Source: Candidatus Krumholzibacteriota bacterium
GTDB taxonomy: Bacteria > Krumholzibacteriota > Krumholzibacteriia > JAJRXK01
Reading direction: 5' to 3'
Length of the DNA: 64,000 nucleotides
Assembly: GCA_963727455.1 (NCBI GenBank)
Contig: CAVSGG010000008.1
Span: 1-64,000, forward strand
The notes below the pieces were generated by a model that saw only the letters and a program-made list of their open reading frames with translations, made no database searches and had not been told where the DNA came from. Positions 1 through 64,000 of this stretch are shown here, piece after piece. Within the stretch, counting starts at the first letter, position 1. Each line of letters starts with the position of its first letter. The translations under genes and the position numbers were made by a program.

Positions 1-76
1 TGGCCAGGCGGAAGCTCCGCTTCTCTCGCAGAAGAGCGGTGAGGGCCTCAGGTGGCGGATACGGCGCGAAACTCAT
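1..76 (-). CDS. 5' end of a gene running off the window; probably DHH-family phosphoesterase (NrnA-like)
   Basis: ATG at 76-74 overlaps the rbfA stop (TAATG). Translates MSFAPYPPPEALTALLREKRSFRLA... The call rests mainly on the common rbfA-nrnA-truB gene order. Confidence 0.45.
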   Translation of the reverse strand, partial: MSFAPYPPPEALTALLREKRSFRLA

Positions 77-462
77 TACTCGCTCTCTTTCTTGCGTTCA
101 AACTCGTCGTCATCCGTAGTCTCGCCCGATTCGGGCGCGAGATCCTCGAGGATTTCCTCCAAACGAAACGACCGATCCAGACTCTCGTCGTAGAGAAATA
201 TGAGTCGCGGGATGGTCCGCAGCCGCAGGGAATCTCCGATGATTCCGCGGAGGAAGCTCGCGCTGCTCTTGAGGCCGGCTTGACACTTACGCCGGTCTTC
301 GCCCTCCTCCATGACAGTATAGAATACACGCGCGATTGTCTTATCCCGATTCAGCCTCACCTCGTTGATGGTGACAAAACCGATACGCGGGTCCTTCACC
401 CTGGTGCTCAGGGCTTCGGCGATGATGCGCCGCAGCGTCTCTTCCAGATGTCCTTCGCGCAT
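76..462 (-). CDS. rbfA: 30S ribosome-binding factor A
   Basis: VKDPRIGFVTINEV..., GFLR-like SFLRG and LRTIPRLIFLYDES motifs; located downstream of infB. Confidence 0.95.
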   Translation of the reverse strand: MREGHLEETLRRIIAEALSTRVKDPRIGFVTINEVRLNRDKTIARVFYTVMEEGEDRRKCQAGLKSSASFLRGIIGDSLRLRTIPRLIFLYDESLDRSFRLEEILEDLAPESGETTDDDEFERKKESE

Positions 463-472
463 GGACTCTCCC

Positions 473-754
473 CTAGAAATACTCCACCACGCGATGAACG
501 ACCTCCAGCCGCACGTCCGCGTCGAGAAAACGAGTCACTTGCTCCAGAACACGATCCACGAGAGCTCTCTCCTCCGCCACCACCGCGATACCCAACTCGG
601 CCTCGGTCCAGCTGTCCTTCTGGCCGATCTCAGCAATACTCAGATTGAAACGGTTGGAGAGCCGCGTCTTGACGCTCGACATCACTCTTCGCTTCTCCTT
701 GAGGGAGCTGGACGCCTGAAGACGCAGCAAGAGATGCAGGGATGCGACGATCAT
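473..754 (-). CDS. DUF503 (YlxP-like) protein
   Basis: SSLKEKRRVMSS..RFNLSIAEIGQKDSW signature; lies between infB and rbfA. Confidence 0.9.
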   Translation of the reverse strand: MIVASLHLLLRLQASSSLKEKRRVMSSVKTRLSNRFNLSIAEIGQKDSWTEAELGIAVVAEERALVDRVLEQVTRFLDADVRLEVVHRVVEYF

Positions 755-834
755 CGACTCGTAGCGCGTCCGGGGAGATCCGGCTCCTTCGAGGCATCAC
801 CGGAGTCTCCCTTGCGGCCCGGACCAAGCGGGGA

Positions 835-3495
835 CTAGAGCTCCTGTTCCACTTCTTCGATTTCGTAGGTCTGCAAGGTGTCGCCCACCTGGACGTCCTG
901 GTAGCCTTCCACCCCGATGCCGCACTCGAAGCCAGCCTGGACTTCGCGCGCGTCATCCTTGAATCGCCTCAGAGAGGAGATCACGCCCTCGTAGATCTGT
1001 ACCTGGTCGCGGATGACCTTGACGCGGCTGTTTCGCTTGATCGTGCCTTCCACCACCATGCAACCTGCGATCAATCCCACGCGAGGAACCTTGAAGGTCT
1101 CGCGCACCTCGGCCGCGCCCGAGGCGACCTCTCTCTCCACCGGCTTCAGCAGACCGCTCATGGCTTGCCTGACCTCATCCACGGCCTCGTAGATGACGTT
1201 ATAGGTGTGGATCTCCACGTTTTGCCGCTTGGCGGCGTTGCGTACTCCGGCCGGAGGATGCAAGTGGAATCCCACGATGATGGCATCGCTGGCCGCGGCC
1301 AGGTTCACATCGCTCTCGGTGATCCCGCCCACCGCCTTGTGGATGACGTTCACCGTCACCTTTTCGGTGCTCAAGTTCATGAGCGAATCGCACAGCGCTT
1401 CGACCGAACCCGCCACGTCGCCCTTGACCAGAAGATTGAGCTCCTGGGCTTCGCCGCCCTGGATCTTGTCGAAGAGGTTTTCGAGAGTCGTACCGCGGTG
1501 CAGCTCGTGCAGGTTCTGTTCACGCTGCACCTGCTGGCGTTTGGTGGCGACCTCCCTGGCCTGTCTCTCGTCCTCGTAGGTGGTGAAGCTGTCGCCCGCG
1601 AGGGGCACTCCGTTCGCACCCAGAACCACCGCTGGTTCGCCAGGAAGAACGGTCTCGACTTCTTCGTTGTATTCGTTGCGAAGGGCCCGCACGCGACCGT
1701 CAGTCAGACCCGCAACGAAGGCATCACCCTTGTGAAGTGAACCCTGGCTCACCAAGACGGTGAAGGTCACTCCCCTACCCGGGTCCTTCTGGGACTCGAT
1801 CACCACTCCTCGCGCGCGGCCTTCCTGCACCGCCGTGAGTTCCATGACCTCGGCCTGCAGGGCAATCGCCTCGAGAAGTTGGTCGACGTTGGTCCCCTTC
1901 TTGGCGCTGATCTCCACGCACTGCACGTCTCCGCCGAATTCCTCCACGAGCACGTTGTGCTGCATGAGCTGCTGCTTCACGCCCATCACATCGGCGGATG
2001 GAAGATCGATCTTGTTGATCGCGATCACGATGGGACAGTCCGAAGCGCGTGCGTGATCGATCGCTTCCACCGTCTGCGGCATCACCTTGTCGTCCGCCGC
2101 AACCACGATCACCACGATGTCGGTGACCTGAGCACCGCGCGCGCGCATCGCCGAAAAGGCCTCGTGACCCGGTGTATCCAGGAAAGTGACTTTCCCCTTG
2201 GAAGTCTCCACCTGATAGGCGCCGATGTGCTGGGTGATTCCTCCCGCCTCGTCGGCGATCACGTTGGTCTTGCGAATGTAATCGAGAAGGCTCGTCTTGC
2301 CGTGGTCGACATGTCCCATGACGGTGACCACCGGCATCCGCGGAAGAAGCTCGCCCTGCAATTCTTCTTCCTCGGCCTCGATGTCCTCTTCGTACTCGTC
2401 GAGCCATTCGATTTCGATCTCGTAGCTCTGGGCCAAATACTCGATCATGTCGCGATCGAGCCGCTGGTTGATGGTGGCCATGGCACCCATGCTCATGAGC
2501 TTGGCGATGATCTCAGTCGCCTTGACGTCGAGCTGGTGAGCCAGCTCCTGCACCGTGATGTACTCGGTGACGCGGAGGACGTCCTGCCTGGTGTGCTGCG
2601 CCTCTTCCCGCGCGCGATGCCGAGCCGCCCTTTCCTTCTTGCCTTCCCGCGCCTTTCTCGAGCCACCGCGTCTCGTCGGCGTCGCCGGACGACGACTACG
2701 GCTCACGTCGATCCGTGAAAGCGACTGCCGTACCCTCTGTTGGATCGCCGAGGCATCGATGTTCTTGCGCGGTGCGCCCGATTCGGTGCTCTTGCGCATG
2801 CTCTCCAGCACTTCCCGGGTGGTCTTTGCCTCGGGAGTTCCCGCGCCCTCGTCCTGCTTCGCCGATTTCTTGGCCGGACGCTTGCGTTGGGGCTCCGGCT
2901 TGGCCATTCGGATCTTGCCCTCGTCGTGGATCTGCGCCCGCACGCGCGCAGCAGCCTTGGCCACCTGGCTCATGTCGGGCCGCGCAGGTTTCGCGGGGGC
3001 CTTTTCCTTGGCCTTCTTGGGCTGTGCGGCCGTGGCATCCTGGCTCTCGGCGGCCGGTGCCTCGCTCTTCTTTTCCTTGGGAGGCACCACGCGGGGCTGC
3101 ACGCGAGGCCGTCGCTTCAGCTTGGGCGCCTCGGCGCTCTCCTGAGGAGCAGCCTCTTTGGTCGCACTCTTCTTGGCGTCTTTTTCCGCGGCGGGAGCGG
3201 CGGAATCCTGCTTCTTGGCCAGCTTGCGCTTCGCAGCGAGTTTCTCGCGCGCCGTCATGCGCTTCGGCTTCGGCTTGGCCCGCTCCACCTCGTAACGCGG
3301 TGCCTTGTCGACCACCGGTGCCTCCCCCTTGGCGCTTTTGGCAAAGCGCTCGGCAAGGAGAGCCGCATCTTCGTCGTTCACCACCGTCATATGCGATTTC
3401 GCCAGGATACCCAGCTCCTCGAGGATGGTGAGCAGAGTCTTGCTGCTCACGTCATATTTCTTGGCGAGTTCGTAAACACGCATCTCGTCAACCAC
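835..3495 (-). CDS. infB: Translation initiation factor IF-2
   Basis: MRVYELAK N-domain; GHVDHGKT, DTPGHEAF and NKID G-motifs; GFECGI C-terminus. The start could be ATG 3483. Confidence 0.98.
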   Translation of the reverse strand: MVDEMRVYELAKKYDVSSKTLLTILEELGILAKSHMTVVNDEDAALLAERFAKSAKGEAPVVDKAPRYEVERAKPKPKRMTAREKLAAKRKLAKKQDSAAPAAEKDAKKSATKEAAPQESAEAPKLKRRPRVQPRVVPPKEKKSEAPAAESQDATAAQPKKAKEKAPAKPARPDMSQVAKAAARVRAQIHDEGKIRMAKPEPQRKRPAKKSAKQDEGAGTPEAKTTREVLESMRKSTESGAPRKNIDASAIQQRVRQSLSRIDVSRSRRPATPTRRGGSRKAREGKKERAARHRAREEAQHTRQDVLRVTEYITVQELAHQLDVKATEIIAKLMSMGAMATINQRLDRDMIEYLAQSYEIEIEWLDEYEEDIEAEEEELQGELLPRMPVVTVMGHVDHGKTSLLDYIRKTNVIADEAGGITQHIGAYQVETSKGKVTFLDTPGHEAFSAMRARGAQVTDIVVIVVAADDKVMPQTVEAIDHARASDCPIVIAINKIDLPSADVMGVKQQLMQHNVLVEEFGGDVQCVEISAKKGTNVDQLLEAIALQAEVMELTAVQEGRARGVVIESQKDPGRGVTFTVLVSQGSLHKGDAFVAGLTDGRVRALRNEYNEEVETVLPGEPAVVLGANGVPLAGDSFTTYEDERQAREVATKRQQVQREQNLHELHRGTTLENLFDKIQGGEAQELNLLVKGDVAGSVEALCDSLMNLSTEKVTVNVIHKAVGGITESDVNLAAASDAIIVGFHLHPPAGVRNAAKRQNVEIHTYNVIYEAVDEVRQAMSGLLKPVEREVASGAAEVRETFKVPRVGLIAGCMVVEGTIKRNSRVKVIRDQVQIYEGVISSLRRFKDDAREVQAGFECGIGVEGYQDVQVGDTLQTYEIEEVEQEL

Positions 3496-3499
3496 TCTC

Positions 3500-3832
3500 C
3501 TAGGACAGTTTCCCCAGGTATTTCATCACGCCGGCCACGAATGCCGGCTCACATACCGAAACTACGGAGAGAAGCCGGCGCCCAAACGCGGCGGCCAGTT
3601 CGTCTCCGCCGAAGCTCTCAGCATCCAGGCGGGCCGAGCCCAGATCGCGCTCGATCTTGGCCCGCAAATCGGCTCCCGCATCCCGAGAGAGAAAGACCAC
3701 GCCGCCCTGCCCCTGATGAAGGGCCCGCAGCACCGGTCCGGATCCGAGGTTGAGCTTCCCAGCTCTGAGCGCGAGACCGAGCAGACGCAAAATTGCCTGC
3801 CGAGATTGAGGGTCCTCGCCTCTGCTGTCCAT
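3500..3832 (-). CDS. L7Ae/L30e-family RNA-binding protein (YlxQ-like)
   Basis: LLGLALRAGKL..G and ELAAAFGR motifs; between nusA and infB. Confidence 0.85.
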   Translation of the reverse strand: MDSRGEDPQSRQAILRLLGLALRAGKLNLGSGPVLRALHQGQGGVVFLSRDAGADLRAKIERDLGSARLDAESFGGDELAAAFGRRLLSVVSVCEPAFVAGVMKYLGKLS

Positions 3833-3838
3833 ACTCTC

Positions 3839-5302
3839 CTAACCGGCGTCGTTCTCTTTTTTGAAGAGATCGTCCTCGGTGAGGGGCTTCTCTTCCTCGC
3901 CCTCTTCCTCTTTCACCAGCTCCTCGGCGAAGATGTCGCTCTCCTCGAGCTTCTTCTCCTCGGTCGGCTGTTCGCCGAAGATCTCCTCGTCGAAGACCGG
4001 CACCGAGAGAGCGGCCTTTTCCTTCTCCACCATCTCCTCGACCTGCTTGCGCACCTCTTCCATGGTGGCCTGCGCGGTGGCGATGAGTTGCTCCAGGGTC
4101 TTCAGGTCGAGGACCGGAATCTCGTCGATCTTCTCGTCCGAGATGGTCGCCAGCTCTTCCACGCTGGTGATCCCAGCTTCCTTGAGGCAGCGCGCGGCTT
4201 CCTCGTCGACCCCGACGAGATCCCCCACGTCCATCTGGAAGGCCTCGCTGAAGCGCTGGCGCAGATGGTACTCGCTCGCGCTAACCAGATCGATGCGCCA
4301 CCCGGTGAGCTTCGCCGCCAAGCGCACGTTCTTGCCCTCGCGCCCGATGGCGAGGCTGAGTTGATCGTCATCCACGATGGCAGTGGCGCTTCCCGCCTCT
4401 TCGTCCAGACTGATGTGATTGACCCGCGCCGGAGAGAGCGCTCGCGTGATGAGACCGATGGTATCGGCGCTCCACGGCACGATGTCGATCTTCTCTCCGC
4501 TGAGCTCGCGCGTGACCGCTTGAACGCGGGAACCCTTCATCCCCACGCACGAACCCACCGCGTCGACCCGATCGTCGTGACTGACGACCGCGATCTTGGA
4601 GCGCGTGCCCGATTCGCGCGCCACGGCCTTGATTTCCACGATTCCCTCTTCGATTTCCGGCACTTCCGATTCGAAGAGCGACTTCAAAAAGCCAGGGTGG
4701 GTGCGCGAGAGAATGATCTGCGGACCCTTCGTGTTGTTCTGGACCTCCATGATGAAGGCCTTGATCTGCTTGCCCTGATGGTAGTTCTCGCCCTTGATCC
4801 TCTCGCGGAAGGGCAGCAACGCCTCCACCCGGTTGATGTTCACCAGGATGTTGCCACGGTCGACCTGCTGCACCATCCCCACCACCACTTCACCCACGCG
4901 ATCGCGAAATTCCTCGTAGACGTTGCCGCGCTCGGCCTCGCGGACTTTCTGCAGGAGTACTTGCTTGGCGACTCCGATCGCATTGCGACCAAAATCGGCG
5001 ATATCCAGGTAGATCTTGACCGTGTCCCCGACTTCCAGATCCTCCCCGAACTCCAGTTGTGCCTCTTCCAGGCTGATCTCGCTCTCATGATCGGCCACCC
5101 GCTGCACCACGCGCTTCCGCTGGAGGATATCGATCTCACCGGTCTCGAAATCCACGTCCACCTGGATGTCGGCGTTGAGGCCCACCTTCTTTTTCGCCGC
5201 GGACTGCAATCCCACCGTGAGGCTCTCGACCAGCGTGCGCTGATCGACGTTCTTCTCACGGCTGAGAGCGGAAAGCGCGTCCAGGATGTTGTAATCCATC
5301 AT
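3839..5302 (-). CDS. nusA: Transcription termination/antitermination factor NusA
   Basis: FGRNAIGVAKQV, S1 domain, KH motifs ARESGTRSKIAV and SLAIGREGKNVRLA, HhH and acidic tail. Start trimmed to ATG 5302, which overlaps the rimP stop. Confidence 0.97.
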   Translation of the reverse strand: MMDYNILDALSALSREKNVDQRTLVESLTVGLQSAAKKKVGLNADIQVDVDFETGEIDILQRKRVVQRVADHESEISLEEAQLEFGEDLEVGDTVKIYLDIADFGRNAIGVAKQVLLQKVREAERGNVYEEFRDRVGEVVVGMVQQVDRGNILVNINRVEALLPFRERIKGENYHQGKQIKAFIMEVQNNTKGPQIILSRTHPGFLKSLFESEVPEIEEGIVEIKAVARESGTRSKIAVVSHDDRVDAVGSCVGMKGSRVQAVTRELSGEKIDIVPWSADTIGLITRALSPARVNHISLDEEAGSATAIVDDDQLSLAIGREGKNVRLAAKLTGWRIDLVSASEYHLRQRFSEAFQMDVGDLVGVDEEAARCLKEAGITSVEELATISDEKIDEIPVLDLKTLEQLIATAQATMEEVRKQVEEMVEKEKAALSVPVFDEEIFGEQPTEEKKLEESDIFAEELVKEEEGEEEKPLTEDDLFKKENDAG

Positions 5303-5841
5303 CTTCCCTTCTTGGATCCACGGGCTTTGCGCCCTTTGGCGGCCGTGTCCTTCTTGGGCTTCCCGATCTTGAGTTCGGGGTCCAAGCGGGCATTCTTCAA
5401 GGCGCTTCTCGCGATGAACACCGCGTCGGCGTCCTCGGGTTGCAGAGTGATTCCCTTCTCGTCCGTCTTGCTCAAGCGCCCCCGGATCTGCGTCGTCTCG
5501 CTGCTTCCTTCTTCCTTGAGGACAGTCGCCTTGATCCACTCCCCGAGGTAGCGCTCGAAATGCTCCGGACGGCGCAAGCGGCGGAAAATCCCCGGTGAGG
5601 ATACCTCCACCACATAACGGCCCAAGCTGGCCTCGTCGGCTTCCAGGGCGCGGCTGATGGCCCGGTCCATCTCCGCGCAGTCATCCACCGTGACTCCGCC
5701 GGGCTTGTCGATCACGAAGCGCAAGGTCAAACGCCCGCCGCCGTGGAGGGTCTCCACCTCCAGAAGCTCGAAGCCGTGGAGAGCGAGCTCTTCCTGAAAT
5801 CTCTCTTCGAGATCCCGTGCGCTGATCCGCGGCCCGGACAT
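5299..5841 (-). CDS. rimP: Ribosome maturation factor RimP
   Basis: IDKPGGVTVDDC and YVVEVSSPGIFRRL motifs; start trimmed to ATG 5841. Confidence 0.95.
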   Translation of the reverse strand: MSGPRISARDLEERFQEELALHGFELLEVETLHGGGRLTLRFVIDKPGGVTVDDCAEMDRAISRALEADEASLGRYVVEVSSPGIFRRLRRPEHFERYLGEWIKATVLKEEGSSETTQIRGRLSKTDEKGITLQPEDADAVFIARSALKNARLDPELKIGKPKKDTAAKGRKARGSKKGR

Positions 5842-5871
5842 AGACCCCTCTCGCCGCCTCGAACACCAGAC

Positions 5872-5900
5872 AAGAAAAAAGTGGACGTGCCCGCCCACTT
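5872..5900 (-). promoter_or_regulatory. rimP leader terminator/attenuator hairpin
   Basis: Minus strand AAGTGGGC-GGGCAC-GTCCACTT-TTTTCTT: short stem plus U-tract about 30 nt before rimP, matching the known rimP-leader architecture. Confidence 0.75.
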
Positions 5901-6012
5901 CCCAGCCGCTTCGCACTCCATGGAATACCACAGAATCAGAAAAGCGTCTACGGCCCTGCAATTTAGGGGGGAATCGCGCTTCGCGCCAGATGAATTCAGC
6001 GCGCCTTCGAAT

Positions 6013-6861
6013 TCAGGATCCCTGCTGGAAATCCTCGTAAAGCAGTGCCACCAGTAGATCTCCGACCTGTTGGAGGCTCGCGGCCGAGCAGGCGGGCAGA
6101 TCGTCCTGCAGGGTGTGCCATTGGCGGTAGTCGAGATCGATGAGATCGATGGATTCGACCCCGTTCAGGAGGAAGGGGATGTGATCGTCCAGAATGGCCT
6201 GCCCGGGGACGCTCACGAAGGCGGATAGACCCAAAGAGGCCGCCTTGGAGAAGACCAGGAAGCTCAGCTGCTGCGCTCTTTGCAGCCCATTGCGCTCCAT
6301 GGGGATGGACAGGTTCTTGCCGGCCACCATGTCCAAGAGGATGAGCGCGCGCGGCCGGTAGCGCGGATGGGCCGCCGCGTACTGCTTGGAGCCCAGCAGG
6401 TAGTACTGCGTATCGCCCTCCTTCCCATAATCCTCCCCATCGAAGAACAGGAGGTCGACCCCGATGGTCGAAAGAGGGTGCTCCTTCAGGATCCGCACCA
6501 TTGCGAGCAGCACGGCCACGCCGCTACCCCCGTCGTTGGCCCCGGGAATCGGCTTGTCCACGGCTCCTCCCGGCTGCTGGTCCGCGCGCGGGCGGGTATC
6601 CCAATGGGCGGCCAGGGCGATGCGTCGTGTCCGTTCCGGGTAGAAGGAGGCGCGGAGATTGGTCAGCTTCAGGGTTTTCGGACCATAGGGATCCTCGAGT
6701 TCGAAAGGTTCACTCACCATTTGGTCGGCATGGGCCTTCAGCTGCTTCTGCAACCAGAGCAGGCAGGCCGCATGACCGGGGGAACCCGGATTGCGCGGAC
6801 CGAACTTCAGCTGTGCCGCGATGAGTTCGAAGGCGGTCTTTCCGTCGAAGGAGGGGGCCAT
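6013..6861 (-). CDS. M28-family zinc enzyme, glutaminyl-peptide cyclotransferase-like; the signal-peptide-coding 5' end appears frameshifted
   Basis: AHWDTRP, GANDGGSG, FDGEDYG, LLDMV, DDHIPF and WHT motifs; signal-peptide-like VLLIALISLPARA lies in another frame at about 6900-6940. Confidence 0.85.
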   Translation of the reverse strand: MAPSFDGKTAFELIAAQLKFGPRNPGSPGHAACLLWLQKQLKAHADQMVSEPFELEDPYGPKTLKLTNLRASFYPERTRRIALAAHWDTRPRADQQPGGAVDKPIPGANDGGSGVAVLLAMVRILKEHPLSTIGVDLLFFDGEDYGKEGDTQYYLLGSKQYAAAHPRYRPRALILLDMVAGKNLSIPMERNGLQRAQQLSFLVFSKAASLGLSAFVSVPGQAILDDHIPFLLNGVESIDLIDLDYRQWHTLQDDLPACSAASLQQVGDLLVALLYEDFQQGS

Positions 6862-7008
6862 GCGAGAGGATTGAGCTTCCCTCCGCGCCCGCGTCGCCGT
6901 CGGCGCGCGCGGGGAGCGAAATCAGAGCGATAAGGAGCACTCCCGCGAGCGAGGGGGCGGCTCAGTCGAAGCGAGCGGGCGAAAGAACAGAGTCATGGTC
7001 GTGCTCGC

Positions 7009-10000
7009 TCAGAATGTGAATGTCGCGTTGAACCCGAGACTGAAACTGGTCGAACCGTTGCGCGTGTTCGCAAGGTCCTTCGATTTGGAGAAACCGAGGT
7101 TCATGCCGGCATTCAGGGCGCGGCTGAACTGATAATTGAAGCGCGGCCGGATACTGTAGCTCCGGGTTCCGCTCAACTGGTCCTCCCGGTTGTTCTCCAG
7201 TTTACGCGAAGAGCTTCGCTGATCGAAGGCGAGATCGATCGTCATGTCGATCGTCGACCCGGTGCCTTTCTTGCCAAAGCGAAGAAATTTGAGGGCCCCG
7301 TTGGCGTCGAAGTTCTTTGAAAACTGCACGTTGACTCCGATGCGCTTGGAGGCGTTTTCCTTACCGGCCGACTGTGTCACGTCCTTGGTGACGTTTACGT
7401 TGACATTGGCCGCAACGTCGTTCTTGAAGCGTACATTCCACCGCGGCTGAATGCTCTGGGTCCTGATGCGGTGTCCCCGCGTTGACCGAGGTGACTCCAG
7501 AGGTGGTCTGCGTGTTGCGATAGGCGAAATCGATGGAGGAATTCGCCATCGATTCGCCGAAGATCCGCCACTTGTGGACGTTTTGGATCTTGAGGGTCAC
7601 CACAGGCCATTGACGGCTCGTGTTCTTGCGCCCGCTCTGCAAGTTGCTGGACTGCGTGTCCCAGTTGCGCGAGTAAGACAGATCCATGCGGATGTCGTTG
7701 TTCAGTTTCGTTTGAGTGCTCACGCTGAGGTTGTTTGACGGACGGTGATTGTACGAACTGAACTGATCGTCGATGGGGTTCCCTGCCGCGTCGTACTGAC
7801 TGCCAGCGCCCTTTACGCGCGGGTCGTCCAGTAATCCCAGGCGGAAGCCCAATGCCGCACGATTGCTGGCGTGTTGATAGCTGTTCTGGCGCCGCTGATT
7901 GTAGCTGACTCGAAACGGTTGCAGCCCCCGTAGCGCATTGGTGATGGGGCTGAAAAGCGCCGACAAGGCAGCTCCGGGGTCTATACGTTGGCCTTCGGCT
8001 TCGTCCTCTTGGCCCGGCTGCTCCTTTGGCTTCTGCGCAGGCGCTGCCACCTCGGTTTGGCCGGCACGCCCGGGAGGGGCTGCCGGAGGAAGGGCGGGCT
8101 TGGCCCCTCGCGTGGAATCCGCCTCCGCGGGGGTGGTCTTGACCCTCGTCTCGGAGCTGTCCGCGGAGCTTCCCTGCATGGGGGGTAGCACCACGCCCAG
8201 GCCCATGGGTATCGCCCCGGCTCGCGTCGAGTCGGCGGCGGCAGCACCGGTACTGTCCGCGGGGGCCAAGCTAGGAGCTTCCTGAACCTGCGGGTGGGGT
8301 GGCGGGACCTTTTCCACACCCGACGGGCCGGTTGACGGGAGGCTCGAGCTCCGTTCCCGTTTCTTGCGCTCTTGTGCCTTGCGTTCGCGCGGCAGGTTTT
8401 GCCGGGGAGACATACGTCGTGCTCCCCCGCTACCGAGGATTTTCTGGAAGAAACGGTTGAGCCCGACCTCACCCCGCACCGTGAGATCGCCGGAATTGCT
8501 GAGGTGACGCACCGGCGCCGGATCCAGGTAGATGGTGACGTCTTCTTCCTCCCCGGTGTCGGGGTTCACGCGTTTTTCGACGCGTGTGCGTCGCACCGAG
8601 ACCGCCCGGTTCTCGCTGTAGCTCCCGGTGAACTGGATGTCCGGCTTCAACCAACTGATCCCAGGGAAGAGGGGCGTGTAGTTAGCACTGAAACGTTCGG
8701 TATGCGAGTTTTCGGCACCCCAGTTGACTCCCAGAAATTCGACTTTCTTCTCGTCTATCACCGCGCCGGTGTCATCCACGATCAGTTGCCTGCGGTCCGG
8801 ATCACGCAAGGATCGGATGCTGTACAAGAGTCTTAGATTGCGTGCGGGGGACCAAGCGATGGAGGCGGTGTTGGACACTCCTCGATGCGAAGTTCCCGTG
8901 AGCTGGTAACTCCCATCCTCGAACTTGTTGGTTGTCTTGGTTTCGTCCTTGCTCCACACGCTGCCCAAGGAGAGCTGGTTCGGAAGATAGCGAAAGTCGT
9001 ACCCCAGGATGGGGATCGTGACGATCCCACGCGTGGCGAAGTTCAGATCGTAGTTGTATTGGGAGTTGCTGCTGAGCCGCCGAGTGTTTTGCCGGGGAGA
9101 ACTCCGTCGGCTTCGCGTTCGGCTATAGGAATAGGAGAGTCGGTCCACGGTATAGGCGAGAACTTTGTTCTGGCTCGTGCCCTGTTTGCGCAACTGGAAG
9201 TTGAAGCTCTCGTTGCTGTCTTTCGTGCTAAGAGAGTCCTGGAGATCGCTGTCGAAGAGCGTGATATCGTTGTTCGGGTAATACTTGGGAACGGAGGTTC
9301 GCTTGGTGGCGCTGAAACTGAAGGGAACGTCCACGCCGAAAGTCGGGATCAGGTACTGCAGCTTCGAGGAGGCGCGCATCTGCGCGTCTTGATCGGTCGA
9401 ACCGCTTCCCCGGTCCCGGTTCAATCCACGGAACTCGGCGTCAGTTTGGCTGATCGAACCCGAGAAATCTCCAAGTCCAGGGATGTTGGAACTCACGGAA
9501 AGTTGCTTGGCGTAGCCCGTCTTGCGGTTGACGCGGCGGATGCGCAGTTCGTTGAGCAGAACGTCTCCGGTGAGCAGGGGCCCCACCGGCACGCCGGTGC
9601 CATCCGTCTTTTTGGGATACCGCAATCCCGCGTAGTATCTGCGCACTCGCCTCAAGTCAGGTCGGCCACGGATCACCAGGTCGTAAATGCTCCCACTCAG
9701 ATTGTCGTGAATCGTTCCTTGGCGGATGATCTCTCCGGAGGGAAGGGTGACGTCGCGCGCGATCGAGTCGTCCACCTTGGCGCTAGTCATCTTGTCGATC
9801 GGAACTTGTACCTCGACCCAGCCGCTATTCGGATCCACTTCGACCTGGTCGAAGGGAAAGGAGATTTCGTAGTAGTTCAGAGAATCCGTGCCTACCCAAA
9901 AGAAGGGTACTAGCCCCTGTTGATCGGGATCGAGTTGGGCGGGGAGATGCACCGCCAGCGGTGCGCGCCAAAAGAAGTTCAGCTCGTTGTACTGACTGAA

Positions 10001-13000
10001 ATCCTGCCCCTGGCTGCCGGGAACGTCCTTGCGCACGCGAATCTCCTGCCCGGGCGCGAGATTGGCGTAGTCCAGCTGGAGGGATTGTTCTTTCTCCGCC
10101 ACGTTGTTGCGCGTATCGGGAAACACGGGCGGAATGTAATCTGGATTGTCTTTGTTGTTGAGAACTCCCACCCGGAATTCGGCCGGTGCCTCCGCTCCCG
10201 CCGGGAGCCGCTCGTGACTCTGCGAATCGTGAATGCCGTCCGTCAGCCAGCGATTGCCTAAAAAGCGCATCTCCGCAAATTCGAGATCCCGTCTGCCTTT
10301 CGTGCTCCCGCCGGGCACTTCGTACCAGATGCGAAGGAATCGCACTTTGGAGAGATCGGGTGCCTTGGCGAGAAAGTTCGCTTCGCCCAGGCGTGCCAGC
10401 CGCAGCTGGATGTCCTTCATGTCCAGGCGATACTTGCGCCATGAGTCGTTGATTTTCCGATCGTCATCCGACACGAAGGTGGGATAATCGCGGTTCACAT
10501 CCACCAAAATGTGGTCCGTGTCGTTCAGGGGCACCGTCAAGGTGTAGTAGGCGTCGGCCATGTCGAGCGAGCCGTTGAGGTTGATATCCTCGCTGTCCAG
10601 GCGCTGGTTGAGTTCCAAGCCGTTGATGCGCGGGAAAGGGTCCGTATCGTCTTCGCGACTCGAGTCGAAGTCGTCGCCCCCCGGATCGTCGGATCGGTAC
10701 GGGACGTTCTGGAATGGAGTCACTGCAGAACCTTCAACTGCGTTGGCAAGTCCATCCAAACCCACGTCCTCCGAAGTGCTCAATTGGCCATCGTTGTCTT
10801 GATCTTCGTTGTTCAGGACTCCTTGTTTGAACTCGAACTCCCCGGTATTCTTATTGAACTGCCACCAGTAGAAATCCTCGTTGATGAAACCGAAGTCGAA
10901 GTGCAGGACCCCTTCGCGGTCCGCGAGGTTTTTCTGGAAATCGTTGACCCAGAATTCAAGATACTGCGCCTCGGTCAGATCCAGATCGGCGCCGTAGCCG
11001 CGCATGATGCCGGTGAAGAGGGTGTCGGCGAAGGTGTCGGTTCCCTTGGGTGGCTCCATCTGCAGCTCGAGGGCTGGCACCACATCGCGCCGTTCCTGTT
11101 CGCTCAGATCGGGATTCAAATCCTCTCGGTTTACCGCGGGCGTGGGCCGATACCAGCGCACGTAGGCCCGGTCCTGGGGTTGAAAACGCCGGTTGACGTC
11201 CGAATCACTGGCGTATTCCGCCGGAAGACTGGCCCACCACCAACCCTCGCGACCCATGGGGATCACGTCACTCTTGTCCACGGCTTCGAAGTCGTCGAGA
11301 TAGGCGCTTCCGTTGGTATTGGGATTGGGAATGGAGACCGCGAGTTCGCCGTCCAGCGTCAGGCGGCTTGGCCCTTCCGAGTCGACCCGGGGCAGAAGAT
11401 TGGCGAGACCGGTCAGGATCTTCGGTTGGAATTGCAGCTTCGCCGAGAGATTCCCCACCCAGTTCTTGGTGGGCTCCTCCCCCAACCTGGGCTTGCGGTT
11501 GTTCGAGGGTTTGCTCTGCAGGAGCCAGGTCGTAGACAGGGTCTTGTTCTGTCCCAGATGGTAGCCGAGATTGATGCCGTTCAGGCTGGTGCGTCCCCCT
11601 CCAAAGAGCGGGTCTACCTCGAAATCGACGGTGATGTTGGTCTGTGCGTTCAATTCGCTGGCGGCACCGGTGAGGGTGATCTCCCCGCTGAAGTAGTCGA
11701 TGTCATAATCGACGCCCCGGGTCAGGATGCGGCCATCCAGGCGCACCTGCTCGCTGTTTTCCTTGACGTTGATGGTGCCCAGGGAGAGACGCGAGGACGT
11801 CGAGGAGTGCTTGAATACCAGGTCGAAGAAATGATTGCTCTGCAGGGCGGTGGCGGTGAGGGACTTGAGGTAGAGATCGGGAGCCGGCACTCCGTCGTTG
11901 CCTTTGCCTCCTTCCACGTACCTGCCCTTCAGATAGGAGGGGTCCGCAAACGGCGTCATCTCGGGAAACTCCAGAAGCCCCAGATCGGGAAAGACGAGGT
12001 TCGCCTCCGAACCCGTATCGATGATTCCGTCACCAACCGCCGGGAGATTTGTGTCCTTGGGGATTCTGTTGCCTTGTTGATCGTTGTTGTCTAGACCAAA
12101 GAGATTAATCCAACGCCGGCGGGTGCCATCCGGCGGAACGGTATCGAATTCCCGAAGGGTTTGCTTCACGGTGGTGAGAATCTGCACGTCGAGGGAGGAG
12201 AGGTCGATGCCCACGCCTCGCATGAAGTAGAAGTTGCGAAACATGTACTCCCAGCACAGGTCGAATCCCTGACCGTAGCTCGACAGATTCGTCGGATCGG
12301 GAGCAGTCTGTGAGAGGGGTTTGATGAGTTTGAAGTAGTAGATTCGGTCGTCCGGGACACCGGGGTTGTCGGGATTCTCGATTGCGTCGAAGTCCCCGCT
12401 GAACCAGGGCCGGCCCACGCGCATCACCAGATTACCCTTGTCATCCACCACGTCGTAGGTCACACCCAGAGCCTGGTTGTCATCACTCAGCTCGCTGTTC
12501 AAAAGCACGCCGATCAGCTTTCCTGAGTTCGCGTCCACAAGGGGACGCCACTCGTCGACCGCCAGGCGACGCCAGCGGGGGGCATCCACGAAGTCCTCGT
12601 AATTGGCCAGATTGGGAACCGCGGCAGGATCGGGGAGGCCGCCGGTGTAGCCCCAGTAATACCCGGTGGTTTCCATGTAGGCTCGGCCCGGGTACACGTC
12701 CAGGAGGTTTGATTTGTCCCCGCTCACCACGCCGGTGGGAACGCTTACGTAGAGATCGACAGTGGAGATGTCGATGGTCCAGGTGGAATCCCAGGCCGCG
12801 CTCTGATCTTGAAGACTGGAGGGAATGTCGAGGGTGTCCCCCGGCGCAATTATGTAGGGATTGCCCTGGGCGAAAAAGAAGGGATAGGGCGCGTTCAGGC
12901 GAAAGATCCGGTTCTTCACGTAGTCGGTCGAACTCACCGTGAACTCTTGGGTCGTTCCCCCCGCCGCGGAGAACGAGCGCTTACCCTGCTTGCTCTGCTC

Positions 13001-14029
13001 CTTCGAGGTGAGCACGGTAAAGTCCAACGGCCCCAGGGCTCCCTCCACTTTCACTCCGAAGAGCCCGCCGCGCTGGGCCTGGATACCCAAGAGCCGAGAG
13101 GAGGGCAGAGTCACGTCGATGTTTCCCGCACGAATTGTGCGGATGATGTCGTCCTCGTCGCCCTCGAAGCTCAATTTGACCTCTGTAGCGTCGCTGCCGA
13201 ACTTCTCGCTGTCGTGACTCACCCGCACCTTGATCTTCTCCCCCACCTGGCCGTCCAGATTCACCCGCAAGCTCTGCTGCATTTCCAGGGTGGGAAAGAG
13301 GCTCTGCGACTGCTGAATTTCGTTTCCGAGGAAGTTGTCGCGTACGGTCGAGGTACCGCTGATCGAGATGCTCTCCTGGCCACTGATTCGGATATTGGTG
13401 GCCTCACCTTTCCCGATCAATCTCTCCAAGGTGCGCGGAAGTTTGATGGGTAGGGTGAAGTTCAAGACGCTCTCGGAGGTCTGCTGAGCCATGGCCTGCG
13501 CCTGCAGGCTCTTGCGCCACTGATCGTCCAAAGCCACCGCGGTCAGGCTCCGCATGTAGCCGCGGAGGGTGGTCATCTGAATGTCGACCTGCGGATCCTC
13601 GACCGGGCGGGGCTTCTCGAAGGCGACTCCAACCTGATTCGTGTCGATTTGGCTGAAAAAGAGGAAGGTCTCGGGGAAGCGGTAGCGCACCACGCGATCG
13701 ATCCCGTCGAGAGGCTCGATGACCTCAACCTGCCGCGGCGGTTGAAATAGCTCCATCCCTGCCGCGTCGGCGAAGCGCTTCCGCAGAAGAGTGCTCAAAG
13801 AGACACTCTCCCGCTCGCCGCGGGGATCGACCCCCATGTCCAGCAGTCTCTGCCGGACCAGGGCCTCGTGGGCACTGAGCAGATCGGCGTTGTCGCTGAC
13901 TCTCAGGATGAGATCGAAGAGCCACTTGTCGCGTGGGTAAGTTGGGCGGCCGAGTTCGGTGGCGCGGGCCGAGCTCAGCGCGAACAGAAGCGTCAGGGCG
14001 ACGAATACCAATCGTTTCGGGTTGGCCAA
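7009..14029 (-). CDS. sprA: T9SS outer-membrane translocon SprA/Sov-like protein, with one apparent frameshift near 7475
   Basis: About 2340 aa when joined; signal peptide; G.VGEKIKV, FEGDEDDIIRTIRAGNI..TLP, GLFGVK, GVDYDIDYFSG, KPRLGEEP, AYLDDFE and KEQSL motifs. ORF 7009-7380 supplies the beta-barrel C-terminus ending ATFTF. Confidence 0.88.
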
Positions 14030-14306
14030 AGCAGTTGTCGCCTCACGCGTTCTGGAGCTTCAGGATTTGTCCCCGCCACGGGCATACCCCAACGACTGTC
14101 CCCTCTCAAGGACAAAGTCTGACCCCCAAGGAGGTCATCCGGGGTCGGTCTTCAGGCCCCACCCGACGGCTCAGGGTCCCTCTCGCCCTCAGAAATCGTG
14201 CTCCTCGCGGGAACCGATCGTCAAAGCGGCAAGTATCGGTTGAGGTGGCAAAGAGAGCAACATAGACTCACGCCGCGAGCGCATTTCCCCGGCTGGAAAA
14301 CCATCC

Positions 14307-15674
14307 ATGTCCTTGATTGATCGGCACATCCTGCGAACCTTCTTCCCGCCGTTCTTCTTCGGACTGGTGGTCACCACCTTCATCCTGATGATCGACATTC
14401 TGCAAAAATATGTCGATCTCTTCCTGGGCAAGGGCATCAGTCTGACCCTCGCCAGCGAAGTATTGCTCTTGAGCCTGGGCCATATTTTTGCACTTACCGT
14501 ACCAATGGCCATTCTGATCGGGGTCCTGATGTCCGTGGGACATCTGGCAGCCGATAGCGAGATCACCGCCCTCAAGGCCACCGGGGTGAGCCTCTACCGG
14601 GTGGCCGCCCCCCTGATCCTGGTGGGTCTTCTGACCGGCATCGTGATGGTGGGTTACAATCACTACGTTCTGCCCCGGACCAATCTGCGGCTGACGGGTC
14701 TCTTGATCGATATCCACCACAAGCGCCCGACCTTTGCCATCCGGGAGAACGCCTTCGTCAAGATTGACGACGAGTACACGATTTTTGTGCGACATAAGAA
14801 CGATCGCACCGGAAGGCTGGATGACGTCATCCTGGTTCAGCGGGAAGGAAGAGGCGACACGCACCCCGATCTCATCGTGGCTAAGTGGGGACAGCTCTCC
14901 ACCAAGACCCCGGGGCGCATCGAGCTGGATCTTTACAACGGGGAATATCACAGTCTCCCGGATCGCCAGGACTTGAACGTCTACCATCGGACTGCGTTCG
15001 AACGGCAGAAAGTCACCATCACTCTCGACGACGACTTCGCCTTCGGCGGCAACCAGGTGGTCAAGAACGACCGCTCCATGGATCTGTCCGAGCTGCGGGC
15101 CGAGCGGAAATCTGAGTTCGGGCTCTATCGAAAATCTCTCTCCGAATCTCAAGAGTTGGTGGATCAAGCTCTCGCTCCGATCCTGGCGCTGTGGCGAGAG
15201 GGCAGAGTGGAGCCTGCGGGAACCGACGGCACTCAGTTGGAGGAGCGAAGGCAGCTGGCCAGTGAGTTCGATCGCAAGGCGCGAGCGCTGGCGGTGAAAT
15301 CGCAGGTCGCGCGTTCGCACTTGAATCGCTCGGGCCGCTACGCAGTGGAATATCATAAGAAGTTCGCCATCCCCGGGGCCTGCCTCGTCTTCGTTCTCAT
15401 CGGTGTACCCTTGGCCATCACCACCTCGCGCGGAGGTCGGGGCGTCTCGATCGGTTTGAGCCTCGCCGCCTACATCGTCTATTACCTCTTTCTCTCGGGG
15501 GGCGAGAAACTCGCGGATCGTGGGCTCCTCTCGCCCTGGGTGGCGATGTGGGCGGCCAATCTCGTCCTGGGTCCCCTGGGGCTCCTCATTCTTTATCAGT
15601 CCGTACAGGAGACCCGGATCGTGGAAATCCGTCTGCCGGCCAAGATCAAGCGCATGTGGAAATCCCAGGCATGA
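14307..15674 (+). CDS. lptF: LPS export ABC transporter permease LptF
   Basis: LIDRHIL, TVPMAILIGVL..GHLAADSEITALKATGVS and EYHKKFAIP motifs. Confidence 0.9.
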   Translation: MSLIDRHILRTFFPPFFFGLVVTTFILMIDILQKYVDLFLGKGISLTLASEVLLLSLGHIFALTVPMAILIGVLMSVGHLAADSEITALKATGVSLYRVAAPLILVGLLTGIVMVGYNHYVLPRTNLRLTGLLIDIHHKRPTFAIRENAFVKIDDEYTIFVRHKNDRTGRLDDVILVQREGRGDTHPDLIVAKWGQLSTKTPGRIELDLYNGEYHSLPDRQDLNVYHRTAFERQKVTITLDDDFAFGGNQVVKNDRSMDLSELRAERKSEFGLYRKSLSESQELVDQALAPILALWREGRVEPAGTDGTQLEERRQLASEFDRKARALAVKSQVARSHLNRSGRYAVEYHKKFAIPGACLVFVLIGVPLAITTSRGGRGVSIGLSLAAYIVYYLFLSGGEKLADRGLLSPWVAMWAANLVLGPLGLLILYQSVQETRIVEIRLPAKIKRMWKSQA

Positions 15675-16747
15675 AGCTCATCGATCGCTACGTTCTCAGC
15701 GCGTTTTTGCGCGTGCTCTTCTGGTCCATCCTGGCGTTCGTGGCCATCTTCCTCTTGATCGACCTCTTCGACCACCTCGACAATTTTCTGGACGACAACG
15801 CGCGCCTCTTGCCAATTCTGCGCTACTACCTCTATCAGCTACCGCTGGTCATCGATTTATGCCTGCCGGTGGGCATGCTCTTAGCGAGTCTCTTCACGGT
15901 GGGCGTTCTGTCCAAGAACAACGAATACACTTCGCTGCTCTCGGCGGGCGTGAGCCTGACGCGCCTATCGCGTTCCATCCTCATTTTCGGCATTCTCGTC
16001 TCGCTGGGCGCTCTGTTCTTCCGAGAATACGTGGTGCCCGAATCGAATCGCCGCCAACGAGAGATTCTCAAATACGAGATCGAGGGCAAGATACGCCAGG
16101 ACCTCATGTCCAAACGCAACTTCACCTACATCGGGCAAAAGGGCGAAGTGTACGTGATCGCCTCCTTCAGACCCAGCCCTCCGACTTTGACTGGCTTCTC
16201 GATGGAGGTTTTCGCGGATAGCGTCATGGTGCGCAGAATCGACGCGGAGCGCGCGCGCTGGGACGGCCAGAAGTGGGTGGCGGAAAACGGCGCAATCCGC
16301 GAATTCCACAACGGGAAGGAAACGGTGAAGCCCTTCACCAAGTACCGCGTGGAGGAATCTCTGGAAAAGCCGGAGGATTTTAGCCGACGCGAGATTGACC
16401 CGGCGGACATGAACTACTTCCAGCTGGGGCGCTTCGCCGAATGGGTGGGGCGCAACGGGGGTAACCCCACTCCCTACCGAGCCACCATGGCCAATAAGCT
16501 GGCTTTTCCGCTGGTGAACTTCCTCATGGTCGTGCTCGGTCTGTCGCTCGGAGCAGCACGTCAAAAGACCACGCTCTGGGCGGGCTTCGGTTTGACGGTG
16601 GCACTGGGCTTCGTCTACTGGATTCTCATGGACTTCGGACTGTCCCTGGGGAAAACCGGAGCGCTGCCGGTGTGGATCTCCGCCTGGGGTCCCAACATCC
16701 TCTACGGGATCCTGGGGAGTGTCCTATTCTACCGGGCAAACCGCTGA
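15671..16747 (+). CDS. lptG: LPS export ABC transporter permease LptG
   Basis: MKLIDRYV start overlapping the lptF stop; LSKNNEYTSLLSAGVS, KLAFPL and AWGPN motifs. Confidence 0.9.
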   Translation: MKLIDRYVLSAFLRVLFWSILAFVAIFLLIDLFDHLDNFLDDNARLLPILRYYLYQLPLVIDLCLPVGMLLASLFTVGVLSKNNEYTSLLSAGVSLTRLSRSILIFGILVSLGALFFREYVVPESNRRQREILKYEIEGKIRQDLMSKRNFTYIGQKGEVYVIASFRPSPPTLTGFSMEVFADSVMVRRIDAERARWDGQKWVAENGAIREFHNGKETVKPFTKYRVEESLEKPEDFSRREIDPADMNYFQLGRFAEWVGRNGGNPTPYRATMANKLAFPLVNFLMVVLGLSLGAARQKTTLWAGFGLTVALGFVYWILMDFGLSLGKTGALPVWISAWGPNILYGILGSVLFYRANR

Positions 16748-16751
16748 GCTC

Positions 16752-17912
16752 TCAGAGCATGTCGCGGATGGCATCCACGCGGTCCAGCTTCTCCCAACTG
16801 AAACCCTCCTCTTCGCGACCGAAGTGCCCGTAGGCCGCGGTTCGACGATACAGAGAGCCGCGTCGCAGCTTGAGATCGGTGATGATTCCGTTCGGGGTCA
16901 GATTCCAGAGTTCGCGTACGATAGCAGTCATGCGTTCGTTGGGAACTTTGGCCGTGCCGAAGCTCTCCACGCGAACCGAAACCGGCTCCGCAACGCCGAT
17001 CGCGTAAGCCAGTTGAACTTCCAACTTCTCGGCCGCACCGGCCGCCACCAGGTTCTTCGCGATGTGACGTGCGACATAGGAGGCGGAACGATCCACCTTG
17101 GAAGGGTCTTTCCCGCTGAACGCGCCGCCACCATGGCGGCCCATTCCACCGTAGGTGTCCACGATGATCTTGCGTCCGGTCAACCCGCAGTCGGCCTGTG
17201 GGCCTCCGAGGACAAAACGACCAGTGGGGTTTACGAAGAACTTCGTATCCGAGAAGTCCAGTCCCGAGGCCTCGAGGGTGGGCTTGGCGACCTCCCCCAC
17301 CATGTCTTCGCGGATGCGATCCAGCGTGGCGGCTTCGGCGTGCTGAGTGGAGACCACCACGGCGGATACGCGCACGGGCTTGTGATCTTCGTACTCCACC
17401 GTCACCTGGGTCTTCCCGTCCGGTCGCAGGTAACCAAAGGTGCCGGCCTTGCGAACCTCGGCCAGACGGCGCGCCATTTTGTGAGCCAAGGAGATCGGTG
17501 CCGGCATGTACTCGGGGGTTTCGTCGCTGGCGTATCCGAACATGAGTCCCTGATCGCCCGCTCCTTGTGCCTCCGGTTTCTCGCGATCCACTCCCTGCTT
17601 GATGTCGGGAGACTGCGCGTCGATGCTGGTGAGCACCGCGCAAGTTTGCGCGTCGAAACCGTAGGCCGCATCGGTATAGCCAATCGAACGGATCGTGGCC
17701 CGAGTGATTTCGGGAATATCCACGTAGACCTCGGTGCTGATTTCACCCGCAACCAAGCACAATCCCGTGGTCACTAGAGTCTCGCAGGCGACGCGGCCGT
17801 TGGGATCCTTGGCGAGAATCGCATCCACCACGCTATCCGATACTTGGTCCGCAACCTTGTCCGGGTGGCCTTCGGTTACCGACTCTGAGGTAAATAGATG
17901 CTTCTCGGCCAT
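16752..17912 (-). CDS. metK: S-adenosylmethionine synthetase
   Basis: [19 protein letters not shown] and [16 protein letters not shown] motifs. Confidence 0.99.
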
Positions 17913-18036
17913 CGAAGGCCCTCCTTGCTTCTTCCGGGGAGATCGCGGGTACTTCGGGCACGAGGGGCCCAGAGCTCACGAATTACGCTCCTGAACTTTG
18001 GAGACGTTAGCTGGGGATGCTAACGCAATGCGGGCC

Positions 18037-19014
18037 TCAACGCAATTCTACTTGCGAGAAGTCGCCCACGTTGAGTTGGGCGCCCCGCCCAATCACCTTG
18101 GCCTTCGCGCCGACCAGACTGCCCTCGAGATTGGCCCCATCGATGGAGGCTCCGTCATTGATGATGCTGTTGGCGACGATACTCCCCTGAATGACGGCGT
18201 CTCGCCCCACGGTAACGTGCGGGCCGATCACGCTTCCGCTCAGCTTGGCCGTTGGATGCACCACCACGGGCTCCTTGATCACGACCGACCCCTCCGCGTA
18301 GATCTGTCCTTCGTCACCCAAGAGCACCCGATTCGTCTCGAGCAATGTTTCTGGCTTGCCGCAGTCGTACCATCCGTCGATTTCCTGCGAGTAGAACTCT
18401 TCCCCCCTCTGAAGGAGCAACTGCAGCGCATCGGTCAGCTGGAATTCGTTCCTGGTGCGGATGCCTTCCCTCACGATCTCGTCGAGCGCATCGAACAAGA
18501 GCTCGCTCTTTTGAAAGGTGTAGAGGCCTACGATCGCTTGGTTGCTCGTGGGATTTTCTGGCTTTTCCACGAAGCGTGTCACCCTCGTCTTGTCCAGCTC
18601 CACGATCCCGAAACGCCGCGGGTCCTCGACTGCGCAAGTGGCGATGATGTTCTGGGGACTCCGGATGATGGAAGGCAGATCGGCGCGCACCACCGTATCG
18701 CCGAGGATGGTCAAGAGAGGACCGCGCTGCACGACGTCCTTGCACATACCCACCGCATGCCCCAAGCCCAGCCGCTGCTTTTGCTCCACGTAGCTGACGC
18801 GCAGCTCGGGGTGCTCTTCGGAGACGTACTTGCGGATGCTGTCTCCCCGATATCCCACCACGATCACGAACTCCTCGATTCCCGCGCTGGAAAGATCTTC
18901 CAGGATGTGTCCCAGGATCGGCCGACCGGCCACCAGCAGCAGTGCTTTGGGTACGGTGATCGTGTGGGGACGTAAGCGTTTGCCGGCTCCGGCGGCGGGA
19001 ATCAGGGCTTTCAT
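18037..19014 (-). CDS. Sugar-1-phosphate nucleotidyltransferase (RmlA/GCD1-like, with C-terminal left-handed beta-helix)
   Basis: IPAAGAGKRLRPHT..PK, FVEKP and WYDCGK motifs; hexapeptide C-terminus. Confidence 0.9.
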   Translation of the reverse strand: MKALIPAAGAGKRLRPHTITVPKALLLVAGRPILGHILEDLSSAGIEEFVIVVGYRGDSIRKYVSEEHPELRVSYVEQKQRLGLGHAVGMCKDVVQRGPLLTILGDTVVRADLPSIIRSPQNIIATCAVEDPRRFGIVELDKTRVTRFVEKPENPTSNQAIVGLYTFQKSELLFDALDEIVREGIRTRNEFQLTDALQLLLQRGEEFYSQEIDGWYDCGKPETLLETNRVLLGDEGQIYAEGSVVIKEPVVVHPTAKLSGSVIGPHVTVGRDAVIQGSIVANSIINDGASIDGANLEGSLVGAKAKVIGRGAQLNVGDFSQVELR

Positions 19015-19046
19015 CGCAGGTATTCCTCCGTGGGGGTTCTCCAGCC

Positions 19047-20099
19047 TCAAGTCTGCGGCTCGGAGAGTTTCTGCTTGAGCATGTCGATCGCCGACACCGG
19101 GGTAGCTTCGATTCCTCCGGCCTGCGCGAGATAGACGGATAGATAGTCACCGAAGAGCACGAGGCTCATGGCGCGGGCGATCGGCGAATTTCCCACACTT
19201 TCGATGTTCTCCCACTGGGGCACACGAGCTCCCAAGACGGACTTTGTCAGACCAAAGCGGCGCTGAACGCGCGGATGGTCGGACCGGTCACGCAGGGCGA
19301 TCACGAAGCTCTCGGCTCGCACGCGGGTCGGTACCTCCCAGCCCACGATCTCGTTGTGATTCAACTCCGGAAGAACACTGCAGTAGGCCAGGGCCTTGCC
19401 GTTCTCGTTGATTTGGGCGCACCACCGTCGCGCGACGGCCGCACCGATTCCTTCCGCAGAATAGATCAGAGGCAGCTTGCCGTAGAGCCGCCGTGCCAGA
19501 CGGCGGGCAGGATTATTCGTTTCGTTCGCGGCCGCTCCCATACTCGCGACGCCCTGTTGCAAGATTTCGACGGTTTCCGCGAGTCCCTCTGCCACTCCCT
19601 CCATGAGATCGAAGTGCGAGAGCAGGCGCAGCAGAACCCCCAGGCCGTATCCCAGGCTGGCCCTTGGAGGCAAACCGGAAGGCAGGATCAGACCTGGCAC
19701 CTCGGCCTCCCGGGCCTTTTCCAGCAAAGCACCCCCCGAACTGATGACGAGCTTGGGGGCCGATGGGACGTTCTTCCCGGCTGAGGACCAGCAGGAGAGG
19801 ACCTCTTCGGTATTTCCGGAGTAGGACGAAAAGATGACGAGCGTTTCGTCGTCGACCCAGGCGGGAAGACGGTATCCGCGGTTGAGCGCGAGCAACACGG
19901 GTGCGTCGAAGAGAAGGCCCTGTGCCAGCATTCCCGCCGCGGCGCTCCCACCCATTCCGCACACGATGATGCGCTTGCGCGCCAGAGAGCGGGGGATCGT
20001 AGCCTCCTGGAAAATCTGTTCGCTCTCTTCGATCTGTCGCGGCAGAGTTCCCACCAGTTCGAGCATGGGTTCACGGGGCATCTTGGACGATGGACTCAT
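19047..20099 (-). CDS. Bifunctional phosphoglucose/phosphomannose isomerase (SIS fold)
   Basis: CGMGGSA, SYSGNTEE, RWCAQINENGK and PELNHNEIVG motifs. Confidence 0.92.
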   Translation of the reverse strand: MSPSSKMPREPMLELVGTLPRQIEESEQIFQEATIPRSLARKRIIVCGMGGSAAAGMLAQGLLFDAPVLLALNRGYRLPAWVDDETLVIFSSYSGNTEEVLSCWSSAGKNVPSAPKLVISSGGALLEKAREAEVPGLILPSGLPPRASLGYGLGVLLRLLSHFDLMEGVAEGLAETVEILQQGVASMGAAANETNNPARRLARRLYGKLPLIYSAEGIGAAVARRWCAQINENGKALAYCSVLPELNHNEIVGWEVPTRVRAESFVIALRDRSDHPRVQRRFGLTKSVLGARVPQWENIESVGNSPIARAMSLVLFGDYLSVYLAQAGGIEATPVSAIDMLKQKLSEPQT

Positions 20100-21877
20100 G
20101 CCAACCCCTCGGCGGGATCGATGGCTGCCTGTTGCTCCTCCTGGAGGATCCCTCTAAGGCCTTTCTTGGCCCGGATCCGCAGGAAGTTTTCCACTTCCTC
20201 GGCGGTGGAAAAGGAGAGCGCTTCCTCTGCCCAGCTTCGCGCCTTGGCGAAGGGAAAGCTGCGAATCGCTTTCTTCACGAGGGGAACCGTGGCAGCGTTC
20301 GTCGAAATCTCGTCGATGCCCATGCCCATGAGCAAGACCGCCAGGCTGGGCGTGCCTCCCATTTCTCCGCAGAGACCGACCCAGATTCCGGCCTCGTGGC
20401 CGGCATCGATCGTCTGTTTGATGGCCCGAAGGACCGCGGGGTGTGAGGGCCGGTGCAGGTAGGCAACACGAGAGTTGGTCCGGTCAACCGCCATGATGTA
20501 CTGAGTGAGATCATTGGTTCCGATGCTGAAGAAATCACATTCCTTCGCGAGCTCCAGGGCCATCGCCACCGCCGCCGGAGTCTCGATCATGATGCCCAAT
20601 TCGACTTCCTCCGCGACCGCCTTGCCTTCCTTCAGGAGTTCCTGTCGACAGCGAGCCGCGATCTTCTTCACTTTTCTCAACTCGCTGACGTCGGTGATCA
20701 TGGGCACCATGATCTTGATCGGACCCAGGGCGCTCACTCGATACAGGGCGCGCAACTGGCTGCGCAGCAGATCGGGATTGGAGAGGAGATATCGCACTCC
20801 TCGCCAACCTAGGAAGGGGTTGTATTCGCGGTAGCCGCCCATCGCCGTGAGAAGTTTGTCGCCACCGACGTCCAGCACCCGAAAAATGACCGGCTTTCCC
20901 TTCGCGCTCTGCACCACCTCGCGATAGGCCTCGAATTGCTCCTCCTCGGCCGGGATCTGACCCTGCAGAAAATAGAAATACTCGGTCCGCAAAAGCCCAA
21001 TCCCCTCAGCGCCGTTCTTGAGCGCCAAGGAGATCTCGACGGGAAGCTCGACGTTTGCCGCCAACTCCACGGAGTGGCCATCCGGAGTGATGGCCGGGAG
21101 GGTCCGCAGCGAGTTCAGTTTTTCCTCGGCCTGCCGCCGGCGCCGAACTCGAGCGGCGAATCTCTCCCTGACCTTGGCTTCGGGACCAACCACGATCTGA
21201 CCCGACATCCCGTCCACCATGAGATCCTCGCCACTCTTCACCTGGCGACTCATGGAGCCCAGGCCCACCACGCAGGGAACACCAAGGCTGCGGGCAATGA
21301 TCGCGGTGTGGCTGCTCGGACCGCCTTCGTCGATACAGAAGCCCTGGATGAGGCTGGGTTCCAGCTCTGCGGTCTGGCTGGGACTCAGCTGGTTGGCGAC
21401 GATGATCACGGGTTCTACAAGCTCGGGGGTCTCGGCCCTCCCTCCCTTCAGGGTGCGAAGAACGCGCTGTTCGACGTCACGGAAATCCTCGATTCTCTCG
21501 CGGAAAAGAGACTCCCCGGAGAGGTGCAGCGGCACCAGGGCCTCCCCGATGGCGCGCGCGAAGGCAGAGCCCGCAGTCATCAGCCGATCGCGAACGAAGC
21601 CGCGGGTGACGCCGAGAACTTCCTCGTCCTCCAGAAGCAACAGTTGCGCATCCAGAATACGGGCATGGCCCTCCCCCAAGTGACCGTGGAGCTGCGAGCG
21701 CAACTCCTCGAGTTCCAGCTTGGTCGTTTGAAGGGCGTCATCGAATCGTACCAGTTCGTCCTCGACTTCGGAGGCTTCACAGTAGCTTAGCCCCTCAGAC
21801 AGGCTCGAGGAGGGGAAGACCAAAGCCTTGCCCAGAACGAGCCCATTCGATGCACCGATGCCACTGAATCTACGCAC
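20096..21877 (-). CDS. ptsI: PTS enzyme I (PEP-protein phosphotransferase)
   Basis: GGPSSHTAIIARS phospho-His motif; GIGLLRTE, NPFLGWRG, FFSIGTNDL and CGEM motifs. Confidence 0.97.
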   Translation of the reverse strand: MRRFSGIGASNGLVLGKALVFPSSSLSEGLSYCEASEVEDELVRFDDALQTTKLELEELRSQLHGHLGEGHARILDAQLLLLEDEEVLGVTRGFVRDRLMTAGSAFARAIGEALVPLHLSGESLFRERIEDFRDVEQRVLRTLKGGRAETPELVEPVIIVANQLSPSQTAELEPSLIQGFCIDEGGPSSHTAIIARSLGVPCVVGLGSMSRQVKSGEDLMVDGMSGQIVVGPEAKVRERFAARVRRRRQAEEKLNSLRTLPAITPDGHSVELAANVELPVEISLALKNGAEGIGLLRTEYFYFLQGQIPAEEEQFEAYREVVQSAKGKPVIFRVLDVGGDKLLTAMGGYREYNPFLGWRGVRYLLSNPDLLRSQLRALYRVSALGPIKIMVPMITDVSELRKVKKIAARCRQELLKEGKAVAEEVELGIMIETPAAVAMALELAKECDFFSIGTNDLTQYIMAVDRTNSRVAYLHRPSHPAVLRAIKQTIDAGHEAGIWVGLCGEMGGTPSLAVLLMGMGIDEISTNAATVPLVKKAIRSFPFAKARSWAEEALSFSTAEEVENFLRIRAKKGLRGILQEEQQAAIDPAEGLA

Positions 21878-21881
21878 TGCT

Positions 21882-22151
21882 TCAACCCTGCTCCGCTAGT
21901 TCATGTTCGATCAGAGTGGCGAGCGAGGATAGGGCCGCCTCCGCATCGGGCCCTTCCGCACTAATTTCCAGAGGCTCCAAATGATGCGCCACGAGCGAGG
22001 CCAGCCCGAGAATACTCTTCGCATTCGCTTCCACGCTCTGGTAGCGAATTCGGATATCCGATTCGAACTGCTTGGCTCGCTTCACGATGCGGCTCGCGGC
22101 CCGCAGGTGCAGACCGACCGGGTCACCGACACGCGCTGTCAAACTCGGCAT
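21882..22151 (-). CDS. ptsH: HPr phosphocarrier protein
   Basis: GLHLRAA (His15) and NAKSILGL (Ser46) motifs; start may be 22172. Confidence 0.92.
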   Translation of the reverse strand: MPSLTARVGDPVGLHLRAASRIVKRAKQFESDIRIRYQSVEANAKSILGLASLVAHHLEPLEISAEGPDAEAALSSLATLIEHELAEQG

Positions 22152-22168
22152 CGCTTGTTCTTCCTTCC

Positions 22169-22894
22169 TCACATGCTACTCGTCGAGCGCAGAATTCCCC
22201 ACAGGAGAATGGTGGCCACAATCAGTACGCGATCGAGCGACCAGCGGCGCCAAGCCGCCAGGAAGCCACAAACTAAGGCCGCCACCCCACAGATCAAAGC
22301 GAAGGGGCTGAATTGCGCATTCCACCGCGCAAAGAAACCGAGAGCCAGCACGAGCCCACAACTCAATCCAGCCGCGGCGCGGGCATAGCTCAGCCAGCGA
22401 TGAACCCAGGGGCCGGTGAGAAGCTCGACGACCCCCGGCCCCCTCTCAACACCCAGTCGTAGACACAGTTCCCGTATTGTACCGGACGCGATGGCGAAGA
22501 ACGCCCATGCGGCCAGAATCCCGACGGGGCCCCAGAGGAAGGCCGCACTCAGGCCAAGATAAGCCACCGCAGGCCGGACGCCCTCCCAAAAGAAGGGGTC
22601 CCCCAAAGCCCCCAGAGTGCTCGCAAGGCCCTTTTGGAGGCGAAGACTATCCTCCTGGCGCCCCGAGCGGTCCAGATGCAGGGTGGCCCCCACGACCAAG
22701 CCCGCCAGATAGGGATTCGTGTTGAAGTAAGCCAGCCGGGACTGGGCCCACCGCGCGAGATCGCGTCCCGTGAGTCCGCGCCGCCGCGCCTCGGGCAAGA
22801 GGCAAACCAAGAAACCCAGACTCTGCATTCCCTCGCGGTTCCAGGAGGATTGCAGGAACCAGAGCCGCCAGCTGCCGCGATAGGAAGAGTTCAC
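22169..22894 (-). CDS. PTS mannose/fructose/sorbose family EIID
   Basis: LQSSWNREGMQSLGF, FNTNPY and LGALGDPFFW motifs; GTG start overlapping the EIIC stop. Confidence 0.88.
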   Translation of the reverse strand: MNSSYRGSWRLWFLQSSWNREGMQSLGFLVCLLPEARRRGLTGRDLARWAQSRLAYFNTNPYLAGLVVGATLHLDRSGRQEDSLRLQKGLASTLGALGDPFFWEGVRPAVAYLGLSAAFLWGPVGILAAWAFFAIASGTIRELCLRLGVERGPGVVELLTGPWVHRWLSYARAAAGLSCGLVLALGFFARWNAQFSPFALICGVAALVCGFLAAWRRWSLDRVLIVATILLWGILRSTSSM

Positions 22895-23550
22895 GCCACG
22901 CTCCACAGAAAAAGGCCGGCCGAAGCCGCGCAGAGGCCGAGCAAAATCCAGGGCAGCCGCGCACGCTGGCGCAAAAGAACACCCACTCCCAAAAGAGGTG
23001 CGCTCCACCAGACGGCTTCTAAGGTTCGTCGTGCGCTCTCATCGAAGAACGAACCCGTCACCTTCAGTGCGAGGCGCAGCAGAAGTGCCAGAATCAGGGT
23101 GACGATCAGTCCGCGCAGGAAGTGAAGGAAGCTCATGCTGAAGTGGTAGAACTCCAGCGGCGGTAGCTCCCCTGCCTCGAGGCCATGGCGCAAGCGCATG
23201 CGGTTGTGCAGAGCCAGCGTCCGCAGCAGATTGATGGCTCGTCCCGCCGGACGCGCCAGAATCAGACCCACCACGAGGGTCATGCCGTAGGACCATTGCG
23301 GGGCGTTCGCGCCGGCTGCGAGGGGGATTGCGATGGCAAGGGAGGTGGTATCCCGTAAGCTCTCGTAACCCACTGGGAGATTTCTCTGCATGAGGAGAGT
23401 CAGGCAAAGGCCCAGCCAGATTCCTTCGGCCGGGGCACCCACCAACCAGCCGGCAAGTCCGGCGGCCACGGCCGGATGAGCCAGCAGAGTCTGGCCCACC
23501 GCGGTCCGGTCGGCACCGGCCACACCACCCAGTAAGGCGGCAAGAATCAA
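22891..23550 (-). CDS. PTS mannose-family EIIC (divergent)
   Basis: Hydrophobic; DRTAVGQTLLAHP..G.LAGWLVG....GIWLG..L resembles the ManY N-terminus; operon position. Confidence 0.75.
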   Translation of the reverse strand: MILAALLGGVAGADRTAVGQTLLAHPAVAAGLAGWLVGAPAEGIWLGLCLTLLMQRNLPVGYESLRDTTSLAIAIPLAAGANAPQWSYGMTLVVGLILARPAGRAINLLRTLALHNRMRLRHGLEAGELPPLEFYHFSMSFLHFLRGLIVTLILALLLRLALKVTGSFFDESARRTLEAVWWSAPLLGVGVLLRQRARLPWILLGLCAASAGLFLWSVA

Positions 23551-24035
23551 CGGCTCTCCAGGGCCGCACGGCCGTCGATTCGGCTCGCCCCCGGAATGGT
23601 CTGCACGGCAACGGAAATCCCGCGCCGCAGAAGTCCACGGAGTGCCTCGAGTTGGGAGTCATCCAAGAAAAAGCCCGGCCAGATCTCCCGGCTCTTTTGG
23701 TGATGATGGATCCCGCCCAAGATGACCTCCGCAATCTCCACCCCGTTCTCGATAAGACGCGAAACATCCTGGGGCGATTCCAACACGAGCAGAGTCGCCT
23801 TCTGATCCGCCCCATTTTCCAGTTCCATCAGGTAGGAGGCGGCTGCATCCACCGAGAGGATCTGTAGCTCGATGGAGGGCGGAACGGCTGATCGAAAAAG
23901 TCGCGACTGCAGGGGATCGTCCGCCGCCTCGTCGTTGGCCAGAACGAGTCTCCGCACGTCCAGAAATTCACAGCATCCCACGACTACCTGGCCGTGAATC
24001 AAGCGGTCGTCGACGCGTACTGCGATGAGGTTCAT
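23547..24035 (-). CDS. PTS mannose-family EIIB
   Basis: RVDDRLIHGQV signature; start ATG 24035. Confidence 0.93.
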   Translation of the reverse strand: MNLIAVRVDDRLIHGQVVVGCCEFLDVRRLVLANDEAADDPLQSRLFRSAVPPSIELQILSVDAAASYLMELENGADQKATLLVLESPQDVSRLIENGVEIAEVILGGIHHHQKSREIWPGFFLDDSQLEALRGLLRRGISVAVQTIPGASRIDGRAALESR

Positions 24036-24415
24036 GGCTTCAGCTCCATGATTCGCACCGCTTCGCGGGCCCGCTGTGTCACTTTCTTCACCAGCTCCAC
24101 CGGTTCCAATCGCCCTACGCGACTGAGGTAGGTGACGACCATGGAGAGATTCACGCCGGAGAGCACCCAGGTGTCCGAGCGGCCGGACGCCGCGAGACAG
24201 GCTGCGGTTCCGCAGGACCCCAAACCCTCGTCGACCATGACGAGGGCTGGCCCACTTTCGTTCTTCAACCATTCGGAAATGAGCTGGCGCATCTCGTGAC
24301 TGCCCCGGCCACGATTACTGAGGATCGACAGAGGGGCGTCGGATGCAACGACAAGACGAGCTGAGGCGATCAACTCTCTTCCCAGGTCGCCATGGGTGAC
24401 GATCAGTCCGCGCAT
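24032..24415 (-). CDS. PTS mannose-family EIIA
   Basis: LIVTHGDLG and SGVNLSMV motifs. Confidence 0.9.
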   Translation of the reverse strand: MRGLIVTHGDLGRELIASARLVVASDAPLSILSNRGRGSHEMRQLISEWLKNESGPALVMVDEGLGSCGTAACLAASGRSDTWVLSGVNLSMVVTYLSRVGRLEPVELVKKVTQRAREAVRIMELKP

Positions 24416-24455
24416 TCCAGCCGCTTCTCAGAAGACGAGATTCCGTTTGGCGGAA

Positions 24456-25421
24456 TCACTCCAGGTCGTGACGCAAATATTGGGCGGTGCGCCCCAATTC
24501 CTCCATGCTCTCGATGAGCTTGCGGTTCAAGAGCTCGGCGGAATCGATGCCGTACATCTTGAGCATGAAATCTAAGGCAAGGACTTCGGTGATTACAGTG
24601 ATATTCTTGCCGGGAACGATTGGGACGTTCACCCGCGGGATGGAAACGCCCAGAATCTCGCTCTGGTCCCGATCCAAGCCCACCCGATCGTAACTCTGTC
24701 CCTCCACCCAGTCCTCCAGCCGTACCTCGACCTCCACCCGCTTCTGCATGCGCAGCGCGCGCACACCGAAAATCGGAAAGACATCGACGATCCCTATGCC
24801 CCTGATCTCCATGTGGTGTTTGAGGGTCTTTCGTCCGGTTCCGAGAAGGACATCGTCCCGGCGTGTGATTTCCACCAGATCGTCGGCCACCAGGCGGTGA
24901 CCGCGCTCCACGAGATCGAGCGCGGTCTCGCTCTTGCCGATGCCACTGCGTCCGGTGAACAGCATTCCCACCCCATAGACGTCGACCAGAGTCCCGTGGA
25001 CGTTCGAACGGAGGGCGAAGTGATCCTTCAGCAGATCTCGCAGCCGGTCTACCAGATCCTCCGTCTCCAAGGCGACCCGGGCCACGGGAACCCGGTCCCC
25101 TTCGCACTCCGCCAGTACCGGTCGGGGTAGCTCGAGATCCATGGCCACGAACACCCCGGCCACCTTGACGTCGAGCACACGACGGATGGCCGTGCGCTGT
25201 TCATCTTCGCTCAAACTCTCAAGGTAACGGATTTCGCTCTCGCCGAGCACCTGGAGCCGATTGCTCAGAAAGCCATCGGTATATCCCATCAATCCCATTC
25301 CAGGACGATGGACATCGTTGTCTTTGACCGAAGCGTCGGGGGAGCCGCTCACCAAGATTTCCGTCTCGGTGTTTACGCCGAGACGTTGTACGAGATCCGC
25401 AAAGCGGAGCGGATGGGCCAC
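24456..25421 (-). CDS. hprK: HPr(Ser) kinase/phosphorylase
   Basis: HGTLVDVYGVG, GRSGIGKSE, GHRLVADD and EIRGIGI motifs. Confidence 0.97.
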   Translation of the reverse strand: MAHPLRFADLVQRLGVNTETEILVSGSPDASVKDNDVHRPGMGLMGYTDGFLSNRLQVLGESEIRYLESLSEDEQRTAIRRVLDVKVAGVFVAMDLELPRPVLAECEGDRVPVARVALETEDLVDRLRDLLKDHFALRSNVHGTLVDVYGVGMLFTGRSGIGKSETALDLVERGHRLVADDLVEITRRDDVLLGTGRKTLKHHMEIRGIGIVDVFPIFGVRALRMQKRVEVEVRLEDWVEGQSYDRVGLDRDQSEILGVSIPRVNVPIVPGKNITVITEVLALDFMLKMYGIDSAELLNRKLIESMEELGRTAQYLRHDLE

Positions 25422-25805
25422 TCAGGCCTCCTCGTTCTCGCCCTCGCTGCGCGCGACTTCGGCCTGCGTCAATTGTTCGAGGGCCGCCGCGGACGAGAGC
25501 TCCTGCTTGACACCCTTGCGTTGGCCAGTCACCCGATCGCGGTGCTTTCTCAGCTGATGCTCCATGCTCGCGCAGGCGCGGTCGACCGAGTGTAGCATGT
25601 CGTCGGAATCGGCACGGGCGTGAAAATCCTTGCCGTAGGCCCGGATGTGGATTTCGCAGACCTTGTCCACCTTCTCCTCTGCGAGAGTGAGGTGAATCGG
25701 GCCGAGATCACGAAGATATTTGTCGAATTTTGCGATGCGCTCTTCCGCGTGGGTGCGGACGCGCGAGGTGGGCTCGTAGTTCCGGTTCGTGATTTCGAGG
25801 TTCAT
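25422..25805 (-). CDS. hpf: Ribosome hibernation promoting factor (HPF/RaiA)
   Basis: MNLEITNRN..., DMLHSVD...EHQLRKHRDR; downstream of rpoN. Confidence 0.9.
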   Translation of the reverse strand: MNLEITNRNYEPTSRVRTHAEERIAKFDKYLRDLGPIHLTLAEEKVDKVCEIHIRAYGKDFHARADSDDMLHSVDRACASMEHQLRKHRDRVTGQRKGVKQELSSAAALEQLTQAEVARSEGENEEA

Positions 25806-25876
25806 ATATGCCTCCGGAAATGAGGGGCCACCCGGCTTCACGCCGCCGGAAACGCGACGATCAGCCGTCTCCCTGA

Positions 25877-25905
25877 AATGTAACTTGTCGTCCTGACCGT
25901 GCCAA
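25877..25905 (-). promoter_or_regulatory. Putative sigma70 promoter for hpf-hprK-PTS
   Basis: TTGGCA-17 nt-TACATT on the minus strand; the -35 lies inside the palindrome GTGCCAAG-CTC-CTTGGCAC. Confidence 0.5.
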
Positions 25906-25927
25906 GCTCCTTGGCACTCCGGTGGAC

Positions 25928-27340
25928 CTAATAGGTCTTACGCATTCGCGCGGGAAGAATCCCCAGCTGTTCGCGGTATTTCGCGACCGTCCTGCGGGCG
26001 ATGTTCAATCCCTCGACCTTGAGTAGATCCACGATCTTCTGGTCGCTGAGAGGCCTGCTCTTCTCCTCCTTGCTGATGATGCCCTGAATTCGGATTTTCG
26101 CCGCCTTCGACGACATGTTCTCGCCGTCGTCAGTATCGAGGCTGGAGCTGAAGAAGTATTTCAGCTCGAAGACGCCGCGCGGCGTCTGCACGTACTTATT
26201 CGTGGTGACGCGACTCACGGTCGATTCGTGCATGCCGATGCGGTTCGCCACCTGCTGGAGGGTGAGCGGCTTCAAGGCCACCGCGCCCTTCTCGAAAAAC
26301 TCTTTCTGCTCCTCGACGATGCACTGCATCACTTTGACGATCGTGCGTCGTCTCTGTTCGATGGTCTGGATGAGCCAACGCGCGGAGTTGAGCTTCCCCA
26401 CGATAAACTCTCTGGTCTCCTTGTCTCCTTGTTGCCGGCTACGGGCCAGTTCCTCGCGGTAGGCACGGCTAACCCTGAGACGGGGGATGTTGCTGTCGTT
26501 GAGGTAAACGATGTATTCCCCCTCGACCCTCTCCACGATGAGATCGGGCACCACGTACTTGGCGTCTTCCCCAAAGGTCGACAGACCAGGCCTCGGATCG
26601 AGCTGACCGATTTCCTGTGCGATGGTCTGGACGTCTTGCGCGGTGAGGTGCATTTCCTTCGCAATTTCATTGAACTTGCGGTTCTTGAGTGCGTCGAAAT
26701 GATCGCGAACGATCGTCGCGGCGGACCCTTCCCCTTCACCCAGAGCATTCAGCTGTAAGAGAAGCGATTCCTGGAGGTCGCGAGCGCCGATTCCCGGAGG
26801 ATCGAAGGACTGGATGACGCGCAGAACGTGCTCGACCTTGTCCTCGTCCACTTCGAAGTGGCGCGCGACCTCGCCCAGATCGCAGGTCAAGAAGCCGTCT
26901 TCGTTGAGACTGCCGATGATGTACTCGCCGATTTCTATCTCTGGCTCGTTGTTCAGATTGAGATGTAGCTGCACGGAGAGTTTCTCGTAGCCGTTCTCCG
27001 GCGCGACGGCAACGCGCTCAAAACGGTCGTCGATCTCCTCTCTCTCACCTTCGAAACCTGCCTGGGAAAAACCGTCGTTGAAATATTCTTCCCAGTCGAC
27101 CGACTCTTCGTTGTTCTGGCTCTTGTCCCCGTTGGAAGTTTCGTCTTCCCCTGCTTCGGCTTCCTCTTCTTCCTCGATCGGTTCGACTTCCTCCAGTAGA
27201 GGATTCATCAAGATCTCCTGCTTGAGAATCTGTTCGAGTTCGAGGGTGGGAACCTGCAAGAGCTTGAGAGCCTGTTGCAGCTTGGGAGTCATGACGAGTC
27301 GTTGACCCATCCGTTGACTAAGAACGTGTTTCATTTCCAT
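25928..27340 (-). CDS. rpoN: RNA polymerase sigma-54 factor
   Basis: MTPKLQQALKLLQ, HESTVSR and the RpoN box ARRTVAKYRE. Confidence 0.99.
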   Translation of the reverse strand: MEMKHVLSQRMGQRLVMTPKLQQALKLLQVPTLELEQILKQEILMNPLLEEVEPIEEEEEAEAGEDETSNGDKSQNNEESVDWEEYFNDGFSQAGFEGEREEIDDRFERVAVAPENGYEKLSVQLHLNLNNEPEIEIGEYIIGSLNEDGFLTCDLGEVARHFEVDEDKVEHVLRVIQSFDPPGIGARDLQESLLLQLNALGEGEGSAATIVRDHFDALKNRKFNEIAKEMHLTAQDVQTIAQEIGQLDPRPGLSTFGEDAKYVVPDLIVERVEGEYIVYLNDSNIPRLRVSRAYREELARSRQQGDKETREFIVGKLNSARWLIQTIEQRRRTIVKVMQCIVEEQKEFFEKGAVALKPLTLQQVANRIGMHESTVSRVTTNKYVQTPRGVFELKYFFSSSLDTDDGENMSSKAAKIRIQGIISKEEKSRPLSDQKIVDLLKVEGLNIARRTVAKYREQLGILPARMRKTY

Positions 27341-27352
27341 AGCGATAGCCTC

Positions 27353-28111
27353 TCAGCTGCGTGAACTCGCGTTCTCGAGATGGAATCCCTCGCCCAAATA
27401 GAGGCGGCGCGCCTGCGCATCCTTGACGATCTCCTCGGGGGTACCTTCCACCATGATCCGGCCCTCGTGCAGGATGTAGGCGCGATCGGTAATGCTGAGT
27501 GTCTCTCTCACGTTGTGGTCGGTGATGAGAACTCCCAGACCACGTTGCTTGAGTCCAGCGACGATTTCCTGGATATCGTTGAGTGCGATGGGATCGATTC
27601 CGGCGAAGGGCTCATCCAGCAGGATGAAGTGGGGCTCGATGGCCAGGGCACGAGCAATCTCCACGCGGCGTCTCTCTCCTCCGGAGAGCTCGTAGCCCTT
27701 CGCGGATTTGAGATGGCTCACTCCCAGCTCGTCCAGTAAGTGTGCGCAGCGCTGGGCTTGCTCGTCCTTTGTAATCTTCATGGTCTGCAGGATAGCCCTC
27801 ACGTTCTCCTCGACCGTCATGCGCCGGAAGACCGACGCCTCTTGGGGAAGATATCCGATGCCCATCCGTGCTCTCACGTACATGGGCTTGCTCGTGATCT
27901 CGGTCTCCCCCAGGAAGACCTTGCCCGAGTGGGGTTTGATGAAACCCACCATCTGGTAGAAGGTCGTGGTCTTTCCCGCGCCGTTCGGGCCCAAAAGTCC
28001 CACGATCTCACCCGTCCGCACGTGGAGGGAGACTCCATCCACCACACGCCGTGAACGGTACTTTTTCACCAGTTCCCGACAAGACAGCGACTTCCATGCC
28101 ACCTCGCTCAA
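27353..28111 (-). CDS. lptB: LPS export ABC transporter ATPase
   Basis: [35 protein letters not shown] and DEPFAGIDP motifs. Confidence 0.97.
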
Positions 28112-28665
28112 TCCTGCCCCCCCTTCGGCAATTCCTGGGAACTCTCCGGAGCATCCCCTTCCACCTGCTTCTTGATGACCAGATCGGTCATCTTCGGATC
28201 GGTCTCCAAACCGATACCGGTAAGAACTTTGTCAGCTTCCGTGGCCCGGAAAAAGAGGTCAGTGAAGATGATTCTGCGCTCGTTATCCCAGTTCAAAACC
28301 TCGCTCTCGAGAGTCCGGTCGTCCTCGGTCACGATCTTCACGTCGCCCTTGGCGACCATGTTACGCGTGTTCTCGTTGACCGTGCCCCGCTTGGAAGTGA
28401 GAGTCGCGCTCAACTGTCCGTCAGTATAGAAATACATGCGCACGCCGATGAGGTGGAGATCCTCCTCCCCCGCATAGCGCTCGGCCCGGTTCCCGAAGAG
28501 CTCCCAGCGCATCTGTCCGCGCTCGGTCTCCACGGTGTGATACCCGTAAATGGTCTGGATGGGAGATTCGTTGGTGGGGGTAGGCGCATTCTCCTCCCGC
28601 TCCCCGCAGCCGTAGGCCGCAAGCACGCCCACAACAATCCAAAGAGCGAAGATCCTGCGTGTCAT
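28108..28665 (-). CDS. lptC: LPS export periplasmic protein LptC (lipoprotein-like)
   Basis: Lipobox-like AAYGC; beta-jellyroll motifs [17 protein letters not shown] and LTGIGLETD; upstream of lptB. Confidence 0.82.
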
Positions 28666-29591
28666 GACTTCTTCCCCTCAGCCGCAATCTCCACCGTCTC
28701 GCCGTAACGATCGTGAAACCAGGTCCACTGTCGCGGTGCGCGCCGAATGAGCGCCTCCAGAGACGCATTGCATCGTGCGGTCAGCGCCAGTTCGTCTGGG
28801 GTATCGTTCCAGACCACCTCATCCCCCACCAGGACCCAGTGTTCTTTGCCGTCGAAGCACAGTCCCACAGGCAAGATCCGCGCGCGGCTGCGGCGGGCCA
28901 GGCGCCCAGGCCCTACCGCAGTAGGGGCAGGATGGCCGAAGAAGGGCGCTGAAACGCTGCTCACCTGACTGCGATGATCCGCCAGTATCGCCAAGGAACC
29001 TCCCCGGCGAAGCCACCGGGCGGCAGCCAGGGCCTCACGGCGACGATCGAAGGTACGCAGACCCAAGGCGGCGCGTTCCTGGGCAAGCCACGAATCGATC
29101 CAGTGGTTGTGGGGATTCGCCGTGACGACTCCCATCGCACGGAATCGGCTCGCCAGCCAACGGCCCAGGAGTTCCCAACTTCCCAAATGCAGACTCAACA
29201 CAAGAACAGGATCGCCGCTATTCTGGATTCTCGCCAAGCGATTCTCATCCGCCGCCGCAATCCGAACCCGCGCCTCCCCGCGCACCGAATCCACCAGGTC
29301 CCTCCCGAAACAGACGAAGCTCGCGCGGGCTACTCGCTGGCGGGTCACTTCATCCCAGTCGGGAAAGGCGAGGGCGAGCTGCCGCAAGGCCACCTCCCGG
29401 TCTCGGCGCCTGCAGGAAAATGCGAGCAGTCCCAGACCCTCCAGGAGTCCCACGGCCAGAGCACGCGGGAAGTGCCGTGCCAGCCAGGCCAGGGCCCGCA
29501 CCGAGGCGTAGAACACGAAGCGCCGAGCCATTCTCAGCCGCCGGTTGCGGTCCGGAATTTCGCGGAAATCCGGTAGAGTGCCCGAGACCAT
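28662..29591 (-). CDS. Lipid A / lysophospholipid acyltransferase (LpxL/HtrB family)
   Basis: HLGSWEL, ILADH, PFFG and IRRAPRQWTWFHDRY motifs; start 29591 is supported by a leaderless promoter (alternative 29531). Confidence 0.85.
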   Translation of the reverse strand: MVSGTLPDFREIPDRNRRLRMARRFVFYASVRALAWLARHFPRALAVGLLEGLGLLAFSCRRRDREVALRQLALAFPDWDEVTRQRVARASFVCFGRDLVDSVRGEARVRIAAADENRLARIQNSGDPVLVLSLHLGSWELLGRWLASRFRAMGVVTANPHNHWIDSWLAQERAALGLRTFDRRREALAAARWLRRGGSLAILADHRSQVSSVSAPFFGHPAPTAVGPGRLARRSRARILPVGLCFDGKEHWVLVGDEVVWNDTPDELALTARCNASLEALIRRAPRQWTWFHDRYGETVEIAAEGKKS

Positions 29592-29597
29592 ACTGGT

Positions 29598-29626
29598 TTG
29601 ATACGTCGAGGGAGGCGGGGTGTCAA
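29598..29626 (-). promoter_or_regulatory. Putative leaderless sigma70 promoter of the acyltransferase-lptC-lptB unit
   Basis: TTGACA-17 nt-TATCAA, then 6 nt, then ATG (29591). Confidence 0.45.
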
Positions 29627-29643
29627 GCAAGGATAGTGCCAGA

Positions 29644-30702
29644 CTACCCAGAAAGTCCCTGTTGCAGAATATCGTGGAGATGCAGCACCCCGATGGGCCG
29701 CTGCTCCTGCACCACCACCAGCTGGGTGATGGGGCCGGTGGGGTTCTGCTCCATTTTCTTCAGGGCGACCCGCGCCAGGCAGGCACCCTCCACCGTGCGG
29801 GGGGAGGTGTTCATGAACTTCGCCACCGGTTGGCCTAAAGGATCGTCTTTGGGTCCGGTGTGATTGAGGAGAACCCGCTGCAGGTCCCCGTTGGTGAGAA
29901 AGCCGCTCAAGCTACCCGCCTCGTCGACGACGCAGCTGCACCCCAAGCGTTTGCTGGCAATCACCAGAACGGCATCTCGCAGGGGTTGATCCTGCTTCAC
30001 CACCGGCAGCTCCTCCCCGGTGTGCATCAGCTCCTCGACCGTCAGTCTAAGGGTGCGCCCCAGACTTCCGCTGGGATGAAACACGGCGAAGTCCTCGCGC
30101 TTGAAGGCGCGCAGTCGCAAGAGTGCAACGGTGAGCGCGTCACCCATGACCATGGCCGCCGTCGAGCTGGTGGTCGGAGTCAGATTCAAGGGGCAAACCT
30201 CGCGCTCCACCGTTGTGTTGAGCACGATCTCCACCGCCTTCGCCAGCGGTGAGTCGACGATGCCGGTCATCGCGATGCTTCCCAAGCCCAACGCTCGCAA
30301 CGAATGCACGAGGGTCAACAGCTCGGCGTTGTGCCCACTGCGCGAGACGGCCAGGACGAGATCGTTCTCGGTGGCGATTCCCAAATCTCCGTGCAGGGCC
30401 TCCACCGGATGCACGAAGAGCGCGGGGGTTCCCGTACTGGTAAAGGTCGCGGCCAGCTTGCGGCCCACCAGACCGCTCTTACCCAGTCCGGTGACCAGGA
30501 CCCGACCTTGACACTCCAGGATGCGACGCACTGCAGCCACGAAACTGGGGCCCAACCGCGATCCGATGGCTTGGAGCTCCCGCGCCTCCTCCGCGAAGAC
30601 TGCCTGGCCCATGGCCAAAATTTCTGCCTCGGGCGTTTGCACGGCTTTGTGCAGATCCGCGCGTGCCGGAGTCAGGCGGTGGTGGTTGGTGGTCTTTTCC
30701 AC
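29644..30702 (-). CDS. kdsD: Arabinose-5-phosphate isomerase (KpsF/GutQ family)
   Basis: TGLGKSG, EALHGDLG, PTTSST and FHPSGSLG motifs; CBS pair; start uncertain. Confidence 0.95.
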   Translation of the reverse strand: MEKTTNHHRLTPARADLHKAVQTPEAEILAMGQAVFAEEARELQAIGSRLGPSFVAAVRRILECQGRVLVTGLGKSGLVGRKLAATFTSTGTPALFVHPVEALHGDLGIATENDLVLAVSRSGHNAELLTLVHSLRALGLGSIAMTGIVDSPLAKAVEIVLNTTVEREVCPLNLTPTTSSTAAMVMGDALTVALLRLRAFKREDFAVFHPSGSLGRTLRLTVEELMHTGEELPVVKQDQPLRDAVLVIASKRLGCSCVVDEAGSLSGFLTNGDLQRVLLNHTGPKDDPLGQPVAKFMNTSPRTVEGACLARVALKKMEQNPTGPITQLVVVQEQRPIGVLHLHDILQQGLSG

Positions 30703-31250
30703 GACTGATCCTCATGGAGCAAGAGACGGGTTCGAATTGCATCCCACTTCCCGCGGGCTCGTAGCAAAAACTCGCATACCTCGCGCACCGCTCCCTTGCC
30801 TCCTGCCGCTCGGGTGACGAGATCCACTTTAGCTCGAATCTCCTCGTGTGCGTCTTGCGGCGCAAAACTCAATCCCACGCGGGCAAGCAAGGGAGCATCC
30901 AGGATGTCGTCCCCCATGGCCGCCACACGAGACTCCGGTAGAGCAAAGGAGCGCAACACCTCGTCCAGTGCGACACCCTTGTCGCCTCGGCCCAGGAGTA
31001 CGGGATCGATCGCAAGCTCGCGAGCGCGTACGCGAACCGTCTTGCTCTCGCGTCCGCTGATGATGGCGATACGATATCCAGCTTCGCGCAGCAGTGCCAG
31101 ACCGAGACCATCCCGTACGCTGAACGCACGCAGGGACTCCCCGCTCTCCCCATAGTAGAGCTGCCCATCGGTCAAAACACCGTCGACGTCCACAACGAGA
31201 GCCTGGATTTCCTTCGCTCTTTGCCAAAGACTCTGCGCGATTGCATTCAC
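30672..31250 (-). CDS. kdsC: Kdo-8-phosphate phosphatase (HAD)
   Basis: DVDGVLTDG, DGLG, MGDDILD and GGKGAVRE motifs. Confidence 0.95.
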   Translation of the reverse strand: MNAIAQSLWQRAKEIQALVVDVDGVLTDGQLYYGESGESLRAFSVRDGLGLALLREAGYRIAIISGRESKTVRVRARELAIDPVLLGRGDKGVALDEVLRSFALPESRVAAMGDDILDAPLLARVGLSFAPQDAHEEIRAKVDLVTRAAGGKGAVREVCEFLLRARGKWDAIRTRLLLHEDQSWKRPPTTTA

Positions 31251-31253
31251 GAG

Positions 31254-32090
31254 CTAGAGCGCCTCCCGTACCCGGCGATGGAGATCGACTACCAGCGGCA
31301 GCCAGCTCTGCAGCGTATCCAAGGGGAGTTGTGTCGAGGCATCCGAGAGGGCGCGCGCCGGGTCCGGATGCGCCTCCAGAAACAGCCCGTTCACCCCGGC
31401 TGCCACCGCTGCCCGCGCCATCATCGGCGCGAGGGCCGGCGTACCGCCACTCACCGAACCCTCCGCGCTGGGACGTTGCAGCGAGTGCGTGAGATCGAAG
31501 ACCCACGGCCAACCCAATTCGTGCGCGACAGCGAATCCGCGGAAATCCACCACCAGATCGTGGTAGCCGAAACTCGTCCCACGTTCGGTCAAGAGGATTC
31601 TCTCTCCACCGGCCGCCTCGATCTTCGCGCTCACGTGCGCGAGATCCTCTGGAGCGAGAAATTGTCCCTTCTTCACGTTGACGGCTTTCTTGCTGCGCCC
31701 GGCTGCCTCCAAGAGACGGCTTTGGCGCGAGAGGAATGCGGGAATCTGAAGAATGTCGACACCGGCCTCGGCGGCTTCTTCGACCTCCTCCACCGCGTGA
31801 ACGTCGGTGAGAATAGGACACCCCACCTCCGCGCGAATGCGCATCAAAAGCGCCAAACCCTCTTGCGGGCCCGGACCACGAGGACTTTCGCCGCGCGTTC
31901 GGTTGTCTTTCAGATAGCTGGACTTGAAGACGTAGCCCACTCCCAGACGCCTGGCGAGCTTGGACAAATAGGAAGCGGTGCGCAGCATCTCGTCGGGATT
32001 CTCAAGCACACAGGGACCTGCGATGAGCAGAAGCGGCGCGCCTGCGCCAATCTCCACTTCGTCGATCTTGAATCTACGTGCCGTCGCCAA
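31254..32090 (-). CDS. kdsA: Kdo-8-phosphate synthase
   Basis: IAGPCVLE, QIPAFLSRQ, KKGQF, ERGTSFGY and FDLTHSLQRP motifs; TTG start just after the pyrG stop (start uncertain). Confidence 0.95.
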   Translation of the reverse strand: MATARRFKIDEVEIGAGAPLLLIAGPCVLENPDEMLRTASYLSKLARRLGVGYVFKSSYLKDNRTRGESPRGPGPQEGLALLMRIRAEVGCPILTDVHAVEEVEEAAEAGVDILQIPAFLSRQSRLLEAAGRSKKAVNVKKGQFLAPEDLAHVSAKIEAAGGERILLTERGTSFGYHDLVVDFRGFAVAHELGWPWVFDLTHSLQRPSAEGSVSGGTPALAPMMARAAVAAGVNGLFLEAHPDPARALSDASTQLPLDTLQSWLPLVVDLHRRVREAL

Positions 32091-32091
32091 C

Positions 32092-33774
<1,683 letters not shown>

Positions 33775-33857
33775 CGGATCCTCCTTGAAACGAGAACTCG
33801 TCGCGACCCTAACCCATCTTCGCCCAGCAGGGAAGAAGCGGCCATGGGGATGCCGCG

Positions 33858-34643
33858 TCAGCGCCCTTCGTTGGCCAATTGCCGCTCGATTCGCTCGAGA
33901 TCCTGTGGGGTATCGACCCCAGGGGGCAGAGCGGCAATGGTGCCCACGATGATCCGCTCCCCACTCTCCAAGAAACGCAATTGCTCCAGATTTTCCATCT
34001 TCTCCAGGCGGCCGCCCGGGCGCTTCAGGAATTCCAGAAGCGCTTGCCGGCGAAAACCGTAGAGACCGACGTGCCGCAGAGCTGAAGCGGGGTCACTCTT
34101 GCGCTCCCGACCGAGCTCGGCGCGGCGGCCGGGAATGGATGCCCTGGAAAAATAGAGAGCAAAACCGCGTTCGTCACAAACCACCTTGACCACGTTGGGG
34201 TCGAGGTAGGCTTCGTCGGATATCGGAAGCGGAGAGGCCAGGGTGCTGACGGCTGCTTCAGGATGTTCCTCGAGAAGCTCCACGAGCCGGTCGATTGCGG
34301 CCGAGGGAACCAGTGGCTCGTCTCCTTGAACGTTGAGCACGACCGCCTCTTCGCGATTCTCCACGACCTCGCCGATCCGGTCGCTTCCGGTGGCGTGATT
34401 CCCGCGCGTGAGCACTGCGCTAGCCCCGGCTTCGCGGGCGGCCCGAGCAATGCGCTCGTCATCCGTCGCTACCAGCACTTCCCCCACACGCTTTGCCCCT
34501 TGGGCCGCATGAACCACGTGCGCGATCACGGGCTTGCCGTGAAGAAGAGCCAGCGGCTTGCCGGGGAACCGCGTGCTCCCGTAGCGGGCAGGAATGACCG
34601 CCACGACCTGAATCTTCTCGATCGAAGAACTCCGCTGCCTCAT
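33858..34643 (-). CDS. kdsB: CMP-Kdo synthetase
   Basis: IPARYGSTRFPGKPL, NVQGDEP, ALYFSRA and LEQLR motifs. Confidence 0.97.
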   Translation of the reverse strand: MRQRSSSIEKIQVVAVIPARYGSTRFPGKPLALLHGKPVIAHVVHAAQGAKRVGEVLVATDDERIARAAREAGASAVLTRGNHATGSDRIGEVVENREEAVVLNVQGDEPLVPSAAIDRLVELLEEHPEAAVSTLASPLPISDEAYLDPNVVKVVCDERGFALYFSRASIPGRRAELGRERKSDPASALRHVGLYGFRRQALLEFLKRPGGRLEKMENLEQLRFLESGERIIVGTIAALPPGVDTPQDLERIERQLANEGR

Positions 34644-34711
34644 CGTCGTGCCTTCGCTCCTCTAGGACTCACCGCTCCACTTAGCCCCCGCTCCCGTTGC
34701 TTTGTCAACAG

Positions 34712-34745
34712 AGACGCCCACCCCCCGTCTGGGAGGTGGGCGTCT
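34712..34745 (-). terminator. Putative intrinsic terminator after rpmA
   Basis: Strong stem AGACGCCCACC...GGTGGGCGTCT followed by CTGTT on the minus strand (weak U-tract). Confidence 0.6.
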
Positions 34746-34769
34746 GGAAAATCTTCAGGCATCGCGGCC

Positions 34770-35027
34770 TCAGTTGACCGTGAGAACGTTGACCCGTTTG
34801 CGACCCTTGCCCCATTCCTCGTACTGCACTTCCCCATCCACCTTGGCGTAGAGCGTGTAGTCCTTGCCCGTGCCCACGTTGGTTCCTGCGTGGATCTTGG
34901 TTCCCAGCTGGCGCACGAGAATGCTGCCCGCTGAAACTCTTTGTCCTCCGAAGACCTTCACGCCCCGGTGCTGGGGATTGCTGTCGCGTCCGTTGCGGCT
35001 GGAGCCGACACCCTTCTTGTGAGCCAT
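34770..35027 (-). CDS. rpmA: 50S ribosomal protein L27
   Basis: [16 protein letters not shown]. Confidence 0.99.
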
Positions 35028-35039
35028 GGTTCTGTCTCC

Positions 35040-35354
35040 TTAGCCTTGAATGCCGGTGATCTTGACGGCGGTGTAGAGCTGGCGGTGGCCCTGTGTTCTC
35101 TGGAAGTTCTTGCGCCGCTTCTTCTTGAAGACGACCACCTTCTCTTCCTTGCCCTGAGCCACGACCTCGGCCAAGACCTTGGCGCCTTCCACCAGCGGCG
35201 CCCCCACCTGGACCTCGTCCCCTCCGACCAGGAGGACTTCGTCGAACTCCAGCTTCGCGCCCACTTCGGCCTCCATGAGAGGCACCCGGATGATGTCGTT
35301 CTCACTCACCCGAAACTGGACATCCGCGATCCGAACTACGGCGGATTGAGACAT
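35040..35354 (-). CDS. rplU: 50S ribosomal protein L21
   Basis: QFRVSEND, VGAPLVEGA and KKRRKNFQRTQGHRQ motifs; start ATG 35354. Confidence 0.97.
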   Translation of the reverse strand: MSQSAVVRIADVQFRVSENDIIRVPLMEAEVGAKLEFDEVLLVGGDEVQVGAPLVEGAKVLAEVVAQGKEEKVVVFKKKRRKNFQRTQGHRQLYTAVKITGIQG

Positions 35355-35459
35355 GATAGCACCCTGCTTGTTTCGATTGCCTTCTAGCCGCGTGCTCAGG
35401 CCGACGCCGGTTGGCGTTGTCGGCGGGAGGCCCCGGAGGGCTCTCAGCACGGACCGAAA

Positions 35460-35488
35460 AATGTATCAAGGGCTTCCCTCCTCGTCAA
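35460..35488 (-). promoter_or_regulatory. Putative sigma70 promoter of rplU-rpmA
   Basis: TTGACG-17 nt-TACATT. Confidence 0.6.
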
Positions 35489-35624
35489 GGCCGCGGGCCG
35501 CGGCGCCTTGCCAAAGCTCCGGCCTGAGTATAGTACTTGAGCGTCCGAAGGGCTCGACGAGGGGCCGTCGAGCGAGTTTGCGCCGTTTTGAGGGCTTTGG
35601 CCCGCGAGAACAGTGAGGTTGGCA

Positions 35625-36557
35625 ATGAGCGAGATCCGCAAGAGCATCGTCATCGGTTCGGGTCCGGCAGGTCTCACGGCCGCCCTCTATCTCTCCCGCG
35701 CCAACCTGAGCCCCAAGGTCTTCGAGGGGGAGCAACCCGGGGGACAGCTCACCATCACCACCGAGGTGGAAAACTATCCCGGATTCCCCGAGGGCATCCA
35801 GGGGCCCGAACTCATGGACCTATTTCGCAAGCAGGCCCAGCGCTTTGGCGCCGAATGCGAGTTCAAGACCGTCACAAAAGTGGATTTCTCCCAGAGGCCC
35901 TTCACCGTGAGTGTGGACGACGGCAGCGAGCACCAAGCGCATTCGGTGGTAATCTCCACCGGGAGCTCGGCACGCTGGCTGGGGTTGAAGAACGAGTCTC
36001 GCTTGCGCGGCCATGGTGTAAGCGCTTGTGCCACATGCGATGGATTCTTCTTCAAGGACGAGGTCGTCACCATCGTCGGGGGCGGCGACACGGCCATGGA
36101 AGAGGCCCTCTTCCTCACGAAATTTGCGAGCAAGGTGATCATCGTTCACCGCCGCAACGAGCTACGCGCCTCGAAGGTCATGCAGGATCGGGCCCTGGCC
36201 AACAAGAAGATCGAGGTGGTGTGGAACAAAGTGGTCGTCGAGGTCCTGGGCGACGACAAGGTCGAAGGGGTGCGAGTGAAGGACACCGAGACCGATGAAG
36301 AATCCACGATCGAATGCGGGGGTTTCTTCCTCGCCATCGGACACGAACCCAACACGAAGATCTTCGAGGGTCAACTGGAATTGGATGAACTCGGCTACAT
36401 CAAGACCCACGACCAAGTTCTCACCAATATCGAGGGAGTCTTCGCCGCCGGAGACGTGCAGGATCACGTCTACCGGCAAGCAGTGACTGCAGCGGGAAGC
36501 GGCTGTCAGGCCGCAATTCGTGCGGAGCGTTGGCTGGGCGAACAGGGAATCGAGTAG
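35625..36557 (+). CDS. trxB: Thioredoxin reductase
   Basis: [28 protein letters not shown] and AGDVQD..YRQA motifs. Confidence 0.98.
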
Positions 36558-36600
36558 TTCGCCAGTCCTGAGCCGGATTTCACTTGGTCAGGCCTCAATC

Positions 36601-37146
36601 TCAGGCGTCACGCAAGAGGCTCAGCACCTCGGCCCGGGTCGCAGGACGGTTACGGAAGGCCCCCAGCATTTCGCTGGTGATGGCCACCGAGTTCTGCTTC
36701 TCCACTCCCCGCATCATCATGCACAAGTGCTGGGCACGGATCACCACCGCAACGCCCTGGGGGTGAAGGTAGTCGTTGAGCGCGTTGGCAATTTGCGTGG
36801 TGAGCCGCTCTTGCACTTGCAGACGACGGGCGAAGATCTCCACGATGCGCGCCATCTTGCTCAACCCGATAATCTTGCCGTCGGGAATGTAGGCAACGCC
36901 CGCTTTTCCGAAGAACGGCAGCATGTGGTGCTCACACATGCTGTAGAAGTCGATGTTTCTCACCAGCACCATCTCGCGATTGTCCGAATCGAAGATTGCG
37001 TCGTTCATCGCCGCTTCCACATCGCCCCCATAGCCGCTGCACAGGAACTGCCAGGCTTCCGCCACTCGCTGCGGCGTTCTCTGCAGACCCTCGCGCTCTG
37101 GATCTTCGCCGATCTCCACGAGCATCTTCCGGATTAGATCTTCCAT
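36601..37146 (-). CDS. folE: GTP cyclohydrolase I
   Basis: [31 protein letters not shown] and HLCMMMRGV motifs. Confidence 0.98.
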
Positions 37147-37227
37147 CTCGACTCCTTCGCGCGCGCTACTCCACTGGCGCAAACCTGCCGCTCTCCCTCG
37201 AGCAATTCGGTGGACTCAAGAACGAAC

Positions 37228-37617
37228 TCAACTCGCCACGAAGCGATTTCTCGGAGTTTCCACGAGTTCGACGGAAACCAGCTGTGGGCCTCCTGCAAAC
37301 TCTTGCTCTAGCCAGCGCCGGAACACTAGAGCGAGATTCTCACCCGTGGTCACCTCGTCGATGATGTCATCGAGGTGGCGGTGGTCCACTTTGGAGATCA
37401 GACACTCCTCGACGCGCCGATCGACTTGCAAACGATCGAAGAGCATGCCGGTGAGCGGATCCGGCTCTCCCTCGAAGAGGACGACGAGCTCGTAGTTATG
37501 CCCGTGCCCACCTTCGTTTGCGCACTTTCCGTAGACCTCCTCGTTCTCCTCTTCGGCCAAGGCGGAGGTATACAAGCGGTGCGAAGCCTCGAAGCGGTAG
37601 ATCCGTCCCACCCTCAT
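37228..37617 (-). CDS. 6-pyruvoyl-tetrahydropterin synthase / QueD-family protein (copy 2)
   Basis: FEASHRL, GKCANEGGHGHNY, DHRHL, TGENLA and ETPRN motifs. Confidence 0.9.
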   Translation of the reverse strand: MRVGRIYRFEASHRLYTSALAEEENEEVYGKCANEGGHGHNYELVVLFEGEPDPLTGMLFDRLQVDRRVEECLISKVDHRHLDDIIDEVTTGENLALVFRRWLEQEFAGGPQLVSVELVETPRNRFVAS

Positions 37618-38054
37618 TGCGTCGGCTCCCTTTCCAGCTCTGCAAAGAGGTCTTCGCTCTCCCACAGGCGAATCAAGGAGAGCCGGCATTTGCCCAGCTC
37701 GGCGATCGGTTGCTCCAGAACCGACCAGAGGTAGCGAACGATATTCTCACAGCTCGGGATGACGTCGGTGAAATACTCGAGATCATAGTTGAGGAAAGAG
37801 TGGTCGAGCTTCTCCACCACGATCTGGCGCAGCAGTTTGTCCAGATCGGCCAGATTGATCACCATGCCCGTGACCGGATCCACCGGACCTTCCACACCAA
37901 CCTCAAGGCGATAGTTGTGTCCGTGCCCGTGCGGCCGGTTGCAGGCACCGAACACTTCACGATTCTGCTCTTCGCTAAGCGCCTCGCTGTGATAGCGATG
38001 TCCGGCGCAGAAGCGCACCGTCCTGAGGATTCGAAGGCGGGAAGTCGCGGACAA
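37614..38054 (-). CDS. 6-pyruvoyl-tetrahydropterin synthase / QueD-family protein (copy 1)
   Basis: FCAGHRY, FGACNRPHGHGHNY, DPVTGMVINL and LDHSFLN motifs. Confidence 0.92.
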   Translation of the reverse strand: MSATSRLRILRTVRFCAGHRYHSEALSEEQNREVFGACNRPHGHGHNYRLEVGVEGPVDPVTGMVINLADLDKLLRQIVVEKLDHSFLNYDLEYFTDVIPSCENIVRYLWSVLEQPIAELGKCRLSLIRLWESEDLFAELEREPTQ

Positions 38055-38188
38055 TTGGCACCTCCTCGCTAAGCGTCAGTTCGATCGCGAGCTCGGGAGG
38101 GGATCTGCAGTCACAAAAGTTCCCATAGGATATGACGCTCCTTGCCTACTCGCCACGAGCGAAAGCGGAACCGATCCGTGCGTCGAAC

Positions 38189-38926
38189 TCACACGAGGTG
38201 GAGTCCGCCGTCGACCGAGAAGTCGCTGCCAGTGGTCCAGGAAGATTCCTTGGAAGCGAGAAAGAGTATCGCGCTTGCCACTTCGTCTGCCGTGCCCACG
38301 CGACCGAGAGGATGCATCGTTGCAGCCCCTTTCAGATCCGCGCCCCTGTGGATCGGAGTCTGTACGATACCGGGACTCACGCTGACCACGCGAATTCCAT
38401 GCTCGGCCCATTCCAGGGCCAGCGATTGTCCCAAGGAGAGGAGGGCGGCCTTGGACGCGCAGTAGGCAGCGGCCCCGGGTACCGGCCGGTGAGCCAGGTT
38501 GCTGAGCACGTTGACCACCACGGCATCCTCGGCGGCCTCAAGCCAAGGATGCGCCGCCTTGCACAGCAGATAGGGGGCGCGCACGTTCAGCGCGAAATGC
38601 GCCTGCCAATCCGCGAGCTCGAGTTCCAGCACCGAGCGCGGGTGGTAGAGCCCTGCGTTGTTCACCAAAATGTCGATCCCATTCATGCTCCCGGCGGCAC
38701 TGGATACGGCTTGCTCGGCCGCCTCCACTGCATAAAGGTCTAGCGCGAGAACATCGGCGCTGCCGCCCGCGCTTACGATTTCTTCTTGGACCCTGCGGAG
38801 CTTGTCCTCGCCCCGTCCCACCAGGAAAACGGAAGCTCCCGCGCGACTGAATTGTCTGGCGGTTGCGGCGCCAATGCCGCTCCCCCCACCGGTGATCAGC
38901 GCCTTTCGACCGTGCAAAGTGAACAT
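38189..38926 (-). CDS. Short-chain dehydrogenase/reductase
   Basis: TGGGSGIG, NNAG, YCASK catalytic motif and VDGG; start ATG 38926. Confidence 0.93.
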   Translation of the reverse strand: MFTLHGRKALITGGGSGIGAATARQFSRAGASVFLVGRGEDKLRRVQEEIVSAGGSADVLALDLYAVEAAEQAVSSAAGSMNGIDILVNNAGLYHPRSVLELELADWQAHFALNVRAPYLLCKAAHPWLEAAEDAVVVNVLSNLAHRPVPGAAAYCASKAALLSLGQSLALEWAEHGIRVVSVSPGIVQTPIHRGADLKGAATMHPLGRVGTADEVASAILFLASKESSWTTGSDFSVDGGLHLV

Positions 38927-39056
38927 CGATGCTCCTCTCTCCACCCTCTGACCTGGTGCCAAAGGGCGTGATCCGGCTTACCCATGATTCCTCAGAATAC
39001 CCGGTCCTTCCCCACACCGCCCCTGGCCGTCGGCTCTGAATCAGGTGGCATCCGGG

Positions 39057-39227
39057 TTGCTGTAAGTGTCCACGTACTCGATTTCGCCGGAGGGCGGAAC
39101 GGAAAACGACAGAACGAATTCGGGCTCATCACAAAGTCGTCCCCCCCAGAGATCGTGTGATGAGTGTAGTTCTGGAGTTCCCGTTTTCGTCCTCCGGCGG
39201 ATTTTTTTGCCCGGCATTGCACTGCAA
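39057..39227 (+). ncRNA. Candidate rod-shaped structured RNA (6S-like architecture)
   Basis: Nested inverted repeats 39085-93/39191-99, 39110-15/39169-74 and 39125-33/39156-64; weaker outer stem 39057-68/39215-27 closing a bubble of about 15 nt per side; G-U pairs favour the + strand. Confidence 0.4.
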
Positions 39228-39229
39228 GC

Positions 39230-39910
39230 TCAGCTGTCTCCTTCACCCTCCTCGACGGTTACTGGCTCCCATATTCCCGACTCGCCGAACGCTCCGCCAG
39301 CGGAGACTCTCAGCTTTCCCTCGGCGATCCAGCGCAGGACGCGCGGATAGAGATTGCATTCGGCTTCAAAGACGCGCGCGCGCAGGCTGACCAGATCATC
39401 GGACTCGAGCACCGGAACCTTGATTCGAGCCACAATCTGCCCTGAATCGAAGTACTCATCGACAAGGTGCACGGTTGCCCCACTCTCCTTTTCCCCGGCC
39501 GCGAGCACTGCCGAGTGCACGCGATCGCCGTAGAAGCCGGCTCCCCCGAAGCGGGGGAGCAAAGCCGGGTGAATGTTTAGAACCGGCAACTCGGCGCGAG
39601 AGGAGAGATCGAGAAGAGAGAGGTAGCCGGCAAGGCACAGCAACCGCGCCCCGCGCTCTTGCAGCCAGCGAAAGATCTCGCGATCGCGCTGCGCCCGCCC
39701 GGTGTAGTCAGATTTCTTGAACACTCGCGTGGGGATCTTCGCCTCGGCCGCGATCTGAAGTCCGCGGGCGCGCTCGCGATCGCTGCCGACCGCCACGATG
39801 CGCACTGGCAGCCTCTTCTCCTCGATTTCCTTCAGGAAGTTCGCGAGAGTGCGGCCGGTGCCGCTCAACAGCACGGCGACCGGGAGTTCTTGCGCAGGCT
39901 CGAAGGTCAT
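39230..39910 (-). CDS. purN: Phosphoribosylglycinamide formyltransferase
   Basis: LSGTGRTL, LAGYL, NIHPALLP, SGATVHLV and DSG motifs. Confidence 0.95.
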   Translation of the reverse strand: MTFEPAQELPVAVLLSGTGRTLANFLKEIEEKRLPVRIVAVGSDRERARGLQIAAEAKIPTRVFKKSDYTGRAQRDREIFRWLQERGARLLCLAGYLSLLDLSSRAELPVLNIHPALLPRFGGAGFYGDRVHSAVLAAGEKESGATVHLVDEYFDSGQIVARIKVPVLESDDLVSLRARVFEAECNLYPRVLRWIAEGKLRVSAGGAFGESGIWEPVTVEEGEGDS

Positions 39911-39932
39911 GGCCTCGGCGATGGCCTCCCCT

Positions 39933-41516
39933 CTACTGAGGTCTTCGGCTCACGAAGGCCAAAGTAATCGCCTGGAACAAAAGGAACAGAGCGAGTGGAA
40001 GCCCTCCCCATTTGGTGTAGGGAGAGGAAGTAGAGCTGGGATGTAGCGTACGCACGATGTAGGTCCGCTCTTGCAGGCGGGTCTGATCCACCACGCGTCC
40101 GCTGGCGAGAACGAAGAAGCAGATTCCGTTGTTGGAACAGCGAACCGTGGGGACACGATTCTCCGCGGATCGCATGACCCCCATGAGACCGTGCTGATAG
40201 GGACCCAGAGTATTTCCGAACCAGCCGTCATTACTCATGTTCACAAGGATCTCGGCACCCTTGCGCACCGCGTCGCGGCTCGGACCGGAGAAGATCGACT
40301 CGAAGCAGATGAGATTGGCGAAGCGGTACCCGTCGACTTCGAAAATCGTACGCTCAGGACCCGGGTCCCATTCGGCCTGTCCGAAGTCTACTTTTCCCAG
40401 AAAGGGAAAGACCCGTTGGAAGGGCATGCGCTCGCCAAATGGTAGAAGGTGCATTTTCCGATAACGCGCCCTCACCGCCCCCGCATCGTCCATCAAGAGA
40501 GAGCTGTTGTAGCGCAAGAGCGAGCCGTCCGACTTGACTTCACGTTCGGGAAAGCCGGTGAGCAGGTAGATTTTCTTGCGCACCACGAGATCTTGAAGCC
40601 GCATGAGATAGCGTGGTGCCCGCAGTACGTCGAGCGGAACCGCCGTCTCCGGCCATACCACCAGGCGCGCGCCGTCGTCCGCCGCCTCTTCACTGAGCTT
40701 CGTGAAGGGAATGAAGGTGGAATCACGACGCGCGGGATCGAATTTGTCCATGAGCGAAACGTTGCCCTGGATCACGCCGACGCGTAAACCCTCTCCGGGC
40801 CCCACTGGCGTCTCCAGAGCCTGCATGGTGTGCGTCCCATAGACCAGAGTGACGCCGTACAAAAGAAGCAGCGCAACCAGAGCCCACCAGCGGTAGAGCA
40901 CGGCGCGGCCAAGTCGCGGAAATTCACCGCGCAGCGAGAGCCAGGTCAAGGCGAGGAGAACGTTGGTCACTGCGACCAGCCAGCTGATGCCCAGCTCGCC
41001 GAAGATCCCGGCCACCTGCAGAATGGGCACGTAATGGAGCTGGGTCATGGCCAGACGCATCCAGGGGAAGCCCAGCTCGCCCGACCCCTCCAGCCACTCC
41101 ACCACGACCCAGATGATGGGAAACCACCAGATGGCCTGTTCGTGATAGTGCTGGCGCAATTTGGCGCTGACCCAGAATACGATCCCGTCGAAGACGGTCA
41201 TGTACAGAGCGAGCAGCACGAGCCCCATCGGCAAAAACAGCCAACGGTATTTCATCGTCGCCGCCGGATCGAGCTGCAAAAGCCAGTAGAGTTCGCTCAG
41301 ATGATGGCTCAAGCCGAAGGAGAGGATGAGCAGCTTGAGACGGAGCGGCCGTGCTTCCCTGAGGTTCCGTGGATGGAAGAGGACGAGCAGAACCGGCACC
41401 AACGCTCCGTAGGCCAAAAAACCCACGGGCGAAGGCGCTCCGGCGATGCTCAGCAGGAGTCCGCTGGTGATGCCGGCAAGAAATTCGGGAGTTGCCCAGA
41501 ACCTAGAACCTTGCAT
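39933..41516 (-). CDS. lnt: Apolipoprotein N-acyltransferase
   Basis: TM domain, GFPW, VWPETA, YRKMHLLPFGE, ICFESIF and NDGWFG motifs; start uncertain. Confidence 0.95.
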   Translation of the reverse strand: MQGSRFWATPEFLAGITSGLLLSIAGAPSPVGFLAYGALVPVLLVLFHPRNLREARPLRLKLLILSFGLSHHLSELYWLLQLDPAATMKYRWLFLPMGLVLLALYMTVFDGIVFWVSAKLRQHYHEQAIWWFPIIWVVVEWLEGSGELGFPWMRLAMTQLHYVPILQVAGIFGELGISWLVAVTNVLLALTWLSLRGEFPRLGRAVLYRWWALVALLLLYGVTLVYGTHTMQALETPVGPGEGLRVGVIQGNVSLMDKFDPARRDSTFIPFTKLSEEAADDGARLVVWPETAVPLDVLRAPRYLMRLQDLVVRKKIYLLTGFPEREVKSDGSLLRYNSSLLMDDAGAVRARYRKMHLLPFGERMPFQRVFPFLGKVDFGQAEWDPGPERTIFEVDGYRFANLICFESIFSGPSRDAVRKGAEILVNMSNDGWFGNTLGPYQHGLMGVMRSAENRVPTVRCSNNGICFFVLASGRVVDQTRLQERTYIVRTLHPSSTSSPYTKWGGLPLALFLLFQAITLAFVSRRPQ

Positions 41517-41626
41517 GGAGGCCCCTGCGAAAGAAACCAAGCGACGGTCCCCATTCCCGGGCTTCTTCCGCGGGATCCCGTCGCGCACGCACTATAGGGG
41601 TCGGCCAGGTTCGTGTCGAGCCCCCC

Positions 41627-42313
41627 TCATTCCTCGTTGAGAATTCCGTGGATCTTCAGCTTCTGGTAAAAGACCTGTCGGCTGAGATGCAGGGAACGTG
41701 CTGCGCGGCTCTTGTTTCCCCTCGCCCGCCTGAGGGCGCGGCGGAGGAGTTCCGCCTCCCTGCTTGCGAGTTCCCTCGGGCTGGGCTCGCGGGATTCCCT
41801 CTCGAGCTCGCGCTCTCCTGTGTCCATCGTGGAGCGCAAGAGCCAGCTCGGAGGACCCAGGGTGCGCGCGAGCGCCTCCATTCCCTCGCGCGCCACGCGC
41901 AATCTGAGCCCGCCCGGCCGCCAGTTTGCGTCGACCGCGGCCAGAAACGCCACACAGGGGATGCGATCGCCAGGAAAGGGCCAACCAACGAGTCCGTGTA
42001 CGGCACGGCCGCGCAACCACTTCACCAGGGCGTCTTTGGACTCGCGGTCAACGGCAAGAGGACGCGCCCGCAAGAAGAGTTGGCGGTAGCCCGCCAGAGG
42101 CAGGGCGGTCTCGGGGGACTCGACCGGTCCCGAGGGATTCACGACCTGAAGAACCCGGAACACCAGCTCCGATTCACGCGAGGCCTGCACATGCAGACAG
42201 CGCGCGATTCCCAAGATCTCGGCGCCCAGGGCAGCTCGCAGTGCAAGCAGTCGATCGGACAGCTCTTCCTCAGGCACAGAGGGCAGAAACTCTTCGAGTA
42301 CATCGGAATTCAT
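41627..42313 (-). CDS. Fis-family helix-turn-helix protein with an unassigned (possibly GAF-like) N-terminal region and no AAA+ domain
   Basis: C-terminal ALRRARGNKSRAARSLHLSRQVFYQKLK; no Walker A or GAFTGA; start ATG 42313. Confidence 0.7.
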   Translation of the reverse strand: MNSDVLEEFLPSVPEEELSDRLLALRAALGAEILGIARCLHVQASRESELVFRVLQVVNPSGPVESPETALPLAGYRQLFLRARPLAVDRESKDALVKWLRGRAVHGLVGWPFPGDRIPCVAFLAAVDANWRPGGLRLRVAREGMEALARTLGPPSWLLRSTMDTGERELERESREPSPRELASREAELLRRALRRARGNKSRAARSLHLSRQVFYQKLKIHGILNEE

Positions 42314-42361
42314 CGTGAGCACAGAGAGGGAGGCGCGTGCATCTGTCGGCAGCGTCCAAGC

Positions 42362-42377
42362 TGCAAGGCCCGTGCCC
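42362..42377 (-). promoter_or_regulatory. Putative sigma54 (-24/-12) promoter
   Basis: GGGCACG-GGCC-TTGCA with exact GG-N10-GC spacing, about 50 nt upstream of ATG 42313. Confidence 0.65.
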
Positions 42378-42467
42378 CTCGTCCTGGCGCAAAGCGCGGG
42401 GAGAATCGCGTTTCTTGCTGAGGGGCCTGTCCCGTGCTCGGTGCACCGGACAGCGCGTGGGGGCCTT

Positions 42468-43481
42468 CTAGCCCGCTCGAAAGCACACGGGAAGACCCTC
42501 TCCCCGCGCAAGAACGCGTCCGATGGGCATGGGGGGCTCGCGCAACTCCGCGGCAATCCGCGAGGAAATCTCCTCACAAATCACGACCATCCCCAAGCCC
42601 AGGTTGAAGACCCGCCGCATCTCTTCGACTTCGATTCGACCTCGCTCTTGGAGCAATCGGAAGATGGGAGGGATCTGCCAAGAGCCCGCGTCGATTTGGA
42701 CCGCCAGCCCTTCCGGGAGAACTCGGGGAATGTTGTCGACGAGACCGCCTCCGGTGATGTGAGCCAGCGCTGCGATCGACTGATGCGCACGCAGCTCCAT
42801 CACTTGTGACAGATAGCTGCGATGCACCGCGAGAAGCGCATCGGCGAGCGAGCATCCCAGCCCTCCAGGATCCTCGTCCAAAGGAAGCCTGGATTCGCCC
42901 TCGAGCAGGACTTTGCGCGCCAGACTGAATCCATTCGTGTGCAGGCCGCTGGAAGGCCAGGCGTACACCTTCATTCCCTCTCTCACCGACGCGCCGCTGA
43001 TGAGGTCGTTTTCCTCCACTCTCCCCACGATACAGCCGGCCAGGTCGAAGTCCTCACCGTGATACACCCCGGGCATCTCCGCCGTCTCTCCCCCGATCAG
43101 CGCGCAGCCGTTTTCACGGCAGGCCTTGGCGAGCCCCTCCACCACCGCGACAAAGGTCTCTTCGCTCAGACTACCGGTCCCGTAATAGTCCAGGAAGAAG
43201 AGCGGCGTGGCCCCCTGAACCAGGATGTCGTTGACGCAGTGGTTCACCAGGTCCTCGCCGACTCCGCCTGGCTGCTGGGCCGCGAGGGCGATTTTCAGCT
43301 TGGTACCCACTCCGTCGATGGAGGAAACGAGCAGGGATCCGTCGGGCTGCCGATAGAGGCCCCCGAAAGATCCCACCTCCGATGCCACGGCAGGGCCCCA
43401 GGTGGAGCGTATGGCGGCACGGGAAGAGGCGAGCGCTTGGCTGGCGGCGTCGATATCGACCCCGGATTCGCGGTATTTCAT
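42468..43481 (-). CDS. purM: Phosphoribosylformylglycinamidine cyclo-ligase (AIR synthase)
   Basis: YRESGVDID, DGVGTK, GGETAEMPG, SSGLHTNGFS and AHITGGG motifs. Confidence 0.98.
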   Translation of the reverse strand: MKYRESGVDIDAASQALASSRAAIRSTWGPAVASEVGSFGGLYRQPDGSLLVSSIDGVGTKLKIALAAQQPGGVGEDLVNHCVNDILVQGATPLFFLDYYGTGSLSEETFVAVVEGLAKACRENGCALIGGETAEMPGVYHGEDFDLAGCIVGRVEENDLISGASVREGMKVYAWPSSGLHTNGFSLARKVLLEGESRLPLDEDPGGLGCSLADALLAVHRSYLSQVMELRAHQSIAALAHITGGGLVDNIPRVLPEGLAVQIDAGSWQIPPIFRLLQERGRIEVEEMRRVFNLGLGMVVICEEISSRIAAELREPPMPIGRVLARGEGLPVCFRAG

Positions 43482-43487
43482 GGCGGC

Positions 43488-43516
43488 ATGCTAGGGCGAG
43501 GCGGCTGTCCTGTCAA
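43488..43516 (-). promoter_or_regulatory. Putative leaderless sigma70 promoter of purM
   Basis: TTGACA-17 nt-TAGCAT, then 6 nt, then ATG; no SD present. Confidence 0.65.
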
Positions 43517-43556
43517 AGAGAGGCATGGCGGCGGTCGGAGAGCCTCGCGACCGGCT

Positions 43557-44909
43557 CTAGCCCACCGGCAGGCCGACGGGAAGCTCGGCCTCGCGCGTGG
43601 CAGCGTCGTGCAGAATTCTCTGGATCTCCAGGGCGGTACCGTCTGCCTGAGCGATCACCTTGAAGCTGCCGTCGGCGTACATCGACTCGATTGCATCGAC
43701 CACGTCCTCGGCGAACTGGCTCCCCTTGAAGCGGCGCAACTCCTCCATGCACTGCTCGAGCGAGAGCGCAGCCCGGTAGGGACGGTTGGAGGTCATGGCG
43801 TCAATTGCGTCGCAACAGTTGAGGATGCGGCTGCCCAGTTTGACCTCGTCGTCGCGTAGACCGTCGGGATAGCCCAGGCCATCCGGACGCTCGTGGTGAT
43901 GACGCACCAAGTCCGCCGCGCCCTTGAGGAACTTCATTTGAGAGACAATTTCGCCCCCGATCGCGGGATGGGAAGCGAGGATGTCGAACTCGTCCTTGGT
44001 CAGGCGCGCCGGTTTGCAGACGATGTCGTTGGTGATGGCGATCTTGCCTATGTCGTGCAGCAGTCCGGCGTACTCGAGCTCCTCGAGTTCCTCCGGCCCC
44101 ATTCCCATCCGCTGACCGATCTGCACTGCGTACTTCGCCACGCGATAGCTGTGCCCGTGCGTGTAGGGCTCGTCCGCTTCCAGGGCGGTGGTGAGCGCGG
44201 CCACGGTGTTGATGTGCGCTTCCTTCATTTCCTCGAAGAGCTTGTGGCTCTGCCAGATGATGAACAGCGGCAATCCAAAGAGCAGCAGCGACCAGAGTCC
44301 CGCGTACTCGTAGGAGAAGATGAGGAAAGCGCTCAGGGGTGCGGTGAGCAGGCCACTCAAAAAGTGCCAGGCGTAGTCGCCGCGCCAAACTTGATTCCAG
44401 GTCCGCCCTTCATTCAGGACGAGAACCGTGCTGGTGAGCGTCATGTTGACGCCAGAGAAAACCATGTGTGCCACGAGCGCGGGAATGAGGAACAGCGGCG
44501 AGGAGAGACTATCGACGCTGCTCCAGGGCAAGCTATGAAAAACGATGCCGGCCACTCCAACGGAGAAAGTCATCATCGCGATGTTGAAGATGACCTTCAA
44601 CGGAGAGCGACGCTTGATCAAGCCATCGCCCACCAGCAAACTCGCGCCTTCCATAAGCATCGCGGCAGCCGGACCGAGGGTTGCGATCACCGCAATGTCC
44701 ACGGTGGAGGAGGCCAGCCAGTCTCCGCCTGCTGAGGTCTTGACCTCGAAGAAATCGACTCCGATCAAGAACACACTGAAGCAGAGGATCGGAAGCCACT
44801 GAAGTGGTGAGATGGGGTAACGCTGAAATACCCACCAGCCCAACGCGTACGCCGCTACGGTGAGGACAAGAACGTAGAGAATTGCGATTGGTTTGCGGCG
44901 TATGAGCAT
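43557..44909 (-). CDS. Multi-TM membrane sensor fused to an HD-GYP cyclic-dinucleotide phosphodiesterase
   Basis: About 7-8 hydrophobic segments in the first ~220 aa; YTHGHSYRV, LLHDIGK, HHERPDGLGYPDGL and DAIDAMTSNRPYR motifs. Confidence 0.92.
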   Translation of the reverse strand: MLIRRKPIAILYVLVLTVAAYALGWWVFQRYPISPLQWLPILCFSVFLIGVDFFEVKTSAGGDWLASSTVDIAVIATLGPAAAMLMEGASLLVGDGLIKRRSPLKVIFNIAMMTFSVGVAGIVFHSLPWSSVDSLSSPLFLIPALVAHMVFSGVNMTLTSTVLVLNEGRTWNQVWRGDYAWHFLSGLLTAPLSAFLIFSYEYAGLWSLLLFGLPLFIIWQSHKLFEEMKEAHINTVAALTTALEADEPYTHGHSYRVAKYAVQIGQRMGMGPEELEELEYAGLLHDIGKIAITNDIVCKPARLTKDEFDILASHPAIGGEIVSQMKFLKGAADLVRHHHERPDGLGYPDGLRDDEVKLGSRILNCCDAIDAMTSNRPYRAALSLEQCMEELRRFKGSQFAEDVVDAIESMYADGSFKVIAQADGTALEIQRILHDAATREAELPVGLPVG

Positions 44910-44938
44910 TTGACCAAGGCCGGTTGAGAAGAGTTAGA

Positions 44939-44974
44939 CTACCACTTCACCTTACTACCGAGGACCCAGAACAT
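44939..44974 (-). CDS. Unannotated 11-aa small ORF MFWVLGSKVKW
   Basis: ATG TTC TGG GTC CTC GGT AGT AAG GTG AAG TGG TAG, preceded by SD GAGGTG (44980-44985) at 5-nt spacing; the stop is 29 nt before the HD-GYP ATG. Confidence 0.6.
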   Translation of the reverse strand: MFWVLGSKVKW

Positions 44975-45137
44975 TTTCCCACCTCACATCGGATTGGATT
45001 TGCCGCCATGCTCCGCTAGGGGGCGGCAGTGAGGCTTCGCTACGCGCTCGGGAATATGTGCTCCGCTCGGGGTTTCTCTGCAGACAACTCCCCTCAACCG
45101 GCCAAAAAGAGACCACGACACAAGTCGCGACTTGCCA

Positions 45138-45887
45138 TCAGGCCGAGGCGGCCCGCCACGAGATCTGCTCGAGGGTGGCGTCCTCGTCCTGTACCATCAA
45201 GTCCTGAAACTCCGCTTTGCCCAGAGGCCGATTCAGAGCATCAAGACAGGCGTAAACCGTTGATTCATAAAGAGATCCATTGTCCCAGCAGGTACCGGCC
45301 AGGCGCTGGATCTGGCGATTTGCGCCGAAATCCAGCACTACGATGACCAGGGACCCGCCGGCCAGTGAGGCCACTCGGGTGGTCCTCAATTGGATCTCAT
45401 ACTGGGGTTTCAGCAAGTTGCGCACCGCTTGGACCGCCGCCTGGGCCACCAGAGCCACGCAGGCGTCTGCGCCCAGAGCCGGGCCTTCCGAGCGGCCAGG
45501 CAGGCCCTCGAAAGCGCCCAGACTCAACTCGACCTCGGCGACGAAATTTCCGCCGCTGGTGGTGGAGTGAACTGCGGCCAGACGGATCCGTGGCTGCGAG
45601 CGCGACGGGGGCCGGCTCACGGTCGACTGGTTTGAGGGGAGGGGGGAAGTGTGCGAGGAATTGAGCTGAACCACGCCGATCTTGCGATGATCCACCTGAA
45701 CACCGTGGCGACGGAGCACCGCTTCGACATCGCGCACGATGGGACGGGGAGGACGCTGGGTATCGCTCAAAACGTCGATCTGTTCGATTTCATGCTGAGC
45801 GTCCAGAATCACGGAGGCGTAGCTGACGTTGCGAATCCTCGAGAGCTCGCGCTCCACCTCCATCACTTTCTTCGAATCGAGACTCAT
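45138..45887 (-). CDS. Hypothetical two-domain protein (C-terminal part resembles the LeuA allosteric/dimerisation fold)
   Basis: N-domain IVRDVEAVL..VDHRKIGVVQ; Pro/Ser linker; C-domain ending VYACLDALNR; SD AGGTG before ATG 45887. Confidence 0.7.
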   Translation of the reverse strand: MSLDSKKVMEVERELSRIRNVSYASVILDAQHEIEQIDVLSDTQRPPRPIVRDVEAVLRRHGVQVDHRKIGVVQLNSSHTSPLPSNQSTVSRPPSRSQPRIRLAAVHSTTSGGNFVAEVELSLGAFEGLPGRSEGPALGADACVALVAQAAVQAVRNLLKPQYEIQLRTTRVASLAGGSLVIVVLDFGANRQIQRLAGTCWDNGSLYESTVYACLDALNRPLGKAEFQDLMVQDEDATLEQISWRAASA

Positions 45888-46020
45888 GGATCCACCTGAG
45901 TTCTTTCTGCCCATTCCGCTGCTCCGGCGGGATTCGTCGCGCTACGACTGTAGCACACGGCTTGATCCGCCACCAAGGAAGAAACAGACTAAGCCATGAA
46001 ATGACAAAAGATTGAAGGGT

Positions 46021-46932
46021 TTACTTCGGCCAGGCCACGAGCTGGCGCAGCTCCTCGCGTCTCTGATTCACTGCGGCCGGCCTTAGATTTTCCAGGCCGC
46101 GGACGCTGAAGTCCTCTGCGGCGAAGCTCGCGAGCACCGTACCCTCGATCATGGCCTCGCGCAGGAGATCGTGATCCAGCTTCTCGCGACCGGCCAGATG
46201 GCCCAGAAAGCCACCGGCAAAGGTGTCCCCTGCACCGGTCGGGTCCTTGACGCGGTCCAACACCACCGCCGGCAAAGCGAAGCGCTGCGCGCCGTCGAAG
46301 AGGAGAGCTCCGTGCTCTCCCTTCTTGACGACCACTCGCTCGGGTCCCATGGCCTGAATCACCCGCACCGATTCGACCAGGGAGTGCTTTCCGCTCAACA
46401 GGCGCACTTCCTCGTCGTTGAGAAAGACGAGATCGGAGCGCTCGAGCACTTTGACCAGCTCCTCGCGCGAGGATTCGATCCACAGATTCATGGTGTCCAC
46501 CGCCACCAGTCGCGGGCTCTTGACCTGCTCGAGAACTTCCAGCTGCAGAGAGGGGTGGATGTTGGCGAGGAAGAGAAGTTCGGGATCCCGGAAGCTCCAA
46601 GGGAGAACGGGATGGAAGTGCTCGAAGACGTTCAAGTGGGTGAAGAGAGTGTCACGCCGATTCATGTCCTCGTGATAGCGCCCTCCCCAACGGAAACACT
46701 CCCCCTTCTCCACTTGGAGTCCGCTAGTGTCGATCTCCTTGCTCGACAGGAGATCACGGGCACTCTGGGGAAGGTCCTCTCCCACCACAGCGACCAGTCC
46801 CACCTGCGCATTGCGCGCGGCGGCGAGCGAGAAAAACGTGGCGCTCCCGCCCAGGGCGTTTTCTGCCTTTCCCCAGCGAGTCTCCACCGAGTCCAAGGCT
46901 ACCGAGCCCACTACGACGATCTGCATGAGCAT
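46021..46932 (-). CDS. PfkB-family carbohydrate/nucleoside kinase
   Basis: GSVALD, GGSATF, NDEE and DPTGAGDTFAGG motifs. Confidence 0.93.
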   Translation of the reverse strand: MLMQIVVVGSVALDSVETRWGKAENALGGSATFFSLAAARNAQVGLVAVVGEDLPQSARDLLSSKEIDTSGLQVEKGECFRWGGRYHEDMNRRDTLFTHLNVFEHFHPVLPWSFRDPELLFLANIHPSLQLEVLEQVKSPRLVAVDTMNLWIESSREELVKVLERSDLVFLNDEEVRLLSGKHSLVESVRVIQAMGPERVVVKKGEHGALLFDGAQRFALPAVVLDRVKDPTGAGDTFAGGFLGHLAGREKLDHDLLREAMIEGTVLASFAAEDFSVRGLENLRPAAVNQRREELRQLVAWPK

Positions 46933-46954
46933 GCCCCCGATCGATTTCTTGCGT

Positions 46955-48685
46955 TCACATTTGCTCCGGGGTGTCCATCCCCAGCAGAGTCAGCGTGTTG
47001 GCCAAGACGACGCGCGTCGCCGAACTCAGCGCCAGACGCGCGCGTGAGAGATCCGAGTCGTCCGTGAGGATCCTGCAATGCTGGTAGAAGTGATGGAATG
47101 CCGACGCCAAATCGACGGAATATCTCGTCAAGCGCGATACCTCGCGAGTCGCAGCGCTGCGCGCAATGATGTGCGGCAGATCGGGCAGTAGCCGGCAAAG
47201 CGCAATCTCCGCGTCTTCGCATAGAAGTCTCAGTTCTTTCTCCGTGGCTGGATGTTTGTCCGCGCCCTGAGCCTTCGCATTGCGCAGCACACTGCAGATC
47301 CGGGCGTGCGCGTACTTCACATACCAACCGGGATTGTCATTGCTCTGCTTCCGCGCCAGGTCCAAATCAAAATCCAGATGGGAGGAGTTTTTGCGCGACA
47401 AGAAGAAGAACCGCGCCACGTCCGCGCCCACATCATCGATGAGCTGATCCATGGTCACCAGTCGGCCCGCGCGCTTGGACATCTCCAGGGGAAGACCGTC
47501 TTGGATGAGGTTCACTTGCTGCAAAAGGATGATCTCGAGCCAATTGGGCGGAAAACCCAAGCACTCGCTGGCCGCCGCCATGCGAGCGATGTAGCCGTGG
47601 TGGTCGGGTCCCAGAAGATCAATGGCCACCTCCGCTCCGCGTTCCTTCTTGCTCAAGTGGTAGGCGATGTCGGGCAGAAAGTAGGTGGGCACGCCATCGC
47701 TCTTCACCAAAACCCGGTCTTTCTCGTCCTCGAATTCGCCCGTGGCCAGCCAGGTCGCGCCGTCCTTTTCGTAGACGTGTCCGGCATCCTTCAAAGTCTC
47801 CAGAGTCTTCTCGAGCTTTCCACTGCGGTGCAGCTCCGTTTCGAGATACCAGGAGTCGAAGCGAACTCCGTAGCGCCGGCAGGTCGCCCTTTGGGAGAGA
47901 AGCATCGCGGCAATCCCGAAGGAGCCGAAGGCCTGAGCGGAATCCTCGTCGCTTTTAAGCGCGAGCCAATCGTCCGGCTCACCCTTGGGCAAGGAGAGAT
48001 CTCCGATGATCCGTCCCGCCTCTTCATCGCTCTCCTGGCTGAGAAGAGAGGTGCCACGCTCCAGCAATTTGCGCGCGAGTTCCTCCAGGTACTCGCCTTG
48101 GTATCCCTCTTCGGGCAGCTCGACCGCCTCCCCTTTCGCCTGGAGATAGCGCGCCCGGAAACTGCGTCCGAAGAGCAGGACCTGCCGGCCGGCATTGTTC
48201 ACGTAGAACTCGCTGCTGGGCCGATAACCCGCGCGTTCCATGACGCGATGCAGAGTCGAACCCACCGCGGCGGCCCGTGCGCTCACGATGTTCAAGGGTC
48301 CCGTGGGATTCGCGCTGATGTACTCCAGGCTGATACGCTCTCCCTCCCCGGCCTGGCTGCGCCCGTAGTCCTCGGCCTCTTCCAGGATGCGAAGAATCGG
48401 CTCGGTCAACGCTTGGTGCGAATAACGGAAGTTGATGAAACCCGGACCCGCGATCTCCAGCGACTCCACTAGCGACTTATCCAGCTCCAGGCTTGCCGCG
48501 ATCTCTCCCGCGAGCTCCCGGGGCTTGCGTTCGAGACGCTTCGCCAAAAGTAGAGCGACGTTGGAGCTGAGATCTCCGTGGCTGGGGTCCTTGGGCTGCT
48601 CCAGCTCGAGGCGCACGTCCTCCTCGAAGACACCGTAGCCCTCCAAGGCCTTCATGAGGGCGTCGCGAATGAGCTTCTCGATCAT
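46955..48685 (-). CDS. argS: Arginine--tRNA ligase
   Basis: IAGPGFINF, SANPTGPL, GPDHHGY, MSKRAG and YAHARICS motifs. Confidence 0.97.
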   Translation of the reverse strand: MIEKLIRDALMKALEGYGVFEEDVRLELEQPKDPSHGDLSSNVALLLAKRLERKPRELAGEIAASLELDKSLVESLEIAGPGFINFRYSHQALTEPILRILEEAEDYGRSQAGEGERISLEYISANPTGPLNIVSARAAAVGSTLHRVMERAGYRPSSEFYVNNAGRQVLLFGRSFRARYLQAKGEAVELPEEGYQGEYLEELARKLLERGTSLLSQESDEEAGRIIGDLSLPKGEPDDWLALKSDEDSAQAFGSFGIAAMLLSQRATCRRYGVRFDSWYLETELHRSGKLEKTLETLKDAGHVYEKDGATWLATGEFEDEKDRVLVKSDGVPTYFLPDIAYHLSKKERGAEVAIDLLGPDHHGYIARMAAASECLGFPPNWLEIILLQQVNLIQDGLPLEMSKRAGRLVTMDQLIDDVGADVARFFFLSRKNSSHLDFDLDLARKQSNDNPGWYVKYAHARICSVLRNAKAQGADKHPATEKELRLLCEDAEIALCRLLPDLPHIIARSAATREVSRLTRYSVDLASAFHHFYQHCRILTDDSDLSRARLALSSATRVVLANTLTLLGMDTPEQM

Positions 48686-49050
48686 TGGGAAGCTCCACTT
48701 TCGTCGAAGCGTGTAAGAGGTGCATCGCCCCAGAGTCTCTCCAGAGCGTAGTAACTACGGGCCCGGGGCTGCATTACGTGCGCGACCACGTCGAAGAAAT
48801 CGATGAGTACCCAGCTTCCCACGTCCTTCCCTTCCACATGGAGAGGTTTCTCGCCTCGAGTCTGGGCCCCATCCAGGATTGCATTGGCAATCGTCCGCAC
48901 CTGGAGTTGGGAGCCCCCGCTGAGAAGAACGAAGTAGTCGGTGACGTCGCTCAACTCGCTGACATCGAGGAGAACCACGTCCTCCGCCTTTTTCGAAAGA
49001 CCCCATTCCACGATGGCGCGAGCCAGCTCATGGCTTTGCTCTTTGTTCAT
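48682..49050 (-). CDS. rsfS: Ribosome silencing factor RsfS
   Basis: KKAEDVVLLDV, DYFV, WVLIDF.DVVAH and YYALERLWGDA motifs. Confidence 0.95.
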   Translation of the reverse strand: MNKEQSHELARAIVEWGLSKKAEDVVLLDVSELSDVTDYFVLLSGGSQLQVRTIANAILDGAQTRGEKPLHVEGKDVGSWVLIDFFDVVAHVMQPRARSYYALERLWGDAPLTRFDESGASQ

Positions 49051-49086
49051 AGTCTCGTCCGCAAAAGATTCCACGAGAATTGAGGC

Positions 49087-50085
49087 TCAGTTGAGGCGGC
49101 GAAGCACATAGTCCACCGCGTCGCTGAGGATCGCGGTCTGAGGATGCGGGCCGAGCGCATGGAGGCTCTCCTTCGCGCGCTCACCATAGTGCGCGGCCAT
49201 CTTGGAGGCATATTCCAATCCACCGTGCTGGTGCACCATTTCACGGACTTCGGCCCACAGACGAGGCTCGTCCGGACCGGCCACCATCGCCTTGCGCAGC
49301 CGCGCTTTCAGTGGAGCTGACGCGTTTCGCCAGGCCGCGATGAACGGAAGCGTGATACGCCCCTCGCGCCAATCCCCTCCTACCGGCTTGCCAAGCCGCT
49401 TGGGATCGCCGCGATAGTCGAAAATGTCATCGGTGATCTGAAAGGCCATTCCCAAGTTCTGTCCGAATGCTGAAAGAGCAGGGCGATGGTGTTGCAAACC
49501 GGGATGGAACAGCGCGCCGATTTCGCAAGAGGCCGCGATCAAACACGCGGTCTTCTCGGAGATGATCGTGAAGTAGTCCTCTTCCGGTAGGTCGAGGCGA
49601 CTGCGACTCTCCAGCTGCATCATCTCCGCCACGCTCATGCGGTGCGTGGTGGCCGCGATGATTCGCATCGCATCCTCCATGCCGCGCGCGGTGAGCAGGG
49701 AAAAGACCTTGGTGTAGAGGAAGTCGCCCATGATGAGTGCGGCCGCAGGACCCCACTTTACGTTCACGGTAGGAAGACGGCGGCGCGTGGCTGCATCGTC
49801 GATGAAATCGTCGTGAACTAGCGTTGCGGTGTGGACCAGCTCGACACAGGCCGCCGCGAATGCGGCATCCGGATGCATCTCGCTGCCGTTCTTGGAGGCA
49901 ATGAGCACTAGAGTCGGGCGAAAGCGCTTGGACTTCCCCTCTTTCAAATGCTCGCAGATCTTCCCCAGCAGCTCCAGCTCACCGTTGAGAAGGGTCTCGT
50001 ACTCGCGCTCGAAGGAAATCAACTCCTCGGCCACGAAGGACTGAAGCGACTGGAGTTTGACGCGGTCCTCGCCGGCCAGAGGCAC
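49087..50085 (-). CDS. Polyprenyl diphosphate synthase (IspB-like)
   Basis: KRFRP, HTATLVHDDFID, KTA and FQITDDIFD motifs. Confidence 0.93.
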   Translation of the reverse strand: MPLAGEDRVKLQSLQSFVAEELISFEREYETLLNGELELLGKICEHLKEGKSKRFRPTLVLIASKNGSEMHPDAAFAAACVELVHTATLVHDDFIDDAATRRRLPTVNVKWGPAAALIMGDFLYTKVFSLLTARGMEDAMRIIAATTHRMSVAEMMQLESRSRLDLPEEDYFTIISEKTACLIAASCEIGALFHPGLQHHRPALSAFGQNLGMAFQITDDIFDYRGDPKRLGKPVGGDWREGRITLPFIAAWRNASAPLKARLRKAMVAGPDEPRLWAEVREMVHQHGGLEYASKMAAHYGERAKESLHALGPHPQTAILSDAVDYVLRRLN

Positions 50086-50172
50086 TGTAATCCTGCCTTC
50101 AATGGAGATGCGACCTTCGAGCGAACCCCGGAGGAGTCACGCAAGAGCCTTACAGGTATACAATTGTCGCTG

Positions 50173-50931
50173 CTAGCTGTCAATGTCGTCCGGTTTGCGG
50201 TCTTTTCGCCTCCGCATGATCAACGCCACCACGACGCTGGACATGTACAGGACCATGACCGGCCCGGCCAGCATGATCTGACTGATGATGTCCGGCGGTG
50301 TCAAAATCGCCGAAACGGTCAGAATGGCGATGAGGGCGAAGCGCCAGCCCCTGAGCAGCATCCGCGGGTGCACCACCCCGGCCCAGGAGAGCGCCAGGAC
50401 CACCATGGGCAGCTCGAAGAGCAGGCCGAAGGCCAGACAGAGCCGCACGGCCAGGTCGAAATATTCCCGCGCAGTGAGAAGAGGTTGAAGCTGCTTGGTG
50501 GCGAAACCGATCGCGAAACGGATCACCAGGGGCAAGAGAACGAAAAAGCAGAAGGCGACTCCCACGTAGAATAATCCGGTGGCAGTCACCAGCAGCGGCG
50601 TCACCACTCTCTTTTCGCGGGGGTGCAAGCCAGGCGTGACGAAGCGGTAGAGCTTGAGAAGAATCAGAGGGAGCACCAGAAAGAGACCGACCGCGCTCGA
50701 GGCCTTCAACTTGAGAAGAAAGGCCTCCATGGGAGCAGTGAAGTAGAGACTCTCCTGCCCCGCCTTGCGGGCCGGACTGAGTAATCCGTCCACGATCTGG
50801 TCACTGAAGAACCAGGCCACGATCGTAGCAAGGACCGCGAGTGCCAACGCCCAGAGGATAGTCTTCCTCAGCTCCGCGATATGCTCGATCATCGTCATTT
50901 CGCCGCGTGACTTGCCGGCTCCATGACTCAT
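50173..50931 (-). CDS. tatC: Twin-arginine translocase subunit TatC
   Basis: EHIAELR, FVTPGLHPREK, FGLLFELP and LTPPD motifs. Confidence 0.96.
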   Translation of the reverse strand: MSHGAGKSRGEMTMIEHIAELRKTILWALALAVLATIVAWFFSDQIVDGLLSPARKAGQESLYFTAPMEAFLLKLKASSAVGLFLVLPLILLKLYRFVTPGLHPREKRVVTPLLVTATGLFYVGVAFCFFVLLPLVIRFAIGFATKQLQPLLTAREYFDLAVRLCLAFGLLFELPMVVLALSWAGVVHPRMLLRGWRFALIAILTVSAILTPPDIISQIMLAGPVMVLYMSSVVVALIMRRRKDRKPDDIDS

Positions 50932-50935
50932 GGCA

Positions 50936-51415
50936 TCACGTACCTTTCGCGGCGCGTCCCGCATCGCGCTTGAGGAGGGATCGTAGCTCGTCCATGAACT
51001 GGCTAGCGTTCTGGAAACTGCGATACACCGATGCGAAGCGCAGGTAAGCCACCTCGTCGAGCTGTTCGAGCTCTTCCATCACCGCCCTTCCAATCTCTTC
51101 GCTGGGGATTTCCTCGCGGGCGGGAGCGAAAACGGTGGCCTCGACCCGATCGGCCAGAGCATCCATCTCCTCGCGCGTGACCGGTCGCTTGTGACAAGCT
51201 TGGATGACCCCTGCCAGCAGGCGGTCGCGATCGTAGGTCTGGTGCCGGCCATCCTTCTTCACCACCAGAGCCGAAGTGCGTTCCACATATTCATAGGTGG
51301 TGTAACGATGCGAACAGCTCACGCATTCGCGGCGCCGCCGAATTGCCGCACCTTCCTTCGTGGAACGCGAATCGACGACCCGGTCCTCGAGATTGCCGCA
51401 GTTGGGGCAACGCAT
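50936..51415 (-). CDS. nrdR: Transcriptional repressor NrdR
   Basis: MRCPNC...VVDSR...IRRRREC..C; ATP-cone; VAYLRFASVY. Confidence 0.97.
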   Translation of the reverse strand: MRCPNCGNLEDRVVDSRSTKEGAAIRRRRECVSCSHRYTTYEYVERTSALVVKKDGRHQTYDRDRLLAGVIQACHKRPVTREEMDALADRVEATVFAPAREEIPSEEIGRAVMEELEQLDEVAYLRFASVYRSFQNASQFMDELRSLLKRDAGRAAKGT

Positions 51416-51432
51416 GCAGCGGAACCTCCCTC

Positions 51433-52680
51433 TCAGGTCAATTCCGGATACAGGGGATGTGCGTTGGCGAGACTTCGGCTGCGCTGGCGAAGTTCCTCGA
51501 GCTCCGGACTCTCGAGTCCCACGCTCAGCGCGCGGCCGATGATCTCCGCGATCTCTTCCATTTCGGCTTCCTTCATGCCGCGCGTGGTAAGAGCAGGAGT
51601 TCCGATGCGGATTCCACTGGTGACGAAGGGCGATTCCGGGTCGAAGGGAATGGTGTTCTTGTTCACCGTGATGCCGACTTTCTCGAGAATCTCCTCGGCG
51701 GCTTTGCCGGTCAGCTTTTTTCCCCTGACGTCCACCAGTAGCAGGTGCGTATCCGTACCTCCACTCACCAAGCGGAGACCGTGTTCGGTGAGACGCTCTC
51801 CCAGCCTCTTGGCATTGGCGAGAGTTTGCTTCTGATCGACGAGGAAGGGCTCCCGCATCGCCTCCAGAAAGCAAACCGCTTTGGCGGCGATGATGTGCAT
51901 GAAAGGCCCGCCCTGAGTCCCGGGAAAGTTGATTTTGTTGACCGCTTTGGAACTCTCGGGATCCATGGTGAGAATCAAGCCCCCACGCGGACCTCGCAGA
52001 GTCTTGTGCGTGGTAGAAGTCACTACGGTCGCGTGCGGCATGGGATCGGGATGCAACTTTGCCGCGACCAGGCCGGCGAAGTGCGCCATGTCGACCAGAA
52101 GCGGAATCTCGAGTTCGCGTGAAATCTGTCCCAATTTCTTGAAATCCCAGGCGCGCGGATAGGCGCTGCTTCCGGTGACCAAGAGCGCGGGGCGCAGTTC
52201 CTTGCACTGCTTCTTCAAGGCATCGTAGTCGATTCTCTCGCTCTCGCGATCCACCTCGTAGTGGTGAGCCTCGAAGAGCATTCCACTGAAGTTGACCTTG
52301 TGCCCGTGGGTGAGGTGGCCCCCGTGACTCAAACTGAGTCCCAGCACTTTCGATCCGGGATTCACGAAGGCAAGGTAGGCCGTGAGATTCGCAGAGGAAC
52401 CTGAGTGAGGCTGCACATTGGCGTAGGCGGCACCGAAAAGCTCCTTGGCTCGATCGCGCGCAAGCCGCTCCGCCTCATCGACGAATTCGCAGCCCCCGTA
52501 GTAACGGCGTCCAGGGTATCCCTCCGCGTACTTGTTGGTGAGTACGCTGCCCATCGCTTCCATCACTGCCAAACTGGTGAAGTTCTCGCTCGCGATCATC
52601 TCCAACTGGCCGCGTTGGCGGTTCAGTTCGTTGTTCACCACTTCGGCAATCGCGGGATCAACCGACTTCAGGTTGTTCAT
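51433..52680 (-). CDS. glyA: Serine hydroxymethyltransferase
   Basis: [15 protein letters not shown] and [12 protein letters not shown] motifs. Confidence 0.99.
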
Positions 52681-53152
52681 GATCTTCCCTCTCGCTCAAG
52701 TCGTCCACGAGTCGCGGAAGCGCGGCTCGCAGATGCTCTTCGATCGAAGCCCAGGTCTCGCGGTAGCGCGCCGGATCCCCGCCGTAGGGATCGATGAGAT
52801 CGCCCTTCTCCGTGAGGCCGGAAAATTCGGAGAGACAGTACACCTTTCCTCGCGCCATAGGGTAGGCACGGAGAATGGCGTCCCGGTGGCTTTTGGTCAT
52901 GGTCAAAATCAGGTCGCTCTGCCCTACGAGATCGGGATTCAAGGGACGCGTTCGGTGGGAACTCAGGTCCGCTCCCTGCTCGCGGGCCACGAGCTGGGCG
53001 TTGAGCGATGCCGGCTGGCCCAGCGGAGCCTTGAGACCGGCGGACGAAACTCGGGGCGGCTTGGAAACACGGTCCAAGAGGCGCCGCGCCAGGACCTCGG
53101 CCATGGGGCTGCGGCAGCTATTGCCAGTGCATACGAAAAGAAGAGAACTCAT
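52658..53152 (-). CDS. Low-molecular-weight protein phosphatase (YwlE/Ptp-like)
   Basis: [14 protein letters not shown]-loop and DPYG motif. Confidence 0.92.
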
Positions 53153-53210
53153 AGTGAAATCGTAAGTTGTGAGATTTGCTGCTGAAGCCTATTCATCCCC
53201 CGCGGCAAAG

Positions 53211-53774
53211 TCAAGCCGGCGGAGGCCACGGCAGATGACCCTTCCTGAGGAGCTGAGGATGGTCCCCGCGCAAGTCCACCAGGGTCGAGGCGACGCCGGG
53301 CGCGACCTCTCCCAGGGCGAAGAACGCGAGCTGGGGAAAGCGCGCACAGGCCTCCTCCAGGCTGGTAGCCGGCTCCTCCCCGGCCCGATTGGCACTGGTG
53401 GAAAAGAGCGGCGCACCGAGCTCTTCCAACAGGGCGCGCAAGGGGGCACAGCCGGGCACACGCGCTGCGATGCTCCCTCCCTCCGCGATCCACTCCGGCG
53501 GAGCGCTCTCACTCGCAGAGAGGAGCACGGTCAAAGCCCCGGGCCAGGTTCGCCGGAGCAGGCCCAGCGTTTCATCCTTGGGCCGAACCGCATGCCGAAG
53601 CACCGCTTCGAGTGAGGGAAAAAGCAGCAGGAAGGGCCGTCCATCCGCCGAGCCTTTCAACTCGCGGAGCAATTGCGCCGCAGCGGGCAAGGTGGCCAGG
53701 GCGTGCAGGCCGGGAAGAGTATCGGTATCCAGCAGTACGACTTTGCCCGCGCGGAGTGTCCCCGCCGCGTTCAC
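53211..53774 (-). CDS. TsaC/Sua5 (YrdC) family protein, divergent
   Basis: WPGALT, ARVP and STSAN motifs, STLVD; atypical DTDTLPGL. Confidence 0.8.
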   Translation of the reverse strand: MNAAGTLRAGKVVLLDTDTLPGLHALATLPAAAQLLRELKGSADGRPFLLLFPSLEAVLRHAVRPKDETLGLLRRTWPGALTVLLSASESAPPEWIAEGGSIAARVPGCAPLRALLEELGAPLFSTSANRAGEEPATSLEEACARFPQLAFFALGEVAPGVASTLVDLRGDHPQLLRKGHLPWPPPA

Positions 53775-54250
53775 CGTGTGCCCTCAGCCATCTCTTGGCG
53801 GACTTCCTCGACCTTGTCCGAGAGCTCGGAGTTAGACATGGCCAGAATCCGCGCCGCGAGATGAGCGGCGTTCTTCGCTCCCGCCTTGCCCACGGCCAGA
53901 CTCGCCACTGGCACTCCGGCCGGCATCTGCGCGATCGAGAGCAGGGCATCCACCCCGTCCAAGACACCTCCGGGCAGAGGAACGCCGAGCACGGGTTTCG
54001 CGCTGAGCGATGCAACGACCCCCGGAAGATGGGCCGCCATGCCCGCCATCGCGATGAAGAGAGCACAACCTCTACCCTCCATCTCGTCCACCCAGGAGCG
54101 CAAGAGGTCAGCTTGGCGGTGGGCGCTGATCACTCGGTCTTCGTGGGGAATCTGGTAGCGATCGAGAATGGCGATACAGGCCTTCACCATCTCGGCGTCA
54201 CTGGGACTTCCCGAGACGATCCCGACGAGTGGCAGCGAGTTCATGCTCAC
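53771..54250 (-). CDS. purE: N5-CAIR mutase
   Basis: GSPSD, SAHR, AGMAAHLPG and SIAQMPAGVPVA motifs. Confidence 0.97.
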   Translation of the reverse strand: MSMNSLPLVGIVSGSPSDAEMVKACIAILDRYQIPHEDRVISAHRQADLLRSWVDEMEGRGCALFIAMAGMAAHLPGVVASLSAKPVLGVPLPGGVLDGVDALLSIAQMPAGVPVASLAVGKAGAKNAAHLAARILAMSNSELSDKVEEVRQEMAEGTR

Positions 54251-55512
54251 TCTGCTCCCTCCTTGGCTGCGATATCCTTGCGCATTTGAACTCCTTCGAA
54301 CTGAAGCCTCGTCGCCAGCCTCCGGGCCCCATCCATGGCGGTCGGTAGGGTTTCCGAGCGCGCCACCGCACAGAGCACGCGCCCACCCTTGGTCAGCCAG
54401 CGCCCCTGATCGCGGCAGGTTCCCGCATGAAAGACCAGGGCCCCGTCCTGGAGAGCGTCCAAGCCCTCGATGACCCGCCCCAGGCGCGGCTCTTCAGGAT
54501 AGCCCTCCGAAGCCAGGACCACCCCCACTGCCGCGCCTTGCAGGGGCAGAGCGCCCTCCACCGGCAGCCTACCTTCAGCTGCGCCGTGCAGGAGTGGATA
54601 GAGGTCCCCCGGGAACACAGGCAGCACGACCTGGGTCTCCGGATCTCCGAAGCGACAATTGTACTCGAGTAGTTTCGGTCCGTCTTCGGTGAGAATCAGC
54701 CCCAAGTAGAGCAGGCCGCGATAGTCCAGTTCTCGCCGCCCCAATTCTCGCAGAGTGGGAGTCAAAATCTCGTCGACGATGCGGCTCATCAAGCCCTCGT
54801 CGGCCTCGGCTACCGGAGTGTAAGCCCCCATGCCGCCGGTGTTGGGTCCCGTGTCGCCATCACGCAGTCGCTTGTGGTCGCGGCTGGGGGCGAACCACGC
54901 CGCTCGGGTTCCGTCCAGGAGCACGAAGACGGAGAGCTCGGGCCCGAAGAGTCTCTCCTCGAGCAGCACGACCTTCCCTGCCGAGCCGAAAGCATTCTTC
55001 AAAAGGATGGTTCGCAGGGCCGATTCCGCCTGGGCCGTATCCTCGCAGACGATGACGCCCTTCCCCGCGGCCAGGCCACTCGCTTTCACCACGCAGGGCC
55101 CTGGATTGCACCGAAGCCACTCTTGCGCGGAAGGCAGCTCCGTGAAGCTCTTCGAGCGCGCGCAGGGAATCCCCGCCGCGCGCATGAATTCCTTGGCGTA
55201 GGACTTGTCGCCTTCCAAGCGCGCGGCCAACGCCGAGGGACCGAAGACCGCAACCCCCTTCTCCCGCAGACGATCCGCGAGGCCCTCGACGAGGGGTTTC
55301 TCCGGGCCGATGACGACCAAGTCCACCTCGTGCCGCAGCGCAGCCTGCACCCAGCTTTCCGCTTCGTTGGCGTCGACCAAGCGCGCACAGGCGCCCATGG
55401 CATCACTGCCGGGGGCCGCGAAGATCTCGCTCACTTTGTTCGATTGGGCTAGCTTCCACGCGAGCGCGTGCTCACGCCCACCGCTGCCGATGATCAGAAC
55501 CCTGCCCGCCAT
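54247..55512 (-). CDS. purD: Phosphoribosylamine--glycine ligase
   Basis: GSGGREHAL, GLAAGKGV, GPNTGGMG and EYNCRFGDPE motifs. Confidence 0.98.
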   Translation of the reverse strand: MAGRVLIIGSGGREHALAWKLAQSNKVSEIFAAPGSDAMGACARLVDANEAESWVQAALRHEVDLVVIGPEKPLVEGLADRLREKGVAVFGPSALAARLEGDKSYAKEFMRAAGIPCARSKSFTELPSAQEWLRCNPGPCVVKASGLAAGKGVIVCEDTAQAESALRTILLKNAFGSAGKVVLLEERLFGPELSVFVLLDGTRAAWFAPSRDHKRLRDGDTGPNTGGMGAYTPVAEADEGLMSRIVDEILTPTLRELGRRELDYRGLLYLGLILTEDGPKLLEYNCRFGDPETQVVLPVFPGDLYPLLHGAAEGRLPVEGALPLQGAAVGVVLASEGYPEEPRLGRVIEGLDALQDGALVFHAGTCRDQGRWLTKGGRVLCAVARSETLPTAMDGARRLATRLQFEGVQMRKDIAAKEGAE

Positions 55513-55556
55513 GGTTCCTATCGTCCCGAGAGAATCCGGCTGTTTGTCGCGGCCCT

Positions 55557-56729
55557 TTACGTCAAGGTTTCCGCGTAGGCTTTCAGGCGGGAGACTCCCT
55601 CGGCCAGATTCTCGCGCGAGTTGGCGTAGCTGAATCTGAGGTACCCGTCGCCGAAGGAACCGAAGGAGGTTCCCGCCAATGCAGCTACACCATACTCATC
55701 GAGTAGGGTCGACGCGAACTCGCGGCACGGTACCCCCAGCTTCTTGATGTTGGGGAAGACGTAGAACGCGCCGCCCGGGGTGAGACAGCTCACGCCGGGG
55801 ACTTCGTTCAGGAGGCCGACGACGAGATCGCGGCGTTCCTTGAACTCCTTCACCATGGCCTGGGCTCCCGATTGGTCACCAAGGAGCGCCTCCACTCCAG
55901 CCAATTGGGTGAAGGTCGAGGTACACGAGGTGGAGTTGGTCTGCAGCCTGGCGATGCTGGGAGCCAAGCTCTGCGGCATCACGCCAAACCCCAAACGCCA
56001 CCCGGTCATGGCATAGGTCTTCGAATGCCCATCGAGCACGATCGTGCGGTCCTGCATGCCCTCGATCTCGAGCATGCTGTGGTGCTTCCTGTCGTAGATG
56101 ATCTTGGAGTAGATTTCGTCGCTCAGTACCCAGCAGTCGTGCTCCTTGGCGACCTCGGCCACTGCCTTCAGATCCTCTGGGGACAGAACGCCACCGCAGG
56201 GATTACCCGGGGTGTTGATGATGATCAGCTTGGTCCTGTCATTCGCCAGCCGCCGCAACTCTTTTGGATCGATGCTGAAACCGTTCTCTTCACGCAGAGG
56301 AAGAGGAACTGCCTTGCCGCCGGTGAAGTGGATCATCGATTCGTAGATGGGGAAACCAGGATTGGGATAAATGACTTCATCACCCTCCTGGACGAGTGCA
56401 GTGAGCACGAAATAGATGATGGGCTTGGCGCCAGGCGTGATCACGATCTGATCCCCGTCGACCTCGACTCCACGGTCCTTGCTAAACCACTTCGCGAAGC
56501 TCTCTCTCGCCTCCGGCAGACCCGCGGAGGGACCATAGTGGGTCGCGCCGCCTTTCAACGCCTTGACCGCGGCCTCCACGATGTTCGCGGGGGTATCGAA
56601 GTCGGGTTCCCCGATCTCCAGGTGAACGACGCTTTTCCCCGCAGCTTCGAGCTTCTTGGCCCGTGCCAGGACCTCGAATGCGGTCTCGGTGCCGAGCCTC
56701 TCCATCCTAGACGCCAGTTCTTTCGCCAC
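55557..56729 (-). CDS. Class I/II PLP-dependent aminotransferase (aspartate aminotransferase-like)
   Basis: IGEPDF, NTPGNPCG, SDEIY and SKTYAMTGWRLG motifs; GTG start 56729 with GGAGG upstream. Confidence 0.93.
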   Translation of the reverse strand: MAKELASRMERLGTETAFEVLARAKKLEAAGKSVVHLEIGEPDFDTPANIVEAAVKALKGGATHYGPSAGLPEARESFAKWFSKDRGVEVDGDQIVITPGAKPIIYFVLTALVQEGDEVIYPNPGFPIYESMIHFTGGKAVPLPLREENGFSIDPKELRRLANDRTKLIIINTPGNPCGGVLSPEDLKAVAEVAKEHDCWVLSDEIYSKIIYDRKHHSMLEIEGMQDRTIVLDGHSKTYAMTGWRLGFGVMPQSLAPSIARLQTNSTSCTSTFTQLAGVEALLGDQSGAQAMVKEFKERRDLVVGLLNEVPGVSCLTPGGAFYVFPNIKKLGVPCREFASTLLDEYGVAALAGTSFGSFGDGYLRFSYANSRENLAEGVSRLKAYAETLT

Positions 56730-56899
56730 GACGGCTACCTCCCCACCAGGGTACGGAAATTGAGATGAGACCCAGCGAATGTAGTCCCTTGGGGGCAAAA
56801 ACTCCAAGCGCCCCTGTGAAAGAAAATAAGGAATGAGAGGAACTGCGAGTCGCGAGAGAGGATGGACTCAGGCTCAAGCGCCGATAGGCTCGGCCGCAC

Positions 56900-58489
56900 T
56901 CAGGCCAGACTTTTCAGGTAGTCCTGGATTTCGTCGTAAATCTCTCGGCGCAATCCGGACTTGTCCCTGGCCAGGCGGCGCAGTTCGACGCCGCGGATGT
57001 ATTTGACGTGGATGAAACGCCGGACCAGCTTCACCGGCAGACGTACTGGCGAGCGGACGATCGCTAGGGGTACATCCTTGTTCGCGAAGCCGGAGTGAAG
57101 CTTCTTGGTAGTGGCGATGTACTCCAGCACGGCGGGGAGCCGGCAGGAACTCGCGATGAAGTTTACGATTCCCGGCTTGTTCACGACCTTGGGATTGCGG
57201 AGTAGCCCGAGCAGGATGCTCGTATTGTTGATGTTGGCCATAATGAGGTCTTTCACATTCTCGTTTTCCTCCACCTCGTCCTCTTCGGAAGTGGGAGGAA
57301 ACGGCAGGCCCAAGGGTGCCCGCACGCGTCGGGCAGCATGCAGGTCGAAGCGTATGACCAACTCTCCATTCTGGAGCTCCACGCCGTCAATCTTCGAGGA
57401 TTCCAGTACTCGTTCGACGCTCGGCCCCACCCTGAGCCTCAAGCTGTTTTCCTCGGCATACTGGTAACTCAGGAGGACCGATTCGAGAGAATCGATCGGG
57501 ATCGGCCGGAGCTTGTGAGCAAAAAGCGTTCTTCCGATTTCCATGAGCAGCCGGGAGTAGTACACCAGCTTTTTGTTCTCGATGGGACGTTCGTGCATCG
57601 CATTCAGTAAACCCACCATGGGCTGTAGCAACTCTTCCGTCTCAAAGAGGTCGAGAATTCGCTCGAGTTCCTCCGGCGCCAGGGTTTCGCGAAATACCGA
57701 ATGCTGCTCGTTGAAAAGGCGGCAGTCTTTGCTCTCTTGCAGTGCGTCCAGAAAATTGGAGACCTCTCGAATAGACACGTCGAGTTCGACCAGCCTGGGC
57801 ATCATGGTGCCTACCGCTTTGGCCGCGTAGGGATCGATCTCCCCCGCGATGGCGGCCGCTCGCTGCTGGGCCGCATGCTGTTCGAGGCGCGCCAGACGCA
57901 CGAAGGCGCTCAATTTCCGCTCTGGCAACTCTTCCTTCTCGCGGAGCTCCTCGTGAAGGATACCGAAGACCTTCCGCGGTATGCGGGCCGCGCCCAAGTC
58001 AAGCGGCGAGGGAAGCGCAAAGGGATTTTGTTCGTGAGGAAGAAGATCGGCCAGCTCGCGTTCGACGGCTTCGATCTCGTCCAGGAGTTCGGCCTGCAAC
58101 GGTTCGAGGGTCTGACCCCGATCCCTTCGGTGACGGTAGCGTGTTCCAACCCGATGAAGATGGCGGAATTCGAAGACACCCTCGATGACCGAGGAGCCCT
58201 GTGCCCTCACCGCGATGAACGCCGCCAGTCCGGCGATCCCGGAGTTCTCGTCGTCCGCCGCGACTGCGAACAAACCCTTCAGCATCTCCTTGAGGGAATC
58301 ACTTCCGATTCGTTTGCGCAGTGACTCGGTGAGAAGTTGAGCGCGCTTGATGAGCTCCCCTTCCCCCTCCAGCTGGTGCAACCAGCGTCGCACCACCGGA
58401 CGCGGACGGCAACGTGCCAGCGCCTTTGTCCGGATTTCGAGCAGAGGTTCAGTCGTCAAGAGGGGGCTGGCTGTCTGGGATTGACTCAT
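56900..58489 (-). CDS. Hypothetical alpha-helical protein
   Basis: 529-aa ORF with coding-like composition; C-terminal helical repeats (LLRNPK, AIVRSP, ELRRLARDK). Confidence 0.75.
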   Translation of the reverse strand: MSQSQTASPLLTTEPLLEIRTKALARCRPRPVVRRWLHQLEGEGELIKRAQLLTESLRKRIGSDSLKEMLKGLFAVAADDENSGIAGLAAFIAVRAQGSSVIEGVFEFRHLHRVGTRYRHRRDRGQTLEPLQAELLDEIEAVERELADLLPHEQNPFALPSPLDLGAARIPRKVFGILHEELREKEELPERKLSAFVRLARLEQHAAQQRAAAIAGEIDPYAAKAVGTMMPRLVELDVSIREVSNFLDALQESKDCRLFNEQHSVFRETLAPEELERILDLFETEELLQPMVGLLNAMHERPIENKKLVYYSRLLMEIGRTLFAHKLRPIPIDSLESVLLSYQYAEENSLRLRVGPSVERVLESSKIDGVELQNGELVIRFDLHAARRVRAPLGLPFPPTSEEDEVEENENVKDLIMANINNTSILLGLLRNPKVVNKPGIVNFIASSCRLPAVLEYIATTKKLHSGFANKDVPLAIVRSPVRLPVKLVRRFIHVKYIRGVELRRLARDKSGLRREIYDEIQDYLKSLA

Positions 58490-58563
58490 ACTTCCTCATG
58501 AGGGAGAGAAGTTCCGCATTGAAGTGCCTATGCAGAACGGATGCAATCATCACACCACCCCAC

Positions 58564-60159
58564 TCAGTCCTTCCCTCCCAATCGCAACGAGAACCCGAGT
58601 CCTCCAGAGAATTCAAAAAGCTCACAGGGGTCCCGTACCAATCGCAGCCACACGCCGGCTCTGCAGCTACCGTCACGCCGGGCCAACGCGCAGAGCAGTC
58701 CCGACCCGCCAGGCTGAAGCCAGGTACTCGCGAGACCTGCCGCTGAAACCCCGACCGCCCAGGGCGAGGAACGATCGCCCCTTGCCAGTGCCATAATCCC
58801 TCGCCAAAGCCACTCTCTTCCCCGTTCGAGACTCAGCGCCAGGAGAGTGGCCACGGTGTCATTTCGCCGCTGATGGCGAAAGCGTAGGCCGCGCCGCAGT
58901 GCGCCGCCGTGCGCCCTCTCCTGCCAATCCACTTTGAGAGTGAACGCGGTCGGTTCCTCTCGCTCTTCGTCAACTTGCAGGGAGACGGCGAGACGTGTTG
59001 CGGCCAGGGGACCCGAGGCTCTCAACTGCCAGCGCTCGTCGAGGCGTGCCTGCCCCGTCTTGCCGCGACGGCGCAGTCGGGCCAGAGCGGCGAAGGTCCA
59101 AGCTCCTCCACTCAGGCGGCCACTGGTCTGAATCACGCGGTGCTCGCGGTCGGTGGGCTGGCCGGTGATGGGATCCTGGCCTCCGGTATCCCCGGGCCCG
59201 GCCTGTGTCATCGCGATCCCCCACCGAGCGGGGCCGTCCTGAACCTCCATTGCCGCGGAGATTCGATCCGAAAGGGAAGGGCTGGTGCCCAGGGGATGCA
59301 CCCATTCCAGGCGAGCCCGTAAGTCCTCCTGGTGCAGCGCGAGGGACAACCCCGCCTGAGCGCGATCGCGAAGTGCCAGTCCCAGACTCGTTCCCGAAGA
59401 GCCCGCGAAATGGTGCTCCAGGAGAGCGAGAAAGGGCGCGCCTCGTGAGCCTTCTCGTGCGCTTTGTGCCAAGAGAAGATGCCAGCCTTTGAGCTCGAGT
59501 TCGAGGCCCCCACCGTGCCAGCTTTCACCAAAGGAACTGAGACGAGGACGCAGGCGAGCTGTTCCGTTCAGGGAGGGAGCGGCGGTCCGCGAACGTAGCG
59601 AGGGGTTGTCCAAAAGAAGAGGCCAGGGGAGCTTGGGGCGGAAGTCGCCCACGATCACTCTCCCCCAGCTTGCACTCCAGCTCGCCGTCGAAGCGCTCAC
59701 GACACTTCGTCCGGGTTCCCCTTGTGCGAGAATCGTCAGCTCATCGCGTTGCGCAAGCAAACGGGATCGATGTCGTGCACCCGCGTTTGGATTCCAAGCG
59801 CTACGATCTTCGTAACGGAGCTGGGTCTCGTGAACCCTCGGGTCCAAAGTGACGAAAGGAGTCAGAGCGGCGATGCGAGATTGGTCCATGCCGGGGATGC
59901 CCTCGAGGTCCTTCAGAGCGGAGAGCCCGCCGTGTTCTCGCAGCCCCACGATCGCGCCGGCCAAGCCAGCGTCCAGCCAGGGCAAAAGGGCCAGCTCCTC
60001 CTCGGTCGCGAGTTGGAGATCCAGAGGTTGGACCAGCCACTCCTCGAGTTGATCGATTATTTCATCGCTTTGCGAGGCGCGGGCCACCCACCTGCTTTGC
60101 AAGGGGCCGATACAGAGAAACAGAATCAAGAAGATGCTCACGCGACTGCTCCGCCTCAT
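58564..60159 (-). CDS. Secreted helix-hairpin-helix (ComEA-like) protein with a probable beta-barrel C-terminal part
   Basis: Signal peptide; PLDLQLATEEELALLPWL..LAGAIV..R..GG..DL..IPG HhH motif; amphipathic beta strands; start ATG 60159 overlaps the upstream stop. Confidence 0.75.
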   Translation of the reverse strand: MRRSSRVSIFLILFLCIGPLQSRWVARASQSDEIIDQLEEWLVQPLDLQLATEEELALLPWLDAGLAGAIVGLREHGGLSALKDLEGIPGMDQSRIAALTPFVTLDPRVHETQLRYEDRSAWNPNAGARHRSRLLAQRDELTILAQGEPGRSVVSASTASWSASWGRVIVGDFRPKLPWPLLLDNPSLRSRTAAPSLNGTARLRPRLSSFGESWHGGGLELELKGWHLLLAQSAREGSRGAPFLALLEHHFAGSSGTSLGLALRDRAQAGLSLALHQEDLRARLEWVHPLGTSPSLSDRISAAMEVQDGPARWGIAMTQAGPGDTGGQDPITGQPTDREHRVIQTSGRLSGGAWTFAALARLRRRGKTGQARLDERWQLRASGPLAATRLAVSLQVDEEREEPTAFTLKVDWQERAHGGALRRGLRFRHQRRNDTVATLLALSLERGREWLWRGIMALARGDRSSPWAVGVSAAGLASTWLQPGGSGLLCALARRDGSCRAGVWLRLVRDPCELFEFSGGLGFSLRLGGKD

Positions 60160-60914
60160 CTGGGCTCCCTCCCCCGGCGCCCACCGAGTTCCAGCGCGAG
60201 ATAGGGTCCCGCGTCGATGCTGGACACGAGAGGAAGTGCGAGCAGGAGATTGAGAGGGGAAAGACTCAAGCCCAGGTGCAGGCTCCCTCCGCTTCCGTCT
60301 CCTCGACAGGCCAGTGAAAGCGGAGCAAGCAGTAACTCCAGGCCCGCACTCCAGACGCCGCGTTCTTCGAAGGGAGAATCCTCTCGCATCAGCGCCGCCA
60401 CCCAACCACTTCCCTTTAGTTCGAACACGTACGCGGCAGTCGCCGGGAGTCGAGCAGGCCTGTGGTCCAGTGGAAACTCCTGCTCGAGCCCGAAGGAGAA
60501 GCCTCGCGTGCTCATCACCAAAGCCAGCTCGGCCCGCGCACTCAGCTCGCTGGCAATCGTCTCCACTACTCTTTCTTGCCGGTGCACGCGGGCGTGCAGA
60601 CCAAGCGACGGCCCCTCGACTCGAATCCCCAAGCCAAAGTTCTGTTCGGAATAGGCCGCTGCGTGTAGCTGCCCGACCAGGGCCCAAACGTGGAGGGAGG
60701 AACTCGGTGTCCAGCTACCCTCCAACCAGGCCTGACTGGTGAGCGCGAAGCTGACCGGGTTTCCTGCCGCCAGCCGCAGCCTGGCCGTGGGTGCTCTCAT
60801 CCAGGAATCGCCAGGGAGGGTTTCCAGGCGCTTCGGTCCCGAGAAGCTCCCGGCTTGAGCGCTCGCGTGCAAGCATGAGAGCAAGACCATACCTAGCAGG
60901 CTCGGCCACTTCAT
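60156..60914 (-). CDS. Hypothetical secreted, probable outer-membrane beta-barrel protein
   Basis: Signal peptide MKWPSLLGMVLLSCLHASA/Q; alternating beta strands; translationally coupled on both sides. Confidence 0.65.
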   Translation of the reverse strand: MKWPSLLGMVLLSCLHASAQAGSFSGPKRLETLPGDSWMRAPTARLRLAAGNPVSFALTSQAWLEGSWTPSSSLHVWALVGQLHAAAYSEQNFGLGIRVEGPSLGLHARVHRQERVVETIASELSARAELALVMSTRGFSFGLEQEFPLDHRPARLPATAAYVFELKGSGWVAALMREDSPFEERGVWSAGLELLLAPLSLACRGDGSGGSLHLGLSLSPLNLLLALPLVSSIDAGPYLALELGGRRGREPR

Positions 60915-62539
60915 GGCCGCCGCCCCAAGGCCACCAGCGCCGTCCAACGCCGCGGGGCCGACTCTCCACCCTCGCTCTGCACGAGGACGACGTAGGCCCC
61001 CATGGGAACGGGTTGGCCGCGGCTGCTACGACCATCCCAGATCCACTGCCGCAGATTCCCCCCCGACTCGTCGTTTCCCAACTCGGCCACGGTTGCCCCC
61101 AGGAGGTCCCTGATCTCGGCCTGTACCCTGAGTCCGGTAAGTTCGGCCTGCAGGAGCACGTGGAGGACGTCTCCTTTGCCGTCACCGTCGGGGCTGAAGG
61201 GATTGGGCGACAGCGCCAGACCACTCTTCGGAGTGATGAGGGCGGCGGCCGAGTTCTCCTCTCCGGGGCTGGGGGCACCCGGAGAAAGAAACCAGGCGCG
61301 CGGAGAATCCGGACTGACGATACCGCGTTCCATGCTCCTTCCAGCCTCGCCTACCAAGTCGTCGGTGTAACGGAGCTCATCCACGACGGTTCCGCTGTCG
61401 TCGCGCAGCAGAACTCTGTCCGCGAATTCGCTCGCGCCGCTCGCGCTGTTGTTGAGCGAAGGCCATCCGCCGATGGGAAGGATGATGGGCACTTGTGGAG
61501 AAATCGCGAAGATGGACCGGAGCGCCTGCGGGTCGGAAGCGAGGAGCGCAAAGCCCTCGGCGGAGAAATCGAGACCGTCGAGCCCCCGCCAATCTTCGCT
61601 GGCGTCGGTGATCGCCCACCCGTCCAGCACCGAGGGCGCGTCCGGCTGTCGCTTCAACTCGATCCACTCGGGTTGACCGGCGAGCGGCTTCGCCATGACC
61701 TCGTTCAAGAGGACCGACCCCGGTCCCACTTGATAACCCGAGCTGGCAACCGTAGTGCTGTCGCTCCCCCAAGTGACCTCGATGTGGTGGCGGCCAGGAC
61801 CGAGCCAGACTTCCACTCGACTCACGAGCGTATCTCGAGGGGCCGCTTGGAGAAGCTGCTGGTCCAGAGGAGTCGAATCCAGGCTCCAACGCAGCGAGAA
61901 TTCCTGCTGGGGAGCAAATCCATCGACTTCAGCGGAGAACTCGAGTGCAACCTCTCCGGGGAAGGCCCGGACCGGCGGAGACCCACCCAGCCGCAGAAAA
62001 TTCAGGCTCTCGGCCACTGCGTTGGGACGGCCCGGAGTGGGAGGACTCAGCGCGGAAAAGTCCGTGCGATTGTCGTCGCGATCCCGTCCGTCGGGGATGC
62101 GGCCCAGACTCGCACCCGAGACGTCCGGCGCCGCTTCGCCCTCACCGAGTCCTTCGATTTCGCCCCAAGCCACTCGGTCCAAGATGCTCTCGTTGCGAGC
62201 CAACCAAAGAGCATCCGGACCGTTCTGCAGGTTCAGTGTCGCCTCGTCGTCTCTCCCTGCGACCTCGCTTCCGCCCACGAGATAGAACTCGCCCGGCGCC
62301 AAGCTGAGTCCCGGTCGAGCCATCCACACGACACTGGGTTGTTCGGGTGCCGCGCCGTTGACGAAGAGCAGTCGAACACCGTCCAGAGAAATTGCGGTGT
62401 CTCCGCCGGCGTAGAGCTCCACGAACTCCAGACCCGCGTCGCTCCCCTTTGGATCGTAGAGAATCTCGTTGAGAACGAGTTGGGCCTGTGAGCTGACGGG
62501 AAGCGTGAGACAGAACAGGAGACCGAGGATGCGTAGCAT
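60911..62539 (-). CDS. Lamin-tail-domain (x2) protein with a C-terminal T9SS CTD/FlgD-Ig-like domain
   Basis: VLNEILYDP..EFVELY and LLNEVMAKP..EWIEL LTD motifs; SPNPFSPDGDG..D and WDGR..GQPVPMGAY C-terminus. Confidence 0.85.
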   Translation of the reverse strand: MLRILGLLFCLTLPVSSQAQLVLNEILYDPKGSDAGLEFVELYAGGDTAISLDGVRLLFVNGAAPEQPSVVWMARPGLSLAPGEFYLVGGSEVAGRDDEATLNLQNGPDALWLARNESILDRVAWGEIEGLGEGEAAPDVSGASLGRIPDGRDRDDNRTDFSALSPPTPGRPNAVAESLNFLRLGGSPPVRAFPGEVALEFSAEVDGFAPQQEFSLRWSLDSTPLDQQLLQAAPRDTLVSRVEVWLGPGRHHIEVTWGSDSTTVASSGYQVGPGSVLLNEVMAKPLAGQPEWIELKRQPDAPSVLDGWAITDASEDWRGLDGLDFSAEGFALLASDPQALRSIFAISPQVPIILPIGGWPSLNNSASGASEFADRVLLRDDSGTVVDELRYTDDLVGEAGRSMERGIVSPDSPRAWFLSPGAPSPGEENSAAALITPKSGLALSPNPFSPDGDGKGDVLHVLLQAELTGLRVQAEIRDLLGATVAELGNDESGGNLRQWIWDGRSSRGQPVPMGAYVVLVQSEGGESAPRRWTALVALGRRP

Positions 62540-62625
62540 GGAACGCACCTCCCGGGAGACTTCATCGAGGGAGGCGCGACGGGTCCTGGCCTAAATAGAG
62601 GAGACTATGGAAAGCGGGCGTGGGA

Positions 62626-64000
62626 TCAGACGAGCCCCCAACGCCGTCTTAGCATCCACTCTAGACTGAGCAGGAACAGAAGTGGCGCGAAGAGTTTGAA
62701 ACTCGCCCAAAGAGGGCTGCGAGATCGACTTACTTTGAGCTTCGAGCTCAGCGGTAGATTACGTGCCCATGCGCCCAGGTTTTCGGCTTGCACCACGTTT
62801 CCACCAGTCGCACGCGCTATGGAGGCGAGCTGTGCGAAGTCCACCCCAGGGTGTCGATATTCCACTGAGTAGGGATCCACGCTAAGCGAACTCCAGGGAG
62901 AGAAGATCCGTCCCGAATCCTCCTCCAAGGCAAGTCGAAACTGGTAGTGGCCCGCGGGCAGAGGAGGAATCGCGAGCTGTCTGCCTCCGGCCGGACCAGA
63001 TTGCGCGCGCTGCATGAGAGCGCGGCCCAATACGGTGCCACTGGAATCGGCGGCGGCACCAGCTTCCCTTCTCCATTCGATCCATAGGTCACTGCTCTCG
63101 TCCGGCTGACGACGGGCATCGAGTACCACTGCGCGCAGCAGGGCATCTTCGCCGCGCGCGACCACTGGGCGCGGAAGGATGAGCTGCAAGCGCTTTCGGC
63201 TCGCGCCTTCCGCGAGGTAGTAGATGAGGTTGCCTACCAGGGCCTGATAGACGTCCTCGCCCTGTCTCTCGCCGAGCCGCCAGAAGGACCAGCTCCACAT
63301 CGGGGACGCCGTCCAGCACGCCACCGTTCCCTTGGCACTGCTTCCGAGCACAAGCAAGGGAGTTGTCTCATCGGAGTCTTGTGCTTGCAGGAGTACGTCA
63401 GCATCGGGTTTGGGCATGAGGCCGTGAACTGCGTCCCACAGGGGAGGCATCTGTTTTAGTCGCTCAACGGGATCTCCCACCGAGCCGGGAAAGGCAAAAA
63501 TCGGATGTGTGATTCCGGCTGGGAGAAGACGCACGCGATGGCGCGCGCGCTTCCAGCGGGAAGCAGAACTGAGCTGAACGGGTAGCAGCGCACTGGCTTC
63601 ACGAGGCAGCGAGCCGGGCAGCGCCCCTCGAGCCTCTCCGAAGAGCACCCAGAGTCCAGCCCCGTCCTGTACGGAAGCGATCATTCCCGGTGCACTCTCG
63701 CTCAACCGTGCAAAGTCATCCAAGGAGAGAATGATCCAGGCATCGATCCCCTCGACCGCCGCGGCAGTCGCAGGTGGGGTCCAGGTGCTGTCGCTTCCGG
63801 CCTCTTGCCATCCCTCCACCGCACGGTAGACACCATCGACTTCGAAACGTGGATCCTGGGCGAGACGACGTCGCAGAAAATGAAAGTCCCAACCGGGTCG
63901 CGACTCCACGAGCATTATGTGAAGGCGGTCCTTGAGGACCTCTGCGCCAATTTCAATCGCGTTGTTCGCCTGGAGAGCTTCCGAGGGAAGGGGGGTCAAT
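62626..64000 (-). CDS. 3' part of a large membrane-associated protein (class I glutamine-amidotransferase-like/vWA-associated family)
   Basis: P.WDFHFLRR.L, GTVACW...WSW, LASIARATGG and LLSLEWMLRRRWGL C-terminus; 5' end lies outside the window. Confidence 0.7.
   Translation of the reverse strand, partial: LTPLPSEALQANNAIEIGAEVLKDRLHIMLVESRPGWDFHFLRRRLAQDPRFEVDGVYRAVEGWQEAGSDSTWTPPATAAAVEGIDAWIILSLDDFARLSESAPGMIASVQDGAGLWVLFGEARGALPGSLPREASALLPVQLSSASRWKRARHRVRLLPAGITHPIFAFPGSVGDPVERLKQMPPLWDAVHGLMPKPDADVLLQAQDSDETTPLLVLGSSAKGTVACWTASPMWSWSFWRLGERQGEDVYQALVGNLIYYLAEGASRKRLQLILPRPVVARGEDALLRAVVLDARRQPDESSDLWIEWRREAGAAADSSGTVLGRALMQRAQSGPAGGRQLAIPPLPAGHYQFRLALEEDSGRIFSPWSSLSVDPYSVEYRHPGVDFAQLASIARATGGNVVQAENLGAWARNLPLSSKLKVSRSRSPLWASFKLFAPLLFLLSLEWMLRRRWGLV

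Follow-up and report, generated by a model that had tools for sequence, protein, structure and literature searches.

A conserved Trp-terminated micro-ORF in a structured leader RNA upstream of a predicted MASE9-HD-GYP gene of Krumholzibacteriia

Between a gene for a hypothetical protein (hyp) and a gene for a membrane HD-GYP protein, a Candidatus Krumholzibacteriota genome carries a micro-ORF of 11 codons. The question is what so short an ORF does at this place. The initial annotation had proposed two roles for the peptide: a ligand or subunit of the membrane sensor, or else a Trp-sensitive leader peptide. The locus was analysed within the window, i.e. the whole stretch of 64,000 nt from contig CAVSGG010000008.1, and compared with its relatives in other genomes.

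Layout of the locus and its two proteins

The three co-oriented units lie on the minus strand, and every coordinate given by the initial annotation was confirmed (Table 1). The tiny ORF with its SD was seen exactly as described, with the HD-GYP start exactly 29 nt past its stop. The spacer between hyp and the HD-GYP gene is 228 nt long and contains the micro-ORF (codons ATG TTC TGG GTC CTC GGT AGT AAG GTG AAG TGG TAG). Immediately 5' of the micro-ORF stands GTGAGGTGGG. AGGTGG is the SD before the hyp ATG at 45887, and the terminator-like hairpin after hyp recurs in the alignment of genus-level relatives. The HD-GYP ATG has no SD, as its upstream sequence lacks GGAG, GAGG and AGGA.

Table 1. 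Features of the locus in the order of transcription (positions in the window).
Feature	Position	Strand	Remarks
hyp gene	45887-45138	-	ORF; alternative start 45914; 249/258 aa
Terminator-like hairpin and U-run	45103..45131	-	Stem 45131-45112, tail CTCTTTTTGG; directly 3' of hyp stop
P1 5' strand, GGCCGGTTGAGGGGAGTTG	45085..45103	-	19-bp ungapped helix with 44918-44936
Three AGCGRAGC repeats	45060-45067, 45034-45041, 45010-45017	-	Within 45010..45067
Leader core, covariance model R1	44972..45067	-	99.9 bits, E 5e-23
Anti-SD GCCUCAC	45029..45035	-	Pairs with SD at 44981-44987
Apical hairpin UGCCGCC / GGCGGCA, AGCGGAG loop	45001..45028	-	
Micro-ORF SD, GTGAGGT	44981..44987	-	
Micro-ORF MFWVLGSKVKW-TAG	44974-44939	-	11 codons
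P1 3' strand	44918..44936	-	Starts 2 nt after micro-ORF stop, ends 8 nt before HD-GYP ATG
MASE9 + HD-GYP gene	44909-43557	-	450-aa ORF

The 450-aa protein matched the Pfam families HD_5 (1e-30) and HD, and its residues 60-208 matched MASE9 (PF20972; 3.5e-9, 37.3 bits with a cut-off of 24.3). The residues H285, D286, H338, H339, E340, G346, Y347 and P348 were invariant among 24 HD-GYP orthologues. These matches and the invariant HD and GYP residues agree with the membrane protein with an intact HD-GYP domain that had been proposed, and the gene product is a predicted MASE9-HD-GYP membrane c-di-GMP phosphodiesterase. Proteins of the same architecture were described by Galperin and Chou (bioRxiv 10.1101/2021.11.05.467447), and the HD and GYP motifs are intact here as well. 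The available text of that work describes the MASE9 domain and mentions no linked hyp gene, leader RNA or micro-ORF; from charged residues in the TM core, its authors inferred ligand binding within the membrane.

The hyp protein is a conserved two-domain cytoplasmic protein. It had neither a Pfam family (E≤0.01) nor an NCBIfam family, and the 96 clusters of its own family are all unnamed or 'hypothetical'. In the AF2 model (pLDDT 82), the C-domain is predicted to have the allosteric-domain fold of LeuA and citramalate synthase, and the N-domain is predicted to be ferredoxin-like. The best VIA-align match of residues 99-223 was 3f6g_B (Z 9.2, rmsd 2.9, 108 of 115 residues aligned). The C-domain also matched 3fig_A (Z 8.2), and Foldseek matched LeuA (E 2e-4). 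Unlike LeuA and citramalate synthase, hyp is stand-alone, with a ferredoxin-like N-domain, no catalytic domain and no Pfam sequence match. A prediction of a complex between hyp and the full-length HD-GYP protein, run without controls, scored 0.00 and speaks neither for nor against binding.

Conservation and distribution of the micro-ORF

The expected co-occurrence of hyp with HD-GYP genes in other genomes was found: a MASE9-HD-GYP orthologue lies directly downstream of hyp in 117 of 136 evaluable hyp-queried loci, and the two genes form a conserved co-oriented set. The micro-ORF was found in 24 distinct nucleotide versions of 11-20 codons in the Krumholzibacteriia families f1, f2 and f6, with 20-codon relatives in MAGs labelled Eisenbacteria. 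All of these lie between orthologues of the hyp and HD-GYP genes. The recurrence of 24 versions at the same place is far beyond chance, and the leader micro-ORF is conserved in two uncultured bacterial phyla. According to the initial annotation, membrane HD-GYP genes of other phyla also have similar hypothetical proteins and short G....W peptides next to them, which was borne out in part.

All 24 micro-ORFs end in TGG followed by a stop and have a strong SD 5-9 nt upstream. Among 12 aligned f1 rows, 10 kept the SD and two were cut before reaching it. Length changes preserve the frame, and substitutions favour third codon positions. The L021 and L024 versions show 4, 0 and 7 differences at codon positions 1, 2 and 3 (five synonymous and three conservative codons), and L013 and L015 show 2, 2 and 6. 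The conserved SD and short ORF ending in W that the initial annotation suggested looking for upstream of HD-GYP genes are present, with the frame kept. Own-genus peptides are identical to that of L004 at 9 of 11 residues, with 57% identity in hyp and 73% in HD-GYP. Synonymous sites of the micro-ORF are also conserved within the genus, so part of the peptide conservation may be an RNA-level constraint.

The stops of the 24 micro-ORFs were 16 TAG, 8 TAA and no TGA, and TGA ends 29 of the 45 long ORFs of the window (tallies made by hand). Lys stands three residues before the terminal Trp in 21 of 24 peptides and adjoins Trp in the other three. Gly and an LD.F block are further conserved residues. 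Of the 11 residues here, two are Trp, and in f2 and f6 Trp accounts for as many as 4 of 14 or 4 of 19; several f1 forms (L007, L008, L114-L117) have a single Trp codon. In the 19-20-residue forms, conservation extends into the N-terminal half (MTF.EM..D, LLLD). In this genus, an ancestral form of 19-20 residues has been reduced to its 11 C-terminal residues.

Fusion of the micro-ORF to the HD-GYP frame by read-through or frameshift was also considered. The stop-to-start spacings among relatives are 29, 33, 32, 63 and 49 nt. The frame relation thus differs between relatives, and such a fusion was rejected.

In a tree of 79 distinct HD-GYP sequences, the Krumholzibacteriia loci with a micro-ORF form one clade, and about 60 orthologues have no micro-ORF. 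At many loci without it, hyp and HD-GYP are 1-16 nt apart or overlap. As most hyp/HD-GYP pairs lack the micro-ORF, the peptide is not an obligatory subunit. The leader core (covariance model R1) matched once in its own genome and in 15 of 151 genomes of the class: 10 of 10 in f1, own genome included, and 5 of 43 in f2. Each matched genome has one match, which is syntenic. The leader core is single-copy and locus-specific.

Structure of the leader RNA

RNAalifold on eight f1 leaders gave the closing helix P1, the anti-SD:SD helix and the apical hairpin, and 91% of the alignment cells in this structure pair. The covariation score was 0.280, against 0.166 ± 0.019 in shuffles (none of 500 reached it) and at most 0.11 when the partners were slid, in a test that is favoured by the derivation of the structure from the same alignment.

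In P1, 7 of 11 pairs had changed on both sides. For the 19-bp P1 of this locus, none of 200 shuffles reached the stem, and RNAalifold predicts P1 independently. In 12 of 16 representative leaders, an ungapped P1 stem of 12-20 bp was found whose sequence is specific to the lineage, and in 9 of the 16 the observed stem was reached by none of 200 shuffles. The ungapped P1 was weak in L005, L114 and L015 (reached by 22, 33 and 175 of 200 shuffles), for which bulged duplexes are predicted. Ungapped-stem counts were used because duplexfold energies of cognate and non-cognate P1 strands were too noisy in GC-rich RNA. The position of P1 is similar between leaders: in 12 of 14, 0-8 nt separate the micro-ORF stop from the 3' strand of the duplex, which ends 0-12 nt short of the HD-GYP start. 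In f1, the HD-GYP starts have no SD and lie inside or beside P1. In f6, a GGAG lies inside an extended helix, and in the f2 leaders L012, L200 and L201 a T6-T7 run comes right after P1.

The anti-SD:SD helix is paired in 97% of cells and almost invariant within f1; CCUCC/GGAGG-type partners were seen by eye in f6 and f2. In the apical hairpin, one pair switches from C-G to U-A in 6 of 12 sequences. In total, only 1 of 14 pairs of these core helices covaries within f1. As they are near-invariant there, their support is mainly conservation and by-eye comparison across families. The unpaired core nucleotides are invariant across f1 as well, and the flanking proteins are only 43-60% identical. Three of the window's ten AGCGRAGC matches fall within 58 nt, the density elsewhere being about that of chance; related tandem repeats were seen by eye in f2, f6 and Eisenbacteria-labelled leaders. 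In MFE folds, the 5' codons of the micro-ORF pair with the upstream AGCGGAGC repeat.

Short contigs (159-227 nt) from four RNA libraries of four studies matched 44921-45092, with a likeness of either 95-99% or about 89%. RNA libraries thus contain the leader sequence, which may stem from DNA carry-over. No contigs at ≥88% likeness on the hyp or HD-GYP coding parts were found in the runs X1, X3, X4 and X5, which carries no evidential weight. The X3, X4 and X5 contigs stop at 44921-44923 with no loose end, which hints weakly at best at an RNA 3' end within P1. The X1 contig may be one 143-nt insert, as the 8-mers flanking it look like Illumina adapter ends.

Possible modes of action and known systems

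The two options of the initial annotation fared differently. The leader peptide fits much better: the micro-ORF is buried in covarying RNA, and the closing helix reaches from 2 nt after its stop to the HD-GYP start. The ligand or subunit of the TM sensor drew no direct support and was weakened by the many hyp/HD-GYP pairs that lack the micro-ORF.

Of the readings considered, the best, to which we give about an even chance, is one in which the 228-nt spacer is a structured regulatory leader and the product of the micro-ORF acts in cis, as a leader or arrest-type peptide. A ribosome on the last codons or the stop of the micro-ORF would open P1, and HD-GYP would be expressed, so that the leader would be a translation-sensing switch. 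With no ribosome, the leader would fold into one long nested hairpin. The micro-ORF SD would then be held by the anti-SD and the first codons by the AGCGGAGC repeat, and P1 (19 bp) would join the leader's 5' end to the 29-nt stop-to-ATG stretch, itself without an SD. A translating ribosome would arrive at the Trp-stop end, which abuts P1. If it lingered there, via the conserved C-terminal residues or the Trp codon, P1 would stay open and the HD-GYP start would be available to de novo initiation or re-initiation. Since a U-run follows P1 in f2, the f2 version would be a transcription attenuator. We infer the pause, the opening by ribosome occupancy and the direction of regulation; likewise, any signal would be a proposal.

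By its footprint size, a ribosome at the stop would cover only the first third to half of the 19-bp P1, which counts against the cis reading. Conservation in the N-terminal half of the 19-20-residue forms exceeds that of simple leader peptides; this also counts against it and would fit a functional product too.

A more specific proposal seems rather unlikely to us. It sees a new family of sensory ribosome-arrest peptides (C-terminal Trp, TAG/TAA, usually Lys-x-x) that, together with the AGCGRAGC core, would link a metabolite to the synthesis of a membrane c-di-GMP phosphodiesterase. The metabolite could be Trp, indole or another amino-acid signal, perhaps sensed jointly with the LeuA-allosteric-like hyp, and the peptide, once released, may also bind MASE9 or hyp. 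If true, this would be an ancient nutrient-to-c-di-GMP relay common to Krumholzibacteriota and Eisenbacteria.

Alternatively, the released hydrophobic peptide could act in trans, as a ligand or small subunit of the MASE9 domain or of hyp, with the structured leader only setting the peptide dose and coupling it to HD-GYP synthesis. Such a role may coexist with one in cis, and we consider it unlikely. It would explain why the long forms, which are amphipathic with an acidic stripe at 19-20 residues, are conserved at the peptide level over their whole length and across two phylum labels, and why the micro-ORF is strictly linked to hyp and MASE9-HD-GYP. Ligand binding by MASE9 within the membrane, as inferred in the available text of its authors (bioRxiv 10.1101/2021.11.05.467447), and the amino-acid-binding type of allosteric fold in hyp would also suit it. 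Most orthologous hyp/HD-GYP pairs do without a micro-ORF, however, and the 11-residue peptide of this genus lacks the acidic N-terminal half and is too short for a membrane span. Among ORFs and Pfam matches, no exporter, protease or maturase gene was found adjacent to the locus, whose neighbours are PfkB kinase, ArgS and PurM. Moreover, the invariant feature is the position of the Trp-stop relative to P1, which a free peptide would not need. Less probable again is a sensor of Trp supply, in which scarcity of charged tRNA-Trp would stall the ribosome on the terminal UGG codon or codons beside P1, turning HD-GYP on or off regardless of the peptide sequence itself. Leader peptides whose Trp codons control downstream translation are known, such as rtpLP of B. 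subtilis, and provide a precedent. UGG is the last sense codon in every micro-ORF, Trp is strongly enriched and TGA, which tRNA-Trp can read, is avoided as a stop; stop read-through by Trp-tRNA is described for PepNL in the available text (PMC11890864). Against this, the f1 forms with one Trp codon, the conservation of Lys (21 of 24), Gly and the LD.F block, and a downstream HD-GYP gene unlinked to Trp metabolism or transport have to be set.

An RNA switch is improbable in our view. Here, the invariant core (AGCGRAGC repeats, CCUCACUGCCG, CGGCAAAUCC) would be an aptamer or protein platform, possibly for hyp, that frees or locks the SD, and the micro-ORF would serve for coupling alone, with pairing as the constraint on its sequence. 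The invariance of unpaired core nucleotides between diverged proteins, the three clustered repeats that recur in the other families and the pairing of the 5' codons with a repeat are in line with it. However, none of the Rfam 15 families, including c-di-GMP-I and -II, matched at E≤1 (43000-46500, both strands), and hyp is present also at loci without the leader. Control by CsrA was rejected: the best PF02599 match in the genome, which is 89% complete, lay inside a 701-aa frame and had 19.8 bits, short of the cut-off of 27. Pairing alone also leaves the Trp-stop end, the TAG/TAA-only stops and the third-position bias unexplained. Least probable by far is a small hydrophobic peptide of the type I toxin kind, its mRNA silenced by long-range 5'-3' pairing. 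With the hydrophobic peptide of 11-20 residues, the sequestered SD and the long-range closing helix, the leader may resemble hok/Ibs-type mRNAs. Type I systems, which have an antisense RNA gene, are often multi-copy or mobile, but the leader occurs once per genome, strictly in synteny, and has been passed on vertically within an operon across family-to-phylum distances.

Enzymes of c-di-GMP turnover are known to be regulated by transcription, by sensor domains and through riboswitch-controlled effectors. In titles and abstracts, a literature search on HD-GYP and leader peptides gave no report of a leader peptide before an HD-GYP gene. A search on c-di-GMP phosphodiesterases with an upstream open reading frame or leader gave CsrA and sRNA topics instead, and no paper was found on Krumholzibacteri and c-di-GMP. 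If the cis-acting leader reading is true, the micro-ORF is a compact candidate of deep conservation for a new peptide of the ribosome-arrest or attenuation kind and gives a first functional handle on MASE9-HD-GYP proteins and the unannotated hyp family. E. coli extracts would allow it to be tested with no need to culture the organism.

The locus has a short, co-oriented and conserved ORF with its own RBS and a terminator or masked RBS as output, as leader peptides do, and conserved residues near the C-terminus or PTC, as arrest peptides do. TnaC and PepNL likewise have a very short upstream ORF (14 residues in PepNL, 11-20 here) and a conserved C-terminal part, and in both the position of the terminating ribosome decides downstream expression, as it would in the proposed reading. 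TnaC ends in Pro, whereas the last residue here is Trp. In PepNL, the ribosome arrests at the stop codon of the 14-residue peptide and the identity of this stop matters, according to the available text (PMC11890864); here, TGA is avoided. Unlike in TnaC and PepNL, the regulated gene would be a c-di-GMP phosphodiesterase, stalling is proposed, and the micro-ORF, its own SD sequestered, is enclosed in a nested hairpin of roughly 190 nt.

Small, hydrophobic pheromones with a Trp near the C-terminus, encoded beside a sensor gene, are known from Rgg/SHP and ComS/XIP and look similar. However, no Rgg/RNPP-type receptor, exporter or processing gene is nearby, the organism is not a Firmicute, and the micro-ORF, which is missing at most orthologous loci, lies within a cis-regulatory structure. 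Leader-peptide and translational attenuation (trpL, rtpLP, ermCL, mgtL) combines a leader ORF with alternative RNA pairing, as here. The f2 closing helix with its U-run is akin to an attenuator terminator, and the helix that masks the downstream start in f1 and f6 is akin to erm-type translational attenuation. In contrast to classical attenuation, there is only one invariant regulatory codon, which is placed last, the peptide is conserved beyond this codon and the closing helix pairs over a long range instead of forming a local hairpin.

Locus organisation and conservation of the protein pair

The locus consists of a hypothetical protein gene (hyp), a micro-ORF and an HD-GYP gene. All coordinates that the initial annotation had given for these features were correct when the ORFs and the sequence were read on the minus strand.

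Features of the locus (P1: long-range helix closing the leader)
Feature	Position or length	Strand	Remarks
hyp, 249-aa ORF	45887-45138	minus	upstream in-frame ATG at 45914; AGGTGG SD ahead of 45887
Spacer between hyp and HD-GYP	228 nt	minus	contains the micro-ORF
Terminator-like hairpin with U-run	45103-45131	minus	between the hyp stop and the P1 5' strand, adjoining both
P1, 19 bp	45103-45085 with 44936-44918	minus	helix in the window's leader
micro-ORF, ATG TTC TGG GTC CTC GGT AGT AAG GTG AAG TGG TAG = MFWVLGSKVKW	44974-44939	minus	GTGAGGTGGG just upstream
HD-GYP gene, 450-aa ORF	44909-43557	minus	begins 29 nt past the micro-ORF stop
Promoter-like TTGACA-17-TAGCAT	43488-43516	minus	between the HD-GYP gene and purM
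purM	42468-43481	minus	downstream of the HD-GYP gene

The 450-aa protein comprises HD_5, HD and MASE9 (Pfam), and its HD and GYP residues were unchanged across 24 orthologues. No family was found in hyp by Pfam or NCBIfam, and every one of its 96 sequence relatives was unnamed or 'hypothetical'. An AlphaFold2 model of hyp built from 26 orthologues reached a mean pLDDT of 82. Residues 99–223 of the model matched the isoleucine-/leucine-binding regulatory domains of citramalate synthase (VIA-align Z 9.2, rmsd 2.9, 108 aligned residues) and LeuA (Z 8.2), with a Foldseek E of 2e-4; the automatic name of an Atlas cluster was the same LeuA/citramalate-synthase regulatory domain. For residues 1–77 the fold was ferredoxin-like, a common type that scored Z ~8 against many unrelated families.

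The co-occurrence of hyp and HD-GYP genes in other genomes, which the initial annotation had proposed, was present in both directions. With the HD-GYP protein as query, 41 genomes of the class yielded 30 orthologous loci, and 27 of them had a hyp homologue immediately upstream on the same strand (tblastn). Two of the misses were truncated by a contig end (L010, L011), and the hyp C-terminal motif was seen by eye in the third (L027). The reverse search with the hyp alignment gave 80 loci from genomes and 80 from metagenomes; 24 of these were too short downstream for judgement. This HD-GYP protein, including its N-terminal membrane part, was matched immediately downstream on the same strand in 117 of the 136 evaluable loci. 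At least seven of the 19 unmatched loci had a membrane plus HD-GYP-like ORF by eye (L034, L080, L131, L133, L134, L151, L165); the remainder had unrelated downstream genes, e.g. a ProS-like ORF in Coprothermobacterota-labelled contigs. The contigs carried the labels Krumholzibacteriota, Eisenbacteria, Latescibacterota, Chitinivibrionia, Caldisericota and others.

In L078, L082 and L183 (Coprothermobacterota labels), a prolyl-tRNA-synthetase-like ORF (by eye) took the place of the HD-GYP gene behind the hyp homologue. In L079 (Eisenbacteria label), a PurM-like ORF followed hyp directly, without an HD-GYP gene.

Conservation and distribution of the micro-ORF

A conserved SD and short ORF ending in W ahead of the HD-GYP gene, as had been predicted, was found in 24 distinct nucleotide versions from three families of Krumholzibacteriia (f1, the window's own family, f2 and f6). 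In f1, every locus had an ORF ending in TGG-stop at the same position after GTGAGGTG. The f1 peptides were MFWVLGSKVKW, MFWVLGSKIRW and MFWVLGSKIKW; ..WLLGSKIKW, ..FALMSKIKW, MRWLMSVMLAGHIKW and ..LFRLLGKIRW; and MRFLEMLLQAINLGGKVYW, MTFLEMMLDFFSLAG[VI]IKW, MTFMEMLFDAVNMGTKIKW and MTFVQMLLDLVNLGIKIRW. The f2 peptides had 14 codons (MLDFILGLFWKWEW, MLHWLLGFLSK[WF]EW, MLDYLLGLFFKWEW, MLYYIMGLFYKWEW, MLDWLWVLFSKWEW), and those of f6 had 19–20 codons downstream of AAGGAGGTG (MWFIILDWFFGDVDTKVWW, MWFIFLSWFFEEVDTKVWW, MFKLIIDLFFGDLLLTKTWW, MFKFIFDLLFGDLLLTKTWW). Eisenbacteria-labelled MAGs contained a related 20-codon ORF at the equivalent position (MWELLLDLLSLVFEGKSGWM and three variants). A more remote form was MIALWIAAIY.VLNGGRAGW.

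All 24 versions ended in Trp-stop. Lys stood three residues ahead of the terminal Trp in 21 of them and adjoined it in the other three. The stops were TAG (16) and TAA (8) but never TGA, compared with TGA in 29 of the 45 long ORFs of the window. Substitutions clustered at third codon positions, amino-acid replacements were conservative and length differences preserved the frame.

One genome (G030) had two copies of leader, micro-ORF and HD-GYP start, L011 (contig 8) and L199 (contig 19), differing in one peptide position (Trp/Phe) and in the stop (TAA/TAG). Either a duplication or the presence of two strains in the bin could account for this. In L009 and L034, both from one genome region, a stretch of N (masking or an assembly gap) started within the micro-ORF, and the HD-GYP gene lacked its 5' part as a result.

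On a midpoint-rooted tree of 79 distinct HD-GYP orthologues, the ORF-bearing Krumholzibacteriia loci formed a single clade, with L019 as its sole member without the ORF, and the Eisenbacteria-labelled loci formed a basal clade. Such an ORF was missing from about 60 other orthologues, and in many of them the hyp/HD-GYP gap was 1–16 nt or the genes overlapped. The micro-ORF is thus old, yet the protein pair can do without it. In a further family, f4 (L014, L016, L030), the micro-ORF was absent and the conserved spacer contained TTGGCAT-N5-CTGCA, similar to the sigma-54 promoter consensus, followed by GGAGGGG. Such a spacer would regulate from this position by other means.

Structure of the leader RNA

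RNAalifold of eight f1 spacers gave three helices: P1, an anti-SD:SD helix (GCCUCAC with GUGAGGU) and an apical hairpin. On this alignment, 91% of cells were paired. The covariation score, for a structure derived from the same alignment, was 0.280 compared with 0.166 ± 0.019 after shuffling (0 of 500 reached 0.280), and slid partners gave at most 0.11. Both sides had changed in 7 of 11 P1 pairs, again in the alignment from which the structure was derived. Relatives rebuilt P1 from other sequences, e.g. AATGCCAGCGGGGAG, TGGGGGTCGATCTGT, CTGGGGCCGGCCGGAAGGAA and GCCGACGCGGTGA. In 9 of 16 representative leaders, none of 200 shuffles matched the observed stem; P1 was weak by the ungapped-stem measure in three (L005, L114, L015).

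The P1 3' strand began at most 8 nt past the micro-ORF stop in 12 of 14 leaders, and the duplex reached up to 0–12 nt from the HD-GYP start. By MFE folding, 17 leaders formed a single long nested hairpin, with the SD and first codons of the micro-ORF paired. HD-GYP starts had no SD in f1, and in f6 they had a GGAG within the helix. In f2 (L012, L200, L201), T6–T7 came right after P1 and the HD-GYP start lay ~100–190 nt beyond. The conserved feature is the Trp-stop end set directly against P1, not peptide length or most of the sequence.

The f1 core was nearly invariant (AGCGRAGC repeats, CCUCACUGCCG, CGGCAAAUCC), and its two helices therefore showed one covarying pair only. Three AGCGRAGC copies lay inside 58 nt, with a window-wide number of matches at chance level. 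Similar tandem repeats were seen by eye ahead of the ORF in f2, f6 and Eisenbacteria-labelled leaders. In distant lineages (L021, L024, L039, L048, L081), tandem AGCGAAGCGA / AGCGGAGCGG repeats spaced 17–20 nt lay upstream of the micro-ORF. No Rfam family matched at the leader. A covariance model of the f1 core had a single match in its own genome, at this locus, and one match each in 15 of 151 class genomes sampled: 10/10 f1 (own genome included), 5/43 f2 and none elsewhere. The f6 leaders are too divergent for this f1-built model.

The terminator-like hairpin was conserved among genus-level relatives and could be either the terminator of hyp transcripts or a portion of the leader.

Contigs of 159–227 nt on 44921–45092 occurred in four runs recorded as metatranscriptomes, from four studies. 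They were 95–99% or ~89% alike and thus derive from relatives. The leader sequence is present in RNA libraries, in contigs that show no strand, ends or level and with DNA carry-over possible. The contig of one run (X1, 159 nt) spanned exactly 44950–45092 and carried at either end an 8-mer resembling a sequencing-adapter end, so it may be one short insert.

Proposed mechanism and known systems

The leader anatomy most likely reflects leader-peptide control. P1 would mask the downstream HD-GYP start or, in f2, form a terminator-like element. A ribosome translating the micro-ORF and standing on its last codons or stop would prevent P1, and HD-GYP would be expressed. The micro-ORF's own RBS is predicted to be masked too, and the apical core may decide whether the micro-ORF is translated. 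A Trp at the end, a Lys close to it and stops that avoid TGA suggest that the nascent peptide tunes the dwell time at termination; a hungry Trp codon would be a simpler alternative to such tuning.

The initial annotation had offered either a ligand or subunit of the membrane sensor or a Trp-sensitive leader peptide. Leader-peptide control gained from the Trp-stop against P1 and the masked starts. A released, trans-acting peptide, alone or in addition, is possible but disfavoured, because most orthologous loci have no micro-ORF, only 11 residues are left in this genus and export or processing genes were not found nearby.

Leader-peptide or arrest-peptide control is already known as a kind. Full-text searches gave no description of the peptide family, the leader combination, the HD-GYP target, the linkage to hyp or the occurrence in two candidate phyla. 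The MASE9 paper, in its available part, covers the domain only (bioRxiv 10.1101/2021.11.05.467447). New are the peptide family and its occurrence in two candidate phyla; the micro-ORF in combination with a repeat-bearing core and a closing helix of long range; a putative target, a MASE9-HD-GYP phosphodiesterase (activity by domain assignment); and the link with hyp, an unannotated protein whose predicted fold is of the LeuA allosteric type. A precedent for stalling at a stop codon is PepNL, a peptide of 14 residues that stalls at its own stop (PMC11890864); here, stalling is inferred from sequence.

Follow-up and report, generated by a model that had tools for sequence, protein, structure and literature searches.

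In the hok/Sok system, the type I toxin mRNA is folded by a 5'-3' long-distance interaction. RNase III, which usually needs approximately 20 bp, or about two turns, of double-stranded RNA, acts on processing stems that flank the rRNAs and the early mRNAs of phage T7. Translational coupling via long-range mRNA structure is described for the coat and replicase genes of phage MS2 and for the IF3-L35-L20 operon, and the trp leader and TnaC are leader-peptide attenuators that contain Trp codons. Intrinsic terminator stems typically do not enclose ~150 nt. MgrB is a small membrane protein that modulates the sensor PhoQ. MASE9 is a membrane sensor domain, and we know of no ligand described for it. 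According to the accessible text of one report, MASE9 is proposed to bind a ligand within the membrane (10.1101/2021.11.05.467447), and in the available part of another, small proteins of Clostridioides difficile are regulated by c-di-GMP riboswitches (PMC13724677). The accessible text of PMC6733600 names, as hallmarks of type I toxin mRNAs such as aapA3/IsoA3, a 5'-3' long-distance helix, an anti-SD that masks the Shine-Dalgarno (SD) sequence, and a short hydrophobic peptide.

The window analyzed here is the whole stretch of 64,000 nt from contig CAVSGG010000008.1 (GCA_963727455.1) of a Candidatus Krumholzibacteriota bacterium. Its minus strand carries a long-range helix, P1, in which a 5' arm (45086 to 45103) pairs with a 3' arm (44918 to 44935), as indicated by sequence, fold, and covariation. 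On balance, we favor the reading that P1 is conserved as the helix that closes a self-contained micropeptide mini-mRNA of ~185 nt, which is flanked by a 258-aa gene on one side and by a MASE9-HD-GYP gene on the other. The 258-aa gene (45138 to 45914, minus strand) lies upstream and belongs to no family that was found, and the C-terminal half of its product has a predicted fold like the LeuA regulatory domain (model pLDDT, 80.1; Foldseek matches to LeuA chains, E values of 2.6e-4 to 8.3e-4). The downstream gene (43557 to 44909, minus strand) encodes a 450-aa c-di-GMP-degrading enzyme with MASE9 (E value, 3.5e-9) and HD_5 (E value, 1e-30) domains, in which the HD and GYP motifs are intact. The gene order is a PfkB-family kinase gene, the 258-aa gene, the element, the MASE9-HD-GYP gene, and a purM-like gene.

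The first-pass annotation, made from the sequence of the window, had described P1 as an 18-bp stem whose 3' arm begins 3 nt past the stop codon of a small open reading frame (ORF) and ends 8 nt short of the HD-GYP ATG (44909), and re-reading of the minus strand confirmed its coordinates, its pairing, and both distances. All 18 of 18 consecutive pairs form, 2 of them being G-U. The folding check that it had suggested, on the reverse complement of 44900 to 45137, returned a minimum free energy (MFE) structure that contains P1 (ΔG of −95.9 kcal/mol; z score of −3.3; 1/200 shuffles equally good). The isolated duplex of the two arms has a predicted energy of −32.5 kcal/mol, and if one bulged nucleotide is allowed per strand, P1 extends to 23 bp and reaches −38.9 kcal/mol. 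Among the 17 inverted repeats in the whole window with arms of at least 16 nt located at most 300 nt apart, P1 has the highest complementarity, a rank that, taken alone, is modest evidence. The element is present as a single copy in the genome. One more match to the arm, with 3 mismatches, is found at 8326 to 8343 and is probably due to chance. A terminator-like hairpin (45112 to 45131, minus strand), the only terminator-like site in a scan of 44600 to 45500, has a U-rich tail (45111 to 45102) that abuts the 5' arm of P1; in the alignment, this hairpin is seen only in the window's genus, in 5 of its 5 genomes.

P1 is present in 39 distinct elements, which come from relatives whose records bear the title Candidatus Krumholzibacteriota and from allied metagenome-assembled genomes (MAGs). 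A DNA search of 41 genomes, including that of the window, detected the region in 10, comprising 4/4 of the other genomes of the genus and 4/5 in the other genera of the family; one match (L010) lay inside an ORF of >1,000 aa and was dropped as spurious. A MAFFT alignment of eight sequences, from which a covariance model was built, has a consensus closing helix of 12 bp with compensatory changes at 8 pairs. In the alignment of 38 elements fitted to this model, 94.1% of the P1 cells are paired, versus 59.2% in shuffled and at most 45.6% in slid controls, changes on both sides occur at 12/12 pairs, and the covariation score, which rests on that fit, is 0.765 versus 0.198. Because the 38-row alignment is model fitted, the P1 count was repeated after 26 distant elements had been aligned with MAFFT blind to structure. 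RNAalifold recovers P1 from this alignment as well, with 94.1% of the cells paired versus at most 47.9% in slid controls and with double changes at 6/11 pairs. When each element is folded singly, the MFE structure joins its first 35 nt to its last 35 nt in 39/39 cases, over 8 to 30 bp; the same end-to-end pairing of at least 8 bp is seen in 40/146 control windows of equal length that were shifted by 600 to 900 nt. The number of end-to-end pairs is at least 20 in 22/39 elements, and the core of P1 comprises only 8 to 12 bp in several lineages. The P1 cells include 30 G-U versus 6 A-C combinations, and this excess indicates selection on the sense RNA strand. Covariation analysis, a kind of check suggested at the outset and made here by pair counts and a covariation score, found the stem in relatives, with compensatory changes at every pair of the fitted alignment, and the early suggestion that the G-U pairs at the two DNA mismatches reflect RNA-level selection was borne out both by covariation and by the 30-to-6 count. 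By these sequence comparisons, P1 is established as a real, conserved helix under RNA-level selection on the sense strand. In the Eisenbacteria-type variant of the element, the 5' arm of P1 overlaps the last codons and the stop codon of the 258-aa gene. A duplex test of the variant loci, which is noisy, found equally good shuffles in 0/200 cases for L086, 1/200 for L036, and 3/200 for L035; the duplex was no better than shuffles in L033 (85/200), L053 (51/200), L075 (151/200), and L076 (195/200).

The covariance model finds one copy per genome in 9/9 genomes of the window's family. A second family has matches in 5/43 genomes of a class sample and in 6/60 genomes of a phylum sample, and in seven other families, no match to the model was found in 98 (class sample) or 81 (phylum sample) genomes; weak members may be undercounted in these searches because strict filters were applied. 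In addition, 80 loci on public genome contigs were recovered with an alignment of the 258-aa protein. Their record titles are mostly Candidatus Krumholzibacteriota or Krumholzibacteriia, with Eisenbacteria, Latescibacterota, Gemmatimonadota, and unclassified MAGs also represented. The model matches 38 of these loci, 34 of them at an E value of ≤0.01, and all 38 matches fall in the interval that separates the 258-aa gene from the gene following it, on the strand of the 258-aa gene. An HD-GYP homolog lies downstream in 50/80 loci, 37 of which have a model match. Among the other HD-GYP loci, L068 has the peptide and a long-range helix, five of the Eisenbacteria type have a variant element whose motifs are of the AGCGAAGCG type and whose peptide has 20 residues, and no element was found in 7/50. 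Only 1 of the 30 loci without an HD-GYP match has a model match, and that locus ends 228 nt past the element; in most of the remaining ones, the 258-aa gene runs directly into the purM-like gene. The contrast between 37/50 and 1/30 loci indicates that the element travels with the HD-GYP gene and not with the 258-aa gene. Rfam 15 gave 0 matches at the gathering score across the whole window and 0 matches up to an E value of 10 for 44700 to 45300, and no description of the element was found in the open-access literature on MASE9, on small proteins or upstream ORFs of HD-GYP genes, on small RNAs of Krumholzibacteriota, or on riboswitches and structured RNAs of these phyla.

P1 closes a module of 170 to 220 nt that contains tandem GAGCGGAGC motifs, an anti-SD/SD hairpin, and a small ORF, all of which lie on the minus strand in the window. 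The first motif, GAGCGGAGC (45060 to 45068), is conserved across lineages in the alignments, and a degenerate second copy, UAGCGAAGC (45034 to 45042), runs straight into the anti-SD strand GCCUCAC (45029 to 45035). This strand pairs with the SD strand GUGAGGU (44981 to 44987) in a sequestering helix and is followed by an inner hairpin (45001 to 45028), in which 45028 to 45022 pairs with 45007 to 45001 and the apical loop holds a third motif, UAGCGGAGC (45018 to 45010). Apart from the SD, nothing in the element is more conserved than these motifs, GAGCGGAGC or a close variant of it being present two or three times. CsrA and TRAP were considered as binders of these GGA/GAG-rich tandem motifs; no gene for CsrA (PF02599) or TRAP (PF02081) was found in the 88.85%-complete genome, and both candidates were dropped, though not disproved. 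Predicted-functional CsrA occurs at low frequencies in Krumholzibacteriota, according to the accessible text of PMC13443453. The anti-SD/SD helix (helix 4) has 90.9% of its cells paired and changes on both sides at 4/7 pairs, and the inner hairpin (helix 5) has 98.4% of its cells paired and such changes at 7/7 pairs. The trap consists of GCCUCAC/GUGAGGU in the family of the window; for the second family, inspection of the alignment showed CACCUC/GAGGUG. The predicted unpaired probability of the SD averages 0.14, is <0.2 in 29/39 elements, and is 0.02 in the window. In a purely thermodynamic model, removal of the 3' arm of P1 freed the SD (accessibility gain of >0.3) in 0/39 elements, which argues that P1 and the SD trap are independent of each other. 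The SD of the small ORF would therefore not itself be controlled by P1, and fold-back control of the SD as in hok was rejected on the same count.

The small ORF of the window (44939 to 44974, minus strand) has 11 codons plus TAG, with GUGAGG upstream of its start, and would encode MFWVLGSKVKW. Across the elements, the ORF has 11 to 19 codons, with 11 to 14 in the window's genus and in a wide group of others. Among 26 distinct versions with 14 codons, the entropies at codon positions 1, 2, and 3 are 0.69, 0.56, and 1.16, respectively, the stop codons are TAA in 13 and TAG in 13, and the reading frame of the ORF has a synonymous/nonsynonymous ratio of 0.34, compared with 0.13 and 0.17 for the other two frames. 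By each sequence test applied, the ORF thus has a clear coding signature and appears to be translated, and the annotated enclosure of a micropeptide ORF by the stem holds among relatives. A plus-strand ORF at 45029 to 45346, considered as an antisense gene, was rejected as a shadow, its frame being broken in L003 and L005. The common form of the peptide is M-[LI]-[DE]-[WF]-[LI]-[LM]-G-L-F-x-K-[WF]-E-W, and the peptides of the window's family are shorter or longer and likewise end in Trp. Position 4 is Phe or Tyr in 10/24 peptides and position 12 is Phe or Tyr in 8/24, only the terminal Trp being invariant. The replacement of internal Trp residues by Phe or Tyr points to selection for aromatic residues rather than for UGG codons. 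The significance that the first-pass annotation had attached to 2 Trp codons out of 11 is lost with this variation, and a leader-peptide attenuator that senses Trp codons was rejected, since the regulatory codons are not kept as codons.

In the window, the 3' arm of P1 occupies positions −26 to −9 relative to the HD-GYP start, and no GGAG, GAGG, or AGGA is found upstream of the HD-GYP ATG. The HD-GYP start lacks an SD in 7/7 loci of the family and also in most other lineages. The lack of an SD at this ATG, noted early, is correct for the window and is not distinctive, because an SD core accompanies the first start of only 19 of the 45 long ORFs in the window (background, 0.18). The distance from the 3' arm to the HD-GYP start is 7 to 9 nt in five loci and 23 to 33 nt in two, all seven being in the window's family. 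In 25/29 loci outside the family, the first in-frame HD-GYP start candidate is at least 45 nt from the 3' arm; the other four have earlier start candidates at 13 to 38 nt, whose usage is doubtful. The description of the stem as covering the HD-GYP initiation region therefore applies to the seven loci of the window's family and fails for those 25, and the distances at the latter indicate that the masking is specific to the family and that P1 predates it.

Several other readings of P1 were weighed, of which two concern the fate of the HD-GYP start. According to the one, the stem masks this start and a ribosome that finishes the micropeptide opens it, so that HD-GYP is made only together with the peptide. 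The geometry of the window's family fits this coupling, with a stop-to-arm distance of 3 nt in the window, the short arm-to-start distances given above, and an HD-GYP start without an SD in 7/7 loci. The 7- to 9-nt spacing is kept over three genera of the family, where coupling to HD-GYP could be selected, and the strong SD of the small ORF is itself predicted to be gated, which would give a two-step cascade. Opposed to this is the outcome of a ribosome model, in which the ribosome was placed at the stop codon and a standard-sized footprint, from −12 to +14 relative to the P-site codon, was forced to be unpaired at equilibrium, helicase action and posttermination scanning being left out. With the footprint open, 11 to 14 bp of P1 remain in 9/9 family members, the residual duplex past the footprint is worth −21 to −23 kcal/mol, and the unpaired probability of the HD-GYP ribosome-binding site in the window rises only from 0.38 to 0.41. 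The initial proposal that a ribosome reaching the peptide stop codon would melt the stem is not supported by this model, in which opening is incomplete. Moreover, the HD-GYP start lies at least 45 nt from P1 in 25/29 loci elsewhere, as many as 15 to 18 nt separate the stop codon from the core 3' arm in several lineages, and starts without an SD are common in the window, all of which count against coupling, and we consider it unlikely. The other reading, in which RNase III cuts P1 and its extension, so that a small peptide RNA is released as a stable species and the HD-GYP mRNA keeps only a very short leader devoid of structure, appears somewhat unlikely. It draws on the length and stability of the helix (18 bp perfect, 23 bp with bulges, −38.9 kcal/mol), on the 22/39 single-sequence folds with at least 20 end-to-end pairs, and on an rnc gene for RNase III in the genome (E value, 1e-38). 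RNA-library contigs from close relatives of the element, found in four libraries of four studies, also bear on it; such libraries may contain DNA. Three contigs of 165 to 174 nt from two studies end at ~44921 to 44923 and reach ~45086 to 45093, these being contigs that do not define ends, strand, or level. Those of both studies break off at 44921 and 44923 and have no loose ends there, and an adapter-flanked insert of 143 nt covers 44950 to 45092, starting at 45092. None of the contigs that were placed enters the HD-GYP coding sequence, which is a hint in the same direction. The four RNA runs left 44700 to 44915 uncovered, and three of them left everything above 45108 uncovered, gaps that carry no evidential weight. 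On the other side, the core of P1 is only 8 to 12 bp long in several lineages, and a 475-nt contig extends from 44950 through the 5' arm into the upstream gene. This contig bridges the upstream gene and the element, and some molecules are therefore continuous on the 5' side. Together, the contigs give a weak hint that a P1-bounded RNA unit exists, with some molecules continuing upstream.

That P1 serves as an intrinsic terminator stem, ending the upstream operon past the small ORF and separating HD-GYP from it, is distinctly unlikely. A run of at least four U residues directly follows the 3' arm in 9/39 elements, which include three of the second family (6 to 7 U) and, on inspection, the Eisenbacteria-type L035 and L036; no such tract occurs in the other 30 or in the window, where the longest run is 2. 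The enclosed ~150 nt would be atypical for such a stem, and the HD-GYP start, 7 to 33 nt away in the window's family, leaves no room for a promoter. A toxin-like mRNA of type I, whose 5'-3' interaction keeps the message of a small hydrophobic toxin inert until its 3' end is trimmed, was considered since the long-distance helix, the anti-SD-masked SD, and the short hydrophobic peptide are all present. It is nevertheless very improbable, given that 3'-arm removal frees the SD in none of the 39 elements, that each genome has one copy in fixed synteny with the HD-GYP gene across lineages, that the peptide has just 11 to 19 residues in these elements, and that a scan of both strands for sigma-70-type promoters found no promoter-like site, antisense ones included. 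The chance that P1 is a fortuitous or DNA-level inverted repeat, such as a remnant of a mobile element, with no function as RNA is negligible. The 16 other inverted repeats of at least 16 nt within 300 nt in the window would allow it, but it is contradicted by the covariation data, namely, the compensatory changes at every pair, in addition to the 30-to-6 ratio of G-U to A-C, the single copy in the genome, and the position kept in 39 distinct elements.

The favored reading, that P1 closes a self-contained mini-mRNA, assigns it an architectural role, which is the only one that fits all lineages; "architectural" is a weak functional claim, and a specific protein or ligand partner is possible. 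The role is taken to be ancestral and distinct from HD-GYP gating, P1 being present both in the 25/29 nonfamily loci with a distant start candidate and in the Eisenbacteria-type variant. Once its 3' arm has been transcribed, P1 would lock the segment into one compact domain, pairing both ends of the unit and insulating the SD switch and the small ORF from flanking sequence. It would thereby define or protect a discrete RNA, whose ends could arise where P1 is cut, within the helix or at its edge, whereas some lineages could use termination at the U-tract after P1 instead. A discrete, protected RNA is the likely product of the module. In the window's family, the spacer to HD-GYP may have collapsed, with masking of the start as a secondary consequence; because P1 occupies −26 to −9, HD-GYP translation should stay low on unprocessed transcripts there. 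To release this start, cleavage of the 23-bp helix seems likelier than its opening by a ribosome that terminates at the small ORF. For a ligand or protein that would open the anti-SD helix, the obvious candidate site is the tandem motifs.

A more specific proposal is offered tentatively, as a possibility short of being probable. The P1-closed RNA would carry a sensor, composed of the GAGCGGAGC motifs and the anti-SD, that gates a hydrophobic micropeptide of 11 to 20 residues ending in Trp; this peptide would be a dedicated intramembrane ligand or subunit of the MASE9-HD-GYP phosphodiesterase, and cleavage or opening of P1 would set the ratio of peptide to enzyme. The elements would then represent an undescribed class of mini-mRNA in several uncultured lineages. 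A micropeptide gene embedded in its own covarying RNA and strictly associated with MASE9-HD-GYP genes is a concrete candidate partner for MASE9. The ~185-nt RNA is also tractable, having three separable parts (the closing helix, the tandem motifs, and the SD trap), and it adds a well-supported RNA family from phyla without cultured representatives. A long-range helix around an ORF that appears to be translated is rare outside toxin-antitoxin systems, and the interest of the element rests mainly on the strength of the covariation, the helix-enclosed ORF, and the strict association with MASE9-HD-GYP.

Compared with known systems, the tiny Trp-containing ORF in a structured leader upstream of a gene recalls the trp leader and TnaC. 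It differs from them in that internal Trp residues give way to Phe or Tyr, no terminator/antiterminator alternative was found at the element, and the gene downstream has no link to Trp metabolism. For a riboswitch, in which a conserved aptamer would bind a metabolite and alter an expression platform, the relevant observations are the conserved unpaired motifs and the SD-sequestering helix. The element also recalls small membrane proteins that modulate sensors, such as MgrB, or that act in c-di-GMP circuits, such as those of Clostridioides difficile (available part of PMC13724677), in that its tiny hydrophobic peptide has a membrane sensor enzyme of c-di-GMP signaling as its genomic neighbor. 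Unlike such proteins, this peptide is shorter than a transmembrane helix, and its interaction with HD-GYP is conjectural. As in MS2 and the IF3-L35-L20 operon, upstream sequence takes part in a helix over the initiation region of the following gene, an arrangement confined here to the family of the window. In contrast to these, the upstream ORF stops before the helix instead of running through it, 11 to 14 bp stay paired in the model, and the arrangement is absent from most of the lineages that bear the element. Like the stems processed by RNase III, the flanks of the element pair over a long distance, and a cut there would set free the RNA in between and alter the leader downstream; unlike them, its core stem is much shorter in many lineages (8 to 12 bp), and cleavage is only presumed here. 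With type I toxin mRNAs (hok/Sok; aapA3/IsoA3 in the accessible text of PMC6733600), the element has in common that its ends pair, that an anti-SD traps the SD, and that the encoded peptide is hydrophobic and very short. It departs from hok and aapA in a long-range helix that is, in the model, independent of the SD trap, in its single copy and synteny with the HD-GYP gene, in a peptide of 11 to 19 residues, and in having no known antisense partner. With the defining features of neither class established for it, the element would, by analogy, work most like the closed, SD-trapped type I toxin mRNAs and the RNase III stems.

The small-ORF element carries three tandem GAGCGGAGC-type motifs on the minus strand, at 45060-45068, 45034-45042, and 45010-45018. 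These GAGCGGAGC-type tandem motifs are kept across Krumholzibacteriota and in Eisenbacteria-type and Gemmatimonadota-type variants of the element, while the peptide sequence differs. Variant small ORFs are located downstream of the gene for the 258-amino-acid (aa) upstream protein in L033, L035, L036, L053, and L086 and in L075, L076, and L091. The Eisenbacteria-type ORFs encode MWELLLDLLSLVFEGKSGWM-like peptides, and the Gemmatimonadota-type ORFs encode a peptide of 24 residues, with no HD-GYP gene seen within 2.5 kb at the Gemmatimonadota-type loci. In seven other loci (L046, L052, L056, L057, L064, L065, and L067), the MASE9-HD-GYP gene comes almost immediately after the 258-aa gene, and the small-ORF element is absent between them; some of these records are titled Latescibacteria, Latescibacterota, or Chitinivibrionia.

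Two hairpins flank P1, the long-range helix that closes the element. A terminator-like hairpin followed by U5 (45102-45131, minus strand) lies between the 258-aa stop codon and the P1 5' arm and is confined to the genus of the window; the element would be made either by read-through past this hairpin or from its own promoter. Immediately after P1, a 5-bp hairpin is predicted (44888-44917, minus strand; 44917-44913 pairing with 44892-44888), the arms of which bracket the HD-GYP AUG. In the relative L013, one G-C pair of this hairpin is replaced by A-U through changes on both sides, a replacement that also alters a codon, and the hairpin is common to only three close relatives. A sequence resembling the P1 5' arm, with three mismatches, also occurs at 8326-8343 on the plus strand and is probably a chance match.

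Adapter-flanked inserts from two different RNA-library studies (X1 and X6), which cover close relatives of the element, have ends no more than 4 nt from 44950 (44946-44950, minus strand), within the final codons of the small ORF. A processing site could explain these ends, as could chance or a stop of reverse transcription ahead of P1.

The 258-aa upstream protein (45138-45914, minus strand) had no match in Pfam, NCBIfam, or PDB-sequence searches. In its AlphaFold model (pLDDT 80.1), an alpha/beta domain at the N-terminus is joined through a disordered, Pro-rich linker to a C-terminal double beta-beta-beta-alpha domain. In Foldseek, the C-terminal domain matches the regulatory domain with which LeuA binds leucine (E values of 2.6e-4 to 8.3e-4 over ~128 columns). 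The protein may be a small-molecule-binding regulator.
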